Shown here one piece after another: positions 1-64,000 of a DNA stretch of 64,000 nucleotides. The position numbers and the translations under genes are program-made. Where the stretch lies: the sequence record MH252123.1; one strand, written 5' to 3'. Source of the DNA: Klebsiella phage ZCKP1. Position 1 is the first letter of the stretch. The number at the start of each line of letters is the position of its first letter. The notes below the pieces were generated by a model that was not told the DNA's origin, ran no database searches, and was given only the letters and a program-made list of their open reading frames with translations.

Positions 1-16
1 TAATCCAGGAGAAAAT

Positions 17-235
17 ATGACTAAAATGTATGCAGCCGTTGATAAGCTGGATGGGTCTGATTCTGTTTTTATTTTGAATAAAATGGGTGTCTTAGTTTAT
101 GCCCGAACTTCTCAAAACATAGAACACCAAGTGGAAGCAGCACAAATTTTAGAGCAAATAACCCCTCCATACCTATACTCAAATGTTGAGCGTTTTAACG
201 ATGCACTTGGTTTGACGTTAATAGCGGAATGGTAA
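17..235 (+). CDS. hypothetical protein (72 aa)
   Basis: ATG ORF after a purine-rich RBS (aggagaaaat ATG); no recognisable motifs. Confidence 0.45.
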   Translation: MTKMYAAVDKLDGSDSVFILNKMGVLVYARTSQNIEHQVEAAQILEQITPPYLYSNVERFNDALGLTLIAEW

Positions 236-435
236 TAATGGCGAAAATGTTGGAAATTGATAATGTCGTAACAATCACTACGTCCATACCTTGTCCTCCT
301 ATGCCTTGCCCCTATTGTGGTGGTGCAGGATATGTTATGGCGGATGTAGGTCAAATTTACGAGTGCAACCCATGCAAAACCACAGGTTATATCCAAATAG
401 AATCAGAGGAGAAACACTATGAGCCAAAACGCTAA
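229..435 (+). CDS. small zinc-ribbon protein (CPYCGG...CNPC)
   Basis: two Cys pairs; start overlaps previous stop (TAATAATGG). Confidence 0.45.
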   Translation: MVIMAKMLEIDNVVTITTSIPCPPMPCPYCGGAGYVMADVGQIYECNPCKTTGYIQIESEEKHYEPKR

Positions 436-868
436 AGAAAAAGAAGTAATCACGGTAATCCGTCAGATGGAAGGTGCCGAAAACAATGCTTTTGTTACTA
501 AGATTCTTCTTAATATCTTTGAAGATGTTATTTTAAACAACCCTGGTCATAAAGATTATCAGTATGATGTTATGATGGGTGCTTTGCTTGAGATTAACAA
601 AAACACTTTTGCTGAATATGAGCAACACATGCTTTTACCAGAGGAAGATCAGGATTATTTGTTATCTGGTGCTTTAAGTGCACAAGAAAATTTCTACCAC
701 GTTCTTAATATGGCTTATGCAGATGAACTTGCTGTTTCCCTTGAAGAGCGGATTCAAATGGTTCGTGACGTAATGAATGAACAAATCCGAGAAGTTGAAG
801 ATCTGGTAGCAGAGCCTTTAGCAGAAATTCGTGCAGCTATTGAAAAACAAAAAGGAACTCAATCATGA
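419..868 (+). CDS. hypothetical protein (149 aa)
   Basis: ORF with an RBS; overlaps neighbouring genes, consistent with translational coupling. Confidence 0.5.
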   Translation: MSQNAKEKEVITVIRQMEGAENNAFVTKILLNIFEDVILNNPGHKDYQYDVMMGALLEINKNTFAEYEQHMLLPEEDQDYLLSGALSAQENFYHVLNMAYADELAVSLEERIQMVRDVMNEQIREVEDLVAEPLAEIRAAIEKQKGTQS

Positions 869-1032
869 TGCAAGTAGGTGATGTGGTTTGTCTTAAAGGT
901 GCAAACAAACAAATGACAGTAATAGAAAGTTATGGTGAATCTTGTAAAGTAACTTGGTTTGATGAAAACGGGGAGTTGCAACACGCTATATTCGATCAAA
1001 AAGCTTTGAGGAAGGTTGAAGAAAAAGAATGA
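865..1032 (+). CDS. small hypothetical protein (55 aa, below ORF-track cutoff)
   Basis: ATGATG start overlapping the upstream stop (TCATGATG); ends at TGA 1030-1032, overlapping the next ATG. Confidence 0.35.
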   Translation: MMQVGDVVCLKGANKQMTVIESYGESCKVTWFDENGELQHAIFDQKALRKVEEKE

Positions 1033-1292
1033 GCCATCCGTCAATATTTTTCTGTTTTGTAGATCTTGAAAACGAGTCTTTAATCGTTGATAGTGAGGGT
1101 TACTTCACTTATTGGGAATCCGAGCACGAAACTATAAGTGTAGTGAAAGAAATTATGCAAACCAATCCAAACCTACCAGCACATAAGTACGGTATTGCAA
1201 AAGTGTTTGTTACTAAAACAGAGTACACAAAAGAGCGAAGCACTTTGTACCATAATATTGAAGTGATTCACTATTTCAAAGATGTTATTTAG
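1029..1292 (+). CDS. hypothetical protein (87 aa)
   Basis: ORF in a translationally coupled series. Confidence 0.45.
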   Translation: MSHPSIFFCFVDLENESLIVDSEGYFTYWESEHETISVVKEIMQTNPNLPAHKYGIAKVFVTKTEYTKERSTLYHNIEVIHYFKDVI

Positions 1293-1300
1293 GAGGTTAT

Positions 1301-1909
1301 ATGGAAGAGAAGATTTGGGATGGTAAAGATCCTTTAGAAGTTGGACACGTAGCGCGTGTCAAAAAATCTACTACAGGTCCTGGTTTTTCTGGTTTGTATC
1401 ATATACCAGAAGAAGGTCAGCACGTTACAATTTTGGCTCGTGACAAACAAAACGGAGCAACGCCTGTGTGGATTGTTCGTTGGTATGACAAAGATCTTAA
1501 CATTTGCTTGTCACCTATTATGGCTCATTTGCTGGAAGCCCCTTGCTCTGAAGAAGCTCTAATTTTTGTTTCGGCTTTTCAGAAAGCCACAGGTTTAACA
1601 TTAGATGCAAAAGATGTGCAAAAAGCATTTGACATTATTCAGGAAGACAACGATACTACATCTAACGACGAACTGGTTGAAGTTACAATCTTATCTTCAG
1701 CAGATATTCGAGAGATTGATAATTGTGATTTTCCAATCACATTTAAAATGTCACAGAAAGACGTGCAGTCATCTGGAAGTTGTTTTGGTATACCTCGTTG
1801 GTTTTTTGATTCTATCAAAAATTCTACTACAGAGGGATCAGACTATGATCAAGATGACATGCTTTGGTTCTTAAAAAACCGAGAGATTGTTCTCTCACCA
1901 CTTAAGTAA
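1301..1909 (+). CDS. hypothetical protein (202 aa)
   Basis: RBS aggaggttat ATG; no motif recognised. Confidence 0.5.
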   Translation: MEEKIWDGKDPLEVGHVARVKKSTTGPGFSGLYHIPEEGQHVTILARDKQNGATPVWIVRWYDKDLNICLSPIMAHLLEAPCSEEALIFVSAFQKATGLTLDAKDVQKAFDIIQEDNDTTSNDELVEVTILSSADIREIDNCDFPITFKMSQKDVQSSGSCFGIPRWFFDSIKNSTTEGSDYDQDDMLWFLKNREIVLSPLK

Positions 1910-2072
1910 GGAGAAATAATGGTTTCATTTATTGTAGGTGTAGTTGTAGGCTATCTTATTAACAAATATCAAGACGTTATCACGGCAAAAGTAAAAGACA
2001 TTTTAGACTCATCTAAATAATCTATCAAAGCTGCATCTTCAATAGGTGCAGCCTTTTAAAAGGAGATATGGC

Positions 2073-2246
2073 ATGACTAAACGCACTGATTTTAAATGTA
2101 TGCATTGTGGGAAATCTTTTGGGGATCATCAAGCTCGCACATTCAACTGTCCACGTAAAGGTCGCGGAAATTTTAAAGGTTTTAATCCCGCACATGTTTA
2201 TTCTCCAGATTACGATAAGCCAGAAGAAGAAAAATTTGTTATTTAA
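2073..2246 (+). CDS. small zinc-finger protein (CMHCGK...CPRKGRG)
   Basis: RBS aaaaggagatatggc ATG at 2073; internal start chosen over the track start at 2046. Confidence 0.45.
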   Translation: MTKRTDFKCMHCGKSFGDHQARTFNCPRKGRGNFKGFNPAHVYSPDYDKPEEEKFVI

Positions 2247-2258
2247 TAAGGAGGTCAT

Positions 2259-2540
2259 ATGGAACTCGTTCAAGAACTGTATAATGCTTTAGGAGCAAAA
2301 GGAAAAGATTGGCCCGAACATGCGCTTATCGCTATAAGAGACTCCGATGGTGAGATTAAGTTCTCTAGTGTAAGTAAAGAACACATCGTAGAAACAAAGT
2401 TTGGTATTTACATGCGTGGAACTTATTGCTTATTCAACACCAGAATGGTAGAAGCCCCTGTTATCGAGTGTGGAACAAAAGGTTGCCCCACAATCGTAAC
2501 AAAATCTGAATATGAGAAGTTTTTCTACGCTAAAGCTTGA
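2259..2540 (+). CDS. hypothetical protein (93 aa)
   Basis: RBS taaggaggtcat ATG. Confidence 0.5.
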   Translation: MELVQELYNALGAKGKDWPEHALIAIRDSDGEIKFSSVSKEHIVETKFGIYMRGTYCLFNTRMVEAPVIECGTKGCPTIVTKSEYEKFFYAKA

Positions 2541-2583
2541 CACAGAAACAATACTGTAGGATAGTGATCCTATCGTAGCAATA

Positions 2584-2607
2584 GAACCCGCTTCGGCGGG
2601 TTTTTTC
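2584..2607 (+). terminator. rho-independent terminator (AACCCGCTTCGGCGGGTTTTTT)
   Basis: GC hairpin with CTTCGG loop followed by a T6 run. Confidence 0.6.
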
Positions 2608-2631
2608 ATATCTGTAGCAATAGGAGGTCGT

Positions 2632-2862
2632 GTGTTAAATAAAATCGAAGAAGGTTGTATGGCATTTTTGGTAGATAACCCGTTTCCGTTTATGGTTAAG
2701 ATCCACGTAGGAGAGTATTTAGGTAATGACGAATGGGATTGTAGTATCAATAGTGAAATGCACCACTACCAACCAACAATCCTTAAGATGGATCAAATGG
2801 CGCGTATTACAGTAGAGGATGAATTGATTATTGAGTTATACGAGAGAGCACTACACAAGTAA
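2632..2862 (+). CDS. hypothetical protein (76 aa, GTG start)
   Basis: RBS taggaggtc then GTG. Confidence 0.4.
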   Translation: MLNKIEEGCMAFLVDNPFPFMVKIHVGEYLGNDEWDCSINSEMHHYQPTILKMDQMARITVEDELIIELYERALHK

Positions 2863-2895
2863 GCTAGAACCCACCTAAATCAAACAGAGACGCTC

Positions 2896-2927
2896 TAAAA
2901 TAGAAAAGGCACCCAAGTGGGTGCCTT
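2896..2927. terminator. bidirectional terminator hairpin (GGCACCCAAGTGGGTGCC) between convergent units
   Basis: perfect 8-bp stem flanked by A run on one side and T run on the other. Confidence 0.55.
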
Positions 2928-2931
2928 TATT

Positions 2932-3204
2932 TTATTCTTCGTTAGATTGCGTTTCAGACGCGTTAAATTCGGTTTCAGTACAACTTGCTAGGTAACTTAT
3001 GTTTTGCATCACTACAACTACAGGTGTTTGAAGTTTATCTTCTAGCCCAGCAGCCACTTGAGCCAAGGCATTATCAATATTTGATTTCCTAACACCTGTT
3101 CCATGCCCTGTTGCCAAGTAAAGATTACCTTCCCCTTTTTGTGTAGCATTAGCAAAGTAGTAAACGTAATGTGCAAGGTAGTAATCACGGATTTCTTCAG
3201 TCAT
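2932..3204 (-). CDS. hypothetical protein (90 aa)
   Basis: RBS aggagaataaa ATG; last gene of the minus-strand unit. Confidence 0.45.
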   Translation of the reverse strand: MTEEIRDYYLAHYVYYFANATQKGEGNLYLATGHGTGVRKSNIDNALAQVAAGLEDKLQTPVVVVMQNISYLASCTETEFNASETQSNEE

Positions 3205-3215
3205 TTTATTCTCCT

Positions 3216-3243
3216 AATAAGAAAGGGGCCGAAGCCCCCTTGA
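3216..3243 (-). terminator. terminator hairpin GGGGCCGAAGCCCC + T-rich tail (minus sense)
   Basis: stem-loop with the same GGGGCCGAAGCCCC core as the hairpins at 15306 and 19912. Confidence 0.55.
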
Positions 3244-3248
3244 GTGGT

Positions 3249-4049
3249 TTATTTGTTTAAATGGTCTTCAACCATTTTGATAAAGCCTTCATCACTGAAG
3301 ACTGTTCCTGCTTTCTCTCGGTAGACAAGCACTCCACGTTCTTCGTAGAGAGTTTGTTCTACAAAATTCAAACCTGGGTTAACTACAACCATCTTAACCC
3401 CAATATTCAGGGCAGGGAAGAGTTCCCAGTTGAAGTTGATTACTTGGTTAGAGCAGCCTACAACGATAACCATATCTTGTGATGTTAGTTGATCTAGTTT
3501 GTGATACATGTCTGTGTAGAGTGGTGCATTCTCACCAAAAAACACCACATTAGGCTTCACATATTTGTAATCGTCTACATCAATAGCTGCGTAACCCACA
3601 TCTTTGATAATTTTGTTATCAACAACAACTTCTGGCAAGAAACCATGAACGTGCAATATTTCTTCTCTATCGATTCCAGCGCGCTCTAATAGATCGTCAA
3701 CGTTAGTAGTGATGTTAATAATCCTTTCTGCACCGTATTTTTCGAACCATTCTCCAATCTGAAGATGTGCTGGATTCGGGTCAACTTTCTCTAATTCCAC
3801 ACGACGTTTATTGTAGAAGTCGTGAGTTTTACGGTAGAGGTTATATCCTTCCACATCTAAACCACCCATAGCATCAGGAATACCCTGTTCTTGCTGATAA
3901 CCGTCACGGAAGTTGAAAATGTCACAGACTTCTGTTAAATCGTATTCATCCCATAATGCCTTTCCAGAATCTGTTTCTGTGCGAAATGTTTGGATTCCGC
4001 TGTCAGCACTTAGTCCCGCACCACTAATAAAATATACACGTCTTGGCAT
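3249..4049 (-). CDS. cobB: Sir2-family NAD-dependent deacylase/ADP-ribosyltransferase (CobB-like sirtuin without Zn-binding Cys module)
   Basis: FISGAGLSADSGIQTFR, TNVDDLLERAG, HVHGFL, VVFFGE and VVGCSNQV align with bacterial CobB sirtuin motifs; no CxxC pairs. Confidence 0.8.
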   Translation of the reverse strand: MPRRVYFISGAGLSADSGIQTFRTETDSGKALWDEYDLTEVCDIFNFRDGYQQEQGIPDAMGGLDVEGYNLYRKTHDFYNKRRVELEKVDPNPAHLQIGEWFEKYGAERIINITTNVDDLLERAGIDREEILHVHGFLPEVVVDNKIIKDVGYAAIDVDDYKYVKPNVVFFGENAPLYTDMYHKLDQLTSQDMVIVVGCSNQVINFNWELFPALNIGVKMVVVNPGLNFVEQTLYEERGVLVYREKAGTVFSDEGFIKMVEDHLNK

Positions 4050-4522
4050 TATTCGTCCTCCTCAAATGGATCATAAGAATCATATTCGTAAGTATCATCT
4101 TCTGAAAATTCTACTTCGAAATAAATATCAAACTCTGCAAACAGACGTAGGATGTTAGACATGCTGTAATAATTATCGTAGGCAGATTCAGCTTCATAGT
4201 AAACATAAAGCAAATGGTTAGCCTTATCATCTTCCAAATATTTCCCGTCTGCATACGCATAGTCTGCATATGCTTTACCTGCATCTTCCACAAGAGAACG
4301 ATCAAGCAGAGTAGGAAATGGTTTCTCTTTTTCTTTTAGTTTGCTCACCAACCAATGTGCAATATCATTCCATTCTGCATCCATACCACTAAAGCAACTT
4401 GCTTCTTCTCCAAAAGAAGCTTCTCCTAAATCGCCACTAATACGAACAACATTAGATGAACTATAGCCACACGTTTCACAATCAGAGTAACTATTATGCA
4501 CATTAACATTTACTTGAAACAT
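4049..4522 (-). CDS. highly acidic hypothetical protein (157 aa, D/E/Y-rich)
   Basis: ORF coupled to the sirtuin gene by a TAATG overlap. Confidence 0.45.
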   Translation of the reverse strand: MFQVNVNVHNSYSDCETCGYSSSNVVRISGDLGEASFGEEASCFSGMDAEWNDIAHWLVSKLKEKEKPFPTLLDRSLVEDAGKAYADYAYADGKYLEDDKANHLLYVYYEAESAYDNYYSMSNILRLFAEFDIYFEVEFSEDDTYEYDSYDPFEEDE

Positions 4523-4580
4523 ATTCCCTCCTATAAAAGAAAAGCCCCCTGAAACAGGAGGCTTTGTTCAGATATCGGCA

Positions 4581-5234
4581 CTATACCAGACTTTGAAGGT
4601 ATTTGTCAAGGGCTTCTTGATCACCTTGACAAACATAGCAACGGAAGTCTTGAGCCGAAGGTTGTTTATTTTCATCCCAGTCCCAATAAACATTACCCTT
4701 ATAACGTGAACCAGGAAACTCAAAAGAGGCTGTATGTGTAATGTATCCTGGGCCACCAGTGAAATCACAGAATGAGAATTGGGGGTATGCCGCCTTTACT
4801 GCCTCAATAAACCAAGCTTTACGATCTAAGGCTTCATTGATGCTATACGCATGTCTCTCCATTTCTTCCCAAGTCTTCCAGACACTTCTCTCATCAGGAG
4901 AAAAGACAAGCCATTCTGGAAGGTAGAGAGTGTCATAGTAATCATCATATTCGATCTCGGAGGCGCACGAAGCTGACTCCTCCAGTTTTGAGTAATCAAA
5001 AGCAGAATATACCCACCAACCATCTTCCAGTAAGGCTTTGATAGGGACGAAGCCTTTATCAGCATATTGATCGAATTGTTTGACACGGTGGCTTGTGCAG
5101 TCTTCAAACTCACATTCTAAACGATATGCACCTTTTCGACGAGCCTCAAGACCGTGTGTACTGAAAATAACAACACTTCCTTCACCATCATTACGATCTA
5201 CTTGATAAGCAACCACTGGTTTTGAATTTGACAT
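4581..5234 (-). CDS. hypothetical protein (217 aa)
   Basis: ORF in the same operon; no motif recognised. Confidence 0.5.
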   Translation of the reverse strand: MSNSKPVVAYQVDRNDGEGSVVIFSTHGLEARRKGAYRLECEFEDCTSHRVKQFDQYADKGFVPIKALLEDGWWVYSAFDYSKLEESASCASEIEYDDYYDTLYLPEWLVFSPDERSVWKTWEEMERHAYSINEALDRKAWFIEAVKAAYPQFSFCDFTGGPGYITHTASFEFPGSRYKGNVYWDWDENKQPSAQDFRCYVCQGDQEALDKYLQSLV

Positions 5235-5917
5235 TATTTCTCCTTATCTAGAAGATTGTTAGACAAAAACACTGCACGAGCAAAACCACGTGCGGTTAGT
5301 GATCTAAGTTGTTTTGTTTTTGCACTAGCTCCACCTAAGCTTTTCCAACCCCAGAAGCAGCCTATATGATCTACTGGTTTCTTCACTGGTTGAACAAAAC
5401 CATTGCCGTGCCAAATACAAGTTTTCTTTGTATACCCATCACGGGTAGGCATTTTAGGATGAAAGCTTCCTTCCTCTTCAAACAAATACCCACCATACTC
5501 ATAAGGATCAAAGTAAAAATCGGGTTTACGCCATAAGGTTGAAAGTTTACCTACTGGGTTCTCAATCATCCAAGGAACATTATATTTGTTACCCAAAGCT
5601 TCCACTACACGAATATTAGCTAAAGCTTCATCTAGTTCCTCTGTGCTACGTTCGTGTTTGCTACCACTACCTGCTAACATAGTGCAAGGTGGAAATCCAA
5701 AAATAATATCGGGTTTAGGTATCCCATGATCTTCAGGGTTGAATGTAGAATCTATCCAGGCATTCACATAGGTTATGTTTGGGTGCTCCATCCTAACCTC
5801 GTATTTACCGTGATCCCCTTCATCAGCGTTTACACAAAAACACTTGTGACCTGCTTCGGCATAACGTAACACCATGATCCCAGATCCGTCAAACATAGAC
5901 AAAACTGTTTTACTCAT
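5234..5917 (-). CDS. C5-cytosine methyltransferase-like protein (motifs I FDGSG, IV PPC, VI ENP) lacking an obvious target-recognition domain
   Basis: LSMFDGSG, GFPPCTMLAGSG and MIENPVG; start moved to internal ATG at 5917 (ATGA overlap with upstream stop, RBS GGAGGGG). Confidence 0.55.
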   Translation of the reverse strand: MSKTVLSMFDGSGIMVLRYAEAGHKCFCVNADEGDHGKYEVRMEHPNITYVNAWIDSTFNPEDHGIPKPDIIFGFPPCTMLAGSGSKHERSTEELDEALANIRVVEALGNKYNVPWMIENPVGKLSTLWRKPDFYFDPYEYGGYLFEEEGSFHPKMPTRDGYTKKTCIWHGNGFVQPVKKPVDHIGCFWGWKSLGGASAKTKQLRSLTARGFARAVFLSNNLLDKEK

Positions 5918-6323
5918 TACCCCTCCATTCAAGACAAGCCATAACTTTACGCCAATCACTTTCTGTAAGAAAAATCTCGTTTGCTTTCTTCCACAAATCT
6001 AAATCGTGAAGGGTTGGAATACGATATGTTAGTTCACAGAATCTATGCTCTTCTTCTGTAATATAACCAAAATGCAGAGCCACATCGTGAAACCAACACC
6101 AACCATGCATCTCTCGAACAACATGGTCATGTTGAGACATTATTTTATGCCGTAAACCTAACCAACAAGGAACAGATACTTTAGTAGTCTTTAATCTGTG
6201 ATCAACAGTATTAGAGTATTCAATAATAGCTGTCAGTTTCAATCGTGCTTTTTCTAAATCCTCATGCGTCACTTTGAAATAACTTTCTGAAAGATATCCA
6301 CACATATTAATAACCTCCTTCAA
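5910..6323 (-). CDS. hypothetical protein (137 aa, His/Trp-rich HDHVVREMHGWCWFHD)
   Basis: ORF overlapping both neighbours. Confidence 0.45.
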   Translation of the reverse strand: MKEVINMCGYLSESYFKVTHEDLEKARLKLTAIIEYSNTVDHRLKTTKVSVPCWLGLRHKIMSQHDHVVREMHGWCWFHDVALHFGYITEEEHRFCELTYRIPTLHDLDLWKKANEIFLTESDWRKVMACLEWRGNE

Positions 6324-7248
6324 AAGGCTTTACTACATGTTGATTAGCTTTAAAACGTTCAACATAGTCGTTTTCGCCCATGTTTTCATATAGCTTAGTA
6401 ACAACATAAAAGTTTTCCCAAGCATATTCCCTAAACCAACCACTAGTGATGGATGTGCAGACTTTAGATAAAGCCATTATAAAACTTTGCTTAGGGGTTG
6501 GACCTCCGATCTCTCCACCGAAAGGAATTTGTGAACGTTCCAAAGCCAAAACACACGCTTCTTCATAAACACCTAACAGGCGCACATGTTTTGGTTGAGC
6601 AAAAAACTTTTCTTTGCTGGTCATAACTTCACTTCCATCTTTCATATAAGATTTATATGCCGGAGCATCCATTACCGCGATTGCTTCATGGATAGAATCA
6701 TGATCATAAACATACGGAACCTCATCACCTTTAAAAAAGTCTTTACTTTTTACGTTTAAGTTCGGATGAGAGTAAGTGTATGTTTCTTTCTCACGCAACT
6801 CATAAATACTCTTAAGATTTTCTGGGATCTTTGCGCCCAGTGACCGCATGAAATGAATATCTTTCATAGTTTTAAAGAAGTGAGGACTATCCTTTTTAAA
6901 ACGATGACTCATTTTAAGAAGGTAGAGCACATCTAAAGGAGCAACAACATGTCCAGCGTAAGTTCGACGAACATCATCAGAATCTTCACAGTAACTAATC
7001 AAAGCTTCTGTGCTATCTCCTTGAGAAGCAATATCGTATTCCAAATGTGCACCAGCTATCATTTTGACATGGCCTTTGTTTCCTTTACGTTCTACAAGTT
7101 CAACAAACTCATCTTGAGAGAACATTTTTGATAATTCTTCCCACTCTTGTTCTGTACACAGGTAATCTAAATCTACACAAGGGCGATACAAGTCTTTTCC
7201 CATGTCCATAGCATGAATTTGTAATGCACGGCTACCAATTAACACCAT
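6307..7248 (-). CDS. nucleotidyltransferase-fold (pol-beta superfamily) protein
   Basis: N-terminal LIGSRALQIHAMDMGKDLYRPCVDLDYL matches the G[SG]-x(9-13)-DxD minimal NTase motif; RBS gaggagaaatatt ATG. Confidence 0.45.
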   Translation of the reverse strand: MVLIGSRALQIHAMDMGKDLYRPCVDLDYLCTEQEWEELSKMFSQDEFVELVERKGNKGHVKMIAGAHLEYDIASQGDSTEALISYCEDSDDVRRTYAGHVVAPLDVLYLLKMSHRFKKDSPHFFKTMKDIHFMRSLGAKIPENLKSIYELREKETYTYSHPNLNVKSKDFFKGDEVPYVYDHDSIHEAIAVMDAPAYKSYMKDGSEVMTSKEKFFAQPKHVRLLGVYEEACVLALERSQIPFGGEIGGPTPKQSFIMALSKVCTSITSGWFREYAWENFYVVTKLYENMGENDYVERFKANQHVVKPFEGGY

Positions 7249-7278
7249 AATATTTCTCCTCTATTGGTTGATAGGTTA

Positions 7279-7308
7279 AGTTTATCAAGCTTCCAGATTC
7301 CTGTCAAT
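7279..7308 (-). promoter_or_regulatory. sigma70-like promoter (TTGACA-18-TAAACT) driving the NTase-to-Sir2 operon
   Basis: on the minus strand, TTGACAGgaatctggaagcttgaTAAACT immediately follows the terminator T-run. Confidence 0.4.
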
Positions 7309-7334
7309 AAAAAACCCGCCGAAGCGGGTTATTA
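7309..7334 (-). terminator. terminator hairpin AACCCGCTTCGGCGGGTTTTTT (minus sense)
   Basis: GC stem, CTTCGG loop and T-run when read on the minus strand. Confidence 0.6.
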
Positions 7335-7338
7335 TTTA

Positions 7339-7611
7339 CTAACACATTGAGGAAGAAGAGATCCAAACACCTCTTGTGGTTAAACCATTTTCATCCAACT
7401 CTACACCATAATCTTCACAAATGAAATCAATATAGTGATCTGCGGCTGGCGTTCCTGTAGGGTAATAAGTTTCTCCGTTACCGTAGTCACCTATCCAAGC
7501 TTGTTCCTGAAACTGTTCACAAAGTTCTTCAATCTCCTTACGAAACTTTCTTTGTGCTTGTTCCATCTCTTTAACTTTCTTTTTTATCAGCAGTTCGCCT
7601 TCAGACTCCAC
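7339..7611 (-). CDS. small acidic protein, C-terminal GVWISSSSMC
   Basis: GTG start after AAGGAG; member of the W-x-S-S-S-C tail family. Confidence 0.5.
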   Translation of the reverse strand: MESEGELLIKKKVKEMEQAQRKFRKEIEELCEQFQEQAWIGDYGNGETYYPTGTPAADHYIDFICEDYGVELDENGLTTRGVWISSSSMC

Positions 7612-7620
7612 AATCTCTCC

Positions 7621-7839
7621 TTAACAGCTACTACTGTGCCAAACGCCTTGAGAATTAACGACGAAACCATCATCACCTTCACCATAACAAGAAGAGGATT
7701 GCCAATCTTCAAAACAGATTGCGTCATTTTCTAAACTAAGACCAAAACCAGCATCTTCAGCTTCTTTTGTAAGTTCGTCCACTAAAGCCATAATAGCTTG
7801 GGCTTTTTCAGTTAATTCTTCAACATTACGATCACTCAT
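7621..7839 (-). CDS. small acidic protein with two copies of W-[QH]-S-S-S-C (internal DWQSSSC, terminal GVWHSSSC)
   Basis: internal ATG at 7839 preceded by AGAGGAGAAATACTA; paralogue of 7339 and 8120. Confidence 0.5.
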   Translation of the reverse strand: MSDRNVEELTEKAQAIMALVDELTKEAEDAGFGLSLENDAICFEDWQSSSCYGEGDDGFVVNSQGVWHSSSC

Positions 7840-8147
7840 TAGTATTTCTCCTCTGGTTGGAAAACTGAACGACAAGCCCACATAGAAGCTTCTTTCAACT
7901 TAGTCTTTGCTATTGAAATTTGGTCAAGGCGGGTGGATATATTGGTAGACTCTTCCAAATCTTCACAATCATCCAGTTCAGCCCACAATTCAGACATTAG
8001 AGCATCAAAGATTAATCCTAATCGAACTTCAGCATCTTTAATAGCATTCACTTTACCAATTTTGTCATCGGTATGCGGTTTATAACCTTTGATATCTTCG
8101 ATTCCCACTTTACCTCCTATTAACAACTTAAAGAAGATGGATGCCAA
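7839..8147 (-). CDS. hypothetical protein (102 aa)
   Basis: ORF in a coupled array. Confidence 0.4.
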   Translation of the reverse strand: MASIFFKLLIGGKVGIEDIKGYKPHTDDKIGKVNAIKDAEVRLGLIFDALMSELWAELDDCEDLEESTNISTRLDQISIAKTKLKEASMWACRSVFQPEEKY

Positions 8148-8317
8148 TTTGTTCCAGTATTCTCATTTTCATCTTCTGGATCATAATAACCACCCATCCC
8201 ATATTCAGGGGAGAAACTGAAACCTTCACCAGTCTCGTCTGCTAACTGTTCTGCTTCCGCTAAAGCCTCATAAGCTGCTTTTACGGCTTCTTCTACTGTT
8301 TTAAACTTGGTCGTCAT
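8120..8317 (-). CDS. small acidic protein, C-terminal NWHPSSLSC
   Basis: RBS ggagaggagaaatttt ATG; same C-terminal Trp/Ser/Cys motif. Confidence 0.5.
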   Translation of the reverse strand: MTTKFKTVEEAVKAAYEALAEAEQLADETGEGFSFSPEYGMGGYYDPEDENENTGTNWHPSSLSC

Positions 8318-8591
8318 AAAATTTCTCCTCTCCTAAAGACATGTTGACATGAAATGCGCGGTATGTAAATTCGTTGTCCGTTGTGTTAGAATAAAACTCA
8401 AATTGAACAACACCGTCTTGAGAAGACAGATACATGCCAATTTGAACTGTTCCTTCTGGTACCAGGTAAGCATACTCTGGACGTAGTGTTACATTGTAAA
8501 AATAAAGTTCCCCAACACCCATTTCATCCCAAGCTTCCCAAGCGGTAACGAAGTTACTTTCAAAACTTGTTACTGATCCGAACTCTGCCAT
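8301..8591 (-). CDS. hypothetical protein (96 aa)
   Basis: start overlaps the upstream stop. Confidence 0.45.
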   Translation of the reverse strand: MAEFGSVTSFESNFVTAWEAWDEMGVGELYFYNVTLRPEYAYLVPEGTVQIGMYLSSQDGVVQFEFYSNTTDNEFTYRAFHVNMSLGEEKFYDDQV

Positions 8592-9082
8592 AAAACCTCC
8601 TCAATCTTGTAGTTTGACTCCATCTCCAACACATTTCCACGAACGTCTCTCCGAAGAAAGGCATAAGCTTTATTAGGTATTGTAGACTCATATTTAACCA
8701 TGTCTGGCACAGCAAAAGATACTACTACTCCTGCTGGGCTTCTGTCAAGAGCCTTATTAATATTTCTAAGGATATCGTTAGCCAAGATTTCTGCCAATTC
8801 TCCAAGAACAGTTTCGGTTATATCTTTATATCCCATTAAATATTTGTTGATATCTTTCATCTCTGCATTGTTCAGAGTATAGTCTAAAGGATAAAAATTC
8901 AAAGCGGAGTCACTTTTATGTGTCCACATGAAATGCACCCGATCCGAGCAGAATCGTAACCCTCTACGAAGAATATCTTCTACAACAGGGAGAATTTCTT
9001 TTGTCACATCGTTAACCATGTTGTAATCTAAGATTTCTGCCAAGTTTGTTCTTTGTTCACCACGTTTACGTCTAGGAATCAC
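8570..9082 (-). CDS. hypothetical protein (170 aa) ending ...VLWQSSDQ
   Basis: ORF; C-terminus shares the W-Q-S-S motif with the small-protein family. Confidence 0.5.
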   Translation of the reverse strand: MIPRRKRGEQRTNLAEILDYNMVNDVTKEILPVVEDILRRGLRFCSDRVHFMWTHKSDSALNFYPLDYTLNNAEMKDINKYLMGYKDITETVLGELAEILANDILRNINKALDRSPAGVVVSFAVPDMVKYESTIPNKAYAFLRRDVRGNVLEMESNYKIEEVLWQSSDQ

Positions 9083-9653
9083 TTGTTATCGCCCTCATTA
9101 CCAAAGGTCGTAGAAAATCGTAAATCTCTTGTTTTGTTTTCCCACGAATGTTTAAACAAGGAACATTATTGGCTTTAGCTATCTTCCAAGCCGTAGCTGT
9201 TCCACCTTTTGCATCTCCATGTTTATCAGTATTAGCACAAGCCAACAAGAAACATGATGGAGCAGGATTCTCCAAATCTCTGCCTAACACTTGATGCACA
9301 TTACGTTGGTGCAATTTTCTAGCACCCTGCTTAAGCTTTTCATAAGCTGGGTGAACATCTTTGATCCATTGCACAGAGATAGCATAGTTCATTGTATCTG
9401 GTTTTGCAAGAACAATAACATCACCTGGAATCTGATTACCTTTGAAATTTTCCCAAGGAACATAAATTTCCTTGTTAGTAGGATTTTCAGACTCTTGGAC
9501 ACCTGTTTCAAAAGCAGAATCACTACCCTCTGCCTTACCAGACCGTAATTTAAACCCAAGGTTTGAAAGCCATTTCCCTATGCCTACCATCAAAGCCCAC
9601 TCTTCTTCAGATATGTCCCTACTTCCAACTCCCGTATAGAACAGTTCTGCCAT
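9072..9653 (-). CDS. SLOG/DprA-like Rossmann-fold protein
   Basis: FYTGVGSRDIS, RSGKAEGSDSAFETG and GGTATAWKIAKANNVP resemble the DprA/Smf-LOG family; internal start at 9653 after GAGGTGA. Confidence 0.45.
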   Translation of the reverse strand: MAELFYTGVGSRDISEEEWALMVGIGKWLSNLGFKLRSGKAEGSDSAFETGVQESENPTNKEIYVPWENFKGNQIPGDVIVLAKPDTMNYAISVQWIKDVHPAYEKLKQGARKLHQRNVHQVLGRDLENPAPSCFLLACANTDKHGDAKGGTATAWKIAKANNVPCLNIRGKTKQEIYDFLRPLVMRAITSDS

Positions 9654-9660
9654 AATCACC

Positions 9661-9969
9661 TCAACAAGTAATTTCAAAAGGTGTATAGGGTTCCGTATTT
9701 CTCATGATCCAAGGACTGCTAGGATTGCTCGGATCATAAGGACCAAAAGGTTTTATGGTAGGTTGTGTTTCTTTCTTCTGAATCTCTTCAAAAATACGAC
9801 GAAGTTCAGAATATTCTTGATCCACCATAAGATTCGGTGCATCTGATTCTACAGCTTGCAGGTTATCTTCCTTAAGAACAATCTCACGAACAAGATTAAC
9901 ATCTTCTGTTTCTAAGATAACTTCTTTACGGATATTACCTACACTTTGAATAATTGTAATCTTATACAT
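9661..9969 (-). CDS. hypothetical protein (102 aa)
   Basis: ORF. Confidence 0.45.
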   Translation of the reverse strand: MYKITIIQSVGNIRKEVILETEDVNLVREIVLKEDNLQAVESDAPNLMVDQEYSELRRIFEEIQKKETQPTIKPFGPYDPSNPSSPWIMRNTEPYTPFEITC

Positions 9970-10712
9970 TAATCCTCCTCAAGAGTTGAATAAAATTGAA
10001 GACCACCGTCCATATCGAAATAAGCAAATGTTAAGTTATTATTGAACACAGATCCAGTATCCATATAAACACGATTCGCATTGATAATAGGTGTTTTTAC
10101 ATAAGAGTGTCCATGAAACACATAATCCACACCCATCACAACAGGAAGTTTCATTCCCTCTTTAGCACAGTCTACCATATCTCTGTCCCACATAAGTGCT
10201 TCAGCAAAACGGTTTTCCTGTGTTTTTGTCATCTTCGAAATGTATTCTGGAATATCTGTTACAGGGAGATATTCCAAAGAAGATGGATACCCACCATGAA
10301 TAAACGCAAGTTTCATGCCTCTGTAGTTAACAATGAGAACAACAGGTAAATCTTCTGTCATCATTGCTAAGGCTGTAGCTCCTTCTTCACCACATTCTTC
10401 AAAGACCGTATATCCTCCATTTTGATACCAACACTCGTAGTAGCTACGATCTCCTTCCAGCATACCTTTAATCATCATGTCTTCATGATTGCCACGAATA
10501 GCGTAGCGATTGTGTTTACGAGTAAATTCTAAAACACAACGAAAGTTTTGCTTTCCACGGTCAGTAAGATCTCCTAGAGATACAACCACATCTGTATCTC
10601 GGATACCTAACTTTGCCTTTCCTTTTTCATACAAATTATAACAACCGTGTAGATCTCCAATTATAAAAAGATCTTGATCGCTTTTAACAGTAATTTCTCT
10701 GTGTATGATCAC
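9969..10712 (-). CDS. Ser/Thr protein phosphatase (PPP/lambda-phosphatase/ApaH family metallophosphoesterase)
   Basis: GDLHGC, GDLTDRG and RGNHE signature motifs. Confidence 0.8.
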   Translation of the reverse strand: MIIHREITVKSDQDLFIIGDLHGCYNLYEKGKAKLGIRDTDVVVSLGDLTDRGKQNFRCVLEFTRKHNRYAIRGNHEDMMIKGMLEGDRSYYECWYQNGGYTVFEECGEEGATALAMMTEDLPVVLIVNYRGMKLAFIHGGYPSSLEYLPVTDIPEYISKMTKTQENRFAEALMWDRDMVDCAKEGMKLPVVMGVDYVFHGHSYVKTPIINANRVYMDTGSVFNNNLTFAYFDMDGGLQFYSTLEED

Positions 10713-11038
10713 TTATCCTCCTCAAAATCTAAGAAAATAAAAATATTCACCTTTCCTTCAATCTCTTGTTCTAAAACAAGATCGGCAAATTCTGCATATG
10801 CTTTCTCTTCAACTTTTTCAATATGTTCTGCGGCATCTTTAAAAGGCGTATCCCCATCCACCTTTACTAATAAGAAAAGAGATCGCATTTCGACGCTTTT
10901 ACTGTTACGAGGAAGGAAATCTACAGCTTCAACAATTCTCCAACCCAAATAGCCAGGGGTTTTATGAATCTCCCCTAAATACTTTTCTAAGATTTTACGA
11001 CCCTCGTCGATAAGGGCTTGTTCTGTAGTAATTTCCAT
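10709..11038 (-). CDS. hypothetical protein (109 aa)
   Basis: ORF. Confidence 0.45.
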   Translation of the reverse strand: MEITTEQALIDEGRKILEKYLGEIHKTPGYLGWRIVEAVDFLPRNSKSVEMRSLFLLVKVDGDTPFKDAAEHIEKVEEKAYAEFADLVLEQEIEGKVNIFIFLDFEEDK

Positions 11039-11048
11039 TCCTTCCTCC

Positions 11049-11639
11049 TCAAATTATTAACGAAACCGCATGACTAAATCTTGGTTCAGATATAACCTCT
11101 GCTACAGTCACATATGTATCGTGCAGCCAAAAAGATTCTACTCTACAAACACAAATACCGTTGATAATGAAATCTACACAGGCTTTATTATTTTCGCACA
11201 CTTGTTGACTATAAACAACCCCTAAAGAGTCATAAAGTGATCTCACTGTTGCTACCATTTCATCTGTCTCGTCTTCCTGTGAAACAAAGAAAACGAATAC
11301 AGACAAGTTGTTAGCGAAAGTACTGCTATTCTCTACTTCAACCGACTTACAAGGTAAAAAGGAGTAATATTTACCGTTAGGTATCAATTTCGCCTCAACC
11401 TGGTTAAGTATGCTTTGAGATGGTTTTGTTACATAAAAAAGATTTTCTGTTGGGTTTTCAACATTACTCCTTACTATGCAACGAGTGGGGTTCGAAGGAT
11501 CAAAAACATGATCAAAATCGACACACACAGGTAGGTTAACAACTTTAAACTTTTTGCTAAGAATGCTTACTGCTGTAAAAATCAAACCAGCATTTATTTT
11601 GCCAGTGAAAGTTGAACGCATAACTACTCCTCGGATCAT
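11049..11639 (-). CDS. hypothetical protein (196 aa)
   Basis: ORF. Confidence 0.45.
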   Translation of the reverse strand: MIRGVVMRSTFTGKINAGLIFTAVSILSKKFKVVNLPVCVDFDHVFDPSNPTRCIVRSNVENPTENLFYVTKPSQSILNQVEAKLIPNGKYYSFLPCKSVEVENSSTFANNLSVFVFFVSQEDETDEMVATVRSLYDSLGVVYSQQVCENNKACVDFIINGICVCRVESFWLHDTYVTVAEVISEPRFSHAVSLII

Positions 11640-11830
11640 TCTACCAAAGAGAATTCCGCCTCTTCCAGGTAGATTACAGACCTTGTTGCATGATATTTAA
11701 CGCTCCAGAAATTACCTTCGCGCCGTAAAAGTATCTCATTCACATCAAGATTGCTTAGAAAAACCATATAACTTAAAGCTTGTTGACGCGTTGAGAATTG
11801 TTTCTCTAAAAGTTCTTCTCCGCTCTGCAT
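11636..11830 (-). CDS. hypothetical protein (64 aa)
   Basis: RBS taaggagggatt ATG. Confidence 0.4.
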   Translation of the reverse strand: MQSGEELLEKQFSTRQQALSYMVFLSNLDVNEILLRREGNFWSVKYHATRSVIYLEEAEFSLVE

Positions 11831-11842
11831 AATCCCTCCTTA

Positions 11843-11871
11843 AAAATACTCCCTCCGAGAAGGGAGTATAA
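11843..11871 (-). terminator. stem-loop ACTCCCTCCGAGAAGGGAGT (probable terminator/processing site)
   Basis: inverted repeat between genes. Confidence 0.35.
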
Positions 11872-11876
11872 ATATA

Positions 11877-12080
11877 TCACGTAGTTGTTATGTTGCCTTC
11901 TTGGATACTAGAATCCACTTCTGCAAACATATCTTCTGCACTATAATTATTTCCAGTCCAGCGTGATAAAAGGATAGCACCAATCTCTTTTGCATGAGAT
12001 TCAGACTCCGCATAAACGTTAGTCCCAGTGTCACCTTTCTTCTTTTCATGTGCATAAATGCAGTAATAATTGTAAGCCAT
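11877..12080 (-). CDS. hypothetical protein (67 aa)
   Basis: ORF. Confidence 0.4.
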   Translation of the reverse strand: MAYNYYCIYAHEKKKGDTGTNVYAESESHAKEIGAILLSRWTGNNYSAEDMFAEVDSSIQEGNITTT

Positions 12081-12316
12081 TAGTCTTCCCAGTCATTGTC
12101 CTCGGTAGAGTGAACCAAAGCTCGCACAATACCGCCGTAATCTACTGCCTGATTTGCAGCATGTTCGGCATAAACTTCAATGGCTTTTTTGAAGAAAAGA
12201 GCAGTAGCTGCTTCAATATTATCCATTTCACCCTCTACATCAGTAGAAAGTGAAAGGTTGAGGCTTTCATCTACTTCATCAAAATCAATAGCCACTGTCA
12301 TAATTAGTTTACCCAT
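12080..12316 (-). CDS. hypothetical acidic protein (78 aa)
   Basis: RBS aaggagtgtgaact ATG. Confidence 0.45.
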   Translation of the reverse strand: MGKLIMTVAIDFDEVDESLNLSLSTDVEGEMDNIEAATALFFKKAIEVYAEHAANQAVDYGGIVRALVHSTEDNDWED

Positions 12317-12328
12317 AGTTCACACTCC

Positions 12329-12838
12329 TTAAACAAAATAAAATGGTTGAGAGAGGCCCAAACGATTCTTTGGGTCGTATACATACCAAGCGTATGCTGT
12401 CTTATCTGTTCCACCTGCAACAAACGAAGGCCGTTCTGAAAGGACTATAAGGTTTGTTGGTGGATTCTTTTGATGGAACTCTCGTCGTTTCTTTGACTCC
12501 AAGAAGCCCAACCGAAGAAGATAAATACAAACATCCGCCTCTTTTAAGCTCTTTTCCAAGAACTCCATTGCTAACTTAAATGGAGGATTTGTGATTATAA
12601 TGTCGGGACGATTTTCCCATTCATGACTAAAATAATCTTTACCTTCTTCAAGTTCGCAATATTCTGAACCTTCAGGAAAATGGCGATAAATCGCTTCAGC
12701 TTCACCTCTGCAAGGTTCTGCAAAAACCCAACCTTCTTCCTTTAGATTTTTGAAATCTATAACACTAAACAAACTATTGATTGCTTTTTGCGGTGTCGGA
12801 TAATAATCGCTCGTTGGGCGATCATAATCTAATGCCAT
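12329..12838 (-). CDS. small N6-adenine (or N4-C) DNA methyltransferase-like protein (gamma-type motif order)
   Basis: DYYPTP, then FAEPCRGEA (FxGxG-like), then DIIITNPPF. Confidence 0.55.
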   Translation of the reverse strand: MALDYDRPTSDYYPTPQKAINSLFSVIDFKNLKEEGWVFAEPCRGEAEAIYRHFPEGSEYCELEEGKDYFSHEWENRPDIIITNPPFKLAMEFLEKSLKEADVCIYLLRLGFLESKKRREFHQKNPPTNLIVLSERPSFVAGGTDKTAYAWYVYDPKNRLGLSQPFYFV

Positions 12839-13256
12839 CTAAAATCTCCTCTTTTGTAATATTATCCAACTCTTTAAAGGATGAAATCTCGTTTAATAAT
12901 CCTATTTGATCAGCCTCTAGAGGATAAGTGTTTTTATCTGTTTTTCTAGACAGAATATCTTCAACAAACTTATCAATAGCCAAAGAAGAATCATAAAATT
13001 TTAAAAGTTGGTAATCCATAGGAGATATTTTGTCATCTCTTAGAAATATTTCTAACATGTTTTCAGGAGTATCGTGGTTTAGTTTATGTTCACCAAAAAT
13101 ATTAACTTCGTAAACATCTTTGCCAAACCAACGTTTCTTCTTTTCAACAGTATAGGTTTTTACCACCAGACCATCTAAACAGTTTCTTGCCCTCTTACAT
13201 GTTTGACGGTAAGAGTGGATAGCGCCTTCAACAAACTTAGCAGGAACTTGTAACAT
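12822..13256 (-). CDS. hypothetical protein (144 aa)
   Basis: ORF. Confidence 0.45.
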   Translation of the reverse strand: MLQVPAKFVEGAIHSYRQTCKRARNCLDGLVVKTYTVEKKKRWFGKDVYEVNIFGEHKLNHDTPENMLEIFLRDDKISPMDYQLLKFYDSSLAIDKFVEDILSRKTDKNTYPLEADQIGLLNEISSFKELDNITKEEILDGIRL

Positions 13257-13282
13257 TATTAATCTCCTATGTTTAAGAAATG

Positions 13283-13306
13283 CCCCCGAAGGGGCAGTTT
13301 GTTAAA
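13283..13306 (-). terminator. hairpin GCCCCCGAAGGGGC (terminator-like)
   Basis: GC stem with CGAAG loop. Confidence 0.4.
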
Positions 13307-13994
13307 TAGCGGTTCCTTCGAAATCCGCCACATTTACGAGATTAATATTTTCAGATTTAGAAGTCAAGTTGTTTTCTGCAACAGATTTTTCTTCAGTATC
13401 TGCCTCGTTACCTGCCACGTTACGAGGTTCTTCTTCACCGTAGGGATTACCGAATTTCAAAAGATTGATCAATTCTTCTTTGGAGAAGTTTTCTAAATCA
13501 TCGTCTGTTAATTCAATAATCTCGTCTTGTTCTTCAATAAATGTTTCACCACCAGAAAAAGCATCTCGCTTTTTAGCTACTTCCATAGCCTGTTCTGGTG
13601 TTGCCCCTGCATCAAGAGCAGCTAAAGCAAAGTCTGACCCACTTCCTACCGCATAATATTCTTCATCAATCGGATATGCACGTGTTGGGTTGTTACCTTC
13701 GTGCAGGAAAATACGTCCGTCTGGATGAACAACAAGTGCAATAAACTCTTCATCTTCTTTATCTGGATCAGAGTGAATCATCAAACCAGGGACAGCATCA
13801 CGTGCTGCTTCGCACTGTAGATTTTGTTCAAACCATTGAAAGAAAGAAAGCACGGAGGTCAGACGACCAGCACCACCTACAAGGTAATCTCCAATTTTTC
13901 GGACCTTTTTGAAATTAATAGAATCTACACGTCCACCAAAAGTTACCTTACCGTCACTCAAAATCTTATTTTTGGTTGCAATAATTGTCGTCAC
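13302..13994 (-). CDS. hslV: HslV (ClpQ)-like N-terminal-threonine peptidase with ~60-aa acidic C-terminal extension
   Basis: MTTIIATKN start with Thr nucleophile; KKVRKIGD, LVGGAGRLTSVLSFFQWFE and AVGSGSDFALAALDAG align with HslV. Confidence 0.75.
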   Translation of the reverse strand: MTTIIATKNKILSDGKVTFGGRVDSINFKKVRKIGDYLVGGAGRLTSVLSFFQWFEQNLQCEAARDAVPGLMIHSDPDKEDEEFIALVVHPDGRIFLHEGNNPTRAYPIDEEYYAVGSGSDFALAALDAGATPEQAMEVAKKRDAFSGGETFIEEQDEIIELTDDDLENFSKEELINLLKFGNPYGEEEPRNVAGNEADTEEKSVAENNLTSKSENINLVNVADFEGTAI

Positions 13995-14497
13995 TATTCT
14001 TCCTCCTCTGTTAATGTTTTAAGAACCGCTTTCCCACCATTCACATATTTGCAGATGTATTCTATCGCACGTAGTGTCTCTTTGTCAACAAAAATTTGAT
14101 CAGACGTTGCGAGCGGGTTATTAAGAAGATCACTGCAATCACGAACAAGCAGTGCTTTCTTATTAAACAAATTACTTAAGAACAGTAACTTCGCCTCTTC
14201 TTCTGTTATGTGCAGAAGGCTAGGATCGGAGCCAGCTATTCCTATTATACAATCAAACAAGCTTTCTTTACTATCAGAAAGTTCTTGAAAATGGTTTAAA
14301 AGCCAATCTTCTCCTAGACACCAACATTTAAACATTTCCAGTTTATCTCGGAGGGTCATATTCTCTAAAGTAAGAGCAATCTCTTTTTCAATATGGTTTA
14401 CACAAATTTGACGAAATTCGTTAGGTTTTACGAGTCCCGTTTGATAGCACTCATCTATACCGCTTCTTCCGATAGCTATTGTTGCTACACCCATCAA
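13994..14497 (-). CDS. hypothetical protein (167 aa)
   Basis: start overlaps the hslV-like stop. Confidence 0.45.
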   Translation of the reverse strand: MMGVATIAIGRSGIDECYQTGLVKPNEFRQICVNHIEKEIALTLENMTLRDKLEMFKCWCLGEDWLLNHFQELSDSKESLFDCIIGIAGSDPSLLHITEEEAKLLFLSNLFNKKALLVRDCSDLLNNPLATSDQIFVDKETLRAIEYICKYVNGGKAVLKTLTEEEE

Positions 14498-14530
14498 TCC
14501 TCCTTATAAAATGGCTTCCCTGCCACGTTA

Positions 14531-15290
14531 TTAAATAAACACTTCAGTAATCAGTTTAGACAAACGTCCACGTTTATTATCGTCCGTTGTCAGTTCAACA
14601 TATCCAATAAAATCTACAATTGGCTCACGAACACCTTCTTCATTTTCTGGATATAAAAGTTCCAAAATTTGATGCAGACCGTTGCTACGTTTTTTAATTG
14701 CATATGTCTGGCGAACATCGCCTAATACAATAACATGCGTATTAATACCTGCACGTTCAATAAGAAGTTTAAGTGTTTCTGTTGACATAAGTTGTGCTTC
14801 GTCAATAATGACAATTGTATTATCCAGGGTAGCTCCCAACAAATAGTTAGGAATATTCAATTCGATCTTACCTGATCCAATATCGTTTTCCAATTTGTTG
14901 GCTGTCATGAATTGCTGGAAAATACGTTTTGTAGATTCATAGTGTGCTGCTAGTTTATCTGTTTTATCCCCAGACAAGAAACCAATCTGATCATCTCCGA
15001 CTTCAGTAGGGTTCTTGATAAAAAGTAGTTTACGGAAGTCTCCTGAACGAAGCATCTGCAAAGCTTTCCATAAAGCAACAGAGGTTTTACCAGTCCCTGC
15101 CGGAGCATTTACAACAGTCAGATCATTCCAAATCATGCTTTGAACAATCTTATTTTGGTCCCCTTCAGGCATAAATTCATCTAAACGGTAATCGTCATTA
15201 CCTACCGCTTTTGCTGCATAACGGCTTTCAATCTTTGCTGAATTAGCCAGTTTCTGCCGTTGTGTTTTAGCTGCGGTTTTATTTCCCATA
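14531..15290 (-). CDS. phoH: PhoH-like ATPase
   Basis: Walker A NAPAGTGKTSVALW, IIDEAQ and GDxxQ-type motifs; start set at ATG 15290 (RBS aaaaggagtgctact) downstream of the hairpin. Confidence 0.8.
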
Positions 15291-15305
15291 GTAGCACTCC
15301 TTTTA

Positions 15306-15326
15306 GAAGGGGCCGAAGCCCCTTTA
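15306..15326 (-). terminator. terminator hairpin GGGGCTTCGGCCCC (minus sense) after lysozyme gene
   Basis: same GGGGCCGAAGCCCC core as at 3216 and 19912. Confidence 0.55.
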
Positions 15327-15827
15327 TTAGTTGTAAGCATCTAAAGTTCCAGAAGTCAGAACTTTAATTACTCGTTCAGCACGGTTTGGCGTCTGGCTAT
15401 ACCATCGGCTTTTACGCATGTTTTTACCTGCTTGAGTATAATATGCATTGCTGATTAAAGTCAAGCTATTTTTAAACCCTTCAGCACCTTTTAACCCCAA
15501 CTGGAAAACCATGTTGATTATTCCCAATTTACGAGTATCACTCACCTTATCATAGATTGGTGATAAGATAGTACTGTTTTTTATGTCTCTCTTCACTTTT
15601 GCAACATCGTCAGCAAAGATTTGACGGGCTTCTTTTTCTGTGATAACTCCATTAGTCTTACGACCAAGAAGATTATCTAAGATTTGAATAGCCTTTGCTT
15701 TATCTTTTATTTTAGTCAGAAGGTGTCCTATGCCGACTGTCCAATAACCAAGATGGTCTTGATAAACAGTAAGCTTCAGTCCTTCATCGACTCGTAGCAT
15801 ATCAAACTCATCTACTACTTTAGCCAT
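15327..15827 (-). CDS. e: T4-type lysozyme (endolysin, gene e homolog)
   Basis: MLRVDEGLKLTVYQD, GYWTVGIGHLLTK and INMVFQLG align with T4 lysozyme. Confidence 0.9.
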   Translation of the reverse strand: MAKVVDEFDMLRVDEGLKLTVYQDHLGYWTVGIGHLLTKIKDKAKAIQILDNLLGRKTNGVITEKEARQIFADDVAKVKRDIKNSTILSPIYDKVSDTRKLGIINMVFQLGLKGAEGFKNSLTLISNAYYTQAGKNMRKSRWYSQTPNRAERVIKVLTSGTLDAYN

Positions 15828-15989
15828 TTACTTCCTATTCGTCGTCTCCTACTCCGTGATCCAACTCGTTAAACAACAGATGTTCTGGAGAAGTTTCACG
15901 TTTTGGTTTCGTTTTCTTTATGTTGGACTTCAGCTCATTTGCCAAAGCACGAGAAAAGATCTTACGTTTCTGTTTACTTTTCATAATTG

Positions 15990-16250
15990 TTACTCCGCAA
16001 TTTGAGCCATGAGATCACGCAGTTCGGTAAAACCGCCTACGTATGTTACCTCCCCGTTCACTTCAGACAGAATTTGTGGAAATGTGCGTGGAGGAACTCC
16101 GGTAAGATCAACAACTGTTTTAGTCATTGATTCTAAATCGTAGTCTTGGTCAAGACTTAAATATTCAAACTGTTTATTGCGCATGGTTAATAGTTGTTTT
16201 GACATTTCGCAAAATTGACAGTTAGGTTTACCAAAAATTACAAATTCCAT
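15990..16250 (-). CDS. glutaredoxin/NrdH-like redoxin
   Basis: GKPNCQFCE CxxC active site; ~85 aa; lies near the RNR genes. Confidence 0.75.
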   Translation of the reverse strand: MEFVIFGKPNCQFCEMSKQLLTMRNKQFEYLSLDQDYDLESMTKTVVDLTGVPPRTFPQILSEVNGEVTYVGGFTELRDLMAQIAE

Positions 16251-17092
16251 TACCTCTCCTTATTAAGTAATACTGCTAAAGATTGTTCAATACCTTTATT
16301 TAAATCTGATTTTGTAAGATAGTGACTGGTTACTAGTTGTGACTTCACCGGACGTGCTGCTGGAGCATTATAGGTTGAAGCTGATACCGCCGATATCTTA
16401 ACAGGTTCTGGCATCTGTGTCAAGATCTTTTCCGCAAACTCCGCCCAAGAAATAAGATGGCTTCCTGCAAAATGGTAAGTCTTAACAGACCTTGACCAAC
16501 CTGTTTTTAATACTTCAAAAATAGCTTCTGCTAAATCTGGAGCATATGTTGGACAAGAGAACTGATCAGCAACAATAATAAAATCACGTTGTCCATCATT
16601 ATAGCGAGACAACATGGTTTTTAGAAAGTTATTTCCAAATTCGCTATATACCGAGGCTGTTCGAATAATATATGCATTTGGGTTAACTCCTCGCACCATT
16701 TTTTCACCAAGTTCTTTCGTATACCCATAATTGTTTATTGGGTTAGGTGCAGTATCTTCAAAAATAGGATGAGAATAATTAAAAATATAGTCTGTAGAAA
16801 TATGCACAAAATCAATTTTAAGTTTGTTGCACACTGCCGCAATATTTGCAGGTCCATATGCATTAACAGCCAAAGCAGTAGCAAAATCATGTTCTGCTTT
16901 ATCTACAGCCGTATAAGCAGCGCAGTTAATAACACCGTCTACATAATCTTCAACAATAGCGTTTCGCACAGCTTCAAAATTTGTAATATCTACACGTTCT
17001 TTAGGATAAATTAAAGATACATTTGAAGGAACCACTTTACGTAAAGCTTGTCCCAGTTGTCCATTACCACCCAATACCAGATATGTTAGCAT
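16250..17092 (-). CDS. rmlD: dTDP-4-dehydrorhamnose reductase
   Basis: LVLGGNGQLG, AAYTAVDKAE, STDYIF, YGYTKELGE, RTASVY and NNFLKTML match RfbD/RmlD throughout. Confidence 0.9.
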   Translation of the reverse strand: MLTYLVLGGNGQLGQALRKVVPSNVSLIYPKERVDITNFEAVRNAIVEDYVDGVINCAAYTAVDKAEHDFATALAVNAYGPANIAAVCNKLKIDFVHISTDYIFNYSHPIFEDTAPNPINNYGYTKELGEKMVRGVNPNAYIIRTASVYSEFGNNFLKTMLSRYNDGQRDFIIVADQFSCPTYAPDLAEAIFEVLKTGWSRSVKTYHFAGSHLISWAEFAEKILTQMPEPVKISAVSASTYNAPAARPVKSQLVTSHYLTKSDLNKGIEQSLAVLLNKER

Positions 17093-17652
17093 ACACCCTC
17101 ACTACGCAACTGTTGAAAAGATTTAGCCATTGCATCTTTTGTTGATAAGATAGGTTTAAAACCTTCGTCAAAAATCATATCGAAGCCCCAATCGATCCCT
17201 ATGTCAGGATCATCCCAACGTAAACTTTGTTCGCTAGAAGGGTCGTATGGAGTTGTGCATTTGTATTCAAAGATAGCGTCCATACTCAAAACTATAAAAC
17301 CATGTGCCAAACCAGGGGGAAGCCAAAACTGCATATGGTGTCGTGCACGAAGAACAACACCGTCCCAAGCACCGTAAGTTGGACTATCTTTACGTAAATC
17401 TACAGCGAAATCCAATACTTCTCCACTTACACAACGAACAAGCTTACCTTGCGGGTTATTTGTTTGAAAGTGCATTCCTCGCAAAACACCGAAGTTTGAT
17501 TTAGACATATTATCTTGAACGAAAGTTTGTTTACCAATGATATCTTCGTATTTTTGTTCATTGTATGTTTCTAAAAAGAAACCACGATTATCTTTATAAA
17601 CGTCTGGTTTGATAATTACCGCACCTTCAATTTTTGTTTTTTCTACTTTCAT
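17086..17652 (-). CDS. rmlC: dTDP-4-dehydrorhamnose 3,5-epimerase
   Basis: DNRGFFLETYN, GVLRGMHFQ, GKLVRCVSGEVLDFAVDLR and PPGLAHGF match RmlC. Confidence 0.9.
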   Translation of the reverse strand: MKVEKTKIEGAVIIKPDVYKDNRGFFLETYNEQKYEDIIGKQTFVQDNMSKSNFGVLRGMHFQTNNPQGKLVRCVSGEVLDFAVDLRKDSPTYGAWDGVVLRARHHMQFWLPPGLAHGFIVLSMDAIFEYKCTTPYDPSSEQSLRWDDPDIGIDWGFDMIFDEGFKPILSTKDAMAKSFQQLRSEGVC

Positions 17653-17661
17653 TTTCTCTCC

Positions 17662-17988
17662 TTACCAGACATGTTGAGAAATAATAGTTTCCGTTTTAAT
17701 GTTATATTTTTCAAGTAGCTCTGCATAGGCTTCTTTTGCATTCTCATTTACTTGCTCAAGATCTACAGCTACGCTTCCTTCTCCGCCTTCTAAATAAATA
17801 CCATATATGCAATAAGACTCATCAGCATCGTAGAAAGGAGAGATGCGACTTAAGTCAAGACCTTCTTGTAAGAACCAGTTAAAATCTCCATCAAATTCTT
17901 CTTCAATTCTAGGGTCTTCTCCTACAGCCTCTTCCCATTTATTAAAAGGTGCACCCTGTAACATACGCCATTCGATATCAATACCCAT
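17662..17988 (-). CDS. hypothetical protein (108 aa)
   Basis: ORF. Confidence 0.45.
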   Translation of the reverse strand: MGIDIEWRMLQGAPFNKWEEAVGEDPRIEEEFDGDFNWFLQEGLDLSRISPFYDADESYCIYGIYLEGGEGSVAVDLEQVNENAKEAYAELLEKYNIKTETIISQHVW

Positions 17989-18277
17989 TTTTCATCTCCT
18001 CCTCTTCTTGAGCAGCTTTAATAATTGCTTCATAAATATCGTAAGCAATGCCTCCACAACATCTAGCTTCGAAAGCTATTGCTTCTGCAATGTGATCTGT
18101 TAATTCTCGTGGAATACGGACATACTCTTTTTCATTCTCCATCTTCCACCTCTTCTTTTTCAAAGACTACTACTCGTCCCTCACCATGACAATTCAGGCA
18201 AGGAAATGTTACCATAATTTCCACTTCCATCTGTCCAGTCCCACCGCACACAGGACAAAAAATAAGTTTTTCAGCCA

Positions 18278-18487
18278 TTATTCCTCCTTAATTATTTCAA
18301 ACTTGGCAACACCATTTACAATAATATGACCACAAGACATAACTCCTAACCAAGGATCGCCGTTTTTCTTCAGGCGTTTACCGAATACATCACAAAAACC
18401 ATTCTTCATTTCGGAGGCTTCATAAGAAGCCCCTTTGTCAAAAACGTCTTTGAATGTGTCGATTATACCAACACATCTCAAAATCAT
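18278..18487 (-). CDS. hypothetical protein (69 aa)
   Basis: ORF. Confidence 0.4.
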   Translation of the reverse strand: MILRCVGIIDTFKDVFDKGASYEASEMKNGFCDVFGKRLKKNGDPWLGVMSCGHIIVNGVAKFEIIKEE

Positions 18488-19572
18488 TAGAAGTCAAGCT
18501 CCTCATCATCAGAGAGATCTTTGTTAGCTGAATTCAATTTGTAATTAGTTAACTGAATCTCTTGGGCTGCTGACTGAATCAAATCAGGATTCAACCATTT
18601 TTCCATCCAAGCTAAAGGACTATGTTTAGGTGCTTTAAACTTGGCTTTCATTTTCAATCGACGATAAATAGGAGCAGCATTGAAATAAACCCACTGTTTA
18701 GACAATTCGGCGTTAAGACCTACAATAAAACGACCTTCACTAAACAGGTAGTCACACCACTGTTCCTCTTGTTCAACAACAGTGTCGAGGATCAAAGTCA
18801 ACTCTTCAATATTGTCTTCGTAAATTTTACGCCAAATTGGGTCATGCATCAATGCATCAATTACAGCATAATCCATCTTAACATGCAAGATTTCATCTAG
18901 CATAATTTTCTGGATCAGTTTACAAGCCCCAACAAACAGTTGTTGTTCTGCCATAGCAAAAGTAGCAGAGAAGGAAGATATAAACTGAATACCTTCTAAT
19001 CCAATCAGGGCTACCATCCCTTTAAGAATCAGCAATCGAAGTTCATCGTTAGCTTCAATCAATCCTAGAGCATACTTATGACCAGCTTCTTCCAACTGAC
19101 CCATGATATCAGCAATGATACCCATACGATTGAAAATTTTATCATTAATCATAATCTGATTGATGACTTCAATTGGATCTGGAGTACATTGACGGATTAT
19201 TTCAGAATACGTTAACGCATGGAGAACTTCCATTTCACTCTGCTTCATCATCATAGCACAGGCTTCATTGTTACTCAAGAATGGAGAGAACAAAGTGATG
19301 ATTGATTTTGCAAGAGAATCATTTTCCCATTGGAACGATAAGTTTTTAATCATAACATCATAGTTGTTTTTAGAACAAGCTACGAAATCTTTACGTGTCT
19401 GATCCAGATTAACTTCGTTTTCATCCCAATCTTGTGCTTTTTGAAGTTTGTAGAGTTTGTGCATTTCTGGATAAGTTACGTTAACAGAATCAAAGATCCC
19501 TAATTGCTCCCCCAAAAATACTGGATATTTTCCTGTTTTGTAAACTTCATTGTGTAAATTAATTGCTGCCAT
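18487..19572 (-). CDS. nrdB: ribonucleotide reductase class I beta subunit
   Basis: 361 aa; di-iron/tyrosyl-radical R2-like sequence; lies downstream of nrdA. Confidence 0.85.
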   Translation of the reverse strand: MAAINLHNEVYKTGKYPVFLGEQLGIFDSVNVTYPEMHKLYKLQKAQDWDENEVNLDQTRKDFVACSKNNYDVMIKNLSFQWENDSLAKSIITLFSPFLSNNEACAMMMKQSEMEVLHALTYSEIIRQCTPDPIEVINQIMINDKIFNRMGIIADIMGQLEEAGHKYALGLIEANDELRLLILKGMVALIGLEGIQFISSFSATFAMAEQQLFVGACKLIQKIMLDEILHVKMDYAVIDALMHDPIWRKIYEDNIEELTLILDTVVEQEEQWCDYLFSEGRFIVGLNAELSKQWVYFNAAPIYRRLKMKAKFKAPKHSPLAWMEKWLNPDLIQSAAQEIQLTNYKLNSANKDLSDDEELDF

Positions 19573-19903
19573 TTAAATCCTCCACTATTTCGCAAAAACC
19601 TCTTAAGTTTAAAATATCATGTTCCTCAACACCGTTAGTCCGGTAGAAACCTTCTAATGCTTGCCATACGCTTCTGCCAAGTATAACAGTCACTGTTTCT
19701 TCACTTCTTGCTCTTGTTATTGCGTAAGCCGTAGCTTCTGGATAAAAAGATTCCCAAATCTGCATGTTAGCTATTTCAAGTCCACCAAGATAATGGTGAC
19801 ACCAGGTAGGGGTAAAATCTTCAGGGCGAATCAACAGAGGCTTAAACCCAGGTCGGTAGATTGGGGTTACTCCAGGTAAAACTATAAGTGTGCTCATAAT
19901 CAC
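19559..19903 (-). CDS. hypothetical protein (114 aa) between nrdA and nrdB
   Basis: RBS gaggagtgatt ATG. Confidence 0.5.
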   Translation of the reverse strand: MIMSTLIVLPGVTPIYRPGFKPLLIRPEDFTPTWCHHYLGGLEIANMQIWESFYPEATAYAITRARSEETVTVILGRSVWQALEGFYRTNGVEEHDILNLRGFCEIVEDLNGSN

Positions 19904-19911
19904 TCCTCAAT

Positions 19912-19937
19912 AAAAAGGGGCCGAAGCCCCTGTATTG
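19912..19937 (-). terminator. terminator hairpin GGGGCTTCGGCCCC + TTTTTATT (minus sense) after nrdA
   Basis: third copy of the GGGGCCGAAGCCCC hairpin. Confidence 0.55.
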
Positions 19938-20105
19938 TTAGCCTCGGAATACTGTTTTTGTTTCTGCCAGATTGTAATAGAAATCCGACTTGTTTACAAG
20001 TGTTTTGTAAACATCCTTACAAAAATGATCTTCCTGTTTGTAACGTTCCGCTGTCTCTTTGGAGGACGGTAACTTTACGTTTACCCTTCTTCATCTGTTC
20101 TCCTA

Positions 20106-22349
20106 CTACATTTTACAGGCACTACACCCTTCGTCTTCAGAATCTTCTTGTGCTAAAGAATCTGCTGATTTCGTTCTACTATTAAGATAATACAACGACT
20201 TGCCACCCAATCTAGCAAAATTCAGAATAAACTGCATCTCGGCTTTCACTGATAAACGTCCACCTACCAATTTAGAATAATCTAGCCAAGAATCACAAGA
20301 AATTCCTTGGTCCGTAAACTTGGTAAAGATACCATACATTTCTGCAAGATCTTTAGCCGGAGTATCCCAGGCGGATTGGTAGAACATTTTCAGTTTTTCG
20401 TAGTCTGGAACAATAAATAATACACTACCTTTCTGACTTTGTTTATACATAATAGTATCACGAACAGGGTACAGAGAGTTAGTAGTATTGCTTACCAAAC
20501 TGCTGGACTCATTAGGTGCAATAGCAGCCAAGACACTGTTACGGATACCACCTTGTTCAATGATTTCAGCACGTAAGCCTTCCCAGTCCATTTTAAGATC
20601 AAAATTACCGATACTATCTACTGTTTTAGCATAAGTGTCAATTGGTAGCCAACCTTGAGGCCATTTGGTCTTATCGATCCATTCCGCATTACCTTTTTCC
20701 TTAGCCAGACGCAGAGAGGCTTTTGCCAACCAGAAGTAATGACGTTCTGCAAGTTCATGCATTAATTTTTTAGCATAAGCATCTGAATAATTTACAAAAT
20801 TACTTGCCAAGTAATGCGCTAAGTTTGTAATGCCTACACCAATAGATCTACGTGCTTTAGCAGTTATTTCGTTATGTTTAAATGGATAATCCATTGTTTC
20901 AATAACGTTGTCAATTGTCAATACGGTGTAGTATGCAACATCCTCATATTCTTCAGGTAAGACACGACCAGCAACAATAGAAGATAAGAAGCATAAAGCC
21001 AATTCTTGATCTTCTGTATTCTCACCAGTAAAGAGATCCGGCATACTGTGGAAAGCTTTAGTTGGTAAGAAGATCTCTTGACACAGGTTTGATTGATACA
21101 CCGTATCCAGGAAAGGTGTATGGTTGTTAACGTTGTCAGCAAAGAACATGTAAATACGTCCTGTTTCTGCACGTTGAACAATAATCTCTGTCAGAAGATC
21201 ACGAGCCTTAACAAATTTTTTCTTAATGCGTCGTCTGCTTACTTTGTCATAAACTGCATCAAACTCTTCTTCACTTTTATATAAAGCTTCATAAAGTTCA
21301 GGAGCATCATCACAACTAACTAACATCCAGTCTTCGTTTTTTGCTGCTCGACGCAAGAACGAACGGTTAACAACAATAGAATAATCTAGTTTGTCCACTC
21401 GTTTATCTATAGGTGTTGTTGGATTCTTCAGTCGAATCAGATCGTCGAAGTCTGGTTCAAGTATGGTAAAGGTAACTGTAGCACTACCTCCACGGCTTGC
21501 TTGCTTTGAAGCTCCAACGCTATCTTCCATCCATTTCAGATACGGAAGAAGACCACCGTGAATAATACGATTATTCTTAACACCTTGACCTGTGGCACGA
21601 GTTTGAAGATTAACACCAATACCTGCGTTATTCAACGTATACTCATGAGCTAAGTAATTAGCAATGGCTAAAGACTCTGCCGTATCGTCTGCACGGAATA
21701 AACAACAAGACGCACTTCCTTTGATTGGAGTTCGTAGAGTTGTCAGATATGGCGATGGCAGATTAATCTTAAGATCGCTAACATAAGTATAAAGTTTTTT
21801 AATATCTTCTATACGGCGTTCTTTTGGTTGGATCTCCATAACCTTCATTGCGATACCAATGAAAAGAAACTGTGGAGACTCATGCACCACATCGTTTACT
21901 GCATCTCGAATAAGATATTTATCTACCATCTGACGTAAAACAGAATAACCATAAGTTAGATTTTTATTATGCTTTACAATCTTACCGATTTCTTTGATCT
22001 CTTCATCAGTATAATCCATTTTAGCCCAATGTCCACGTTCTACCATATCATGATAAAAGGTATTCAGTGAAGGGATACTGTGGTATCCCCCATGAGCCTG
22101 TTTGTAAATCATACCCAGAAGAAGTCTTCCTGCCATATCACTGTAAGCTTGTGTTTTCTTGTCAATACACGCTGCAATCATTGCTTTATGCAGATCACGT
22201 GTAGACACACCGTCATAACACCGCTTCACAGCTTCTAATTCAATTTCGGACCAGTTTAGTTTACCTGCTGCAAATTCAGACCACTTGCGAAGTTTTTCTG
22301 GATTAAACTCCTCTGTCTTACCGTTAGATTTAGTTACAAAACGAATCAA
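20106..22349 (-). CDS. nrdA: ribonucleotide reductase class I alpha subunit
   Basis: 747 aa; N-terminal ATP-cone (VTKSNGKTEEFNPEKL); C-terminal CSAC redox pair. Confidence 0.85.
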   Translation of the reverse strand: MIRFVTKSNGKTEEFNPEKLRKWSEFAAGKLNWSEIELEAVKRCYDGVSTRDLHKAMIAACIDKKTQAYSDMAGRLLLGMIYKQAHGGYHSIPSLNTFYHDMVERGHWAKMDYTDEEIKEIGKIVKHNKNLTYGYSVLRQMVDKYLIRDAVNDVVHESPQFLFIGIAMKVMEIQPKERRIEDIKKLYTYVSDLKINLPSPYLTTLRTPIKGSASCCLFRADDTAESLAIANYLAHEYTLNNAGIGVNLQTRATGQGVKNNRIIHGGLLPYLKWMEDSVGASKQASRGGSATVTFTILEPDFDDLIRLKNPTTPIDKRVDKLDYSIVVNRSFLRRAAKNEDWMLVSCDDAPELYEALYKSEEEFDAVYDKVSRRRIKKKFVKARDLLTEIIVQRAETGRIYMFFADNVNNHTPFLDTVYQSNLCQEIFLPTKAFHSMPDLFTGENTEDQELALCFLSSIVAGRVLPEEYEDVAYYTVLTIDNVIETMDYPFKHNEITAKARRSIGVGITNLAHYLASNFVNYSDAYAKKLMHELAERHYFWLAKASLRLAKEKGNAEWIDKTKWPQGWLPIDTYAKTVDSIGNFDLKMDWEGLRAEIIEQGGIRNSVLAAIAPNESSSLVSNTTNSLYPVRDTIMYKQSQKGSVLFIVPDYEKLKMFYQSAWDTPAKDLAEMYGIFTKFTDQGISCDSWLDYSKLVGGRLSVKAEMQFILNFARLGGKSLYYLNSRTKSADSLAQEDSEDEGCSACKM

Positions 22350-22365
22350 CTTTTCCTCCCTATTA

Positions 22366-22608
22366 TTAATGCATATTCAAAACATCTACATCATAACCGA
22401 ACTTCATTTCATTAAAAAGTCCATTAGCATATAGAAAACCTTCAAAATGAGTTATGTCATCAAACCCTTTTGCTTTTGCTCGACGGTCTGCTTCTTGTCT
22501 TTTAGGAGATAAACGTTTTGAAGTGTCTAGAATTACAGTTACATTACAACCAACAGTTTCATCAAAATAGACTTCGATTTCACAGCCTTCATATTTATTA
22601 TCAGTCAT
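22366..22608 (-). CDS. hypothetical protein (~80 aa)
   Basis: ORF; internal ATG chosen. Confidence 0.4.
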   Translation of the reverse strand: MTDNKYEGCEIEVYFDETVGCNVTVILDTSKRLSPKRQEADRRAKAKGFDDITHFEGFLYANGLFNEMKFGYDVDVLNMH

Positions 22609-22616
22609 TGTCCCTC

Positions 22617-23030
22617 TCATTGATTAGTATCATCTGCTTTCGCAGGATCATAAGAGTTACCGAAATCATCCATCTTAATATGTGACGCACCCCAACCTGT
22701 AAATTCTTCATCACCAAAATGAAAAATATCATTTTCTTGGTAGATTCGTTTAAAACCACAATTAGGTGAAACAGGGAAAGTGAAAAGCGTTGTATTTGCA
22801 AACACTACTCGCTTATCGTTATTGCTTCGGATATTCACATTACGCTCAACAGAATAGTGTGAATCTTCAGCCATACCCAGCATTACAAGCGACGCTCTAA
22901 TAACAGCATTTTGTTTCTCGTGTGGGATATCGCCATTGTGTTTATTTGATTCTAGTTTCCAGATAGGGGTAGACATTACAGTAGACATGCTTACGGTAGC
23001 CCAAGTTGTAGTATTTACTAATGACATATT
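22617..23030 (-). CDS. hypothetical protein (~137 aa)
   Basis: start at ATG 23030 after gaaggagaaaat, downstream of hairpin 23049-23068. Confidence 0.45.
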   Translation of the reverse strand, partial: NMSLVNTTTWATVSMSTVMSTPIWKLESNKHNGDIPHEKQNAVIRASLVMLGMAEDSHYSVERNVNIRSNNDKRVVFANTTLFTFPVSPNCGFKRIYQENDIFHFGDEEFTGWGASHIKMDDFGNSYDPAKADDTNQ

Positions 23031-23125
23031 TTCTCCTTCATTTTGAATGGGAGGACTCACCTCCTCCCAGTATTGTGCTATATTATACTAAAACTAATAC
23101 TAAAGTCAATAACTATTTAAACAGA

Positions 23126-24124
23126 TCACCATTTAGTATGATTTGTTAAAAGTTGACGATGTTGAATCCAGCCTTTGAAATTGCCAGACCAAAACTTACC
23201 ATTACGATCTACATGGGTAATACCTGGTTCCCAAGAGTTAAAATCCCAAGGAGCATTGATAAACAAATCTTCAAAACAGTTCTCTCCATATTGTTCGCAT
23301 GTTTCTTGCATTGGAGTAGCTTGATGTTCAAACGGAGAAGCATGAACCTTACGCCCAGTCAGCAAACGACCATAGATATCTAAAGCTTTATCTTTAGTTG
23401 CATTTAAACGACGATAGCTAACCTGTGCACAACACGAAGCTGAAATAGCTTTGGCTTCTTCCAAAGTAAGCACAACAACTTCTCCAGATTCATCTTGAAC
23501 GTAGTATCCACCAAAAACAAAATGATCGTCACCTTCTGTGCCAATATTATCGTAGAAATGGTCTACATAAGGTGTGTGCCATTGCCCTGGTTTCAGCACT
23601 TCTGGTGTAGATCCTTCATACTCTTTGTGCATCTCTTTAGCCAAAGCTTCGATAGTAGGATCAGCTTCTTTGTCATCACGTAGCCACCAGAAATTTTCAT
23701 ATTCTGTTGCTGTCAGAACTGTTTTAATTCGTTGGAAAGGTTCCAGAAGACGGTTTGCAACTTGTTTGTGGTACCCTGCCAAAGAGAATTCTTCTGCAAA
23801 ACGTGCTGCACTAAGCGCGGCAAGATCCCACCACTCTTGAGCAGTATAACCTGCATCAATAAGAGCGTCATGATCAACACCTTTATCCTGCATACCAGGT
23901 TGGTTAGCCCCAAAACGATAAGGACGAGCAGGTTGATTTCGCACCATTTCAATCAGTGTTTTAACAGGTATAGCACGGCTAGAAGCAGCATTACGACTGA
24001 ACAGGCGGTGAGTCATTAATTCTGAATGAATAATACGTGGATATTCTAGTTCAAAAGTTACAATCTCTTTTCCGTCTTCAGTGATGGAATGCGCAATAAT
24101 ACTAGCCGAAATCTGTTTTGTCAT
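23126..24124 (-). CDS. thyX: flavin-dependent thymidylate synthase ThyX
   Basis: ThyX signature THRLFSRNAASSRAIP (RHRxxxxxxxS); 332 aa. Confidence 0.8.
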   Translation of the reverse strand: MTKQISASIIAHSITEDGKEIVTFELEYPRIIHSELMTHRLFSRNAASSRAIPVKTLIEMVRNQPARPYRFGANQPGMQDKGVDHDALIDAGYTAQEWWDLAALSAARFAEEFSLAGYHKQVANRLLEPFQRIKTVLTATEYENFWWLRDDKEADPTIEALAKEMHKEYEGSTPEVLKPGQWHTPYVDHFYDNIGTEGDDHFVFGGYYVQDESGEVVVLTLEEAKAISASCCAQVSYRRLNATKDKALDIYGRLLTGRKVHASPFEHQATPMQETCEQYGENCFEDLFINAPWDFNSWEPGITHVDRNGKFWSGNFKGWIQHRQLLTNHTKW

Positions 24125-24133
24125 TTTTTCTCC

Positions 24134-24742
24134 TTAGTTTTTAAAATTGTTCAAAGTGTTAAAAACATCCAAACATGTTAGCCACTGATCTTTTAAACCT
24201 GTGATCACAACATTTGGTTTTTTCTTTAGTTCTTCTAGATGGTTATCTTTATAAGGCGTATTAAAATATATTTTAACCACTTCGTCTGGAAAATATAGTA
24301 GGTTATCAGCCCTGTCATCTATTGCTATATCACAAGGCAATAAGTATTTTTCTTTCGTAGCAAAAAAGCCGTTACCAGATCCTTTGCTAAAATCAATCGT
24401 ATCTAACGTTCTTAAAACATGCTTATGTTTAGAACTTAAGTGACCACCTTTTGTCACACTTGCGATCAAAAGATTGCTACCTTTCCTTGAAACATACTTT
24501 AAGAAATCTGGCATACCTGGAACAAAACCCATTGTATCATAGAGATGAGGATTATCCAGAAATCCGTAAGGATCTATATTGAACTCCTCCCTGAAACCAG
24601 GAAAGTAGTTGGTAAGATCATAGTCTGCATTTTTTGTGAATGTGTCTATCTTAACACCAAGTCCACTAATCTTATTCAACCATTCTAACCAAGCAACATC
24701 TAATGGAGCCACAACTAAATCCCAATCACATACTATCTGCAT
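24134..24742 (-). CDS. HAD-superfamily 5'(3')-deoxyribonucleotidase-like hydrolase
   Basis: N-terminal CDWDLVV (DxDxV) and IAIDDRADN motifs. Confidence 0.45.
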   Translation of the reverse strand: MQIVCDWDLVVAPLDVAWLEWLNKISGLGVKIDTFTKNADYDLTNYFPGFREEFNIDPYGFLDNPHLYDTMGFVPGMPDFLKYVSRKGSNLLIASVTKGGHLSSKHKHVLRTLDTIDFSKGSGNGFFATKEKYLLPCDIAIDDRADNLLYFPDEVVKIYFNTPYKDNHLEELKKKPNVVITGLKDQWLTCLDVFNTLNNFKN

Positions 24743-24778
24743 AAAACCTCCTCTCTCTTTTAGTATAGTTATCTTATA

Positions 24779-25333
24779 CTAACTTTCAATTTCCTGCAAT
24801 AGGATTTTGACTATTTGTTTACGGCGTTTTGCTACTGTGCTTTCAGGTTCTATTTTACGCTTCTTCAGCCACGCTTTATCTTTCTTAGCTCTACACAAAG
24901 CTATCGCTTCTTTTTCAGCTTTTGCTTCTTCAAAAGATATGCCTTGCTTGTCTGCATAAGCAAGAATAGAGTTGCACAATTTACAAACCATTCGCAAATC
25001 TTCTTCTTTCACATAGATCAAACGGAAAACAAAAAGGGGAATATCCTCAAAACATTGAAGTTGTTTTGCTGCGTGAATATGATCCACTTGGAAGTCTTTC
25101 ATTCCTCCTCTGTGTCCACATATTTCGCACTCACAATTCCAAACTTGTTTTGGTTTTCCAGTTTTCTTGTCTATCATCACATTGCCGTCTTTATCTACAC
25201 GATCAACTTTAAAACGCCTTGCATTGATAACCTTAATTTTATTAGGGTGTCTCATCCATGCTTTTCTAAAACATCCCCTAAGATAAGTATAAAATTCAGC
25301 TTGTGTTTTCCAGGGTGTTCCTTCACCCCACAT
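24779..25333 (-). CDS. HNH-family homing endonuclease-like protein
   Basis: CECEICG...DHIHA...CKLCN Cys/His cluster; free-standing gene between metabolic genes. Confidence 0.5.
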   Translation of the reverse strand: MWGEGTPWKTQAEFYTYLRGCFRKAWMRHPNKIKVINARRFKVDRVDKDGNVMIDKKTGKPKQVWNCECEICGHRGGMKDFQVDHIHAAKQLQCFEDIPLFVFRLIYVKEEDLRMVCKLCNSILAYADKQGISFEEAKAEKEAIALCRAKKDKAWLKKRKIEPESTVAKRRKQIVKILLQEIES

Positions 25334-25416
25334 TATTTTTGGTTCACCTGCCAATATTGCTCACCTTTTTAGCTGTATATTCCCCTGGTGGGATATTGTG
25401 TTTAAAAAACAAAAGG

Positions 25417-25445
25417 CGGTCTAACCCCGCCTTGCACATTGTTTC
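25417..25445 (-). terminator. terminator AAGGCGGGGTTAGACCGCCTT + TTTTGTTTTTT (minus sense)
   Basis: hairpin plus T-run. Confidence 0.55.
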
Positions 25446-25521
25446 TGGAATAGTCAAAGTTAGTAAAAGTTTATCACCTTTTCGGTTGAATATTTTATAA
25501 ACTTCTCCTGCTCCATATTGT

Positions 25522-25923
25522 TTAGTATTGCTCGCCACTAATACGTTCCTTAAGTTGTTTAATAGCTTCGATTGCATCTACATAAGAAGAGTTATACATG
25601 TGTTTCAGTGCCACTCGTATTAAAGGATCTTTTGTGAAGAAATCAATAAGAAGCATAGCTTGATCATGTTTAGCTGCATTTGTCATAGATGGATAATTTT
25701 CACGAACCATATACGTGTTATTTTGCATAAGGGTTCTTTCTAGTTCAATACAATGGATAGCTTTATCTAGGTTAATCTGACGTTCACCTTTAATACGTGT
25801 TGCGTATTTTGCCAATTTGCAAAAACAAGGTGTGCCACCAACCAAATAAGCTAGTTCAATAGGTTGCATTGCCATTTTTGTGTAGTGATCACCGTCAACC
25901 TGATTATCAAAAGCATTAGACAT
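25522..25923 (-). CDS. DUF3310-like phage protein
   Basis: DGDHYT...KYATRIKGE...DKAIHCIELE pattern typical of DUF3310 proteins near phage nucleotide genes. Confidence 0.4.
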   Translation of the reverse strand: MSNAFDNQVDGDHYTKMAMQPIELAYLVGGTPCFCKLAKYATRIKGERQINLDKAIHCIELERTLMQNNTYMVRENYPSMTNAAKHDQAMLLIDFFTKDPLIRVALKHMYNSSYVDAIEAIKQLKERISGEQY

Positions 25924-26179
25924 AATTTTCCTCCTGAATTCCTACTGCGCCTTCTTCTGGGTAGTCTGTATAATAAGCTACTCTACCTTGATAGATAACA
26001 TCACCATCGTCATTGTAGATTGCTGTATCTTCTTGAATTGTTATTTCAACGTCAAGTAAATCTGGGTCTTTCTCGATGGTATAGTTCAAACCTAACATTT
26101 CAAACAGTTCGAAAATTTCGTTACCTGTTAATGTAATGCTCATATTTCCTCCTTTTATTGTGGTTAGCAGAGTATACAC
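25916..26179 (-). CDS. hypothetical protein (87 aa)
   Basis: ORF. Confidence 0.45.
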   Translation of the reverse strand: MYTLLTTIKGGNMSITLTGNEIFELFEMLGLNYTIEKDPDLLDVEITIQEDTAIYNDDGDVIYQGRVAYYTDYPEEGAVGIQEENYV

Positions 26180-26229
26180 TAATATAAAATTTTTGTCAAT
26201 AAAAAAGGGAGCAATAAGCTCCCTGATTA

Positions 26230-27189
26230 TTAGATTCCAATGATAGTTGCTGCTCGTTTATCCTTGGATCTGGTGTTTGCTCTACTACGTGACAAACCTC
26301 CGCAAGATTCACAACGAATGATATCGAAAGAACTTACCGCAGTGTGGTATTGTTTACCAGTAACAACGTGAACGTGATCACTGCCACAACGAGAACAACG
26401 GACCTTCTCATCTGGGTAATAAGCGGATAAGTTAGGATGCTGTGGAATCCACGGAAGGATTTTCATATACAAATCACGGAGTGAAACAACATCGCCATCA
26501 TTGTAAATCTGCATACGTTCAAAAGCATCACGATCACCTTCACAACATGCTTTCCATAAAGGGAACCCCTCGTTATCCAGTTTTTCACTTTCTGTTTCGA
26601 AATATGCTCCCATTTCTTTAAGGGAGTTGGAAGGAAGTGCAAATTGTTTCTTAGCTGCCTTCAATGTATCAACAACTACATAATTAGAAGGAGGAGCCAT
26701 ATCGTGATATGCAAATCGTTGGTTAATGTATGCACGGTCAAACTTATATCCGTTGTGTGCCACAACTACATCTGCCTCATTCAGAAGGTTCCAAAGATCT
26801 TGGCAAAGCTCCCAATCATCTGTATGATCAATATCAAAAAGAGGATAAGAAGACAAGTTCTTACCTTCCACTTCACCAGTATACAGGTCAGCAGAAGAGT
26901 AAGATAACAAATAACCTCTGCGAATTACCTGGTCTGGAGAAATAAAGGCTTTGAATCGACGGAAAGTATATGCAATCTCTGGTGCAGTTTCAACATCAAT
27001 AATTTTAATAACTGGTTGTTTCTTTTTAACGGGTTCTTGTTTACTTCCACTGAAACGTGCAAGGAAATCATTTACTGTGCTTTTTCTTGTTGGGCTACCT
27101 AAAACAATTGCTGCAATATTTCGAGAAGACATACCCTCTGCACTCATACTAAGGATATCTGCTTTCTGCTCTTCTGTTAATCTGCTCAC
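26230..27189 (-). CDS. DEDDh 3'-5' exonuclease-domain protein with N-terminal HTH and C-terminal Cys4 ribbon
   Basis: IIDVETAP (Exo I) and HNGYKFDRAYI (Exo III, DEDDh); CSRCG...CESCGG. Confidence 0.6.
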   Translation of the reverse strand: MSRLTEEQKADILSMSAEGMSSRNIAAIVLGSPTRKSTVNDFLARFSGSKQEPVKKKQPVIKIIDVETAPEIAYTFRRFKAFISPDQVIRRGYLLSYSSADLYTGEVEGKNLSSYPLFDIDHTDDWELCQDLWNLLNEADVVVAHNGYKFDRAYINQRFAYHDMAPPSNYVVVDTLKAAKKQFALPSNSLKEMGAYFETESEKLDNEGFPLWKACCEGDRDAFERMQIYNDGDVVSLRDLYMKILPWIPQHPNLSAYYPDEKVRCSRCGSDHVHVVTGKQYHTAVSSFDIIRCESCGGLSRSRANTRSKDKRAATIIGI

Positions 27190-28304
27190 TCTGCCTCCTG
27201 TTGCGAGATGTATGACTGAAGCATACTCTCAAATGTTGTATCGTCATTATCCCAGCGTTTCATGTATACCAACTGGAAAATTGTTTCTATCCATTCATCT
27301 GTTGTCATATGGACTTCTTCTCCATCCCAAGAAGTAAAATTAACACCATCTGGGAACCATGAGTAGTAAGTATCTTTAACTGTTTGGAAAAGTTCTGCTT
27401 GAGTTTTACAAGCTGAAAGAAGATTAAAACAAGTAATATCTCCGAACTTAATATCAAAATCTTGATAAGGTCGGATACTATCTGTTTTATCTCCCATTAG
27501 CATCTGATATGCTAACCAGTAACTGCCCCAACCTTTAACTTCTTTCTTTTTACCTTTATCTACGATCCATATATCGCCAATAGACTCGTCAATAAGAATT
27601 ATATCTGGATTTTTAAATACTCCATCCTCTTTGTAGAAATTAAAAAGGATACTAGGAGTATGTAAACTATCTTTATCTATAGATACAACGATATAAGAAA
27701 ATTTACCCGTCCTTTTATAATCTTTATAACCTTGGAAACCATACTTCTCTAACTCATCATCAGCTTCTATTACAGTAACAACATCACCATTGTGGAACTC
27801 CACAAGATAATCTTTGGTTTCTGAAAGCTGAAGTGGTTTGATATCTAATCGTTCAGATTTATATTCTACAGGCATTTTGAAGGCGTGTCTGAAAGTTTTT
27901 CCTACGCCAATAACTCCGCAATATTTTTCTAAACGTAGATGTTTTAGAATACCTAAGACTTTTGTTTTAGCTGCTTGGAAGGTGTGTCCGATATCTTCTG
28001 GCGGGTATTGCTTATCAATGATTTCGAACTCTTCCTTTGTGAAGGGACGTTTGTTTTTGGAGGCTCTTTCTGCATTTGTATCTCCTAGCCAACCTCCAAT
28101 TTTAGTCTTGCTTTTACCCCAAAACTCTGTCTTATTTTTAAATTCCTTTTGAGCACCTGAAGGTATGTGCTTCGCAATGATTGTTCTTTTCTCTAATGCA
28201 GACGCTGCTTGGAAAGCGATCTGATCATAATCAATTGCAGCTATTGTTTCTTCGTTGACATATAAATGAAGATCTTCAGGTTTAATTAAAATATAACCGC
28301 TAAT
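27186..28304 (-). CDS. rnh: 5'-3' exonuclease / flap endonuclease (T4 RNase H-like); non-canonical start inferred
   Basis: ETIAAIDYDQIAFQAAS ~ T4 GICLIDFSQIALSTAL; VVSIDKD, ILIDESIGDIWIV and YQMLMGDKTDSIRPY match FEN motifs; no ATG/GTG/TTG in the upstream 143 in-frame codons; SD AGGGGGA followed by ATT at 28302-28304. Confidence 0.6.
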   Translation of the reverse strand: MSGYILIKPEDLHLYVNEETIAAIDYDQIAFQAASALEKRTIIAKHIPSGAQKEFKNKTEFWGKSKTKIGGWLGDTNAERASKNKRPFTKEEFEIIDKQYPPEDIGHTFQAAKTKVLGILKHLRLEKYCGVIGVGKTFRHAFKMPVEYKSERLDIKPLQLSETKDYLVEFHNGDVVTVIEADDELEKYGFQGYKDYKRTGKFSYIVVSIDKDSLHTPSILFNFYKEDGVFKNPDIILIDESIGDIWIVDKGKKKEVKGWGSYWLAYQMLMGDKTDSIRPYQDFDIKFGDITCFNLLSACKTQAELFQTVKDTYYSWFPDGVNFTSWDGEEVHMTTDEWIETIFQLVYMKRWDNDDTTFESMLQSYISQQEAE

Positions 28305-28316
28305 ATTTCCCCCTAA

Positions 28317-28526
28317 TTATTCATCGTCATCCTCTGTTGAGAATGTTTTAGTATACGGACATTGACGACTTTTCGGGATTGCTATAACTTCATCTTGGTT
28401 AGCGTTAGAATAGTAGCAATATTTTGTATTGCCATTAACTTCAGAATCAGACAAGATTAAAGTAATTTGACCTGCTGCTACTGTGAAACTAAAAGCTAAA
28501 AGAATGACTGTCAGAATCTTTTTCAT
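28317..28526 (-). CDS. small secreted protein (signal peptide, 69 aa)
   Basis: RBS TTAGGAGGCGTT ATG; hydrophobic N-terminus KKILTVILLAFSFTVAAG. Confidence 0.55.
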   Translation of the reverse strand: MKKILTVILLAFSFTVAAGQITLILSDSEVNGNTKYCYYSNANQDEVIAIPKSRQCPYTKTFSTEDDDE

Positions 28527-28598
28527 AACGCCTCCTAAAAAGCCTACCTCATTAAGTAGGTAGGCATAATATCATAACTAATCCCGCAAGTCAAGAAC

Positions 28599-29477
28599 TT
28601 ATTTAAGGATTGTTGCTTTGGTTAAATCTTCCATCAGACCTCGAATCTCATTGAAGCACAGAAGGACTGAAGCTTCAATACTGCCTTCTTCGTCTGCAAA
28701 ATATTTCGGAAAACGTAGTTTAGAAAGTTTAAACTCTTTATCCACTACAAAATCTACAACACCGTCATATTCAAGACCGATTGCAACAACATCTTTACCA
28801 TCTTCTTTTAGTTCGACAGCTTTAGACTCGTATAGGGATTCTTTACTCCAAACAACAACGCCCTCGCTATCCTCCATTTTGATATAATTTCCGAGAGTAA
28901 TACGATCTGCTTCGTGATTCTCCAGCAATTCACCAAAACCTTTTACAATAGCTTCTTCATGCACACTAAAACCTACCGAAGGGAAAGTCCCCAGAACGGA
29001 ACGGAGGAAAGAAGTAATCTCTTCTGCAACCTTTTTACTTCCATTAAGAACATAAAGAAGATTCGTAGTTTTATCCAAGACAACATAGTTAAAGAAATCT
29101 TCAGGTTCTGTTTCAGGCAATAGTGCAAATTCAATATCTTCCTTCATTGCTTTGACTACTTCTTTATCGACATAAAACTCTTTACCTTCGCTCTCCATGT
29201 CCTGACGCATTTCTTCTAGACGTTCATTCAAAATACGTTTAACTTTCTTTTTATCTACCTTCTTCACAGATTGACCTACATTAAGCAGTTCAAGATCTGA
29301 AAACTCTTTTACAAATTTAGAGTCATCTTCGAAACGAACAAGACCGATAGTGTGTGACTGGGAGCCTTCTGCTGTTACAAATTCCAGAGGAATATCTGTA
29401 ATGCTGTTAATGGATGCTACAGAAGCATTGTCACCAACAACCATAGGCAGAGCGGATTTAAAAGATTTTACAAACAT
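28599..29477 (-). CDS. rdgC: RdgC-like recombination-associated protein
   Basis: ALLPETEPEDFFNYVVLDKTTNLLYVLNGSKKVAEEITSFLRSVLGTFP parallels E. coli RdgC LLPRAF...[30 protein letters not shown]. Confidence 0.5.
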   Translation of the reverse strand: MFVKSFKSALPMVVGDNASVASINSITDIPLEFVTAEGSQSHTIGLVRFEDDSKFVKEFSDLELLNVGQSVKKVDKKKVKRILNERLEEMRQDMESEGKEFYVDKEVVKAMKEDIEFALLPETEPEDFFNYVVLDKTTNLLYVLNGSKKVAEEITSFLRSVLGTFPSVGFSVHEEAIVKGFGELLENHEADRITLGNYIKMEDSEGVVVWSKESLYESKAVELKEDGKDVVAIGLEYDGVVDFVVDKEFKLSKLRFPKYFADEEGSIEASVLLCFNEIRGLMEDLTKATILK

Positions 29478-29533
29478 GTTTCCTCCTATTTAATACATCT
29501 CACATTACCGCCCGTAAAGGGCGGCTTACAACA

Positions 29534-30259
29534 TTACTTGTTAATAATACCTGCAATATTAGGTTTAATGAAACCTGACCACTTCATGATCTTACCTTTA
29601 TCATCAAAGAACACATACACTTTCTGTTTTTCATTATAAACCGCATGAACACCAGTGTATGCCCCTTCTGGACGATTGGCATTTCGTTCTTCAATTGCAG
29701 CGCATTCTTGTGCAATGGCTGAATCAATATCTGAAGTTTTCCAAGTTTTCAGCAACTGTTGTTTAGTTGGATACTTGGAATCATTACTTTTTAATACCTC
29801 TTTAATAACTTTCTTTTCTGGATATTTTGAACGGATTAGAGTGTCACGAGACATACGCATAATACCAGCAGCCATTAGTGCCATTTGAACTGGCTCTGTA
29901 AATGTTTGTTCCAAAGCATCAAAATCAGTATACACAGTTGGAGTAAAAACATCGCCTACAGCATAGTCCAAGAAATTCATCGTATGTTCTTCACCAAAGA
30001 ACATGTAAGTCAGATAACTTGATACTACAAAAATATCCGCTGCTGCATCCAAGAGTTCTACATGATCGTTTACTTTCGCGGCTGTTTCATACTCTTTAAG
30101 CTCTTCACGAACGAAGCCGATTTGGGACATAAATAGCTCTTGAGTGAATTCCGGTTGTTCACCACCTCGTGCTTTGGCATTCCAATCAATCACGTGCTTT
30201 GCTGCATTTTTGAAAAATTCAGTATCGAATTTAATATCTTTAAAAAAATTCTCGATCAT
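29534..30259 (-). CDS. MazG-like all-alpha NTP pyrophosphohydrolase
   Basis: REELKEYETAAKVNDHVELLDAAADIFVV matches the ExxE...ExxD MazG motif. Confidence 0.5.
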   Translation of the reverse strand: MIENFFKDIKFDTEFFKNAAKHVIDWNAKARGGEQPEFTQELFMSQIGFVREELKEYETAAKVNDHVELLDAAADIFVVSSYLTYMFFGEEHTMNFLDYAVGDVFTPTVYTDFDALEQTFTEPVQMALMAAGIMRMSRDTLIRSKYPEKKVIKEVLKSNDSKYPTKQQLLKTWKTSDIDSAIAQECAAIEERNANRPEGAYTGVHAVYNEKQKVYVFFDDKGKIMKWSGFIKPNIAGIINK

Positions 30260-30268
30260 TATAACTCC

Positions 30269-30523
30269 TTATTTAAAATAGCTTTCTAGAAAGTTGCTAA
30301 TATTTGCTACAGACTCACCCATGTAAATCCCTGCGAAACCGAAAACAAGCATACGTGGAATATTGAAATACCATTTATCCGCCGGAAAAGATGCCAGAAT
30401 TATAATAGCAATTGCTATCAACATCATAATAATTGTTGCTAAAATTATCATAAAAATGCCTCCAGGTATTTTGCACAATGATAAGCTAAGAACATTTTTC
30501 CTCCTTATTCTGCTGGTTCCCAA
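30269..30523 (-). CDS. small membrane protein (2 TM segments)
   Basis: IILATIIMMLIAIAIIILA hydrophobic span. Confidence 0.45.
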   Translation of the reverse strand: MGTSRIRRKNVLSLSLCKIPGGIFMIILATIIMMLIAIAIIILASFPADKWYFNIPRMLVFGFAGIYMGESVANISNFLESYFK

Positions 30524-31632
30524 GTGCCTGGGATCATTTCTCGAATACGAACACCAACAGGTTTTGTTGGAATACCTTCATCTGAAAATTCTTCATACTC
30601 TATTTCAACGAACTGATTAATCAAGGTAGAAGCATTCTCTGCTTTACGATAATTGATAGTCTCATGAGCATCTTTACGCATTAAGAATTCGACTACTTTA
30701 CCATTTTCCATCTCACCTGTCAACACTCCATCGCCATTTTTATCACTTTTTGAATTTATTACTTTAACTTCAAGCGTATGACGAGGCTTACGTTTAATAA
30801 CGTCATAAGAACGTTTATCAAATTCGTAAACTCCGTGAGCATTACGATATACTACACCTTCAGCTTTCTCAAGTAAAGCTTTTTCATAGAAAGCATCAAA
30901 CTGTTCTTGGTTTTCAATATACTCTGTATGAACTACGCAAATAAGCTCGTCAAGACCATAATCTTCAACTACTGCCTTAAGAGTAGCAAGAACATCAACA
31001 CGTTTTTCAAACGGTAGATCTGGAACTGGAATATCATATACGTAATAATTCAGCAAAGGTGTATTTGCATTATGCTTCTTCCAGGCACTGTTAATTTGTT
31101 GCAGACTAAGGACACCTAACCCAGCAAACACTTCACCATCAAGAGGATGACCAACAACTTCACTAATAAAGTTTGGAATACCTTTCCAATGAGGTGGCAG
31201 GTTATACACTTCCCCAGCTTTTGATAAACACTCCCCTTTCATGTTAATCATAGAACGTAACCCGTTCAGTTTGTATTGTGCATAACCAGGGAACACAACC
31301 CTTTCAGGATAATCTTTATAATCCTGGCATTTCATTGGTGTAGAAGGAACATGGTTTTCAGCTTCTTCTTTTGTTTTATAATAGCCATTCTTTAACTGTT
31401 TTGTCCATTTGGCAAAAGCTTCAAGTTCAGCTTGTTCTTCTGGTGTTGTTTCATTGGAACGACCGATGTTTTTTGCTTCTGCTGTATAAGATTTTTCTGT
31501 GATTTTTCCACCTACCCTTCCATGAGCTACAGTAACAACTGCACCATCTGTATACACTGTCCACTGTTTAAGTTTTCCTTTTGAATCTTTACCATACAGC
31601 GTTTGATTTGTTTGTTGCATTAGTCCTCCCAT
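30505..31632 (-). CDS. ATP-dependent DNA ligase (T4 gp30-like) with Asn in motif I (KLNGLR)
   Basis: FPGYAQYKLNGLRSMI ~ T4 FPAFAQLKADGARCFA; EGVVYRNAHG (motif IV); VIKRK (motif V). Confidence 0.7.
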   Translation of the reverse strand: MGGLMQQTNQTLYGKDSKGKLKQWTVYTDGAVVTVAHGRVGGKITEKSYTAEAKNIGRSNETTPEEQAELEAFAKWTKQLKNGYYKTKEEAENHVPSTPMKCQDYKDYPERVVFPGYAQYKLNGLRSMINMKGECLSKAGEVYNLPPHWKGIPNFISEVVGHPLDGEVFAGLGVLSLQQINSAWKKHNANTPLLNYYVYDIPVPDLPFEKRVDVLATLKAVVEDYGLDELICVVHTEYIENQEQFDAFYEKALLEKAEGVVYRNAHGVYEFDKRSYDVIKRKPRHTLEVKVINSKSDKNGDGVLTGEMENGKVVEFLMRKDAHETINYRKAENASTLINQFVEIEYEEFSDEGIPTKPVGVRIREMIPGTWEPAE

Positions 31633-31841
31633 TTAAAAACTGAAATTTTCAATCTGTTACACACTTCATCCAAATCTGCGTCGAGTAACGTTGTAGATGT
31701 TGCCAACATATAATCAATGCTTGTGAAACCTTGCCCTTTGGCATAGTCAAGCATATCTTCATACATATCTTCAAGATCACCGTCATCAAAAGTAGCTAGA
31801 AAATCCTCGTCCCCGCTACGAACATAAAATGCAGTACTCAT
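31620..31841 (-). CDS. hypothetical acidic protein (73 aa)
   Basis: ORF. Confidence 0.4.
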   Translation of the reverse strand: MSTAFYVRSGDEDFLATFDDGDLEDMYEDMLDYAKGQGFTSIDYMLATSTTLLDADLDEVCNRLKISVFKWED

Positions 31842-32029
31842 TCATCTTCATCCCAAGATTCAAAAACGCAGCAATCGTCGGTTTCTATAATACCAACACG
31901 TCCGCAGGTATTGCAAGTGATTTTATCACCGTAGAATAAATAATTTTTATCACCCTCTGTGTTTACAGTTATGTCATTACTACCACAAGGGCAAGTCAGC
32001 CAACCAACAACAACGATATCTTTTTTCAT
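31838..32029 (-). CDS. small zinc-ribbon protein (CPCG...CNTCG)
   Basis: two Cys pairs. Confidence 0.45.
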   Translation of the reverse strand: MKKDIVVVGWLTCPCGSNDITVNTEGDKNYLFYGDKITCNTCGRVGIIETDDCCVFESWDEDE

Positions 32030-32038
32030 AATCCCTCC

Positions 32039-32365
32039 TTAAGCGTTCAGTTCGTTGTTGAGTTCGTAAATCTCTTCTTGAAGAGCATCAATCTCTTCCT
32101 CCAAACGGGAGATCTCTTCTTTTAGATATACCATTTCTGATTCTTTCTCTTCTAATTCATTTTCAAATTTTACTTTATTCGCCTCATTTTCATAATGCAG
32201 TTCAGCGTAATCCTCACGCATTTGTTCAATAAGATGAATCAGAGATAAGATATAGTTATCCCCAGTTTCATCTCGCCACTCTTCCCCGTGGCGCAAGATT
32301 GTGATTCGTCCAGTGTTTTCATCTAAAATTGTCTCATATTTACGATCATCTGTATAAATCTGCAT
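32039..32365 (-). CDS. coiled-coil hypothetical protein (108 aa)
   Basis: heptad-rich EEI/LQEE segment. Confidence 0.45.
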   Translation of the reverse strand: MQIYTDDRKYETILDENTGRITILRHGEEWRDETGDNYILSLIHLIEQMREDYAELHYENEANKVKFENELEEKESEMVYLKEEISRLEEEIDALQEEIYELNNELNA

Positions 32366-32374
32366 TATTACTCC

Positions 32375-32779
32375 TTATTGAAGTTTAAGTGAACCACGAA
32401 GACGTTTCTCTTGCTGATCACGAATATATTGTGGAACCTCGTGAATTGAATCATTACCGTGCCTATTTTCAACAACTAAAGAGATAACTTGATAACCAAA
32501 CTCTTCAGCAAGAGTTAGATAAGGTTTAAGTTCTTTCTCTGTGGTTGAAGTGTTAGAAACAATAATCTTGTTAAGATTAGATGCCATAGCATCACGAACA
32601 ATACTCTGACACCATGCGTGTGCTTTACCTACATTTTCTGGCTTCCAATCGTAAACACCACTTTCTGTGTAATGATATTGATCTGCCTCACAGATAGGCC
32701 AATAACCTTCAGAAATAATTTCTGCTACCGTAGATTTACCAGCACCTGAAACGCCACGTAAAATGATAAGTTGTTTCAT
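32375..32779 (-). CDS. pnk: polynucleotide 5'-kinase domain protein (T4 Pnk kinase-domain homolog)
   Basis: IILRGVSGAGKST P-loop; IIVSNTSTTEKELKPYLTLAEEFGYQVI ~ T4 Pnk [27 protein letters not shown]. Confidence 0.7.
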   Translation of the reverse strand: MKQLIILRGVSGAGKSTVAEIISEGYWPICEADQYHYTESGVYDWKPENVGKAHAWCQSIVRDAMASNLNKIIVSNTSTTEKELKPYLTLAEEFGYQVISLVVENRHGNDSIHEVPQYIRDQQEKRLRGSLKLQ

Positions 32780-33712
32780 TTATCCTCCAAAGAAGTTTTC
32801 GATTTTTTCACGTCGCTCCTGCTGATTTAAAGCAGCCCATTGAGTCTTCGTAAAATTATTTCGAATCCATTCTAACAAAGCGTAATATTCTTCGTCAACA
32901 ATTTGTTTGGCATTTTTTGGATTATCCCAAATCAGATCCCACTTTTTATCTCCACCACGCATAAGAAACTTCTTAGTAAGATAGTGTGGTGATTTAATTT
33001 TTAAAAGTAAGTTGAACGGATAGTTTGTTTCACGAACTACAAACCCTTCGTGTTTACAATGTTTAGACATTTCAACAACATCTGAAAACTTAACCATTGG
33101 ATGAACTTCAGGACGCTTAAATTTGGTGACAGAAGCAATTCCATCAAGAGCACTTTCAGGTAACATAAAACTTGTCCCATCAGGATTTTGAATTCTGGCA
33201 CCAATTAAGTATGCACCTGGTTCTTCTTCGACAATATGCGGATCAGAAGGATCACAGATTTCAAACAGGAAAGTTGCTTTTGCACTCTCTGCCCATTTGA
33301 TGAAATGTTCTATGTCATCGCACTCTGAAACAATACGATTCTTTGCAATACTTGCAAAATCTGATTCAAGGCTTCCTGTTGTCGATACAATAAGTTGACC
33401 TTTATATACACCTACAGAGGCCATAAAACCATTTACTTTACGAACCACATCTACAAGTTCATCCGCTGGTAGATCTGTGTCATTCTCAAAACGATTAAAA
33501 ATCTTAGTGAAAGGCCAAATAACAACATTGTCATCAGCATCAACAACGATTCCGCGACATTCTAGAAGACGAGAATCAATGTTCCATAGGTTATCCCAGA
33601 AAACTTTGTTCTTATACTTAAGAACAGATAGACCAGAATACTCTCCTTCTTTATATGTTTTCTTATGAACTAAACCTTTTTCAACCAAATCGTCGCAATT
33701 AAATTTAGTCAC
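32780..33712 (-). CDS. rnlA: RNA ligase 1 (T4 RnlA-like) with KVNGFM motif I
   Basis: LLECRGIVVDADDNVV ~ T4 Rnl1 ALECRGIMFEMDGEKPV; motif I KVNGFM, motif IV HEGFVV, motif V LLKIK. Confidence 0.8.
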   Translation of the reverse strand: MTKFNCDDLVEKGLVHKKTYKEGEYSGLSVLKYKNKVFWDNLWNIDSRLLECRGIVVDADDNVVIWPFTKIFNRFENDTDLPADELVDVVRKVNGFMASVGVYKGQLIVSTTGSLESDFASIAKNRIVSECDDIEHFIKWAESAKATFLFEICDPSDPHIVEEEPGAYLIGARIQNPDGTSFMLPESALDGIASVTKFKRPEVHPMVKFSDVVEMSKHCKHEGFVVRETNYPFNLLLKIKSPHYLTKKFLMRGGDKKWDLIWDNPKNAKQIVDEEYYALLEWIRNNFTKTQWAALNQQERREKIENFFGG

Positions 33713-33713
33713 A

Positions 33714-34265
33714 TTACTCTCCTTTGATTATTTTGTGATGGTCTACAGTTACGATATCTCGTTTACTCATCATAGAAATTATCTCATCAAAATGTAAGAT
33801 TTTTCCGTGTGCATCCCAACCCACATCTAACATTTTACCATAAGCTTCATCAGGGAAAGATCCGTGGGAATGCCCGTGTAGCATGATTGATCCACGACCT
33901 TGTTTATTCCAGGAGGCAATAGGGTAATGGCTTAAGACGAAGAACAGCTTCTGGTATTTCACTTCGTCATAATACACCACTTCGCCATACTCTGCAAGCA
34001 CTTCTCGGTGCTTGCTGTAATCATGGTTCCCAACAAGATAAGTGATATCTCCTTGCAGACGGGAAGCAATCTTACGGGTATCTTCTTCAGTCCCGAAACA
34101 GAAGTCGCCCAAATGCCACATCTTAACACCAGGAGTAGTAGCGCATTTATTCCATGCTTCGATCAGTGCTTCTGTCATGTGGTCCATATCTTCCCACGGT
34201 CGATATTCAGGAGCAAACTCTCGTATACGTTTGTGCATAAAATGCAAATCACTTGTAATAAACAT
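33714..34265 (-). CDS. calcineurin-like metallophosphoesterase (candidate RNA 3'-phosphatase of the repair cassette)
   Basis: SDLHF, HLGDF and GNHD metallophosphatase motifs. Confidence 0.7.
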   Translation of the reverse strand: MFITSDLHFMHKRIREFAPEYRPWEDMDHMTEALIEAWNKCATTPGVKMWHLGDFCFGTEEDTRKIASRLQGDITYLVGNHDYSKHREVLAEYGEVVYYDEVKYQKLFFVLSHYPIASWNKQGRGSIMLHGHSHGSFPDEAYGKMLDVGWDAHGKILHFDEIISMMSKRDIVTVDHHKIIKGE

Positions 34266-34621
34266 TAGTATAATCCCTCGCTAAATAGGTCACGATCATG
34301 ACCATTACGTTCGTAGTCAATCTGGTCTGCGTGTTTTGCAATAATGTATGCATCTTCACGACTCCACCAATTGTAGTATTGATCAATAAAACCTTGATTG
34401 TTTGGAAGACAATGCACTTTATCAAGCACACCTGCTTCTTTCAATACATTCAATTGTGCAGATAATACAGGATTTGCATGTCGAACACAAGGAATAATTA
34501 ACTCTTCACCATTATTCAAAATATACTTATTCGCAGCACAGACGATAACACGTTGCGCATAATGGCCCTCACCAATCCAGGTAAGAGGTTGGTAACAAAT
34601 GTTCTGATCAATACTACTCAT
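34265..34621 (-). CDS. hypothetical protein (118 aa)
   Basis: ORF coupled to the phosphoesterase gene. Confidence 0.45.
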   Translation of the reverse strand: MSSIDQNICYQPLTWIGEGHYAQRVIVCAANKYILNNGEELIIPCVRHANPVLSAQLNVLKEAGVLDKVHCLPNNQGFIDQYYNWWSREDAYIIAKHADQIDYERNGHDRDLFSEGLY

Positions 34622-34632
34622 TAAGTTTCTCC

Positions 34633-34989
34633 TTAATAGTGCACACGAATCATTTTAATACCATAACGCAGCATGGATTCTTTTGCAAGCATGAATTTAT
34701 CCCCAGCGGCGGGATTAGAAGTATGCACGAAAATGGTAGGTGAACCAAAGCAAGGTTTACCAAACGCCAGAAGTTCTTCCAGGCACAGGAAAACATCATA
34801 CCCATCTTGGTCAGAATCTTCACCCAAATCGTTGTCAAAATGCCACTCATCTACAAAACGATAACCCTTCTGCACCTCATTCATGTAGCGAGAGGCAAGA
34901 AGTTCCTGTGATGTTTTAAACCAGATTGCATCTGGACAACCATAATCTTTTGGATCACGTAAATCGTCAAGCCAAATAATAGTACCCAT
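34633..34989 (-). CDS. hypothetical protein (118 aa)
   Basis: ORF. Confidence 0.45.
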   Translation of the reverse strand: MGTIIWLDDLRDPKDYGCPDAIWFKTSQELLASRYMNEVQKGYRFVDEWHFDNDLGEDSDQDGYDVFLCLEELLAFGKPCFGSPTIFVHTSNPAAGDKFMLAKESMLRYGIKMIRVHY

Positions 34990-34999
34990 ATAACCTCCT

Positions 35000-35470
35000 C
35001 TAAGCTGGCATGATTAAAAAAGAACTCTCCACTTCAAAATGCCAATCATCTACAAGCCCTGATTCCCAATCCTTCTCTTCATGGAAAGAGCAAATCCAAC
35101 GGTACATACCTGGCGGTGTATTCTCAACATCTTCTGGCAACCCGTAATCCAAAGCTGTCAAACCGTTCTCTGTAAAACTAGGATGGAGATTAGGAGCTTT
35201 CAATACAGAAACCCTGCCTCCAACATCTACAGCCACAATCCACTCTGTCATGTATGGGCTGTCATATTGAGGTTCATCAGAACCTACCTCAACAGCCTCT
35301 GTGCGTAAGATGATAATAGCCTGCTCTGTGATTGGGGCTTTGACAATATACCCGTGATCCTCAAAAAGATCGATAACCTCAAACTCATCGCCGTTTTCGA
35401 CACCATAACTCTTATTCAAAGAGATAAACTTCGGGTTATCGTCGTAAGCTTTAGTTACTTTAATTCTCAT
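35000..35470 (-). CDS. hypothetical protein (156 aa)
   Basis: ORF. Confidence 0.45.
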   Translation of the reverse strand: MRIKVTKAYDDNPKFISLNKSYGVENGDEFEVIDLFEDHGYIVKAPITEQAIIILRTEAVEVGSDEPQYDSPYMTEWIVAVDVGGRVSVLKAPNLHPSFTENGLTALDYGLPEDVENTPPGMYRWICSFHEEKDWESGLVDDWHFEVESSFLIMPA

Positions 35471-35691
35471 TTTTCCTCCTTCACTTTAACCTCAAATTCT
35501 ACAGGCTTACCCTCAATGTAAAAACAATGATACTCTGCCTTATCATCCTCATAACGAGGCCAAGTTACCAAGGAGTTATAGCAATCTTCTGGTGCTTTGA
35601 AGATGGTTTTAGTCTCCACAGTAACATTCCCATTAAGTGTTGCCAATACCACCCACCCAGCTACAGTGATCATAGTGCCTCCACTTTCCAA
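35467..35691 (-). CDS. hypothetical protein (74 aa)
   Basis: ORF. Confidence 0.4.
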   Translation of the reverse strand: MESGGTMITVAGWVVLATLNGNVTVETKTIFKAPEDCYNSLVTWPRYEDDKAEYHCFYIEGKPVEFEVKVKEEK

Positions 35692-35848
35692 GTTTTACCA
35701 TTATCAACCAAGGTCTTTGCTACAGCATACTCCTTCCCATTAACAAGGAAACAATAAACGATAAAAGATTTCCCTATTGTTACTGTCCTAGTAACCTCTA
35801 CGCGTTTAACACCTTGCATGTATTTTGCCTTACCGGAATAGAGTAAAA

Positions 35849-36130
35849 TCATTTTGCATTCCTCTTGTTGTTGATAACATCCATAGCAGTATATGGTTTA
35901 TTAGTGCCATGATACTCCAGAATCATTGGAGAGCCTTCTTGCACTACTTCAAAGATACCATAAACAGAACTTTCAGCAAATACCATTTGCTTCGTGCCTT
36001 CATCGTTTACAACGAGAGAAAACTTCTTGCCTGTCCCGTTGAGGATCTCGTATTTCTTGCCAGCAGTGAATAATCCAGAGTACCACTCATTATCTGTTGC
36101 TTTTACACACTTCAGGAAAGTCTTGATCAT
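35849..36130 (-). CDS. hypothetical protein (93 aa)
   Basis: ORF. Confidence 0.4.
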   Translation of the reverse strand: MIKTFLKCVKATDNEWYSGLFTAGKKYEILNGTGKKFSLVVNDEGTKQMVFAESSVYGIFEVVQEGSPMILEYHGTNKPYTAMDVINNKRNAK

Positions 36131-36480
36131 TTCTTTTTGCTCCTCTTTTTAGATTTCTCATACAAACCTAACACAGCCGCTTCTTTTGCACAAGTAGGAA
36201 CTGAAGTCATTCCTCTTCTTTTTGCTTCTGGAAGATTGAGTGTCCACCATCCGAACCAATAAATTTGGTCTGCCGTGAGTGGTTCAGCCATTGGATCTGC
36301 CTCCTGCTCCTCAAGACGTTGCAACGCTTCTTCAATCTTCTCGATTGGTGTGTCAAAGACGAATGCCTCCGTATCAAATTTATCTTTCTTAGGAACTGAT
36401 TTGGCTACTTTGAGAACCTCGTTTTTCGGTTTCTTAGTAACGTTCTTTGGCTTTGATAACTTCTTCGGTGTTTTCGCCAC
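36127..36480 (-). CDS. lysine-rich (histone-like termini) protein, probable nucleic-acid binder
   Basis: AKTPKKLSKPKNVTKKPK N-terminus and KKRSKKK C-terminus. Confidence 0.45.
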   Translation of the reverse strand: MAKTPKKLSKPKNVTKKPKNEVLKVAKSVPKKDKFDTEAFVFDTPIEKIEEALQRLEEQEADPMAEPLTADQIYWFGWWTLNLPEAKRRGMTSVPTCAKEAAVLGLYEKSKKRSKKK

Positions 36481-36673
36481 TTACTACCTCCATACGATCT
36501 AAAAAGTCATTCACAAATCTCCAGTAACGTTGACCTGTTCTAAGATCTTCATAGATAACTACAGGATCAAACACTTTAGATATTCCGGCAGGTTTTGGAA
36601 ATTCCACTACCGTATATAAACCACCTTTTGCTACACAAGAATAGGTTACGCCTGTAATTGGATAGTTGCTCAT
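36434..36673 (-). CDS. hypothetical protein (79 aa)
   Basis: ORF. Confidence 0.4.
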   Translation of the reverse strand: MSNYPITGVTYSCVAKGGLYTVVEFPKPAGISKVFDPVVIYEDLRTGQRYWRFVNDFLDRMEVVSGENTEEVIKAKERY

Positions 36674-36864
36674 TTCTTTACGTACTCCATGATTGGGGTA
36701 TGGTCGCCAGTAAGCGTAACACGGCTGTAGGACACATCTTGTGTCTTCAGTGTATCAATCCACTCTAAGAAGTGTTCTTTCGCTTCTGTGTAGTTCTGTG
36801 TGCCTTTAACAACGTGTATACCATCTAGAGTTACACGGAATACCATTTGAATAACGTCTTTCAT
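36670..36864 (-). CDS. hypothetical protein (64 aa)
   Basis: ORF. Confidence 0.4.
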   Translation of the reverse strand: MKDVIQMVFRVTLDGIHVVKGTQNYTEAKEHFLEWIDTLKTQDVSYSRVTLTGDHTPIMEYVKK

Positions 36865-36960
36865 TTCTTACCTCCTTTGTTGTCAAAATAACTTACCAGA
36901 ACATCATGAACCACACACATGGCAAAAATCAGAACAATTGTTGTCAGGACTGGATTCTCA

Positions 36961-37284
36961 CTAATTAGTGCTATCATCTTTAACCACCTCCAATTGCCTT
37001 TCGAGTTTGACTTTGTTTGAGAACTGATAATGACACAACTTACATTGCATGTCAACAATCTGATCGTGATTTAACCCTACAATTTTAACTTCCTTTGCAC
37101 CATCCCATTCCAAATACTCAAAGCCATCCAAATGATTACTCTTGTCCAACAAGAATGCTATCTGCTGCCATTCAATCTGAATGTCATTTAAATGATATGC
37201 TGCACAGAAGATATCCTCGTAGTAAAAGACGATCATTGTCATTGCTTCGTCCAGCACAACTACCTCTTGTCTTGTAAATCTCAT
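36961..37284 (-). CDS. hypothetical protein (107 aa), first gene of the leftward early unit
   Basis: RBS taggaggctaga ATG. Confidence 0.5.
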   Translation of the reverse strand: MRFTRQEVVVLDEAMTMIVFYYEDIFCAAYHLNDIQIEWQQIAFLLDKSNHLDGFEYLEWDGAKEVKIVGLNHDQIVDMQCKLCHYQFSNKVKLERQLEVVKDDSTN

Positions 37285-37538
37285 TCTAGCCTCCTAAACG
37301 CGTCTCTGACGCACTTTTTATATATAAGATGATAAATCACCTTACCTAGTAAGTGAACTTGCTCTACGAGCCTCTTATGAAGCTTATGTTATAGGCTATA
37401 CTATTGCTACCTGTTTAAGCAAGGTTTTTGCACACAGAAAATAATTTTAATAAAACTCTTGACTTTTGTGTTCGAAGTATGCTACCCTAGAAATCTATTA
37501 ACGAGCGCAGCGAGTTAAGGTTTTAGGTTGTTGATGTA

Positions 37539-37736
37539 GTACTCTGTACTCAAGTACTGTACTCCGTACTAGATTAATAATTATTAAATATTAATAATAA
37601 ATAATTATTAGATCTAACAAACAGGTACAGTGTATCAGAACTGGTACGTACAGATCAACTTCTATCAATCAAAAATAAAATAATAAATTATTATAAATAA
37701 TACTTGATCTATAGATCAGTATGAAGTACAGTACGG
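37539..37736. repeat. GTACT direct repeats (x5), perfect palindromes TTAATAATTATTAA, GTACGTAC and TGATCTATAGATCA, and inverted arms GTACTGTACT / AGTACAGTAC in divergent intergenic region
   Basis: read directly from the sequence; AT-rich core flanked by GTAC arrays. Confidence 0.7.
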
Positions 37737-37764
37737 AACATCTTAACAAGAATGGAGGTGTGCA

Positions 37765-37950
37765 ATGATTAGTGAGAATCCGTGCAAATGGCATCATGTG
37801 CCTATTAAAGATTGTATGTCTTGTAATCCACGTTCTATTTATAACATTGCATCTTATGATGATGACAATGTGTTAGACGATGATGAAGGATGGGAGGATT
37901 TAGATTGGACTGGTTATGAAACCAAAAAGGATAAAATTATTCCTAGTTGA
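37765..37950 (+). CDS. hypothetical Cys-containing acidic protein (61 aa)
   Basis: RBS aatggaggtgtgca ATG. Confidence 0.45.
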   Translation: MISENPCKWHHVPIKDCMSCNPRSIYNIASYDDDNVLDDDEGWEDLDWTGYETKKDKIIPS

Positions 37951-37987
37951 CTTAAGATATCCTTCGTGCTAAACTAGAAGTGAGGAG

Positions 37988-38239
37988 ATGCCGATCACTC
38001 CCCATTTGGGGTTCGAAGGATATATGCAAAATAGCTTTTATTTTAGGTGCCGTGCTTGTAATAGGCATTTGACAAACCACTCCAGACGTGATAAAAATGG
38101 AGTCATCAAGGAATCAGACCTCTGTTCTATTTGCACAGGTTTGGCTTTTGATGATAGTCCCGAAAGGGTTTATCAGCATCAATGTATAACAGACGTTCTC
38201 GTGTCAAACTTGGTAGAGGACGAACAACTAACAGACTAG
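37988..38239 (+). CDS. small zinc-finger protein (CRACNRH...CSICTG)
   Basis: RBS GTGAGGAG ATG. Confidence 0.45.
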   Translation: MPITPHLGFEGYMQNSFYFRCRACNRHLTNHSRRDKNGVIKESDLCSICTGLAFDDSPERVYQHQCITDVLVSNLVEDEQLTD

Positions 38240-38248
38240 GAGGAACAA

Positions 38249-38496
38249 TGTCTCTATTAGAAAAACACGTGTTTGAAGATGGTAACGGCAATGCAGTTTT
38301 TCTTTTCCATCCAGAAAAATACACATCTGAAAACAATGGTACAACTTCTATTGTAATCACTAAAGATGTTAAAGTTATTGATTTCTTGGCTCTGATGCGA
38401 GAGATGGATCTTGAAATTAACACTTTTAACGCAGAAGCTTTGGTTGTTGCTCTTCTGGAAAAGAAAGATAGTGAAGAAGTAGCAGAATATGCTTAA
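38249..38496 (+). CDS. hypothetical protein (82 aa)
   Basis: RBS ctaggaggaaca ATG. Confidence 0.45.
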
Positions 38497-38503
38497 ATAA
38501 CTA

Positions 38504-38533
38504 TTGACAAACGTATCCTTCATATGTTAGGAT
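38504..38533 (+). promoter_or_regulatory. sigma70 promoter (ctaTTGACAa-18-TAGGAT) ahead of the first tRNA block
   Basis: shares the extended ctaTTGACAa -35 context with the promoters at 39091, 40772 and 46741. Confidence 0.45.
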
Positions 38534-38742
38534 ACGTTCATCAAGTGTGGTAACAGGGTCGTTGACTTTTGTTAAGAGGGGCTTGCACTGCGGTAGTGTT
38601 AGAGACTACTTCTTCAGAGGTTAGCTACCAAAGAGGAAAAGGAACAGTCTCGGCTCAAGAACTTTTACGCTGAAAGTTGGGCTTGGTCTTAGAGAATGTA
38701 GCGGTTCTCTACAATCGTCAGCGTCTCTGTTACCACATTTAT

Positions 38743-38817
38743 GGCCCTGTAGCTCAATGGGAGAGCTGTCGGCTCATAACCGATAGGTAGCTGGATCGAA
38801 ACCAGCCAGGGCCACCA
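38743..38817 (+). tRNA. tRNA-Met/Ile2 (anticodon CAT), CCA encoded
   Basis: cloverleaf folded by eye: acceptor GGCCCTG/CAGGGCC, anticodon loop CTCATAA, T-loop GGATCGAAACC. Confidence 0.75.
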
Positions 38818-38819
38818 AC

Positions 38820-38894
38820 GTCTTTATGGTGTAATGGATAGCACAGGAGTCTTCTAAACTCTTAGTCAAGGTTCGATTCCTTGTAAAGACACCA
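38820..38894 (+). tRNA. tRNA-Arg (anticodon TCT), CCA encoded
   Basis: acceptor GTCTTTA/TAAAGAC, loop CTTCTAA, T-arm CAAGGTTCGATTCCTTG. Confidence 0.7.
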
Positions 38895-39090
38895 GAACAT
38901 TTTAACATGAATTAGCTCAAGTGATTTGAACACACTACTGATCATGGTGGTAGAGAATGAGGCAAGTATGTCAGACATTATAAACAAAGGCCACGGTTAT
39001 ATTAGAAGACATAAATGCTCGAAGAGCACCGTTCGTGGAGAACGGGGGTTGGTGGAGTCACCATTCATGGTAAAATGTTTTAAAAAACTA

Positions 39091-39120
39091 TTGACAACTA
39101 ACATTATTTTATGTTAGATT
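39091..39120 (+). promoter_or_regulatory. sigma70 promoter (ctaTTGACAa-18-TAGATT) ahead of the second tRNA block
   Basis: consensus -35 with the extended upstream context. Confidence 0.45.
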
Positions 39121-39128
39121 ATAAGTAT

Positions 39129-39219
39129 GGAAGGGCAAATCGACGTGGCGACGAAAACGGTCTTGAAAACCGCCGAGCTTGAAAGAGCCTTGGGAGTTCG
39201 ACTCTCCCTCCTTCCGCCA
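39129..39219 (+). tRNA. tRNA-Ser (anticodon TGA), long variable arm, CCA encoded
   Basis: acceptor GGAAGGG/TCCTTCC, loop CTTGAAA, variable-arm hairpin, T-arm GGGAGTTCGACTCTCCC. Confidence 0.7.
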
Positions 39220-39223
39220 GATT

Positions 39224-39309
39224 GGTAGATTGGTGAAATGGTAGCCACGACAGTTTGCTAAACTGTAGTCGGAAACGGCGTGTAGGTTCGAGTCCTACAT
39301 CTACCGCCA
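39224..39309 (+). tRNA. tRNA-Ser (anticodon GCT), long variable arm, CCA encoded
   Basis: acceptor GGTAGAT/ATCTACC, stem ACAGT/ACTGT, loop TTGCTAA, T-arm GTAGGTTCGAGTCCTAC. Confidence 0.75.
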
Positions 39310-39439
39310 AGTTCTTTTTAATATAGCTTACTTTAGCAGAGTAAATCTTCGGCAAGTGGCGGTAACCACTTTACCGATAACTCATAGTTAGTGGTGTGAA
39401 CACTGGCTATTTTAAAAAGAATTTAAATATTAGTATTTA

Positions 39440-39527
39440 GGTGAGTTAATTCCGTAGGGGTAGCGGGGCAGACTGTAAATCTGTTATCATTGCGATTCGG
39501 GTGGTTCGACTCCATCACTCACCACCA
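39440..39527 (+). tRNA. tRNA-Tyr (anticodon GTA), long variable arm, CCA encoded
   Basis: GCAGACTGTAAATCTGT anticodon arm identical in type to bacterial tRNA-Tyr; acceptor GGTGAGT/ACTCACC. Confidence 0.7.
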
Positions 39528-39533
39528 AATTAA

Positions 39534-39619
39534 GATGAGTTGGCTGAATGGTTTAAGCGGCGGACTGTTAATCCGTGTTCGAAAGAACGATATAGGTTCA
39601 AATCCTATACTCATCGCCA
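39534..39619 (+). tRNA. atypical tRNA with Asn anticodon arm (GTT) plus 15-nt variable-arm hairpin, CCA encoded
   Basis: anticodon arm GCGGACTGTTAATCCGT equals the E. coli tRNA-Asn arm; variable region GTTCGAAAGAACGAT forms GTTC/GAAC hairpin; discriminator G. Confidence 0.55.
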
Positions 39620-39626
39620 GAATTAT

Positions 39627-39704
39627 GGACTTGTAGAGTTAAGGTAAACCCCCCAGTCGCCAAGAGGCTTCTGAAATTGCAGGTATCGAATCCTGCCGAG
39701 TCCC
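39627..39704 (+). ncRNA. degenerate tRNA-like element (good acceptor and T-arm, no canonical anticodon arm)
   Basis: acceptor GGACTTG/CGAGTCC and GCAGG-TATCGAAT-CCTGC T-arm with 8-nt loop; middle region forms CAGtcGCCaagaGGCttCTG hairpin instead of an anticodon arm; no CCA. Confidence 0.35.
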
Positions 39705-39710
39705 AGCTTT

Positions 39711-39785
39711 GCTCCTATAGTATAATGGCTATTACAACGGTTTTGTAATCCGTGGATCTCTGTTCGATTCAGAGTGGGAGCACCA
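39711..39785 (+). tRNA. tRNA-Thr (anticodon TGT), CCA encoded
   Basis: acceptor GCTCCTA/TGGGAGC, loop TTTGTAA, T-arm CTCTGTTCGATTCAGAG. Confidence 0.65.
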
Positions 39786-39964
39786 ACACAACATTAAGGG
39801 CACTGTGATTGATCGTCGTATCCTGTGCACAAGGTCTGTTCGAAAGACAGTGTTCTTAGTATTGTGTTGATCACAAAAAGAGTCACCTGAAACTTGACCG
39901 GAGTAGGGTTGGATGGGGCAAAAGAAGAAGCGGCTCTCCCATCGACAGCAACGAAGAATAATAT

Positions 39965-39993
39965 TTGACTTTGGTTTTGTATTATTTTAAGTT
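39965..39993 (+). promoter_or_regulatory. sigma70 promoter (TTGACT-17-TAAGTT) upstream of higA-like gene
   Basis: good -35/-10 hexamers with 17-nt spacer. Confidence 0.4.
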
Positions 39994-40140
39994 AGCTTAC
40001 CGAACGTAGGGCTAGTCACCCAACGGGATACTCGTCACTGTCCCACTCAAAGAAAAGAAGAACCAAACTGTTAACGTTAAGAAAAAATTACCCTTAACTA
40101 ATCCATTTTATCACAAATGGATTTCATATGTCAATATGTT

Positions 40141-40160
40141 TGCGCGTTGCACAGCGCGCA
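40141..40160 (+). promoter_or_regulatory. palindromic operator-like site TGCGCG-ttgcacag-CGCGCA immediately upstream of higA RBS
   Basis: perfect 6-bp inverted repeat 25 nt before the start codon. Confidence 0.45.
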
Positions 40161-40184
40161 AAATCAGAGTATTTAGGAGGTTAC

Positions 40185-40526
40185 ATGGTCACATTGCACA
40201 AACCTATGCACCCCGGCGAGTTTATCCGCGAAGTATATTTAGAGCCGTTAGAGCTTCAAATAGGAACGTTTGCAGAAAAGCTTGGTGTTGATACATCAAC
40301 CGTTAGCCGGTTAGTAAACCAAAAAGCTGACCTTTCTTATGAAATGGCATTACGCCTATCAAAAGCCTTAGGGCGTTCTGCTGACTCTTGGATGAAAATG
40401 CAAATAGCATATGGTTTATATCGTGCTCAAGATAAAGTAAATCTTGAAGAAGTTGAGGTGGTTTACTGCCCACGGAACTTGGATGCTCCTGAAAAACAGG
40501 TCCATGAATTTTATGAAAATATCTAA
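40185..40526 (+). CDS. higA: HigA-family antitoxin-like XRE helix-turn-helix protein (no cognate toxin ORF found)
   Basis: MHPGEFIREVYLEPL...TFAEKLGVDTSTVSRLVNQKADLSYEMALRLSKALGRSADSWMKMQ matches the HigA/VapI antidote family; RBS AGGAGG-5nt-ATG. Confidence 0.7.
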   Translation: MVTLHKPMHPGEFIREVYLEPLELQIGTFAEKLGVDTSTVSRLVNQKADLSYEMALRLSKALGRSADSWMKMQIAYGLYRAQDKVNLEEVEVVYCPRNLDAPEKQVHEFYENI

Positions 40527-40702
40527 AAACGATATTTCATTTAGGTAAAGAAAAGCTACTAACCATAGGGGCTTTTTGTCTCTACACCTGTGTATTTATG
40601 TGAAGACCTAAGGCAGCATCGTTATTCCTGAAGATGCTTAAACAGCGGTCTTGTACACCCTGTTACCACGGTTCAGAAGTTCCCCAACTTACTGAACATT
40701 CG

Positions 40703-40733
40703 AAAAACCACCCCCCAGGTGGTTTTTCGTTTC
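40703..40733 (+). terminator. rho-independent terminator AAAAACCACCCCCCAGGTGGTTTTTCGTTT
   Basis: CCACC/GGTGG stem followed by a T-run. Confidence 0.65.
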
Positions 40734-40771
40734 AGGATTAAAGATACTCTGCGTCCCACTCAATAAAACTA

Positions 40772-40801
40772 TTGACAACCAATAGTAAAATGTAGTATAG
40801 T
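40772..40801 (+). promoter_or_regulatory. sigma70 promoter (ctaTTGACAa-18-TATAGT) ahead of the third tRNA block
   Basis: consensus -35 with the extended upstream context. Confidence 0.5.
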
Positions 40802-40812
40802 AAAGATATAGG

Positions 40813-40886
40813 GCGTTCTTGGTGTAGCGGTAGCATTCCGTCCTTCCAAGTCGGCGGCACGAGTTCGATCCTCGTAGAACGCTCCA
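40813..40886 (+). tRNA. tRNA-Gly (anticodon TCC), CCA encoded
   Basis: acceptor GCGTTCT/AGAACGC, loop CTTCCAA, T-arm ACGAGTTCGATCCTCGT. Confidence 0.65.
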
Positions 40887-40984
40887 AATTATTTAATAAA
40901 GGGTTGCCAGAAAACTTTCTCTTTTACTCATGGTTTTCTCCTTCTCTCACACCTCTTCTGGTTGCCCTTCATTAAATGATTTAT

Positions 40985-41060
40985 TGGTTTGTAGTGTAGT
41001 CAGGTAGCACACGACACTTTGACTGTCGTAGGTTTGGTTCAAATCCAGACAGACCAGCCA
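40985..41060 (+). tRNA. tRNA-Gln (anticodon TTG), CCA encoded
   Basis: acceptor TGGTTTG/CAGACCA, stem CGACA/TGTCG, loop CTTTGAC, T-arm TTTGGTTCAAATCCAGA. Confidence 0.7.
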
Positions 41061-41153
41061 TATAACAAAGGTGAGTCACTACCTCAAGTGTGAAGTTAAA
41101 AAACGAGGAGCCGCCGAACACTTTCTTTTGCGGTGTACCTTTAGAATGTTATG

Positions 41154-41230
41154 ACGGAATTTAGCTCAGTTTGGTAGAGTGTACGCTTTGGGAGCGTATT
41201 GTCGCAGGTTCGAATCCTGCAATTCCGACC
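41154..41230 (+). tRNA. tRNA-Pro (anticodon TGG), CCA encoded
   Basis: acceptor CGGAATT/AATTCCG, D-arm GCTCAGTTTGGTAGAGT, loop TTTGGGA, T-arm GCAGGTTCGAATCCTGC. Confidence 0.75.
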
Positions 41231-41236
41231 AATTAA

Positions 41237-41310
41237 ATGTTTCGTAGTTCAATGGTAGAACCCACGACTGATAATCGTGAGATACAAGTTCGATTCTTGT
41301 CGAAACAACC
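41237..41310 (+). tRNA. tRNA-Ile (anticodon GAT), CCA encoded
   Basis: acceptor TGTTTCG/CGAAACA, stem CACGA/TCGTG, loop CTGATAA, T-arm ACAAGTTCGATTCTTGT. Confidence 0.75.
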
Positions 41311-41312
41311 AG

Positions 41313-41385
41313 TTTCCCGTTAGACTTACAGGATAAGAGTTCCACAGCTTATTGTGATGCTGGTTCGAATCCAGCACGGGATACC
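41313..41385 (+). ncRNA. tRNA-like element / possible tRNA pseudogene (canonical T-arm GCTGGTTCGAATCCAGC and acceptor, body does not fold canonically)
   Basis: acceptor TTCCCGT/ACGGGAT with a T-T first pair; no acceptable 5-bp anticodon stem found by eye; ends CCT. Confidence 0.3.
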
Positions 41386-41388
41386 TAA

Positions 41389-41467
41389 TAGCGGGATAGA
41401 GGAGTCTGGTCGTCCTCGCCAGTTTCATATGCTGGAGATCATCGGTTCAAATCCGATTCCCGCCTCC
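41389..41467 (+). tRNA. tRNA-Met (anticodon CAT) with A1-C72 mismatch (initiator-like feature), CCA encoded
   Basis: acceptor AGCGGGA/TCCCGCC with A-C at 1:72, stem CCAGT/GCTGG, loop TTCATAT, T-arm ATCGGTTCAAATCCGAT. Confidence 0.6.
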
Positions 41468-41582
41468 AAATATCGCTTGCCAGCGGTATCTTTGAAGACC
41501 TTGCCTGGTTCCTTCTAAGATGGAGGGGTGCGACTCCTTAACGCACAATTATAATAAAGCATTTCAACTTAACAGTATTTAT

Positions 41583-41607
41583 TAGCCTCCTTATTGGAGG
41601 CTTTTTG
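41583..41607 (+). terminator. rho-independent terminator TAGCCTCCTTATTGGAGGCTTTTT
   Basis: 7-bp stem plus T5 run. Confidence 0.65.
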
Positions 41608-41625
41608 CTATCTATTGAATAAAAC

Positions 41626-41654
41626 TTGACTTATTATTTTTTATATGTTAAGAT
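41626..41654 (+). promoter_or_regulatory. sigma70 promoter (TTGACT-17-TAAGAT) for late/packaging module
   Basis: hexamers with 17-nt AT-rich spacer. Confidence 0.45.
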
Positions 41655-41675
41655 AAAGTTTAGGAGGATTTTATT

Positions 41676-41972
41676 ATGCCTAAACTAAAACGTGGTCGTG
41701 GAAGACCAACAGCCGAAATGCAACAGATTTACGCAATGGATGCGGCGCAAGCAAGTGTAAAAGAATTATTTGCAGAGCATTATTTAGAAGCTATGCGGTA
41801 TATTGTTGAACTTGTTAATGATAAGGATGCAGCAAAACCTCTCCGCTTCCAAGCAGCTAAAGCTATTAAAGAGCAAGTAGAAGAATGGTTAGAAGAACAT
41901 TATGAAGCTATGGAAGAAGAAACCCCTGCCGTGCAGAATACAGATGACGTTCCTAAAAAGATCGTAATCTAA
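41676..41972 (+). CDS. small basic/acidic protein with N-terminal KRGRGRP (AT-hook-like); candidate DNA-binding/small terminase-like
   Basis: RBS tttaggagg; position ahead of the large terminase. Confidence 0.35.
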   Translation: MPKLKRGRGRPTAEMQQIYAMDAAQASVKELFAEHYLEAMRYIVELVNDKDAAKPLRFQAAKAIKEQVEEWLEEHYEAMEEETPAVQNTDDVPKKIVI

Positions 41973-42332
41973 TCCCTCTCCTCTCTTGGGGCTTTGCCCC
42001 TCCTCCTTGTTATTTTTAACACCCCTCTCCGAAAGGTTAGGGGTTTTTTATTTTTAATACTTGCAATTGTATATACTTTTGTGATAAGATCAGATATGAG
42101 GAGGATAAAATATGCGCAATTTTGTAGTTAAAAATGATTTTAACCGTTCTTCTTATCATAAAGATAAAAAGAATGATTACACACGGGCTTGGAACTTGGA
42201 GGAAGAACTTTATGATGACAGAGAAGACGTGGGAAGAGATCCTAGCGGAGGCTCAACCGATGGAAGTGAAGAAGATAGTTAATAATGCCCCTTCTCTTCC
42301 TAAAATAAAATTTTACGAGGAAGTAGAAGATA

Positions 42333-42725
42333 ATGAATCTAAAGACTAAAACTGTATTAGGTTTTGTTTTAATTGTTGTTCTTATTCTTGCCGGAATGTT
42401 TGCTTATAACAAGATACATGAGTCTGGCTACAAAGATGGTGTTGCCTATCAAACGCAATTATATCAAGCAGCCCAAGCAAAAGCAAAACAGGATTTTGAT
42501 GTTCTTCAAAAAAGAGCAGATGAAGAAAGAGCATTATTAAATACCCAAATAAACAACTTGTCTAAAAACAATGCACAATTAAAAGCAGATTTAGAGAAGA
42601 AGAAACAAACGATCAATGAGGATACAACGAATTATGCAAAAACTAATTCTGGCAGTATGTCTTGCTTTGCCCCTAATGATGACGGGTTGTTCATCATCAA
42701 CAAAAGCTTCCCCAGTTCTTATTGA
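42333..42725 (+). CDS. i-spanin (Rz-like; N-terminal TMD + coiled coil)
   Basis: TVLGFVLIVVLILAGMFAY TMD followed by a Q/A/K-rich helix. Confidence 0.55.
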   Translation: MNLKTKTVLGFVLIVVLILAGMFAYNKIHESGYKDGVAYQTQLYQAAQAKAKQDFDVLQKRADEERALLNTQINNLSKNNAQLKADLEKKKQTINEDTTNYAKTNSGSMSCFAPNDDGLFIINKSFPSSY

Positions 42726-42960
42726 TGAGTGTAAGGTTGTAGCCATAGAAAAGGTTAAAGGTCCAGATTCGGATTTGATGGATAAAGTATCGACACCTGT
42801 GCCATACACTAAAAATCAAATTGCAAAAGGGGTTAGTAGATCTGAAGTTGTTAACAACCAAACTCAAAACAACGCTCTTTGGGAGCAAGATAGACGAAAG
42901 GTTTTAGGTTTACAAACATATATTAAAACACTGCAAGAAAAAGGTATTATTGCTGAATAA
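42634..42960 (+). CDS. o-spanin (Rz1-like lipoprotein) overlapping i-spanin in +1 frame
   Basis: signal peptide with lipobox LMMTGC; embedded/overlapped gene architecture. Confidence 0.55.
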   Translation: MQKLILAVCLALPLMMTGCSSSTKASPVLIDECKVVAIEKVKGPDSDLMDKVSTPVPYTKNQIAKGVSRSEVVNNQTQNNALWEQDRRKVLGLQTYIKTLQEKGIIAE

Positions 42961-42969
42961 GGAGGGAAT

Positions 42970-45045
42970 GTGGCAAAGAAAAAGGCAGCAGGTAGTTTAG
43001 CTGGAGTAGATATTGAAGTAAAGGCTCAACCAGGTAAACAGACTCTTGCAATGGATTTAATGCCAGAAGTTATGATTTATGGTGGTGCCGCTGGATGTGT
43101 TTCTGCTGAAACGGAATATCTTACAAAAGATGGTTGGAAACAGATTAGTGAATATTCGGGAGAGGATATTTACCAATACAACCCTAAGAATAAGCGTTTA
43201 GAATTGGTAACACCTTACTTTGTAGAATACGATTTAAATGGAGATAATCTATACAGAATAACAAATGGTGTAGGATTGTTCCAAGAACTTAGTATGGAAC
43301 ACCGTTTTGTATTCTATAAGAAAAAGAAATCAAAGAAACATTTCGAGATTCTTGTAGGAGATCTTATTGCATTACAGCAAATAGGAAAACCCCTGCAAGG
43401 TTATGTAGAAAATCCATTCGGTAAACGTGTTCCTTTTAACATACCTGGTAAAAAGAGCACTTACTTAAAAATACACGAGGTTATTTCAACAGATGATAAG
43501 AAATATTGTTTTGAGACTCCAAGCAGCTATATTGTCTTTAGACGTGGCGATCACTGCTTCGTTACTGGGAATAGCGGCAAGTCTCGTCTGCTATTGCTGA
43601 AAGCTTTAAAATACGCCTACAAAGACCCTTTGTTTGGTGGAATACTTTTCCGTAAGAACACCACTGCTCACCGTAAACCAGGTGGTCTGTTTACAGAAGC
43701 AAAACGTTTGTATCTTCCTTTACAACCGCACGTAAAAGAAAGTACAATGGATATCATTTTTGAAGCCACTGGTGGTGGAACCCTCAAATTTGACCATTTG
43801 GAAAATGATAACGTAACAGCAGAAACAAACCATCAGGGTACACAGTATTCAATGGTAGGTTTTGATGAGTTAACCCACTTCACGCAATATGAAATGCTCT
43901 ATCTTCTGGGACGTATGCGTTCAGAATCAGAAACAAGCTTCATGTTGTGCACATGTAACCCCGATGCAGATAGTTGGGTTTTGAATTGGGTATTACCTTA
44001 TCTCGATGAGGGCGGTTATCCTAGAGAAGATATGTGTGGTAAACAAAAATATTTCATCATTGTTAACGATGAACCTGTTTTTGCTGACACACCTGAAGAA
44101 CTGAAAGAAAAATATCCAGAAAACTGTTTCATGGAAAACCCTAATACAGGGGAGACAGTTGTTATTGAACCACAAACTTTCGTATTTATCGGTGGGACAA
44201 TATTTGATAACCCAGAATTGATTAGGCTTAACCCTAATTATTTAGCACAGCTTAAATCACAAACAGCAATCAAAAGAGCACAACTCTTGGACGGCTGTTG
44301 GTTTGCACGTATACAGAAAGAGTCTTTCTTCCAACGTGAATGGTTGCATAAGATATCTTATAAAGATGTTCCTAATAATCTTAAACTAATGCGAGCATGG
44401 GATAAAGCTGTTTCAGTTCCTACAGAAACTTATCGTTATCCAGACTATACAACATCTGTCAAAATGGGTAAAGACCAAGATGGTAATATCTACATCTTTG
44501 GTGACTATGATTATGATGCTGTGGATGAGAAAAGTAAAATTTTCGGAAGGTTTCGAAGATTACCTGGGGAAAGGGATAACCTGATTCTAAATCAATGTAA
44601 GATTGATGGACCAGAAGTTACAGTAGTGCTTCCTAAAGACCCATCTGGTGCTGGGACAATAGAATATACAGAATCTGCAAAGAAACTTATTCTAGAGGGT
44701 TTTGTTGTTAAACCAGATGCTATGCCAGGTAACAAGAAAAAGCTTCAGCGTTTTATGCCTTTTAGTAGTGCGTGTCAAAACGGTTTTGTTTATATTGTTG
44801 AAGATTCTTTCCCTAATGTGGAAACTCTAACCCACTTTTATAAAGAATTGGAATCTTTCAATGGTGAAAGATCTACAGCCACTATTAAAGATGACATTCC
44901 CGATGCTGCTGCTTCTTGTTTTAATACTCTGTCAAAAGAGAATACTTTCAAGGCAGTAGCTATCCCTACAACAACAAATGCTCCTACAGGATACAGTAGA
45001 ATGAACAGCGGATTTCACCAACCGTATAGTGTCCGTAAAAGATAA
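42970..45045 (+). CDS. terL: terminase large subunit, Walker A interrupted by mini-intein
   Basis: GTG start after GGAGGG; 691 aa; position before portal; after intein removal the P-loop reads YGGAAG-SGKS. Confidence 0.8.
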   Translation: MAKKKAAGSLAGVDIEVKAQPGKQTLAMDLMPEVMIYGGAAGCVSAETEYLTKDGWKQISEYSGEDIYQYNPKNKRLELVTPYFVEYDLNGDNLYRITNGVGLFQELSMEHRFVFYKKKKSKKHFEILVGDLIALQQIGKPLQGYVENPFGKRVPFNIPGKKSTYLKIHEVISTDDKKYCFETPSSYIVFRRGDHCFVTGNSGKSRLLLLKALKYAYKDPLFGGILFRKNTTAHRKPGGLFTEAKRLYLPLQPHVKESTMDIIFEATGGGTLKFDHLENDNVTAETNHQGTQYSMVGFDELTHFTQYEMLYLLGRMRSESETSFMLCTCNPDADSWVLNWVLPYLDEGGYPREDMCGKQKYFIIVNDEPVFADTPEELKEKYPENCFMENPNTGETVVIEPQTFVFIGGTIFDNPELIRLNPNYLAQLKSQTAIKRAQLLDGCWFARIQKESFFQREWLHKISYKDVPNNLKLMRAWDKAVSVPTETYRYPDYTTSVKMGKDQDGNIYIFGDYDYDAVDEKSKIFGRFRRLPGERDNLILNQCKIDGPEVTVVLPKDPSGAGTIEYTESAKKLILEGFVVKPDAMPGNKKKLQRFMPFSSACQNGFVYIVEDSFPNVETLTHFYKELESFNGERSTATIKDDIPDAAASCFNTLSKENTFKAVAIPTTTNAPTGYSRMNSGFHQPYSVRKR
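43096..43572 (+). mobile_element. mini-intein (159 aa, no endonuclease domain) in terL P-loop
   Basis: starts Cys (CVSAETEYLTKDGW, block A-like), internal SMEH (block B-like), ends ...HCFVTGN followed by Ser. Confidence 0.65.
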
Positions 45046-45048
45046 TTG

Positions 45049-45077
45049 TTGACAAAAGTCACTTTAAAGTGTATTAT
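45049..45077 (+). promoter_or_regulatory. sigma70 promoter (TTGACA-17-TATTAT) before portal gene
   Basis: consensus hexamers. Confidence 0.45.
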
Positions 45078-45146
45078 AACTAGATAGGTGAGGTTGTATA
45101 TAATACAGCCTTGCCTTAACGATTTTATACCTGACTGGAGGAACAA

Positions 45147-46712
45147 GTGTCAACAGGAAAAAGAACGTACACTAAAAAGTCAGAATACTGGGACAAAGGT
45201 GCTGCAAATAAAGCTGCTCTCTCTCCAACAAAAGAGGCAGAGAAAGAGAAAACGTTACTCCTGTCACCTGAAATAGGAACGATCGGATTAAACTCAATCA
45301 AAGCATTTACGAATTTCATGCAACCTTATGAGACTCGTTTCCCAGAATGTATTCGCACTTTTAAAGAGATGGGTGAAGACCCTGATGTAGCTACTGCTCT
45401 TGACGCTACATATATCTTTGTAGATAGAGCATTCTTTGATTTCAAGATAAAATATAATGTAAACTCGGCAAAGTCAAGAAAAGCTGCTAAGTTTATTGAT
45501 TACATGTTACGCAATATGCAAGCCCCTCTACGTCAATATGTTAGATCACTTTTGACATATAAGCAATATGGTTTTGCATTTGCAGAGAAAGTTTATGAGT
45601 TGGATGAAGATCCTAAAAGTCCTTATTTTGGGTATTGGCGATTAACCAAACTGGCTTTTAGACCACAAGACACTCTTCACATGGCTCAACCTTTTACATA
45701 TTCGGCAGACGGACGTTCTATTCTATCTGTTAACCAGAATATCACCAATACAATGTTAGCTCCAGGCAATACAACTTTAGAAACTGGTATTAAAGAAATT
45801 CCTTTCAGTAAAGTTTTATTTGTTGGTAGCAACATTACAGAGAATAACCCACTAGGAGTTAGTCCGCTTTTAGCTGTATATCGTAGCTGGCGTGAAAAAT
45901 CTCTTATTCAGGAATTTGAGGTTATTGGGGTATCTAAAGATTTAGGTGGTATGCCAGTTCTTAAGGTTCCAAGTGACATTCTAAACAGGGCATCTTTAGA
46001 TCCTGCTGGGGATGAAGCACAATCTCTTCGAGTTCTCCAAGCCAACATCGCTAACCTGCACTCTGGTGAGCAAGCCTACATGGTATTGCCTTCAGACGTT
46101 TATGAAGGCACAGTGATGCGTCAATACGATCTTGTATTCCAAGGTGTTGATGGCACGGGTAAACAGTTTGACACTCAAGCACTAATCAAACAACGCAAGC
46201 TGGATATTTATAACCGCTTTGGTGCGGGTGTGTTGATTATGGGTGATGGTGATGCAGGAAGTTTTGCGCTTTCTGACAACAAACAAACACTATTGTCTCA
46301 TTTTATTGAGCGAGATGTAGATATTGTTGTAGAAGCTATAAACTCTCAACTGATCCCTCAAACACTACGACTAAACAATATCTTCCTTTCTGATGAAGAT
46401 ATGCCTAAGTTTGTCAGTGGTGAAATGGGTGATCCTGATATTGAAGTAAATGCTAAAGCTATTCAGCAGTTGGTAGCCTCTGGTGCAATACCTTTAACCC
46501 CAGAAGTTATTAACGAGTTCCTTGAAAAAATTGGTTTTGAATATCGCATCCCTGACGATATTGTTGCCAATAAAGAGAAATTCTTTGAATTCATGGATAA
46601 CTATATGCCTGACAAAACTTCACGATCAGGAGATGGTTTAGCTACAGCGGGAACTGGAACATCTGATACTGTTTCTGCTTTAGATCCTTCAGCACAAAAC
46701 CTGTCGAATTAA
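45147..46712 (+). CDS. portal protein
   Basis: 521 aa ORF immediately after terL; GTG start after GGAGGAACAA. Confidence 0.65.
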   Translation: MSTGKRTYTKKSEYWDKGAANKAALSPTKEAEKEKTLLLSPEIGTIGLNSIKAFTNFMQPYETRFPECIRTFKEMGEDPDVATALDATYIFVDRAFFDFKIKYNVNSAKSRKAAKFIDYMLRNMQAPLRQYVRSLLTYKQYGFAFAEKVYELDEDPKSPYFGYWRLTKLAFRPQDTLHMAQPFTYSADGRSILSVNQNITNTMLAPGNTTLETGIKEIPFSKVLFVGSNITENNPLGVSPLLAVYRSWREKSLIQEFEVIGVSKDLGGMPVLKVPSDILNRASLDPAGDEAQSLRVLQANIANLHSGEQAYMVLPSDVYEGTVMRQYDLVFQGVDGTGKQFDTQALIKQRKLDIYNRFGAGVLIMGDGDAGSFALSDNKQTLLSHFIERDVDIVVEAINSQLIPQTLRLNNIFLSDEDMPKFVSGEMGDPDIEVNAKAIQQLVASGAIPLTPEVINEFLEKIGFEYRIPDDIVANKEKFFEFMDNYMPDKTSRSGDGLATAGTGTSDTVSALDPSAQNLSN

Positions 46713-46740
46713 AAATATTTAATATTTTTTAATTTTTCTA

Positions 46741-46769
46741 TTGACAAAACAACAAATATCCTGTAGACT
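46741..46769 (+). promoter_or_regulatory. sigma70 promoter (ctaTTGACAa-17-TAGACT)
   Basis: same extended motif as the tRNA-block promoters. Confidence 0.45.
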
Positions 46770-46805
46770 AAGATTTATGGGATATCTGTTTTTAAGAGGT
46801 TTCAA

Positions 46806-47285
46806 ATGGAACTCAATAAAGATACACTGTGGGAACTCTTCAAAACCTTCGCTGGTTTTAAAGAGAATTCTGAATCCCAACAAGATTCTATACCATCTCA
46901 AAAACCTGAAACTCTAGTCAAACAAAATAAATTTGATGAAGAAAAGATGCAGGTTATTGAGGTCTTGTATTGTCCACCTGAAGAAGACGATCTCCACGGA
47001 GAGCGCATGTCTGATTTGGAAATCAGGAAGATGGTTGACAACTTCAATGAGAATATTACCAATATTAGTGGTAATCTTGGTCACATGAAGAACACCGATA
47101 AGTTTTCTCCAATTAAAGCTTGGGTAAATGAAGTCGATTGTTACATTGGTGACGAACTCGTTGTGGAAGGAACTCCCCTCGTTAAAATCCAATTCAACGA
47201 CCCTGAATTATATCAAGCTCGTAAAGACGGCGTTCTTAAAGGTTTGAGTATAGGCGCAATGGGCGTTAAAGTCAAGAAGGACTAA
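46806..47285 (+). CDS. head morphogenesis protein (possible prohead protease-like)
   Basis: 159 aa between portal and scaffold. Confidence 0.35.
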   Translation: MELNKDTLWELFKTFAGFKENSESQQDSIPSQKPETLVKQNKFDEEKMQVIEVLYCPPEEDDLHGERMSDLEIRKMVDNFNENITNISGNLGHMKNTDKFSPIKAWVNEVDCYIGDELVVEGTPLVKIQFNDPELYQARKDGVLKGLSIGAMGVKVKKD

Positions 47286-47287
47286 TC

Positions 47288-48403
47288 GTGGCAAATACAT
47301 ATTTAACTAACGTAGACTTTTCTGGAAAAGCTACGGAAGAGTCACTAGGTGCTCATATTGCTTACACTTTTGATTTTCAAGGTGGAGCGGCATCTGGTTA
47401 TAATACCCCCCTTTTATTTAAGTCAGACGGATCTCCAGACATAACTTTTGAAAAGTTAGAAGCTCTCACTAAGATGGGAGAAGATGTTACAGAGTTACGT
47501 AAAAGCTATATTCAACAAGTAATGGATCGCATTTCTGAAAAAGTGCGTGAAAAATTTGAAGCTGGTTGGGATTGGGTTTACGTTATTGATGCTGACTTCG
47601 ATGCGAACGTTGCAATTTTCTGTTCAGATAACGGTATGTTCTCTGTTGGCTTTAAAGTTGACGGACTGAATGTTGAAGTTGAAGAGGTTGCTAAACCTGT
47701 TGTTCGTGTTACTGATTATCAAGTTGTTGATGGTGATGTAATGATCTCCATTGATTTCTTTGAGGACGTTTTAGACGATGCTTTGAGTAATCTCGTTAAG
47801 AGTTCCTTGAAACAAAGTCAAGTTAAAGATTATTTAGTGAAAGCTCACGCTAAAGCTAATACAAACTCTGTGGATGCAGAGGCTAACCCCGCAGGTGATA
47901 AATCTGCAAACACAACTGGAATCAATAAAGGAGAAACCCCTTTGGAAAATATCAACAAAGAAGAATTCCTGAAATCTGCTGAATTCCAAGAACTGATGAA
48001 AGCACAGATCGCTGAAGCTGTAGAAAAAGCAGCCGCAGATGCACGTGCAGCCGCAGAACTTGAAGCACAGGAAAAAATCGCTAAGGCAGAACAGGAAGCA
48101 GAAGAACTTCGTAAAGCTGAACAAGCTCGTATCGAAGAAGAATATACAACTGTTGTTAAATCCTATTCTTTCGTAGAAGAAGACAAAGTTGAAGCTCTCG
48201 TTAAATATCTGGTAGACAATAAAGATATCGCTGAAACTATCGTCAAAGCATTCGAAAAAGCACGTGCAGAAGTGGACGCAGTTAAGAAAGAATTTGGAAC
48301 AGAACGTGGTGTTGATGTGATCAATACTCAACCTGTAGCTAAATCTTCTTCTGAACTGATTAGTCAGAAAGCTGCTGAACTTAAAAAAGCCCAGAAACAA
48401 TAA
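47288..48403 (+). CDS. scaffolding protein
   Basis: 371 aa with long Ala/Glu/Lys coiled-coil C-terminus (AEAVEKAAADARAAAELEAQEKIAKAEQEAEELRKAEQARIEEE). Confidence 0.6.
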   Translation: MANTYLTNVDFSGKATEESLGAHIAYTFDFQGGAASGYNTPLLFKSDGSPDITFEKLEALTKMGEDVTELRKSYIQQVMDRISEKVREKFEAGWDWVYVIDADFDANVAIFCSDNGMFSVGFKVDGLNVEVEEVAKPVVRVTDYQVVDGDVMISIDFFEDVLDDALSNLVKSSLKQSQVKDYLVKAHAKANTNSVDAEANPAGDKSANTTGINKGETPLENINKEEFLKSAEFQELMKAQIAEAVEKAAADARAAAELEAQEKIAKAEQEAEELRKAEQARIEEEYTTVVKSYSFVEEDKVEALVKYLVDNKDIAETIVKAFEKARAEVDAVKKEFGTERGVDVINTQPVAKSSSELISQKAAELKKAQKQ

Positions 48404-48422
48404 TCTTAGGAGATTAAATTAA

Positions 48423-48821
48423 ATGGCTAAAGGAATTACTTTATCTAACTCTCGCCAGGAATTCGGACACCTGGTTCTGGGTGGAGTGTTTAGCTCTGAC
48501 CTTGGACACTGTGTACGTGAAGTTAACCTGGTTAAAACAGCAACCATGAAAATTGGTTCTATCCTGAAAGCTGACAACACTGAAGCTGCTAAAGCTGAAG
48601 CTGCCGATGCTGCTAAAGTTCTGATTTGGACTGATGCTCTGTTCGGTATTGACGATGTAGCAGTAGGTGACACTTTCACCGCAGTTGTTGGCGTACGTGA
48701 TCTTACTCTGAACCGCTTTGCAGTATACTACAAAGATGGCTCCCTGGTAGATGACGCTGGCGTAGCAGCACTGGAAACACATGATCTGAAACTGACCGAA
48801 AAAGTCGTTTTCACTTCTTAA
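48423..48821 (+). CDS. head decoration-like protein
   Basis: 132 aa; highly expressed-type codon usage; immediately before the major capsid gene. Confidence 0.45.
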   Translation: MAKGITLSNSRQEFGHLVLGGVFSSDLGHCVREVNLVKTATMKIGSILKADNTEAAKAEAADAAKVLIWTDALFGIDDVAVGDTFTAVVGVRDLTLNRFAVYYKDGSLVDDAGVAALETHDLKLTEKVVFTS

Positions 48822-48842
48822 TTTTAATAGGAGATTAATATA

Positions 48843-49844
48843 ATGCCAGCAGTAATTTTAGATCAGGTTGTAGATTTCAGCCCTATGATCGAACTTCAGG
48901 ATTCCCCTGATACACTGATTGCCAGCCTGAATCTGTTCAGTGTTGACTATCATTCAACTACCGCTATTGAAATCGGTAAAGAAAAAGCTGAAGATGCTCT
49001 GATCTCCGCTCGTGAGCGTGGTGGTGAGCGTAACTTCCTGACCATGAAAAATCCAGAACTGAAAGCGTTCCGCATTCCGTTCTTCCCTCTGGATAAAAAC
49101 ATCAAAGCTCAAGATATTCAATCTTTCCGTAGCTTTGCAATGGCAGGAATCAATGACTCTCTGCGCACAGACGCTGAAGTTGTTAACCGCTATATGTCCC
49201 AGATTCTGCGTGACGTAGCAAAAACCAAAGAGAAAATCTTTGCAGAAGCAGTTATGGGTCGTGCCTATAACGGCGTAGGTGGTGCAGCTAACTCTGCATA
49301 TAACTGGTATACCGAATGGGGTGCTACCCAGAAATCTGTTGCTGTAGACTTTGCTTCTACCACTGTTTCTCCAGCAGCCACTATCGAACAAGAAGCTCGT
49401 GCTTACATCATCGATACTAAACAAGATGGCTCTACCGCTACCCGTATCGTAGCTCTGTGTTCTCGTGAATTTTTCGCATCTCTGGTTAACTCTCCATTTG
49501 TTCGCCAGGCGTATCAGTATTTCCAGGGAACTCCTAACCTTCTGCGTGACCGCCTTAGCGGTAACATGGATGTTCAGGTGTTCGAATGGAACGGTGTAAC
49601 TTACATTGAAGATATCCACGGTAACATCCCTGCTGGTGAAGCATATGTTCTGCCTATGGGTATCGAAGGTATGTTCCAGGCGCACTATGCTCCTGCGGAT
49701 ACTCCAGAACTGGCTAACACCCAGGCTCGTGAACTGTATACCTTCATGATCAGCCAGCACCGCACTATTCAGCTTCAATCTGAATTCTCGCTGCTCGCAG
49801 TTAACACCCGTCCAGAACTGGTAGTTAAACTGACTACGGCTTAA
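48843..49844 (+). CDS. major capsid protein
   Basis: 333 aa; strong RBS aggagattaatata ATG; host-optimised codons (ctg, cgt, ggt); followed by a terminator. Confidence 0.7.
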   Translation: MPAVILDQVVDFSPMIELQDSPDTLIASLNLFSVDYHSTTAIEIGKEKAEDALISARERGGERNFLTMKNPELKAFRIPFFPLDKNIKAQDIQSFRSFAMAGINDSLRTDAEVVNRYMSQILRDVAKTKEKIFAEAVMGRAYNGVGGAANSAYNWYTEWGATQKSVAVDFASTTVSPAATIEQEARAYIIDTKQDGSTATRIVALCSREFFASLVNSPFVRQAYQYFQGTPNLLRDRLSGNMDVQVFEWNGVTYIEDIHGNIPAGEAYVLPMGIEGMFQAHYAPADTPELANTQARELYTFMISQHRTIQLQSEFSLLAVNTRPELVVKLTTA

Positions 49845-49863
49845 TAGAACTCTGTTAAGATTA

Positions 49864-49892
49864 GAGGCTCGTCCGTGATGGGCGAGCCTTTT
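49864..49892 (+). terminator. terminator GGCTCGTCCGTGATGGGCGAGCC + TTTT
   Basis: hairpin plus T-run after the capsid gene. Confidence 0.6.
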
Positions 49893-49928
49893 CTGTTTAC
49901 AATAAGAGTTTACAACGAGGAGATTGAT

Positions 49929-50273
49929 ATGTCAAACCCAGAATTGAAACGTTACTTTAGTTATCACGAAATGATTCGTGATTTCGAATCGCTTTCACCA
50001 CTGATCGATGCTGATAAAACATTAGTATCTGCGCCACCAATGTCTTTCTATCTGAAAGATGGTCGTATTGCATTAGGTGGAAACTTCATTCACTTCCTCA
50101 CGCGTTTGAGAGAAGAAACAGGTATTCTTGTGCATCCTTTTGCAAGTGAAGAACACATGGGTTACTATCTTGTAAGTTATGAAGACTATGCACCTGTAAA
50201 AATCAAAGAAGAAGTTTTAAAAGTAGAAGCGGTAGACACTCCAGCTAAAAAACGTTCCCTTCGTAAAAAATAA
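49929..50273 (+). CDS. hypothetical structural protein (114 aa)
   Basis: ATG after acgaggagattgat; the track's upstream start lies inside the terminator. Confidence 0.45.
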   Translation: MSNPELKRYFSYHEMIRDFESLSPLIDADKTLVSAPPMSFYLKDGRIALGGNFIHFLTRLREETGILVHPFASEEHMGYYLVSYEDYAPVKIKEEVLKVEAVDTPAKKRSLRKK

Positions 50274-50282
50274 GGTGGGCTT

Positions 50283-50831
50283 ATGCTGAATGCGGTAGAG
50301 TTGGCACCACTGATCCGAATTCTTGTTTATAACCCTTCTCAAGAAGTATTGCCAGATGCAATGCTGATTCAGATCATCCAAACTTGGATTGATATTATAG
50401 GGAATGAAGATAAGGATAAGTGTGCAGTATTGTGGAACAGCTTGATTTCTGTTTTAGAGTATCTATGGAACAACGATGTTCTTAACAACAGTACTCAAAC
50501 AGGAGGAGCTATGTCCCGCAGAGAAAAGATGGGTGAAGTCGAAGTTGAAGTTAAATTTAACAACGGTCAAGTAACTTATAAGTCTCCGTGGGAAGATATC
50601 TATCATAACTATTTAAATGGTCTTATGGTCATTCCTGGATGCACGGCAGGACGAGGAGCAACCAGTAAAGTTCTTATTGGCGGTGTGGATGCTCGTGAAA
50701 TTGATCGAGTAAACAGCGATCCTAACTCTGTGAATGGTCTTGGTAATGTTGCAAGTGTTGATCGTAATACCCGCAACGTTAATTATTTGCGAAATTACGG
50801 ACCTGTTTCTTTTTATCGTAGGGACAAATAA
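50283..50831 (+). CDS. head-tail connector/adaptor-like protein (182 aa)
   Basis: position in the late module. Confidence 0.4.
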   Translation: MLNAVELAPLIRILVYNPSQEVLPDAMLIQIIQTWIDIIGNEDKDKCAVLWNSLISVLEYLWNNDVLNNSTQTGGAMSRREKMGEVEVEVKFNNGQVTYKSPWEDIYHNYLNGLMVIPGCTAGRGATSKVLIGGVDAREIDRVNSDPNSVNGLGNVASVDRNTRNVNYLRNYGPVSFYRRDK

Positions 50832-51319
50832 TGGAAAGTGAGATCTTACCAGGTGACGATACAGATTGGGAAACCATTATCAAAAAGATGATGGACCTTG
50901 AACAAGTTCAAATCGAAGCTGGTTTTTTAACAAACAAAAGGCATCCTGAATCAGATCTCACTATTCCTGCAATAGCAGCTATTCAACAATATGGTAATGA
51001 AACAAACAACATACCTGCTCGCCCTTTTATAACAGATGGTGCTGTTATCTCACAGAACAATATCGCTAAAAAGATGAAGCAGGTTTTTGCAAATTACCTA
51101 ATGAACAATGTTGGGTTGGCTGTTTTTGAGCCTATAGCGAGAGCCTCTAGAGAAGGAATAGCTCAAGCGATTGCAATGCAACGTTATCGTCCTTTATCTC
51201 CTGTGACAATTAAGATACGACAAGATAAAGGCAACTATTCTAATCATATCTTAATAGATACGGCATATATGATAAATGCAATCGAAACAAAAATCACAAA
51301 AAGCAAGTCTAAAAAATAA
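50831..51319 (+). CDS. head-tail joining protein (162 aa)
   Basis: coupled ATGA overlap. Confidence 0.4.
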   Translation: MESEILPGDDTDWETIIKKMMDLEQVQIEAGFLTNKRHPESDLTIPAIAAIQQYGNETNNIPARPFITDGAVISQNNIAKKMKQVFANYLMNNVGLAVFEPIARASREGIAQAIAMQRYRPLSPVTIKIRQDKGNYSNHILIDTAYMINAIETKITKSKSKK

Positions 51320-51320
51320 C

Positions 51321-51349
51321 TTGCATAAACTTTGTTTTTGATGTATACT
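51321..51349 (+). promoter_or_regulatory. sigma70 promoter (TTGCAT-17-TATACT)
   Basis: hexamers with 17-nt spacer. Confidence 0.4.
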
Positions 51350-51364
51350 AAAAAGGAGATACAA

Positions 51365-51781
51365 GTGTTACTAGATCAATTTACTCTCCTTGATCTAACT
51401 GAATACCAAGGTCGTAGACGAGTCTACAAAGAGGCAGTTGGTTCAGTTATTGCTAACTTAGAAAGTAGTGTAGAATATGAACCATTTACTATTGAAGCGG
51501 CAAGCTTACAACCGATATCTGGTAAAACACTGAATGCACTACCTGAAGGTTACAGATCTAAGGCTCAATATAGTTTCTGGACTAAAACAGAAATGAAGGG
51601 GTTACAACAAGGAACAGAACAGTTATCAGATCAGATATTGATAGATGGTAAATGGTATTCTGTTTATTCCCTTAAAGATTGGACCAGAACATCTTTCTTA
51701 GTCCATCATCACTGTGTTGCAATATTAGACGATCAAAACAACTCCTGGTCTTATGGAACAGAAGGAGGAAATTTTGGCTAA
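51365..51781 (+). CDS. tail completion-like protein (GTG start)
   Basis: AAGGAGATACAA GTG. Confidence 0.4.
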   Translation: MLLDQFTLLDLTEYQGRRRVYKEAVGSVIANLESSVEYEPFTIEAASLQPISGKTLNALPEGYRSKAQYSFWTKTEMKGLQQGTEQLSDQILIDGKWYSVYSLKDWTRTSFLVHHHCVAILDDQNNSWSYGTEGGNFG

Positions 51782-52412
51782 TATTTACCAACAAATAGAA
51801 GCATACGAAAATGCCATCTACTTAAATATAGGTGGCTTCCTTCAAGAATTAGTGGGGTTGCCAGTCTATGTTATGGATAAGCCATTCATTAAACCGGATA
51901 CTCCTTACCTAGCACTACGTATTATCACTTCCAGCGATTCTGGAGGTTGGTCTTACCGAAGCTCTATTCAAAATGATATGTATTCCTACGAGATGGATAA
52001 TACCTACGAGATTGAACTTGTAGCCTATCGTGGAAGACCTACCACTTTGATGAGCTATGTTCTGGCTGCTCTCCGTGGTGCAGAGGAATTAAAATACAAA
52101 CATCTCTATTCTAAAGGTCTTGGTTTTTTAGGAGCCTCCAATATAGCTCAAGCCAATACAATTGTAGACGGAGATAAGACTGAATTAAGAGCGCGTATGG
52201 TTATGACGTTCAACACTCGTATGAGTATTGAAGATATTGCTACTACACCAATAGAAGCAATCAACATGCACATCCGTTCATTCAGAGATAGTTACAATGA
52301 TCCTATCCCTTTAGATTTAATTCTAAACAGGGTTTATGCAATTACTTTGGTTCCAGGCGAATACTCGTCAGTCAATCAAAATGGATCATTATTTAACAAC
52401 CCTACCGAATAA
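51753..52412 (+). CDS. hypothetical structural protein (219 aa)
   Basis: ORF. Confidence 0.4.
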   Translation: MEQKEEILANIYQQIEAYENAIYLNIGGFLQELVGLPVYVMDKPFIKPDTPYLALRIITSSDSGGWSYRSSIQNDMYSYEMDNTYEIELVAYRGRPTTLMSYVLAALRGAEELKYKHLYSKGLGFLGASNIAQANTIVDGDKTELRARMVMTFNTRMSIEDIATTPIEAINMHIRSFRDSYNDPIPLDLILNRVYAITLVPGEYSSVNQNGSLFNNPTE

Positions 52413-52446
52413 ACTCATTGGAATTAAGTTTCTAACAGGAGCATAA

Positions 52447-53820
52447 ATGGCAACTTTTCGTGAAAAGGTAGCAACCGTAACTTTACTGTATGGTGCTACA
52501 TCAATTCGTGAAACCCAGTTCGATATTCCCCTGATCCTTACAGGTCAGAACGTAACTGGCGAAGCGATTCAATATTACTCTTCTTCCGATGCACTTTTGG
52601 AAGCAGGTTATGGATTAAATGATCCAGCGTATATTATGGCAGTCAAACTGTTTAACGGTTTGTTCCCACCAGATCAAGTCATGGTTGGTAAGCGTGAAGT
52701 TACAAACTTTACTCTAACTCCAATCGTAGAAGATAGTGCAACTTACACAATTACCATCAAAAATGGTACCAAGAAAAAAGAATTTAAATTCATTGCTGAT
52801 GACACTGCAACTGCACAAGAGATTGTAGTTGGTCTGACTGAAATGATCAATGCAGATCTTGTTTATGGCCCACTGTTTACAGTAGCTAACAACGGCGCTG
52901 CAATGACTTTCACTCCAGTAGAAGGTAAGTTTGGTTCTATTGACAGCACAGGTTTCACTCAAGAAACTGTCTATGCTAATGCTATTACGGAAGATATTGC
53001 TGCTCTGCATGATATTGATAGTAGCTGGTTCTGGACCCTTTCAGATTCCCATGAAACAGAAGATGTTCTAGCTTTGGCTGCATGGGTAGAAGAGAACGAT
53101 AAAGTTTACTTCTTCTCTAGCTCTGAACCTGGAATTAAAACGAAAGCAGAAGACAACGTTCTGGAACGACTGAATGACCTCGGTTATAATAACACTTGCT
53201 TTGCTTTGTGGATGACCGATGCAGATTCTGTATTCCCAGAAGCAGCAGTTGTTGGTGCAATCTGTTCTCGTCAACCTGGTTTAACTACCCTTCACGGTAA
53301 AACACTGGTAGGAGTAGAGATCGAGAAACTGGATCAGACTTCGGAAAACAATATTGTTCAACAGAACGGTAACATCTATCGTAAAGAGCATGGAACTCTG
53401 TTCTATCGTGATGGATTGATGGTTAGCGGTTTCTTTGTTGACTATGTTGTTCATGCTTTGTGGTTTAAAGCTCGCACAGAAGAATCACTGTTTACACTGT
53501 TTAAACAACAGTCTATGTTGGGTGGTGGTGTTCGTGCTACTTCAAACGGTCTGGCTTTGATTCGACAAGCTGTTCTGGCTAACCCGATCCAAGTAGGTAT
53601 CCTCAACGGTTCCATCGCTAATGAAGTTGTTACTTCTGAAGAGACTGGTTTGCGTGTCGATCTGAAACCTATTGTTTATATTCCTTCTCGTGCCGATATG
53701 ACCGATGCGCAAATCAATGCTCGTCTGGTTGATGGGATGAAGATTGAATATGTTTACGCTGGCTTCTTCCATTACGTTAAAGTTCAGGTCAACGTCCTGA
53801 CTAACCGTACTGCAAACTAA
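52447..53820 (+). CDS. tail sheath protein
   Basis: 457 aa immediately upstream of the tube gene; codon-optimised. Confidence 0.6.
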   Translation: MATFREKVATVTLLYGATSIRETQFDIPLILTGQNVTGEAIQYYSSSDALLEAGYGLNDPAYIMAVKLFNGLFPPDQVMVGKREVTNFTLTPIVEDSATYTITIKNGTKKKEFKFIADDTATAQEIVVGLTEMINADLVYGPLFTVANNGAAMTFTPVEGKFGSIDSTGFTQETVYANAITEDIAALHDIDSSWFWTLSDSHETEDVLALAAWVEENDKVYFFSSSEPGIKTKAEDNVLERLNDLGYNNTCFALWMTDADSVFPEAAVVGAICSRQPGLTTLHGKTLVGVEIEKLDQTSENNIVQQNGNIYRKEHGTLFYRDGLMVSGFFVDYVVHALWFKARTEESLFTLFKQQSMLGGGVRATSNGLALIRQAVLANPIQVGILNGSIANEVVTSEETGLRVDLKPIVYIPSRADMTDAQINARLVDGMKIEYVYAGFFHYVKVQVNVLTNRTAN

Positions 53821-53866
53821 TACGGCGGGGGTTAAGCCCCCGTTATCAAAATAAAGAGGATCTATA

Positions 53867-54346
53867 ATGGATAAAATGCTTACTGGCGTAATGGCCTACG
53901 ACCCATCTCAAGTTATCCTTTCATTAGGTGGTTGGGAACCGTGGGGTTTTGCGGCTGATACTAAAATCGTTATTGCTAAATCTAACGATATTATCAACCC
54001 TTATTCAGGGACTGATGGGGATGTTTCATTAGCTTTGAGTCGTAACCGTTTGGGAACACTCACAATGTCTTTGCAACGCACATCTCCAGCTAACGAAGTA
54101 CTTGCAACATATGCACAAACAATGTATTCTACTCGTCAAGTAGCATTCAGTGTTTACTTGGAAGACCCACGTGGCTATTACATTAGCACGATTGGATGGA
54201 TTCAAAGTCAGCCTGAAGATACTATTGGCGAAATGATTACAGAGAACCAATGGGTTATTGGTCTTAAAGATGCAAGCCTTCTGCGTAATGAAGTTGGTGT
54301 AGGTTTGAGCACCCTTAACTCAATCTCTGCTCTGACAATTCAATAA
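53867..54346 (+). CDS. tail tube protein
   Basis: 159 aa between the sheath and the chaperone pair. Confidence 0.6.
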   Translation: MDKMLTGVMAYDPSQVILSLGGWEPWGFAADTKIVIAKSNDIINPYSGTDGDVSLALSRNRLGTLTMSLQRTSPANEVLATYAQTMYSTRQVAFSVYLEDPRGYYISTIGWIQSQPEDTIGEMITENQWVIGLKDASLLRNEVGVGLSTLNSISALTIQ

Positions 54347-54348
54347 TA

Positions 54349-54373
54349 AATAAAGGGCAGAAATGCCCTTTTT
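54349..54373 (+). terminator. terminator AAAGGGCAGAAATGCCCTTTTTATC
   Basis: hairpin plus T-run. Confidence 0.6.
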
Positions 54374-54391
54374 ATCATTAGAGAGGAAAAT

Positions 54392-54874
54392 ATGTCACAA
54401 GAACAAGATAACACAATTCAAAAATATGCTCGACCAGAAGAAGTAGTTGAGATTCCGTTAGATGGAAACAGATCTGTTACTTTCCGTATTATGAAGTGGA
54501 GTCCATCTAAAGTGTTTGACAGGATTCCAGAATTGGGTAGTGTTCTGGTTGTTCCTATGACTATGTACAGCACAGCAACAATGTCCGCAGACGAAGACCT
54601 TGAGTCACGTATTGCTATGGCACTGATCCAACTTTTTGCAGGTTTGGAAGAAAAGAATTTAACTGTCTTTTTGCGTAAAATTTTAGATGAGGTTTATACT
54701 CAAGACGGTTATAACGTTGCAGAAAATTTTGATGAATTATTTATGGCTCACCCAGAACTAGTGTTAGATCTTACTGCTAAAGTTCTGGAGGTAAACTACG
54801 GCCCTTTTTTCAAACGAGGTTTCGGAAAACTGTTCACACAGCTTCAGGCGATGACGAGTTTAGCAGCAAATTAA
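54392..54874 (+). CDS. tail assembly chaperone (G-like)
   Basis: 160 aa directly upstream of the tape measure; carries a slippery heptamer near its 3' end. Confidence 0.6.
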   Translation: MSQEQDNTIQKYARPEEVVEIPLDGNRSVTFRIMKWSPSKVFDRIPELGSVLVVPMTMYSTATMSADEDLESRIAMALIQLFAGLEEKNLTVFLRKILDEVYTQDGYNVAENFDELFMAHPELVLDLTAKVLEVNYGPFFKRGFGKLFTQLQAMTSLAAN

Positions 54875-55140
54875 CACCTGCGATTGAACATGCTATCGAC
54901 ACAGCAACGAAAACCCTTACTTTGAAGTGGTATGAGGTTATTCTTTGCAAAGTCGTTAAAGATACCTCGGAAACACTGAAAACATTGGATAACTACGGTG
55001 TAGATTATCTTTTAAAACTATATGAGTATTTAACATACGAAGAGTATGTTGAAGCCATGTATGTTAAAGACACTTCAATAAAGAGAAAACATCAAAACCA
55101 GACAAATAAAATGTCAGATTTGTTTAAGAAACTTGTTTAA
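54392..55140 (+). other. predicted -1 frameshift fusion product (GT-like chaperone); slip at T_TTT_TTC 54805-54811 joins downstream ORF 54922..55140
   Basis: the -1 frame after the heptamer is open and in phase with ORF 54922..55140. Confidence 0.55.
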
Positions 55141-55160
55141 TCCAACACGAGGAACATACT

Positions 55161-57149
55161 TTGTTAGAAATTAACGCCTCCAAAATTAGTAACGTGGTTA
55201 CGTTTAAGGTGGACAAGAACAGTCTCAAGGAAGCAAAAGATGCCGTGTTGAGTGTTCAGAAGTTTGCAAATAAAATGCAACCCACTATGAACATGACCAA
55301 GTTTAGACAACAAATGAAAGAGATTGAGCGTGAACTTAAGAAAGCTCAAACTCAAAGTCAAAAACCTATGCGAGCACCTACTCCCGCTGGAGCGGGTGCT
55401 CCTGTAGGTGGATCTGGCAGACCTAGAACTCCTAAAACCCCGCAAGGAAGAGAAGAAGAAAAAGCTCGTAAAGCGGCTGAACGCGAAGCTAAAGCAGCAG
55501 CACGTAGGGAAGATTTAGGTAATCTTCGTTTGCAGAACTTTAACTACAGAGCAAAAGCATTTAGTAAAGCCAGTCCTGGTGCTATGCAAGAAGCTAGAGA
55601 CGTTATGGGTAAAGCTGTAGAGCAATACAAAAAGGGTGAAATAACTCTTCAACGTATGAACCAAGCTCTTGCTCACCAGTTGGATGCTTTACGCAGATCT
55701 CATCGTGAAAAGAATGCTGAAATAGAAGACGAGGTTCGCGGTCGTCGCCGTATTCGTAGAGAGCTAGAAGCAGAAGCTAAAATGCGTATACGTATGCGAA
55801 ATCGTGAACTTAGAGATATAGAACGCAATCGTAAGCGTGAATTAGCTCAACAAAGACGTGACCGTGATCGTCGATATGGACAATTAAAAGAAGGTGCGGC
55901 AGGTCTTAATCCACGCATGATTGCATCCTCTCTGATTGGTGCTGGGCTGTTTGCAGGTGGTTCTGTAGTTGGTAACACGTTGATGAATACTAACGAAAGA
56001 ATTAAAATGGTTAGTCGCGGTGCTGAAAACGTCCAAACGAATGCTAACTCTATTTTAACAATGACCGCATGGGGTGAACAAAACGGTGTAGACTCGGCAA
56101 ATATTATTAAAGCAATAGATAACATTAAAGACGTTCGTGAACGTCTAGGTAATACCATGATGAACACCAAGTGGAACGCAAAAGAAGGGAAATGGAAAGG
56201 TGGTGATAACGGTATTACTGATATTATGAATGCTTTTGGTTGGAACCCCGATCAAATAAAACATTTGCAAAATGACCCGTTAGCTTTTATCCAAGCCACT
56301 GTTAATGAAGGTGAACGTCGAGGTATGAACTCTGCTCAAATCGGGCGACTTCTTGAAAACCTTGGTGATGACCTTATGCACTACCAACGCATGTTTAGTA
56401 AAAATGGCGAAGGCTACAATGAAACATTGAAAATGCTTCAAAGAACAGGTGCAACATTAACTCAAGAACAAATAGATGCTTCTAAGGAGTTTACTCGTTT
56501 TGCTGCAACAGTTCAGCTTGTAGGTCAAGGTATGCAGAACCATTTCTTAGAGGGTTTTGTGAAAGCCTTACCTAAAGATGATTCTTGGTTGGATAACGTT
56601 AAAGTGCTAGATCAGTTTGCCAAAGATTTAGGTGAAGAACTTGGTAAAACAACAGTTCAACTTGGTGGTTTTGCTAAAGAATTGGGGGATGGTTTCGGAT
56701 CTTTTACCAATTGGCTTAAAGAAACATTCCCAGATACCTTCGGAGACAACACAGATCCTAATAAATCTATGGCACAAAAAGCATACGAGGCAACGCAAAG
56801 TGGAGACAGCAATCCTGTAGCAGATTGGTTGTACAATTTAACAGGTATTGATACACAAGATATTGGTCGTATGTGGAGAGGAGAGCAAACAAGGACACGT
56901 GCTTTTGGATTTGGTAATCCTCTTGAAGATTTACGTGAATCAGCCTATACACCTAACGTAAGTTTGGCTCGTAATCAACCTGTTGTTGAGAATACGGTAG
57001 CAATACCAAGTGATCTTATCAAAGTTACGATCAGCCCTTCTTCCGAGTTTGGAAATATTCTTGATGCAAGAATTCAAAATAGCGGAAATAGCATTTTCCA
57101 ACGTTTATCTCTTTCAACTCTAAGTGGACAATCTAACACTGGTGGTTAA
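55161..57149 (+). CDS. tail tape measure protein (TTG start)
   Basis: 662 aa; coiled-coil/RR-rich N-terminal half; glycine-rich C-terminal half; follows the chaperones. Confidence 0.65.
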   Translation: MLEINASKISNVVTFKVDKNSLKEAKDAVLSVQKFANKMQPTMNMTKFRQQMKEIERELKKAQTQSQKPMRAPTPAGAGAPVGGSGRPRTPKTPQGREEEKARKAAEREAKAAARREDLGNLRLQNFNYRAKAFSKASPGAMQEARDVMGKAVEQYKKGEITLQRMNQALAHQLDALRRSHREKNAEIEDEVRGRRRIRRELEAEAKMRIRMRNRELRDIERNRKRELAQQRRDRDRRYGQLKEGAAGLNPRMIASSLIGAGLFAGGSVVGNTLMNTNERIKMVSRGAENVQTNANSILTMTAWGEQNGVDSANIIKAIDNIKDVRERLGNTMMNTKWNAKEGKWKGGDNGITDIMNAFGWNPDQIKHLQNDPLAFIQATVNEGERRGMNSAQIGRLLENLGDDLMHYQRMFSKNGEGYNETLKMLQRTGATLTQEQIDASKEFTRFAATVQLVGQGMQNHFLEGFVKALPKDDSWLDNVKVLDQFAKDLGEELGKTTVQLGGFAKELGDGFGSFTNWLKETFPDTFGDNTDPNKSMAQKAYEATQSGDSNPVADWLYNLTGIDTQDIGRMWRGEQTRTRAFGFGNPLEDLRESAYTPNVSLARNQPVVENTVAIPSDLIKVTISPSSEFGNILDARIQNSGNSIFQRLSLSTLSGQSNTGG

Positions 57150-57152
57150 TAA

Positions 57153-57178
57153 AATACCTCGCTTCGGCGGGGTTTTTT
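57153..57178 (+). terminator. terminator ACCTCGCTTCGGCGGGGTTTTTT
   Basis: hairpin plus T-run. Confidence 0.6.
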
Positions 57179-57186
57179 CGTTTCCC

Positions 57187-57216
57187 TTGACACGAAGTTT
57201 CTATATGTGTTACAAT
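57187..57216 (+). promoter_or_regulatory. sigma70 promoter (TTGACA-18-TACAAT)
   Basis: consensus hexamers after the terminator. Confidence 0.45.
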
Positions 57217-57275
57217 AATCAATATGGGAAGATCTTGCATCTTCCTTTTGGCATTATCATTACTACGAGGTTATC

Positions 57276-57983
57276 ATGGCAGCAATGACTCCACAACAGT
57301 CGGTGAGAGCCGTCTATAAGGCAGAACAGGAAATCAACTCTACCGAGAATAAAAATACCTCGGCATCTACCGTAAAGGGTGATAATGGTTTCTGTATTTT
57401 AGCAAGTGTTTATAATAGTTCAAGCGATCAATACATTCAAAACTTTAAAGCAATTACTTTCGATTCAGTCCCTGAAATAGGTGTAACTCGTGAAGCAGAT
57501 GTTACAAGTTTTCCTGTGGAATCAGGATCGGATGTAAGTGACCACGTTCAAATAAAAAACAACAGATTTAAACTTTCAGGTATAATTACCGAAACACCAA
57601 TTCGGCTTATGCGAGATCAATTATACAGTGCAGGTGTAAATGGGGCAAGGATTTCTCAAGCAATAGAATATCTAGATCAAATATTTGAGTCAAGACAACC
57701 AATAGTTCTTTTGACAGAACACAGAACTTTTGAAAATGTTATTCTCAAAGGTTATTCGTATGATTATAAATCTGAATTTGCTATGCAATTTGATTTAGAG
57801 TTTGAACAAATCCGTCTCGTTTCTAAGGCCACTACTAACGCTATTGCTGTAAAAACAGCACCAAATAAGTCAACTGGTGGTGATGTGAAAGGTCAAGTTC
57901 CATCTGGCGGTCCTAAAGTGGATAACCCAATTACAAAAAACACTGCTTCATCCACTGGAACACCAACTAATACGGGGAATTAA
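57276..57983 (+). CDS. tail/baseplate protein (235 aa)
   Basis: ORF in the tail module. Confidence 0.4.
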   Translation: MAAMTPQQSVRAVYKAEQEINSTENKNTSASTVKGDNGFCILASVYNSSSDQYIQNFKAITFDSVPEIGVTREADVTSFPVESGSDVSDHVQIKNNRFKLSGIITETPIRLMRDQLYSAGVNGARISQAIEYLDQIFESRQPIVLLTEHRTFENVILKGYSYDYKSEFAMQFDLEFEQIRLVSKATTNAIAVKTAPNKSTGGDVKGQVPSGGPKVDNPITKNTASSTGTPTNTGN

Positions 57984-57985
57984 TA

Positions 57986-58399
57986 ATGGCGACATATTCT
58001 AAGACAACCCGATCTACAAGCAATTCTGGTTATAGTGCAGTATATTTAGAAGATCATTCAACATACTTTGCGTGGTATTTGAAAACAGATGAATATCCAG
58101 ATCAAACTTATACGGTAACTTTAGATGGAGTTGATTATGACATTCGTTTAAGGTGGAACACTAGGGACGAGTCTTGGCAATGTCAAATAGGGCTATCTGG
58201 AGACGATCCAAGTATTACTTTTAAAGTTACAAATGGTTTAGATCTTCTTAAACCTTATAAATATCTTGAAAGTGTGCCAGATGGTCAATTGTATATAGTA
58301 GACACAGTTAAGATTAATGGTCGTCCTGGGTATACAACTACAGGTCGAGATAAACGTTTTGTATTGGTTTATATTGATAATAAACCTAATCAGGCGTAA
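57986..58399 (+). CDS. tail/baseplate protein (137 aa)
   Basis: ORF. Confidence 0.4.
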   Translation: MATYSKTTRSTSNSGYSAVYLEDHSTYFAWYLKTDEYPDQTYTVTLDGVDYDIRLRWNTRDESWQCQIGLSGDDPSITFKVTNGLDLLKPYKYLESVPDGQLYIVDTVKINGRPGYTTTGRDKRFVLVYIDNKPNQA

Positions 58400-58408
58400 G
58401 GAGATAAT

Positions 58409-59419
58409 ATGGCAGAAAGAGAGTATACAAAAGCTCCTGCCCCTAATTTAAACAGGGCATACAAATTATTAATTGGTTCTGCCACAAATACAATACAGAA
58501 GAGAACTAAGAACTCGGCATTTAAATCTACAGTAGATTTGGATACCAAGTTAGGGACAACAGAAAAATCCTCTTCTAATTTGTATTTGTTGCAAGACCAT
58601 CAAATAACCTTCAGTATTAAGAAAGATAATAACAAAGATCCTAACCAAGCAGAGATTGTAGTTTATAACCTTTCGGATGATACTGTTAACTATATAAACC
58701 GTGGTATCCGAAATAACTTGGCTGTTGCTTTAGCGGTAGGATACGAAGGTGAAGAGTTGGTTATGATCTTCAAAGGAACTATCCAGTGGGTTAGTGATAC
58801 CTTTGACTCTGTAGACAGGAAAACTACTTTACACTGTTTGGATGGTGGTATTAACATTGCAGAAGCAAGAACAAGCCGCAGTTATCCAAAAGGAACTAAA
58901 ATCAAACGTGTTGTGACAGATTTGGTAAAGGATTTAGGGACTACAGAAGGTAATATACATGTAGACAATGACCAAACCCTGTCTTCAGCAACAGCTATGT
59001 GTGGGAACACTTCACATTACCTAGAACATATTTGTAAGAGTATTGATCACAATGTGTCAATACAAGACGGATCTGTTTATGTTACTCCACGTTCCCAAAT
59101 GTCTAGTGCACGTAGCGCCTACATTAGTCCTGAAACTGGTTTAATAGGAAGCCCAGAACCATTCCACAATGATATTAAACCTACTACAAAAGTTACCAAA
59201 TCCTCTAAGAAGGCAAAGAAACCTACAGATGGTGTTAAATTCAAATGCCAAATGAATGGTGCAATATTACCAGAAAAAACAATCTGGTTAAAAAGCCGAG
59301 ATTATGATGGTCCATTTAAAGTTGTTTCTGTTTCTCACAATGGTGATAAAGAGGGTAAAGAGTGGGTTACTGAAGTGGAGTGTGTATCCGTGTCTGAAAT
59401 AATGACTAAGGAGAAATAA
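58409..59419 (+). CDS. baseplate hub-like protein (336 aa)
   Basis: size and position. Confidence 0.4.
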   Translation: MAEREYTKAPAPNLNRAYKLLIGSATNTIQKRTKNSAFKSTVDLDTKLGTTEKSSSNLYLLQDHQITFSIKKDNNKDPNQAEIVVYNLSDDTVNYINRGIRNNLAVALAVGYEGEELVMIFKGTIQWVSDTFDSVDRKTTLHCLDGGINIAEARTSRSYPKGTKIKRVVTDLVKDLGTTEGNIHVDNDQTLSSATAMCGNTSHYLEHICKSIDHNVSIQDGSVYVTPRSQMSSARSAYISPETGLIGSPEPFHNDIKPTTKVTKSSKKAKKPTDGVKFKCQMNGAILPEKTIWLKSRDYDGPFKVVSVSHNGDKEGKEWVTEVECVSVSEIMTKEK

Positions 59420-60153
59420 TGGATGCATTAAATTTTGTCACAGCAATGCGTGGCTTAATGACAGAACAATTAGCAGAAGTCCATACAGCCCTGCCAGTCC
59501 GTGTGACTGGCGTTAATTATGGTGCTAAAACTGTCACTTTAGAATCTATTGTTAAAAACACACGATCTAGTGAAGATGAAATAGATTACCCTACTTTTGA
59601 AGATGTTCCTTTTATGGTTAATGGGGGTGGGACAGGAAGAATCTCATTCCCTATTAAAGCTGGCGATTTAGGAACTGTTATATTTTCTGAAAGAGATCCT
59701 TCTAATGCACTGCAAACTAGTGGAGAAACCTCTTCATCATCCACTTTTATGCAGCCTTGTGGATTATACCCTATTTGTTTTATTCCCAAAATAGCTACAG
59801 GAACAGATTCAACAGAAGCTGTAGATTCTGAAAAGGTAGTTATTTCTAATAACAAAAACACGTACGCTTCTTTCGACCCTACAGGTAATATCTCAATATG
59901 GAATAGTCAAGGGATGAAAATAGATATTACTACCTCCGGTATTACTATTACAGATGGCACAGGGACTTTGGATCTAAAAGGTGGTAATTTAACTTTCAAA
60001 GGCGGCGTGGCAGATATCAATGGTCTTAAAATAGATCAGAACGGTTTGATGACAGATGGTAATGGCATCGGATTCCATACTCACACGCACACGGTTCGTA
60101 ACATTCAGAGCGGTAGCTCAAGTGCCGAGTCCTTAAAACCAACAGGAGCCTAA
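59419..60153 (+). CDS. baseplate spike/central-hub protein (gpV-like)
   Basis: 244 aa; GIGFHTHTHTV segment. Confidence 0.4.
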   Translation: MDALNFVTAMRGLMTEQLAEVHTALPVRVTGVNYGAKTVTLESIVKNTRSSEDEIDYPTFEDVPFMVNGGGTGRISFPIKAGDLGTVIFSERDPSNALQTSGETSSSSTFMQPCGLYPICFIPKIATGTDSTEAVDSEKVVISNNKNTYASFDPTGNISIWNSQGMKIDITTSGITITDGTGTLDLKGGNLTFKGGVADINGLKIDQNGLMTDGNGIGFHTHTHTVRNIQSGSSSAESLKPTGA

Positions 60154-60154
60154 C

Positions 60155-60781
60155 ATGGGAATCCCTTTTGACTTAAAACTTGGGCCAAACAACGACCTCA
60201 TCATGGATGATGGGGATTTGGTCCTCACTACAACCAGAACAGAAATTGCAGCACAAACTCTTGGGATAACTCTGAACACGTATCGTGGGGAGTGGTTTTT
60301 AAATACTAACTTCGGTGTTCCTTACTTACAAGAGATTATTGGTGTTGCTAGAAAGAAAGATATTGTAGACAGAATATTTTTAGCAGAGATTGCCAAAAAC
60401 GTTTACATAGATACAATAAACAGTTATAAATCTGCTTATGACATGGACCAACGTTATTACTCAATGACAATTATGGTGACAGTTGGAGCAGATACAGTAA
60501 CATCTATATTCAATACTCAACCTTCTGAAGAGTTTATTTACCCTGAAGCTGGTGAAGACAATGCAGCGATCATTTGTGAAGCTTACAGTATTGTTGAGAA
60601 TTCGAATAGACTTTATCGCTTTATCAACTTTGTTGGTTTGCCACGTGATACCTACTCTACTTGGTGGAATGAATGGTCTACAGAGTCAGCAGTGGAAAGA
60701 ATCATGGTTAACGAAAAAGGTGATGCATTAGCTACAAACAATGACTTCGGTATAACAGCTATGACAGGAGTAGAAGAGTAA
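60155..60781 (+). CDS. baseplate wedge-like protein (208 aa)
   Basis: N-terminus MGIPFDLKLGPNNDLIMDDGDLVLTT reminiscent of gp25/DUF2634-type proteins. Confidence 0.4.
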   Translation: MGIPFDLKLGPNNDLIMDDGDLVLTTTRTEIAAQTLGITLNTYRGEWFLNTNFGVPYLQEIIGVARKKDIVDRIFLAEIAKNVYIDTINSYKSAYDMDQRYYSMTIMVTVGADTVTSIFNTQPSEEFIYPEAGEDNAAIICEAYSIVENSNRLYRFINFVGLPRDTYSTWWNEWSTESAVERIMVNEKGDALATNNDFGITAMTGVEE

Positions 60782-61254
60782 TGGCAGATTTAACTACGAT
60801 CAAAATTTCTGATCTTACACAAACAACCTCTGTATCTGATACAGATTTCTTTGTAACAGATCAGGCTGGAATAACAAAGAAAACTTCTTTGAAAGTACTG
60901 TTGAGTGGTGCAGGGGTAACTAGAAACCGTCTGAATGCACGGGGAACAGTAACTAGCACATTGGCATTAGACATTAGTTCAGCAGAATATTTTTCAGCAA
61001 CTTTATCTTCTGCAACGTGCACAATTAGTTTTACTAATATTCCAGTAGCAACAAATGCAGTTTTAAACTTTACTTTAGCTTTGCGTCAAGGAAGTGGTGC
61101 AAATAAAGTCGTATGGCCTTCTTCTGTAAAATGGAGTTTTGGTCGTTCCCCAGTTTTGAGTTATCGTCAAGGTGCAACAGACACTTTTGAGTTTATCAGT
61201 TATGATAATGGTGCAACTTGGACAGGTAGCTTAGTTTTAGCAGGAGTTATTTAA
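60781..61254 (+). CDS. tail fiber-associated small protein (157 aa)
   Basis: ATGA coupling. Confidence 0.4.
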   Translation: MADLTTIKISDLTQTTSVSDTDFFVTDQAGITKKTSLKVLLSGAGVTRNRLNARGTVTSTLALDISSAEYFSATLSSATCTISFTNIPVATNAVLNFTLALRQGSGANKVVWPSSVKWSFGRSPVLSYRQGATDTFEFISYDNGATWTGSLVLAGVI

Positions 61255-64000
61255 TGTCAAGAGTTAAGCACAATATTGACAACACGTTTCAGTTGATTGA
61301 AGGGTTGGTTCAGTTTTTGGAAAGAAATACTGGGCTTACCATAGATCCTACGGTTCAGCATTACATTATCAACCCACAAAACGTATTGGCGAACAACAGA
61401 CACTTTATTAACTGGACAGCGCAGGAAGGGCAACCAAACGGTGACGCTACTACCGAAGGTCAATCTGTGCTTATCACTGGTTTTGCTTATGCATATTTGG
61501 CTACAGGGGATAAAAAATATCTTGAATCTGCCGAGAAGTATTGGCAAGCCTATATAGATCACTTCTTCGGGGGCCAACCTATTCCTGATCCTCCGGCTAA
61601 ATATCGTCCCAACTGGATCATCAATGGTAAAGAACCACGTTTAGCACATTACCCTCTCACAGATGATGGGTATCCTACGCACGGTGGGTTCAAAGGTAGC
61701 ATGATGACTTGGATTAACGGAAGGACTGTTATTCCTAAAGGTGCACCACATTGGGGGGAATACTTAGATAAAGCTTGGTTTGCTTTCAATGGTAATCTTG
61801 GTTGGAACTCCGTTAACGCAACAGTTTATGCAATTAACCCAGACGGTTCAACCAACTGGAAAGAATATGGAGATCAGTGGGACGTTGAATGGATTATAGA
61901 TCGTCTAGGACGTAAAGTTGATTGGGATGGTAACATTTTATCTACAGGTCACAGCTTTGCAGAATATGGAACAGTGCAACTTAAAAATGCTTCTGTGAAC
62001 GGGGATTATAAATTCAACTATGCTACATGCAACCCTGTAGAACACGGTGGGTATCTACTTAAGCGTAATGAGATGTGGCATAACCGTCCTGTAAACGTTC
62101 CGGTAGAGTTAGGTTATCAAGATAATGCTTCCGATGCTGAAACGTGGTGGTGTGATGCAAACTACTTGATGTATCAGATTACAGGAGAGAGAAAATACTG
62201 GCTTTGCTGGCAATCTTCTTTATTGTTGTGTCAAGACTACTCAAACATCGATATGTTTGATAAATTCTTCCGTAGATCTACGTCAGCAATAATTCCTTTT
62301 ACAGATGGTATCTCTTATGATTACTCATACCCATCTACAGCAATACCTAAATATTCTCGTGACGAATTAGGATACACAGTAATTCGCCAAGATGTTTCAG
62401 CACAAACAACTCTAGAACAACAGGCAGTTTGGTTCAGAGTGGATCAGAATTCAAAACTGCGTATCGAGTTTCAAGGTGTAGATGATGCAGGGGAAGGTGT
62501 TCTTTTCCGTCCAGAGTTAGAATTAAGCAAGACTAAGAGTGAAACAGACACAGTGACATATCGTTGTGGCTTACCTCTTGGTGCAGCTAATATGACTAAG
62601 ATGGATATACCTTTATCTAGTTTTATGCGCACCGAACCTCCTGGAGGTGGTGTATATATTATTGCTGAACCTAGAATTATTGTTGACTGGGGAAGCAATA
62701 CTGTGATACAATATAAATATGCAACTGGTATTGCTGGGACAAATAGTGATCAGATAGTTTCTGCTAATATGGATTCAGATGGTGGTTTTACTGTTGGGTT
62801 TTGGTTAACACCGACTAAAACAGCCAATTTAAAATCTATTACGTATCGTTCATACGCAGATGATTTTAACATCACTATTACGGATTCCGCAGGTTGGAGA
62901 TGGTGGGCCATGTTAGAAAAAACAAATTCTGCATGGGTTACTAAAGCTTTAAGTCCTGCCGATTTCAAATTAAGCACTTGGCAACCTAATCACAATGACA
63001 CAGAGGCAAAACCTTCGTCAATAAACCTGACTGCTATTGATCAGATCAATATTGCATTGGATTCTGAACCTGCAAATGGCTTGACAGGGGCAATCGACTT
63101 TTATTGCGTTAACGATATCCCATCTTTGTATTCTTCAGCCACTGGTGATGATTACACAATGTATTTCAGGGTTACAGTTTCATCTGAAAATCCTTATACA
63201 GCAAAACTTGGAGATTGTACAATACTGGACTACAAACTTAACAGTTTGAATTATACTCCAGGAATCATTCCATTTTCCAATATCAGTGATCCTAACACAG
63301 CCTTATATGACGGTTGGCGTGGTATTCCTTACCCAGGTTATCAATACCCATCCTTATATTGTTTTAAAGGGAGAGATATTGATTGGGTTCGTATGAACAA
63401 CAGTATAGACTTTTTATATGATTCACAAATGTGGTTTTATAATAAGTTTGCCCCTGTAATGCCTGGGCCAATGGCACAAGCTTATGTTTGGGATCGTTGG
63501 GATGCTCATAAATATGGAAACAAAAATGAGTTCACAATGTATCATTGGAACGATAAAGCTTGGGATGGTTATGAAGCACGAGCATTCTTCTGTGCGTGTC
63601 ATACGGTATACGAACTAAAGCGACGAGGAGCCGAAGTTCCTGAAAAACTTTTAACAGTTTGTAAAAACTGGATCAACTACCTGAAGTGGTTCCAAGATAA
63701 CAACGAAGGAAGAACACCAACAATATTTTATCCCAACGGAGAAGTGGCTGCGCCTGTAGATGACTTTACAAGTCACATGTCTGCGCTCTTTATGGCGGGA
63801 TGTGCTATAATGGGGATGGCTGGATATGATTCAGAAATTCCTAACATTAAAATAGTAGCAGACCGCTGTTTTGAACTTATTCAGGAAAACTATATTGTTC
63901 TTGGTCCTAATCACGTTATGAATGGTTGTTGGAGTGCTGCCCCTAGACCAGACAGTGATAACGGAGTCTTCTTTGGCTTCCACGCCGGAGAGTTGTTACG
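61254..64000 (+). CDS. very large tail fiber/tailspike-like protein, partial (runs off window end); Trp/Gly/aromatic-rich segments suggest a glycosidase-like domain
   Basis: open frame traced by eye from ATG 61254 (TAATG overlap) to 64000 without a stop; absent from the ORF track because incomplete. Confidence 0.55.
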   Translation, partial: MSRVKHNIDNTFQLIEGLVQFLERNTGLTIDPTVQHYIINPQNVLANNRHFINWTAQEGQPNGDATTEGQSVLITGFAYAYLATGDKKYLESAEKYWQAYIDHFFGGQPIPDPPAKYRPNWIINGKEPRLAHYPLTDDGYPTHGGFKGSMMTWINGRTVIPKGAPHWGEYLDKAWFAFNGNLGWNSVNATVYAINPDGSTNWKEYGDQWDVEWIIDRLGRKVDWDGNILSTGHSFAEYGTVQLKNASVNGDYKFNYATCNPVEHGGYLLKRNEMWHNRPVNVPVELGYQDNASDAETWWCDANYLMYQITGERKYWLCWQSSLLLCQDYSNIDMFDKFFRRSTSAIIPFTDGISYDYSYPSTAIPKYSRDELGYTVIRQDVSAQTTLEQQAVWFRVDQNSKLRIEFQGVDDAGEGVLFRPELELSKTKSETDTVTYRCGLPLGAANMTKMDIPLSSFMRTEPPGGGVYIIAEPRIIVDWGSNTVIQYKYATGIAGTNSDQIVSANMDSDGGFTVGFWLTPTKTANLKSITYRSYADDFNITITDSAGWRWWAMLEKTNSAWVTKALSPADFKLSTWQPNHNDTEAKPSSINLTAIDQINIALDSEPANGLTGAIDFYCVNDIPSLYSSATGDDYTMYFRVTVSSENPYTAKLGDCTILDYKLNSLNYTPGIIPFSNISDPNTALYDGWRGIPYPGYQYPSLYCFKGRDIDWVRMNNSIDFLYDSQMWFYNKFAPVMPGPMAQAYVWDRWDAHKYGNKNEFTMYHWNDKAWDGYEARAFFCACHTVYELKRRGAEVPEKLLTVCKNWINYLKWFQDNNEGRTPTIFYPNGEVAAPVDDFTSHMSALFMAGCAIMGMAGYDSEIPNIKIVADRCFELIQENYIVLGPNHVMNGCWSAAPRPDSDNGVFFGFHAGELL

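Follow-up and report, generated by a model that had tools for sequence, protein, structure and literature searches.

The window analysed here, 64,000 nucleotides of Klebsiella phage ZCKP1 (MH252123.1), encodes a genuine phage tRNA with an extra arm, a tRNA-Asn(GUU) whose variable region forms a hairpin, and long-arm tRNA-Asn of this type is frequent among phages but nearly missing from bacteria. We consider it fairly probable that the gene encodes a functional, AsnRS-charged phage tRNA reading AAC and AAU, which belongs to a phage-specific long-arm family and whose arm would shield it from host readers of the tRNA-Asn body; the shielding role of the arm is speculative. No published description of a long-arm phage tRNA-Asn was found in the full-text literature, in which few subscription journals are represented and outside of which the T5 tRNA papers of the 1980s-2000s lie.

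Structure of the gene and its surroundings

ARAGORN called a tRNA-Asn(gtt) of 86 nt at exactly 39534-39619(+), and Rfam RF00005 matched the same stretch over the full model (1-71) with 62 bits (gathering score 29), assigning 12 inserted nt to the variable region. In GenBank, near-identical phages have an 86-nt tRNA-Asn-GTT annotated with tRNAscan-SE (MZ726793). The tRNA proposed in the initial annotation was thus recovered, with no failure of covariance-model scoring, and so was its GUU register, as ARAGORN and the tRNAscan-SE annotation give the same anticodon. The MFE fold is a five-arm cloverleaf in which GAAA closes the variable hairpin GUUC/GAAC (Table 1); the cloverleaf is perfect, with a conserved T-loop, the D-loop GG, a 7-bp acceptor stem and a 5-bp T stem (Rfam, fold), and its first acceptor pairs are G1-C72, A2-U71 and U3-A70. 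The other structural claims of the initial annotation also stood. The discriminator is G, the stretch of nt 25-43 (CGGCGGACTGTTAATCCGT) is the same as in E. coli tRNA-Asn, and the 15-nt variable-arm hairpin, in place of 4-5 nt, was found by the fold, the Rfam insertion and covariation, while the proposed likeness of the D-arm to Ser and Leu tRNAs is borne out by U8-G9, by a 3-bp D stem that carries G13.A22, and by a D loop of 8 nt, as long as that of the phage's own tRNA-Ser(GCU).

Table 1. Positions of the tRNA-Asn(GUU) gene, its parts and its upstream neighbours in the window
Feature	Position	Strand	Basis
Candidate sigma-70-like promoter TTGACA-18-TAGATT, upstream of the Ser-Ser-Tyr-Asn-Thr tRNA run	39091..39120	+	Sequence match
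tRNA-Tyr(GUA), directly upstream, 6-nt spacer to tRNA-Asn	39440..39527	+	Rfam 39 bits, tRNAscan annotation in MZ726793
tRNA-Asn(GUU), whole gene, 86 nt, CCA encoded	39534..39619	+	ARAGORN, Rfam RF00005, tRNAscan-SE annotation in MZ726793
Acceptor stem 5' strand GAUGAGU, pairs with ACUCAUC 39609-39615	39534..39540	+	Fold, arm parsing
U8-G9, preceding the D-arm	39541-39542	+	Sequence
D-arm GCUGAAUGGUUUAAGC, 3-bp stem and G13.A22, 8-nt loop, class-II type core	39543..39558	+	Sequence, comparison with phage tRNA-Ser(GCU) and other tRNAs
Anticodon arm GCGGA-CUGUUAA-UCCGU, identical to host E. coli tRNA-Asn	39560..39576	+	Sequence, ARAGORN, host comparison
Anticodon GTT, 7-nt loop CUGUUAA	39567-39569	+	Sequence, ARAGORN
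Variable region GTTCGAAAGAACGAT, 15 nt	39577..39591	+	Fold, Rfam insertion, homologue covariation, geometry statistics
Variable-arm stem GUUC/GAAC	39577-39580 / 39585-39588	+	Fold
Variable-arm loop GAAA	39581-39584	+	Fold
Three unpaired nt GAU, 3' of the variable stem	39589-39591	+	Fold
T-arm AUAGG-UUCAAAU-CCUAU	39592..39608	+	Rfam, fold
Discriminator G73 at 39616, then encoded CCA 39617-39619	39616..39619	+	Sequence

In structural terms the molecule is of class II, with a variable arm of more than 10 nt folded as a stem-loop, G9 and a 3-bp D stem. It departs from the canonical class I shape of tRNA-Asn (variable loop of 4-5 nt; 4-6 nt in short viral tRNA-Asn) by its 15-nt hairpin and has G1-C72 instead of the canonical first pair U1-A72. 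The latter pair is a requirement of GatCAB transamidation and not of AsnRS.

The window stems from a Phapecoctavirus, a phAPEC8-like phage of E. coli. The tRNA-Tyr(GUA) in front of the tRNA-Asn is absent from the ARAGORN calls; the two are probably co-transcribed and processed jointly, so that the tRNA-Asn would be transcribed with its cluster neighbours and excised from a Tyr-Asn precursor, CCA addition being unnecessary. The candidate promoter further upstream has to be read against the count of promoter matches in the tRNA region, which is no greater than in shuffled sequence. Directly 3' of the tRNA-Asn lies RNA3, a tRNA-like RNA, and this module of tRNA-Asn followed by RNA3 is common to T5-like phages and the window phage. 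The acceptor stems of tRNA-Tyr (GGUGAGU) and tRNA-Asn (GAUGAGU) match at 6 of 7 positions, and GUA becomes GUU by one base change. Recent duplication of the neighbouring tRNA-Tyr was nevertheless rejected as the origin of the tRNA-Asn, because across loci the long-arm tRNA-Asn resembled the Tyr, Ser or Leu tRNAs of the phage encoding it no more closely than their counterparts in other phages, and because the D-arms are unrelated.

Distribution of the long-arm family and conservation of the arm

A long-arm tRNA-Asn(GUU) is present in at least 224 isolated phages, which fall into four unrelated lineages and were counted as phage records with matches covering at least 80% of the 86-nt query. They include Phapecoctavirus, Justusliebigvirus, Epseptimavirus, Tequintavirus, Moonvirus and other T4-like phages, Seunavirus and one related Klebsiella phage, and at least 120 further loci match among the viral metagenome contigs of IMG/VR. 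Comparison with related phages, which had been suggested along with the initial annotation, therefore found the long-arm tRNA-Asn(GUU) to be widespread in phages rather than singular. In a length-unbiased scan, the long arm was present in 17 of 120 rows (~14%) of viral tRNA-Asn with the same anticodon arm. Of 520 other non-class-II viral tRNAs, 13 (2.5%) were at least 79 nt long, which makes long arms five to six times as frequent in viral tRNA-Asn as in other class I viral tRNAs. Long arms also occurred sporadically on tRNA-Thr(UGU), Lys(UUU), His, Cys, Trp and Ile(UAU) of viral contigs. The 185,579 cellular species genomes gave 38 pattern matches, about 20 of them real and mostly situated within dense arrays of 7-36 tRNAs, and none was found in 5,426 E. 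coli genomes. The sole BLAST match of the tRNA in E. coli genomes (35 nt in yobD) was discarded as a chance similarity and not a homologue. Within the BASEL collection, phages Bas26, Bas30, Bas32 and Bas33 have the long arm and Bas31 the short one; Bas26 encodes tRNAs for all 20 amino acids, and the long-arm gene is its only Asn tRNA.

In a set of 36 distinct homologues whose variable region is 15 nt long, double compensatory changes were observed at all four stem pairs, so the hairpin is not a product of chance; the inner three pairs were paired in 97-100% of these homologues, and the covariation score of 0.55 (0.13 in shuffles) was reached by none of 500 shuffles. This pattern of substitutions indicates that the extra arm is under selection as a hairpin, and selection would keep it in the form seen across the family, a stem of 3-4 bp and a loop mostly of the GNRA type, followed 3' by 3-4 unpaired nt. 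The covariation points to a hairpin that must fold and says nothing of a function beyond keeping the tRNA folded. By its predicted geometry the arm is tRNA-Tyr-like and not tRNA-Ser-like: 75% of the long-arm Asn tRNAs have a 3' spacer of 3-4 nt, whereas 80% of the Ser tRNAs have 0-1 nt, and the stems measure 3-4 bp vs. 4-7 bp. The arm of the window tRNA, compared with the Ser type (stem of 4-7 bp, 3' spacer of 0-1 nt), is borderline in its 4-bp stem and outside it in its 3-nt spacer, a 3-nt spacer occurring in only about 2-4% of phage tRNA-Ser and one of at least 3 nt in only about 5 of 127. The GNRA loop was rejected as a speciality of long-arm Asn tRNAs, as it is equally common in the Ser and Leu arms of phages.

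At least two types of body bear the arm, one Asn-like with U1 and the other an enteric type with G1, and it occurs in unrelated phage families. U1-A72 occurs in 71-75% of the long-arm family, like in short tRNA-Asn, and in 0-3% of Ser, Tyr and Leu tRNAs; the bodies of 63 of the 80 long-arm members with this pair are closest to ordinary short-arm tRNA-Asn, and a Kuttervirus short-arm sibling is essentially one 10-nt hairpin indel apart from the long-arm gene of Justusliebigvirus. In the enteric-phage clade to which the window gene belongs, the first pair is G1-C72, and a body with some likeness to tRNA-Ser(GCU) goes together with the anticodon arm of the host tRNA-Asn. The initial annotation had left the choice between an Asn tRNA with an inserted arm and a hybrid with altered identity: the inserted arm holds at the level of the family, the hybrid holds for the sequence of the window gene (acceptor stem and D-arm like tRNA-Ser(GCU), anticodon arm of host tRNA-Asn), and the altered identity is without direct support.

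These observations also bear on the explanation that the gene is an ordinary supply tRNA-Asn for an AT-rich and Asn-rich phage, its arm being a fixed insertion or a class II remnant retained by adaptation of the core. The window has a GC content of 38.6%, its long ORFs contain 52.6 Asn codons per 1000, and the remaining tRNAs of the phage likewise decode A/U-rich codons. Class II core traits such as G9, present in about half of the long-arm members vs. A9 in 81% of the short-arm ones, would fit a core co-adapted to the arm, and the short-arm siblings in Kuttervirus and T5 imply that the arm is dispensable. Such a neutral insertion, however, would be expected to be easily deleted and not to be so phage-specific, and we regard this explanation as rather unlikely in view of the enrichment of long arms in viral tRNA-Asn, their presence on different bodies in unrelated phages and their near absence from cellular genomes.

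Identity and charging of the tRNA

Asparagine identity in E. coli consists of the anticodon G34 U35 U36 and G73 and can be transplanted to another tRNA (PMC9976931). The window tRNA has this complete set, which speaks against an altered identity, and 108 of 114 long-arm homologues share its G73 (95-100% across samples). Most likely the window tRNA is charged with asparagine by the host AsnRS via GUU and G73 and decodes AAY. The enzymes for Q34 and t6A37 modification should still accept it, because its anticodon arm is identical to that of the host. LeuRS and TyrRS are excluded by G73, as 95 of 95 Leu and 57 of 58 Tyr tRNAs of phages have A73. Class IIb synthetases come at the tRNA from the side of the variable loop, and the arm might therefore hinder AsnRS.

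With the E. coli tRNA-Asn (asnT/U/V/W; the reference is 100% identical in 5,425 E. coli genomes), the window tRNA shares GUU, G73, nt 25-43, the 7/5 acceptor/T architecture and the encoded CCA, and most environmental long-arm members additionally share U1-A72 and the UCC...GGA acceptor stem. It differs from the host tRNA, which has a 5-nt variable region, in its 15 nt with a 4-bp hairpin, in G1-C72, A2-U71 and U8-G9, and in the class-II-type D-arm (3-bp stem). The long variable arm, G9, the 3-bp D stem and the 13.22 mismatch are in turn shared with the bacterial class II tRNAs (Tyr, Leu, Ser), of which tRNA-Tyr is nearest in arm length and 3' spacer, Ser and Leu tRNAs have the same GNRA arm loop and tRNA-Ser(GCU) has a similar body; the anticodon, however, belongs to none of the three, and A2-U71 and the 3-nt spacer set it apart from tRNA-Ser. 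Long arms combined with class I amino-acid anticodons also occur naturally in nematode nev-tRNAs (Hamashima et al. 2012, PMC3333845) and in bacterial allo-tRNAs with 8/4 or 9/3 acceptor/T stems (Mukai et al. 2017, reviewed in PMC7609411). In those tRNAs the body determines the charging, which is with Leu or Ser; they cause recoding and are rare or weakly expressed, whereas the phage tRNA combines a 7/5 architecture, rather than 8/4 or 9/3, with the full Asn identity set and the normal Asn slot.

The body of the window tRNA raises the alternative of a serine-accepting or dual Asn/Ser tRNA, in which SerRS would read the arm, G73 and the Ser-like body and serine would be inserted at AAC/AAU. SerRS ignores the anticodon, and such charging would parallel nev-tRNAs, allo-tRNAs and engineered anticodon variants of tRNA-Ser. 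When the anticodon and variable arms are masked for the comparison, the nearest non-Asn bodies are those of tRNA-Ser(GCU), with a class mean score of 10.0 compared with 1.1 for short tRNA-Asn. The acceptor stem departs from that of host tRNA-Ser(GCU) (GGUGAGG vs. GAUGAGU) only at pairs 2-71 and 7-66, G73, G1-C72 and C11-G24 are present, many clade members retain all of the Ser determinants G1-C72, G2-C71, C11-G24 and G73, and the variable region of the phage's own tRNA-Ser(GCU) has the same length of 15 nt and the same 4 bp. However, G2-C71 is absolutely conserved in E. coli tRNA-Ser, and C2-G71 is a listed antideterminant against SerRS (PMC9976931): the window tRNA has A2-U71, most family members have U1-A72 and about half have C2-G71, so the arm is not a general handle for SerRS. 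The geometry of the arm, with a 3' spacer seldom found in phage tRNA-Ser, the host-identical anticodon arm and the position of the long-arm gene as sole Asn tRNA in phages with a full 20-amino-acid set argue in the same direction, and missense at Asn codons would be very costly because these make up ~5% of all codons in the window.

Fitted with a CUA anticodon, the long-arm tRNA-Asn of Salmonella phage 5 acts as an amber suppressor according to a GenBank note, whereas the short-arm tRNA-Asn of T5 does not. The long-arm scaffold thus works in E. coli translation and can be charged without the GUU anticodon, by SerRS or GlnRS. The identity elements of GlnRS are G73, G2-C71, G3-C70, G10 and U35. 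The phage-5 tRNA has all of these, and its suppression is explicable by GlnRS without any serine charging. We regard charging of the window tRNA by SerRS as improbable, and AsnRS remains the synthetase that we favour.

Phage defence and significance of the arm

Phage tRNAs counter the immune tRNases PARIS AriB, retron Eco7/PtuAB and PrrC (PMC12409363, PMC11555353, PMC10264068), and the isoacceptor of the window is the one targeted by AriB, which cuts host tRNA-Asn(GUU) between 40 and 41 (PMC12409363). The cut site lies three to four nt ahead of the start of the arm, and the recognition sequence U36-A-A-U-C/C41 is intact in the window tRNA. T5 counters PARIS with a short-arm tRNA-Asn with a mutated anticodon stem (PMC12409363), a 78-nt gene with a U30.U40 mismatch at the cleavage site; BASEL phage Bas34 requires this tRNA in trans for its escape, and T4 and T7 escape without a phage tRNA-Asn (PMC12409363). 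The T5 tRNA-Asn of the rescue experiments was considered as a member of the long-arm family and rejected, and as it is short-armed the PARIS rescue is not directly informative on the long-arm type. It is the same isoacceptor in the same tRNA-Asn/RNA3 module of T5-like phages, but the window tRNA has the host anticodon arm, with no stem-loop change near the cleavage site, and an altered body with the extra arm. Since the anticodon arm is unchanged, any escape would have to reside in the body of the tRNA or in its extra arm. The long-arm tRNA-Asn of SP15 gave no rescue from PrrC170, a nuclease that targets tRNA-Lys.

Belukhina et al. consider that viral tRNAs, when overexpressed, might inhibit AriB competitively (PMC12409363), and the gene might accordingly encode a non-translating tRNA-like decoy that soaks up or inhibits a host nuclease directed at tRNA-Asn, or another tRNA-binding factor; its anticodon arm is that of the host target and RNA3 lies directly downstream. 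The cloverleaf, T-loop, D-loop GG, encoded CCA and G73, however, are features of translating tRNAs and the scaffold is capable of amber suppression in E. coli, which makes the decoy scarcely credible. In a translating, AsnRS-charged tRNA, the arm probably changes how other tRNA-binding proteins, immune tRNases for example, recognise the molecule, and tRNA nucleases and other host readers of the tRNA-Asn body would then fail on it while AsnRS would still act. A wider extension, possible yet doubtful, is that class-II-like arms grafted on class I tRNAs are a general counter-defence of phages, which would disguise the shape of the body from tRNases and toxins and leave untouched the anticodon arm, on which the cognate synthetase and the modification enzymes depend, with tRNA-Asn(GUU) as the commonest case and Thr, Lys, His, Cys, Trp and Ile as further ones.

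Textbooks and recent reviews recognise long variable arms only in tRNAs for Ser, Leu and Sec and in bacterial tRNA-Tyr (PMC7954030, PMC9976931). Exceptions are known in nev-tRNAs and allo-tRNAs, oddities that recode, whereas the long-arm tRNA-Asn is common in phages and reaches the well-studied T5-like and T4-like groups as well as the BASEL collection. This tRNA offers a natural experiment on whether AsnRS, a class IIb enzyme, tolerates a long arm, and it could provide orthogonal tRNA scaffolds. Charging by SerRS, if true, would be the first phage-encoded Asn-to-Ser missense decoding. For the phages that carry it, the long-arm tRNA-Asn is a candidate for a new escape from immune tRNases, in which the body of the tRNA would be changed rather than the anticodon loop mutated.

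The tRNA-Asn gene and its surroundings

The window derives from a phAPEC8-like E. coli myophage (Phapecoctavirus, Stephanstirmvirinae), with 99.5% identity to Escherichia phage vB_EcoM_ASO2A over 39200-39800. ARAGORN called a tRNA-Asn(gtt) of 86 nt with boundaries exactly at 39534-39619(+), the Rfam tRNA model was matched over its whole length (62 bits, gathering score 29) with 12 nt inserted at the variable region, and the tRNAscan-SE annotation deposited for a near-identical phage gives an 86-nt tRNA-Asn-GTT. The minimum-free-energy fold is a cloverleaf with five arms, and the sequence reads as acceptor stem GAUGAGU/ACUCAUC, U8-G9, D-arm GCUGAAUGGUUUAAGC, anticodon arm GCGGA-CUGUUAA-UCCGU, variable region GUUC-GAAA-GAAC-GAU, T-arm AUAGG-UUCAAAU-CCUAU, G73 and an encoded CCA. 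Nucleotides 25-43 are identical to host E. coli tRNA-Asn, whose reference sequence was 100% identical across 5,425 E. coli genomes. Because calls, fold and host-sequence match agree, every element observed in the initial annotation was right, including the E. coli-identical Asn (GUU) anticodon arm, the discriminator G and the variable-arm hairpin; the gene is a real tRNA, and confidence that it functions as one is very high.

Features of the tRNA cluster (window positions)
Feature	Position	Strand	Remarks
CAU-anticodon tRNA	38743-38817	+	ARAGORN: tRNA-Met; near-identical phage record: tRNA-Ile-CAT (lysidine-type Ile2)
tRNA-Ser(UGA)	39129-39219	+	tRNAscan-SE in MZ726793; not in ARAGORN calls
tRNA-Tyr(GUA)	39440-39527	+	Rfam 39 bits; tRNAscan-SE in MZ726793; not in ARAGORN calls
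tRNA-like element (RNA3)	39627-39706	+	directly 3' of tRNA-Asn
tRNA-Thr(UGU)	39711-39785	+	adjoins tRNA-Asn
712-nt insertion	about 40053-40764	+	between tRNA-Thr and tRNA-Gly
HigA-family antitoxin ORF	40128-40526		within insertion; intact, 132 aa
RNAI	40629-40730		full Rfam match, 63 bits (gathering score 47)
Second CAU tRNA	41390-41468		

Two further class II tRNAs of the cluster, both missed by ARAGORN, are tRNA-Tyr(GUA) and tRNA-Ser(UGA), the latter scoring just 37 bits with the Rfam tRNA-Sec model, under threshold. In the RNA3 element, called by neither ARAGORN nor Rfam, a 7-bp stem resembles an acceptor stem (GGACUUG/CGAGUCC); the element also contains the conserved motif UAGAGUUAAGGUAAACC, a variable hairpin and, with a loop of 8 nt, a hairpin like a T-arm. 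As the same element lies 3' of tRNA-Asn in T5 (annotated 'rna3, putative tRNA-like RNA'), Salmonella phage 5, SHSML-45, Bas33 (a phage of the BASEL collection) and Justusliebigvirus, tRNA-Asn and RNA3 form a module common to unrelated phage families. The 712-nt insertion was found in no other phage record; it matches, at 97.5% identity, small ColE1-type plasmids from E. coli and Citrobacter, in which the aligned region is longer and includes a RelE/ParE toxin gene. It is either an assembly chimera or a real capture of plasmid DNA, in which case the orphan antitoxin perhaps serves as a counter-defence.

A phage family of long-arm tRNA-Asn

Sensitive BLAST retrieved at least 224 phage records with coverage of 80% or more of the 86-nt window tRNA. 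The fetched examples all fold alike, each with GUU, G73, an encoded CCA and a variable hairpin of 3-4 bp whose sequence varies from lineage to lineage. They include Epseptimavirus (vB_EcoS-26175IV, Bas26, Bas30) and Tequintavirus (SHSML-45, Bas32, Bas33, SP15, Salmonella phage 5) with genes of 83-86 nt, and Justusliebigvirus (Bas61 EmilieFrey), Moonvirus (Citrobacter phage Merlin), the T4-like Klebsiella phage Roth04 and Novosibvirus (Proteus phage PM135) with genes of 85 nt. In IMG/VR the long-arm pattern (the anticodon arm, then GGTTC 15-24 nt on) occurred at no fewer than 120 loci. With a gap of 7-24 nt to GGTTC, a scan insensitive to arm length, 17 of 120 among the matches listed were long-armed (~14%); at viral loci chosen solely by short-arm match, 13 of 520 other non-class-II tRNAs (2.5%) reached at least 79 nt. 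The same long-arm pattern gave 38 stretches in cellular genomes (185,579 bacterial and archaeal species, one genome each), of which roughly 20 are real long-arm tRNA-Asn, mostly within dense arrays of 7-36 tRNA genes (Micromonospora, Verrucosispora, MAG contigs), and the complete E. coli genomes searched held no homologue of the window tRNA. Given this rarity in cells and the location within arrays, the long arm is a trait of phages and mobile tRNA arrays rather than of cells, and the window tRNA belongs to a widespread, phage-specific tRNA-Asn family with a class-II-like arm.

Viral contigs also hold sporadic long arms on other class I tRNAs, namely Thr(UGU), Lys(UUU), Cys, Trp, His, Glu and Gly, together with many long-armed Ile(UAU) (viral loci L047 206-290, L240 4198-4287, L009 9032-9203 and L146 2720-2805 are examples of such class I tRNAs). 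The long-armed Thr and Lys cases form proper hairpins; part of the sporadic cases may be introns or mis-calls.

In recent reviews, long arms are confined to tRNAs for Ser, Leu and Sec and to bacterial tRNA-Tyr. On class I amino-acid tRNAs, long arms have been described in nematode nev-tRNAs (PMC3333845, PMC4033280) and bacterial allo-tRNAs (PMC7609411), where charging follows the body and recoding results; the phage long-arm tRNA-Asn, in contrast, keeps the usual 7/5 architecture, carries the complete set of Asn identity elements and occupies the normal Asn slot. Long-arm genes already carry the tRNA-Asn annotation in hundreds of records; a description of a long-arm phage tRNA-Asn was not found in the full-text literature (older subscription literature lay outside the search), and papers employing T5-like tRNA-Asn genes do not discuss the variable arm.

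Selection on the arm and affinity of the body

Among 114 distinct long-arm sequences parsed for geometry, the variable region is most commonly 15 nt long with a stem of 3-4 bp, GAAA loops make up 47% and GNRA loops 63-68%, and 0-1 and 3-4 unpaired nt flank the arm on the 5' and 3' sides, respectively. When 36 distinct sequences whose variable region measures 15 nt were aligned without gaps, double compensatory changes appeared at 4/4 stem pairs; the inner three pairs are paired in 97-100% with 3-5 pair types each, and the covariation score was 0.55, against 0.13 in column shuffles (0/500 reached it) and ≤0.10 with partner columns slid. By this covariation pattern, the arm is evidently kept by selection. 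Compared with class II tRNAs from the same loci, long-arm Asn (commonest 3' spacer 3-4 nt, 75%; usual stem 3-4 bp) resembles tRNA-Tyr (3 nt, 66%; 3-4 bp) in both measures and differs in both from tRNA-Ser (0-1 nt, 80%; 4-7 bp), with tRNA-Leu at 2 nt (60%) and 2-5 bp. Its GNRA loops are like those of Ser and Leu arms, whereas Tyr arms mostly have UUCG.

The initial annotation had proposed either an Asn tRNA with an inserted arm or a hybrid with altered identity. U1-A72 is a hallmark of bacterial tRNA-Asn, and transamidation requires it in bacteria without AsnRS; 71-75% of long-arm members have it, close to the 79% of short tRNA-Asn and unlike the 0-3% of Ser/Tyr/Leu tRNAs, and G73 is present in 95-100% of the long-arm family. 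When bodies were compared with anticodon and variable arms masked, ordinary short tRNA-Asn was the nearest class for 63/80 U1-type members; most of the family is therefore a plain tRNA-Asn body into which an arm has been inserted. The Justusliebigvirus gene and a short-arm sibling from Kuttervirus, which have the same T stem, are essentially a 10-nt hairpin apart (GA[ACGAAAGTTC]TAG vs GATAG). The window tRNA belongs to an enteric-phage clade with G1-C72 and bodies of mixed affinity (tRNA-Ser top in 11/26). Its closest non-Asn class is tRNA-Ser(GCU) (mean masked-body score 10.0 vs 1.1 for short tRNA-Asn), and pairs 2-71 and 7-66 are the sole differences between its acceptor stem and that of verified host tRNA-Ser(GCU). 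'Hybrid' thus describes the window tRNA fairly, and the inserted arm holds for most of the family, so that the interpretation in the initial annotation is supported in part.

Amino acid identity and possible role of the arm

In E. coli, Asn identity consists of the anticodon GUU and G73 and can be transplanted into another tRNA (PMC9976931). The window tRNA has both elements, and G73 rules out LeuRS and TyrRS; judged from these it probably carries asparagine. A Ser or dual identity, as its tRNA-Ser(GCU)-like body might imply, appears distinctly improbable: pair 2-71 is A-U in place of the G2-C71 that E. coli tRNA-Ser conserves absolutely, and the 3' spacer is not Ser-type. Long-arm members with C2-G71, a listed antideterminant against SerRS, also retain the arm, which is therefore no general SerRS handle. 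Bas26 encodes tRNAs for all twenty amino acids, its sole Asn tRNA being the long-arm gene, and at 5.3% Asn codons in long ORFs of the window, systematic missense would be very costly. According to GenBank notes, the 83-nt long-arm tRNA-Asn of Salmonella phage 5 becomes an amber suppressor with a CUA anticodon, and the same swap in the T5 short-arm tRNA-Asn gives none. As the phage 5 record shows, the long-arm scaffold undergoes processing, serves in E. coli translation and is chargeable without GUU; this tRNA has G73, G2-C71, G3-C70, G10 and a Gln-like D-arm, and its CUA version could be charged by SerRS, a point in favour of Ser or dual identity, or by GlnRS. Taking GUU and G73, the points against Ser and the suppressor notes together, Asn identity is rated most likely, with Ser or dual identity kept as a live rival.

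T5-like phages have three alternative tRNA-Asn alleles at one locus upstream of RNA3: the T5 short allele (93 records including Bas31), a long allele with a 13-nt variable region (155 records including Bas32, SP15 and phage 5) and a long allele with a 15-nt region (Bas33). These Tequintavirus alleles are interchangeable (loci L267 13953-14525, L277 and L278 3551-3636). An overlapping ORF that resembles homing endonucleases, T5.069 (annotated GIY-YIG / 'putative homing endonuclease'), is physically linked to the T5-type short allele, which suggests homing as the driver of allele replacement in Tequintavirus.

AriB, the immune tRNA nuclease of PARIS, has host tRNA-Asn(GUU) among its targets; it cuts between positions 40 and 41 with further contacts in the D-loop and other parts of the tRNA body, and the T5 tRNA-Asn helps to neutralise PARIS (PMC12409363). 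Host tRNA-Thr(UGU) carries A41 at the cleavage site, and A41C in tRNA-Lys strongly lowers cleavage (PMC12409363); the phage tRNA-Thr(UGU) reads U36-A-A-U-C-C41. The Justusliebigvirus gene order Lys-Tyr-Asn-Thr brings together known immune-tRNase targets. In the T5 tRNA-Asn gene the arm is short and the altered anticodon stem places a U30.U40 mismatch where AriB cuts; the window tRNA has the host's anticodon arm unchanged, and its variable arm begins three to four nt 3' of the cut site. Any functional difference from host tRNA-Asn would thus reside in its body and arm. Bas33 carries the long-arm type and requires only T5 tRNA-Lys for escape from PARIS, a result compatible with evasion but no proof of it, because T4 and T7 likewise escape without a phage tRNA-Asn. 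A neutral insertion, structurally locked in, is a possible though not a likely account of the arm; tentatively, the arm may serve evasion of host tRNA-binding proteins. Changing body and arm would then be a second route, besides the T5 type, of escape from proteins that read the tRNA body, and would leave intact the anticodon arm needed by AsnRS and by the Q34 and t6A37 enzymes.

Follow-up and report, generated by a model that had tools for sequence, protein, structure and literature searches.

What is a gene for a HigA-family antitoxin doing in a phage that carries no matching toxin, and where did it come from? The gene, higA, lies in a 64,000-nucleotide stretch of the genome of Klebsiella phage ZCKP1 (MH252123.1), hereafter the window, which belongs to a phAPEC8-like phage (Phapecoctavirus). 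An earlier note on this DNA had described the product as a full HigA/VapI-type antidote HTH protein, encoded inside a tRNA cluster, and both points are borne out. The gene sits between tRNA-Thr and tRNA-Gly (its reading frame running from an ATG at 40185 to a TAA at 40524-40526), and profile searches confirm a HigA/XRE protein, with matches to TIGR02607 antidote_HigA (96.2 bits, E 8e-28; cut-off 47.7), Pfam HTH_3 (34.8; cut-off 23) and PHROG 1381, 'plasmid antitoxin with HTH domain'. Sequence matches in the PDB are to YbaQ, GraA and the HigA proteins of E. coli, P. vulgaris and P. aeruginosa. An AlphaFold model (pLDDT 87) predicts five helices (residues 10-22, 26-33, 37-44, 52-62 and 66-84) and a tail that is of low confidence from about residue 95; the best 41 Foldseek matches to this model in the PDB are all HigA, GraA, PA4674, VapI or YbaQ, HigA and GraA structures being the best fold matches. 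The same five-helix XRE fold is found in the HigA proteins of HigB(PF05015)-HigA modules (Rts1/P. vulgaris HigA, P. putida GraA, P. aeruginosa PA4674, E. coli CFT073 HigA; TIGR02607), with TM values of 0.77-0.90, and all 23 family-invariant columns of a 34-sequence alignment of the closest database homologues are retained. By sequence and predicted fold, higA is a genuine HigA-family antitoxin gene.

The origin of the gene can be read from its surroundings. A 713-bp insert containing higA is missing from 71 of 71 related phage genomes, in which the interval between tRNA-Thr and tRNA-Gly measures 288-290 bp as against 1001 bp in the window. The insert is ~97.5% identical to small ColE1-type plasmids of E. 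coli and Citrobacter that carry a divergent higB/higA pair (13 in PLSDB, of 2.6-5.1 kb, and six among E. coli complete genomes, all annotated with HigA), and the phage HigA is 96-97% identical to the plasmid HigA. The plasmid family is common: identical plasmid HigA was found on at least 1000 and on 756 contigs. The best-covered of the matching plasmids also encode a RelE/ParE-family toxin. Junction mapping shows that the phage backbone is colinear on both sides of the insert and that an 11-bp duplication flanks it. Within the insert the plasmid pieces are permuted, which rules out a plasmid that has undergone a simple 540-bp toxin deletion; their internal joint, GATRCTTAAACAGCGGTCTTGTACACC, is common to all three phage lineages considered below. 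Plasmid positions 1388-2641 and 1-133 are absent. With them RNAI has lost its promoter and its first ~13 nt, and the insert lacks a functional ColE1 origin, which would comprise the RNAII/primer region and an RNAI gene with a promoter of its own. Because the relatives are without the insert, and because its junctions and an RNAI remnant are visible, we conclude that higA was imported from a plasmid. It almost certainly sits in the remnant of a small ColE1-type higB/higA plasmid, and on these sequence comparisons higA was brought in recently, together with its operator and terminator, and is not a native phage gene. Judging by the junctions, recombination would have taken place in a Phapecoctavirus, between the plasmid and the spacer that separates tRNA-Thr from tRNA-Gly, at a microhomology of 10-12 bp (GTCCCACTCAA[T]). 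A single crossover of the entire plasmid circle would explain this most economically, the toxin gene being lost later, along with the replication origin and the promoter of RNAI, in microhomology-mediated deletions.

Table 1. Features in and around the plasmid-derived insert (positions in the window; plasmid positions where so named)
Feature	Position	Strand	Remarks
tRNA-Thr	39711..39785	+	left tRNA flank of the insert
Promoter-like TTGACT-17-TAAGTT	39965..39993	+	sub-threshold; the 'sigma70 promoter' of the earlier note
Left copy of 11-bp microhomology, GTCCCACTCAA	40040..40050	.	single-copy at the empty phAPEC8 site
higB relic, 16 nt	40041..40056	-	plasmid 421-436, codons ..FFEWD..; all of higB left in the window
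Plasmid-derived insert, 713 bp	40051..40763	+	plasmid 421-436, then 796-1387, then 134-257
TTAACGTTAA	40071..40080	.	identical to the P. aeruginosa HigA core operator palindrome; sole copy in 64 kb
Perfect 9-bp inverted repeat, AATCCATTT-N6-AAATGGATT	40100..40123	.	covers two overlapping promoter-like sites
Promoter-like TTGACA-18-TAAAAT, upstream TG	40105..40134	-	strong, 11/12 matches
Candidate proximal higA promoter TTATCA-18-CAATAT, extended -10 TG	40108..40137	+	read by eye; below the consensus-scan threshold
Operator palindrome TTTGCGCG-N8-CGCGCAAA	40139..40162	.	in the higA leader; putative operator
higA Shine-Dalgarno sequence AGGAGG	40175..40180	+	sequence
higA, 113-aa HigA-family antitoxin	40185..40526	+	profile, structure and family comparisons
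higA terminator-like hairpin and T-run	40551..40580	+	plasmid origin
ColE1 RNAI remnant	40629..40730	+	63.2 bits, Rfam RF00106; plasmid-derived from 40643
Internal illegitimate joint, microhomology CAGCGG	40643..40648	.	plasmid 1387 joined to plasmid 134
RNAI terminator hairpin CGAAAAACCACC/GGTGGTTTTTCG	40701..40729	+	
Right microhomology copy, GTCCCACTCAAT	40753..40764	.	identical to plasmid 246-257; phage backbone restarts here
Promoter-like TTGACA-18-TATAGT	40772..40801	+	just upstream of tRNA-Gly; the phage's own, unchanged by the insertion
tRNA-Gly	40813..40886	+	right tRNA flank of the insert

As in known HigB-HigA modules, the donor plasmids (for example of the NZ_CP104687 type) pair HigA with a PF05015 HigB-like toxin (WP_094544860 type). 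Unlike those modules, the donor family has its two genes divergent rather than in a toxin-first operon, the HigA of the window has an extra C-terminal tail of ~20-45 aa that is specific to its subfamily, and the phage is without the toxin. The earlier report that no HigB-like toxin reading frame lies on either side of higA can be extended to the entire 64 kb: a tblastn search of the whole window with plasmid HigB found nothing (best E = 1.6), and in an ORF listing of 38.5-42 kb (six frames, at least 20 aa) none of eight scanned small ORFs (25-56 aa) in and beside the insert has a Pfam match. No cognate toxin gene was found next to higA, and a toxin hidden in the window is rejected on these searches. 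Protein identity, the mapped junctions and the missing toxin gene together show an antitoxin that was gained from the toxin locus itself, without its toxin.

Further carriers of the gene were found, the extra lineages through the 90% protein cluster. A second Phapecoctavirus, the 150.7-kb genome OBRO01000001 (ERZ1741619 NODE_1; hereafter OBRO01), has identical junctions and differs from the window at 103 of ~7,900 positions (1.3%). Five Logan contigs, each from a separate sequencing run, contain a longer form of the insert with the same internal joint and right junction, and in these a frameshifted, 3'-truncated higB pseudogene adjoins the same higA. Because these related contigs keep the adjoining pseudogene, the toxin gene must once have been attached to the phage higA. 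In the window and in OBRO01 higB is absent, no carrier has it intact, and a complete type II toxin-antitoxin module was not found in any of these phages. The left junction differs between the two insert forms (CA versus TG), which fits separate deletions as the cause of higB inactivation. The long-form contigs have a Justusliebigvirus backbone, in which the cassette lies on a Phapecoctavirus-type tract between tRNA-Asn and tRNA-Gly; the tRNA-Thr inside this tract moved with the insert, and the 3' end of tRNA-Gly forms the right boundary of the tract. The flanking tRNA genes may have acted as portable homology through which the cassette moved into a second phage genus, and this movement could be hitch-hiking in the ordinary mosaic exchange of the tRNA region. 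A scan of JGI metagenomes returned the OBRO01 phage as its sole match. Exact-protein look-ups of the 113-aa and 132-aa forms gave no match, nor did IMG/VR for the left-junction pattern or the operator pattern (a search there for relatives was also empty) or the GTDB genome collection for the operator pattern; a literature search on Phapecoctavirus with 'antitoxin', and on OBRO01, found nothing relevant.

Small plasmids are common contaminants of phage preparations, a circumstance that would favour an assembly chimera as the source of the insert. Against this, the backbone is colinear on both sides with its 11-bp duplication, and the same joints recur in assemblies made independently, with SNPs between them in the insert as well as beyond it; because of this recurrence the insert is, as the sequences have it, real and inherited rather than an artefact. 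It is therefore extremely improbable that the locus is a chimera or, with the toxin searches empty, that it conceals an overlooked cognate pair.

The insert also holds a ColE1 RNAI remnant, which raises the possibility that its purpose is to express the antisense RNA I against the replication of resident plasmids, higA being incidental. The remnant does score above the Rfam gathering score (47 for RF00106) and retains three stem-loops in its minimum-free-energy fold. However, it has lost its promoter and first ~13 nt, the phage copies score 63 and 56 bits versus 101.5-104.5 in the donor plasmids, lineage-specific stem-breaking changes and a loop inversion are present, and a terminator hairpin separates RNAI from higA. 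A role centred on RNAI is thus very improbable; a functional RNAI is ruled out by the missing promoter and the falling score. The terminator-like hairpin of higA has one stem mismatch (40558), seen in phage copies only, and the RNAI hairpin is likely to serve as a second transcription stop before the tRNA-Gly promoter.

How higA might be transcribed was also reconsidered. The sigma70 promoter that had been placed ahead of the gene (39965) matches the -10 hexamer at 3/6 positions and is not called by the consensus scan, and it is present in phAPEC8, a phage without higA; because the site occurs there without the gene, it belongs to the phage backbone. As sub-threshold backbone sequence it is ruled out as the promoter of higA itself, although read-through from it could reach the gene, the first inserted base (40051) lying ~85 bp downstream. 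The conserved distal promoter of the plasmids is deleted in the window. In the candidate proximal promoter the final T of the -10 hexamer (40137) is confined to phage copies, the plasmids having a G. The strong promoter-like site on the minus strand is directed toward higB in the plasmids; in the window it points toward the phage backbone, antisense to tRNA-Thr.

Directly after the candidate -10 hexamer comes the putative operator palindrome, at the place expected of a HigA autoregulatory site, and as regards position the resemblance that had been noted holds; as in HigB-HigA modules, a palindromic candidate operator overlaps the promoter region of the phage higA. It is the single match in 64 kb even when two mismatches are allowed, and 0/100 shuffles match. 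The perfect palindrome of the earlier note is real and in fact longer than stated, but what it comprises is only the outer half-site pair of the plasmid operator form, TTTGCG-NN-TTGCGCAA-NN-CGCAAA, which is kept in plasmid homologues down to 60% protein identity. The central palindrome, unlike in HigB-HigA modules, has been mutated away in the phage copies (at 40151, 40154 and 40155; plasmid type TTTGCGCGTTGCGCAAGGCGCAAA, phage type TTTGCGCGTTGCACAGCGCGCAAA). By analogy with P. aeruginosa HigA (PMC6987408), the phage palindrome is more likely to be a weakened operator than an ideal one.

HigA might instead be a DNA-binding regulator only, repressing the plasmid higB/higA region or some phage or host promoter and neutralising no toxin. 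HigA proteins do repress other genes, as P. aeruginosa HigA does mvfR (PMC6987408), an exact TTAACGTTAA palindrome lies within the insert, and in the phage copies the DNA-binding fold alone is conserved as the subfamily-specific tail drifts. Yet that single palindrome was brought in with the plasmid DNA, no further phage-type operator or ancestral core TTGCGCAA occurs elsewhere in the 64 kb, and transcriptional repression of higBA cannot remove toxin protein that already exists. Moreover, in the solved complexes of HigA and GraA the folded domain itself touches the toxin, so that toxin binding would account for a conserved core just as well. We regard a purely regulatory role as improbable. 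Regulation of the tRNA block, which had also been suggested, found no support and is ruled out, since additional operator copies are lacking in the 64 kb.

The pattern of change across the three phage lineages bears on whether higA is maintained or decaying. The reading frame is open in all three, and within the HigA fold (codons 6-94) there were 0/267 changes versus 17/683 (2.5%) in the non-coding and pseudogene remnant (Fisher p = 0.005). Of the seven substitutions common to the three lineages, five lie in a 47-bp stretch that takes in the -10 hexamer, operator and RBS (p = 2.4e-5), and these five occur in no plasmid-context copy examined. Amino-acid changes in the phage copies are restricted to the termini; the C-terminal tail is altered in every lineage (R95C in the window, A101T in OBRO01 and Y110stop in the long form), position 95 being polymorphic in plasmids as well (R95H). 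The long form combines the operator variant with plasmid-type codons 2 and 5, and a joint origin in phage of this variant and the N-terminal changes (V2 and H5 in the window) is thereby ruled out. Part of the counted divergence may have arisen on the plasmid side, and the operator variant could derive from an unsampled donor allele.

Several of these observations would be expected of a neutral relic, that is, passenger DNA of an accidental phage-plasmid recombination that decays slowly in a tolerant spacer, its HigA unexpressed or useless. RNAI and higB are decaying, the distal promoter is gone, the amino-acid changes are all terminal and one lineage stops at codon 110. The insert is rare (0/71 relatives), and 713 bp is a negligible packaging load. 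Moreover, phage-plasmid joins need no special site, because ~47 shared 12-mers are expected by chance (an estimate) between a 2.6-kb plasmid and a 150-kb phage. Neutral decay does not, however, readily explain why the HTH core is unchanged next to diverging flanks with the frame open in three lineages, why substitutions cluster in the -10/operator region, why deletions spared just higA, its proximal control region and the terminators, or why the cassette has survived 1.3% backbone divergence and a transfer between genera. On balance we consider a neutral relic unlikely, while taking it seriously. Antitoxin function may have been lost if it is the tail that neutralises the toxin, and any advantage is local at best, because there are only three carrier lineages and none among the 71 related genomes.

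Based on these results we propose that the antitoxin HigA was hijacked by the phage and serves, during infection, to neutralise the HigB of plasmids, a reading of the sequence to which we give an even chance of being right. Toxins of the PF05015 family act as ribosome-dependent mRNases, and abortive infection can be brought about by HigB-type modules, namely the three-component higBAC systems (PMC11980606). After infection the labile HigA of the host would no longer be replaced and HigB would be freed. The phage would transcribe higA from the proximal promoter that it has kept, by read-through from the phage promoter-like site further upstream, or in both ways. The HigA dimer would bind HigB, the predicted ribosome-dependent mRNase of resident higBA plasmids, and an abortive-infection-like shutdown would be prevented. 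Loss of the central operator palindrome would relieve autorepression by HigA, and the supply of antitoxin would stay high. Further observations count against this proposal. The distal promoter is deleted and the remaining promoter candidates are weak by consensus; and the plasmid higBA pair matches no PADLOC defence model, neither the HigA nor the HigB protein giving a hit. More tentatively, and with rather less confidence than in the hijack itself, the carriers might be arranged as a natural 'fossil series', in which a whole higBA plasmid was integrated, its origin was shed, the toxin was shed (possibly twice independently), the operator was rewired for constitutive antitoxin, and the anti-HigB cassette crossed genera via tRNA genes.

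The proposed hijack has a counterpart in phage PhiTE-F, which escaped ToxIN after the antitoxin ToxI was recombined out of a plasmid (Blower et al. 2012, PMC3475682). In both cases a virulent myophage gains a plasmid antitoxin, without the toxin, by recombination with the plasmid. PhiTE-F, however, acquired a type III RNA antitoxin, was selected in the laboratory, made use of pre-existing pseudo-ToxI homology and was demonstrated to escape, whereas here the antitoxin is a type II protein, the phages are natural or metagenomic, the joins are at microhomologies and function is proposed from sequence; unlike in PhiTE-F, intermediate stages of decay are preserved. Homologues of HigA of the PHROG 1381 type are present in 146 phage records, and solo genes of this kind (Aeromonas phage Aes012, Vibrio phage ICP1, Stx phages) share its family and annotation category. 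These phage homologues are <60% identical to the window HigA and their donors are untraceable, whereas the window HigA matches a living plasmid gene at 96-97% identity, with RNAI and higB scars beside it. As proposed here, the phage would supply a neutraliser of a host toxin, in the manner of T4 Dmd, AdfA (against DarTG) and an antitoxin mimic of ICP1. To our knowledge, Dmd and AdfA are not homologues of the cognate antitoxin. For these two proteins and the ICP1 protein, described as an antitoxin mimic in the title of a published account (PMC10760071), activity is experimental, whereas in the present case it is the cognate antitoxin itself that is carried and its activity is inferred.

Should higA prove inert, the locus would still illustrate cleanly how a virulent phage can capture plasmid DNA through microhomology and how that DNA then decays. 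If the fossil-series reading is true, the small cryptic higBA plasmids that abound in Enterobacteriaceae would be abortive-infection defences against large rV5-like myophages, and tRNA arrays would double as exchange sites for counter-defence genes. The locus also predicts that phAPEC8-like phages, a component of phage-therapy cocktails, are restricted by the higBA of common small plasmids; if so, a single 342-bp gene could affect host range. More generally, phage tRNA clusters may offer the conserved homology through which accessory cassettes are exchanged between genera. The hijack would also be the natural counterpart, with a type II system and at the level of protein, of what PhiTE did with ToxI in the laboratory, and here the donor, the junctions and the intermediate stages are still legible in the sequence.

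By sequence and by predicted fold, the higA ORF clearly encodes an antitoxin of the HigA family, in agreement with an earlier note on this DNA. The protein scores 96.2 bits against TIGR02607 (cut-off 47.7), also matches Pfam HTH_3 and falls in PHROG 1381, 'plasmid antitoxin with HTH domain'; its PDB sequence matches are YbaQ, GraA and the HigA proteins of E. coli, P. vulgaris and P. aeruginosa. The AlphaFold model (pLDDT 87) has five helices over residues 10-84, loses confidence past about residue 95 and falls below pLDDT 50 from residue 103, and its top 41 PDB matches are HigA/GraA chains. The 23 columns that are invariant across an alignment of 34 family members are all kept. The note's observation that no HigB-like toxin lies beside higA was also borne out: tblastn with the plasmid HigB found no HigB-like gene in the window (best E 1.6), and a Pfam scan of eight small ORFs within or next to the insert gave no match.

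The window is part of a virulent phAPEC8-like E. coli myophage (Stephanstirmvirinae, Phapecoctavirus); over 20 kb it shares 98-98.6% identity with ASO2A, PNJ1809-36 and phages like them, and the tRNA gene layout agrees with the phAPEC8 annotation. A tRNA-like site at 39440-39524 (Rfam 39 bits) is missed by ARAGORN, and the phAPEC8 array has tRNA-Tyr at the matching place. The tRNA region also has sub-threshold tRNA-Sec-like (37.4 bits against 47) and RyhB-like (27.6 bits against 55) matches, both covered by coordinates 39129-39215 and 41555-41609. Several records that carry Campylobacter, Acinetobacter or Pseudomonas phage labels share 98% identity with E. coli Stephanstirmvirinae genomes; probably the hosts are mislabelled, or contamination is involved.

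When positions 39800-40800 were searched by megablast against 50,697 phage records, 71 relatives matched, each at the query ends only. The interval in these relatives is just 288-290 bp, so the 713 bp at 40051-40763 are extra in ZCKP1. This insert is ~97.5% identical to non-mobilizable 2.6-5.1 kb plasmids of E. coli and Citrobacter, annotated with HigA and a RelE/ParE toxin, the latter a PF05015 HigB-like protein (58.8 bits). Junctions were mapped by comparing the window with phAPEC8 and with plasmid NZ_CP104687.1 (see table). The 11-mer GTCCCACTCAA has one copy at the empty site and is duplicated here, with one copy at each end of the insert. A CAGCGG microhomology joins the two large plasmid pieces, whose order is permuted compared with the plasmid circle; the final piece is the gene for ColE1 antisense RNA I (RNAI) (Rfam RF00106, 63.2 bits, gathering score 47) without its promoter and first ~13 nt, intact donor copies scoring 101.5-104.5 bits. 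The direction of transfer is from plasmid to phage: module and replicon are complete in the plasmids, identical plasmid HigA occurs on many contigs (at least 1000 as a 132-aa call and 756 as a 113-aa call) and the phage relatives have an empty site.

Features of the insert and its surroundings (window coordinates unless stated)
Feature	Position	Strand	Details
Phage backbone	ends 40050, restarts 40753		relative to phAPEC8
higB relic	40041-40056	higB on minus	plasmid 421-436, 16/16, within 3' part of higB
higA piece	40053-40648		plasmid 790-1387, 97.7%; higA control region, higA and terminator
Minus-strand promoter-like site	40134 to 40105	-	TTGACA-18-TAAAAT, upstream TG, 11/12 matches, strong
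Palindrome	40139-40162		TTTGCGCG-N8-CGCGCAAA
Candidate proximal promoter			TTATCA-18-CAATAT, extended -10 TG; weak; our own reading of the sequence
higA ORF	40185-40526	+	113 aa, AGGAGG ahead at 40175-40180
higA terminator hairpin	40551-40576
RNAI piece	40643-40764		plasmid 134-257, 96.8%
RNAI terminator hairpin	40701-40729
Phapecoctavirus-type tract	1075-2702 of long-form contig L013		~1.6 kb; from just past tRNA-Asn through tRNA-Thr, spacer, insert and tRNA-Gly promoter to tRNA-Gly end

Plasmids of the donor family have higB (PF05015) and higA in divergent orientation, with 215-275 bp between them (locus L002, 378-1265; L005, 2452-3387; and plasmid-like contigs L006-L008), a layout kept in homologues whose HigA is only ~60% identical to that of the phage. 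PF05015 modules are usually toxin-first operons.

The exact phage-type operator string had no match in IMG/VR or in GTDB contigs (one genome per species), and a single match in the JGI metagenome collection, on the 150,704-bp contig OBRO01000001.1. The same genome is present as ERZ1741619 NODE_1 (coverage 189) and as a DAVI15-1 scaffold. OBRO01000001.1 is 98.7% identical to window positions 35719-43603 (103 differences), with identical junctions and in-insert differences of its own, such as R95 and T101 against C95 and A101 in the window. A third type, the long form, was found via a 90% protein cluster in five Logan contigs from five sequencing runs, in which higA stands beside a 75-codon ORF that matches PF05015 weakly, in phage context (tRNA array upstream, large terminase ~3 kb downstream). 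The long form shares the internal CAGCGG joint and the right junction with the window (alignment A3), and so comes from the same capture event. It keeps plasmid 419-795, that is, most of higB and the entire intergenic region; its higB is a pseudogene, native to about residue 59 and then thrown out of frame by a +1 G insertion, with the 3' end removed by the junction. The left junction of the long form reads ...GTCAC followed by CATCCCACTCAAAGAAAATACG, with plasmid-type CA; that of the window reads ...GTCACTGTCCCACTCAAAGAAAAG, with phage-type TG. As compared across these genomes, the insert is genuine and inherited across lineages; an assembly artefact or a hidden toxin is very unlikely.

The most economical model of these junctions begins with a circular plasmid that would have entered by a single crossover at GTCCCACTCAAT (plasmid 246-257), which would leave the plasmid integrated between repeats. 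The origin would then have been removed at the CAGCGG joint, and higB knocked out by separate deletions in two lineages. Alternatively, the double-ended insertion of a fragment, with one more deletion afterwards, may have produced the junctions.

The long-form backbone is that of a Justusliebigvirus, 98% identical to PD06, phiWec187 and muut. Four-way alignments show that its flanks are mosaic: a Phapecoctavirus-type tract is nearly identical to the window and phAPEC8 (L001) and very unlike muut (L018), and the sequence turns muut-type directly past tRNA-Gly. A mosaic tract with tRNA-gene boundaries indicates that the cassette reached the second genus by homologous exchange, and the alignments suggest that recombination between genera uses tRNA genes as handles.

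The palindrome ahead of higA is real, longer than the earlier note gave and the only copy in 64 kb with two mismatches allowed. It derives from the plasmid operator, TTTGCG-NN-TTGCGCAA-NN-CGCAAA, which has a central palindrome and two distal half-sites. The P. aeruginosa HigA operator has the same architecture and is bound by two cooperating dimers; removing one or both distal half-sites abolishes detectable binding (PMC6987408). In the phage copies the central palindrome is gone and the outer arms are longer; by analogy with P. aeruginosa HigA, what the note called a perfect palindrome is therefore probably a weakened operator rather than an optimal one. Five of the seven substitutions common to the three phage lineages fall within 47 bp (40137-40183; binomial p = 2.4e-5): one in the candidate -10 (CAATAG to CAATAT), three in the operator and one adjoining the start codon. 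All plasmid-context copies examined carry the other allele, including homologues with HigA 82% and 60% identical to that of the phage and all the 132-aa gene calls, which read MSIGLRVAQG... versus MSICLRVAQR... in phage contexts. Separately, TTAACGTTAA, the exact core operator palindrome of P. aeruginosa HigA (PMC6987408), occurs once in 64 kb (expected 0.10), at 40071-40080 in the insert, 105 bp ahead of higA. The closest plasmids have it and the 82% and 60% homologues do not; two of the three base-reading residues of P. aeruginosa HigA differ in the phage protein.

The sigma70 promoter that the note placed at 39965 (TTGACT-17-TAAGTT) is not called by a consensus scan and belongs to the phage backbone. 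The insertion falls between tandem backbone promoter-like sites, this weak one (39965-39993) and a strong TTGACA-18-TATAGT (40772-40801), a position that leaves the cassette readable from the first and the second undisturbed; read-through into higA from 39965 is possible. Both terminator hairpins sit between higA and the second site, the intact tRNA-Gly promoter. The plasmid intergenic region has two conserved face-to-face promoter-like sites, TTGACT-16-TAGTAT (+) by higB and TTGACA-17/18-TAAAAT or TACAGT (-) by the operator, whose transcripts would overlap by ~90 nt. The former, the conserved distal promoter, is deleted in the window; the minus-strand site in the insert comes from plasmid DNA, facing higB in plasmids and, in the phage, pointing out of the insert into the spacer, towards tRNA-Thr in antisense, where, if active, it would yield transcripts antisense to some of the tRNA cluster.

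Phage differences were polarised against two plasmids. Codons 6-94 of HigA have no changes (0/267) over the three phage lineages, compared with 17 events in 683 bp of surrounding non-coding and pseudogene remnant, operator cluster left out (Fisher p = 0.005). At the sequence level, this shows a HigA fold conserved while the adjoining DNA decays. Each lineage has a change in the C-terminal tail (window R95C, OBRO01 A101T, long form Y110stop; 3 events/60 bp), and the short-form lineage changed at codons 2 and 5 (F2V, Q5H). RNAI stem pairs were lost independently in each lineage, and a role centred on RNAI is very unlikely. The loop of RNAI stem-loop 3 reads CCACTTGGGGGGTGG in the long form (L013 ~2520-2540) against CCACCCCCCAGGTGG in the window (40710-40722), a difference that resembles inversion of a hairpin loop. 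A neutral relic, which we consider an unlikely though serious reading, would account for the decaying RNAI and higB, the lost promoter and how seldom the insert occurs; it agrees poorly with a protein core free of changes, with control-region changes that cluster and with persistence across lineages.

The evidence establishes protein identity, plasmid origin, toxin gene loss, inheritance, intergenus transfer and conservation of the HigA fold. As to function, we propose that the phage makes HigA in infection, and that HigA would bind the ribosome-dependent mRNase HigB of resident higBA plasmids and block the toxin burst that would otherwise follow once the host no longer replaces the labile antitoxin. 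We give this proposal, neutralisation of plasmid HigB, about an even chance of being correct. In solved HigA/GraA complexes the folded domain contacts the toxin, and the frozen core is for that reason compatible with neutralisation; the subfamily-specific tail is drifting, which matters if the tail is the neutralising element. The logic follows that of phage PhiTE-F, whose escape from ToxIN came through recombination of the antitoxin from the plasmid (PMC3475682), and HigB-type toxins are abortive infection effectors in three-component higBAC systems (PMC11980606). The plasmid higBA pair matched none of the PADLOC models. A purely regulatory HigA is quite improbable, with no target found in 64 kb.

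Solo HigA-like genes are annotated in 146 phage records, all less than 60% identical to the window HigA, and form a PHROG family of their own; as an idea, antitoxin theft is already established. No description of this locus turned up in literature searches. What is unusual here is that the donor, junctions, scars and an intermediate stage are still visible, and that the cassette was swapped between genera via tRNA flanks. Existing isolates and plasmids would allow a test of whether small higBA plasmids, which are very common, restrict rV5-like phages, and whether such restriction is lifted by a single 342-bp gene.
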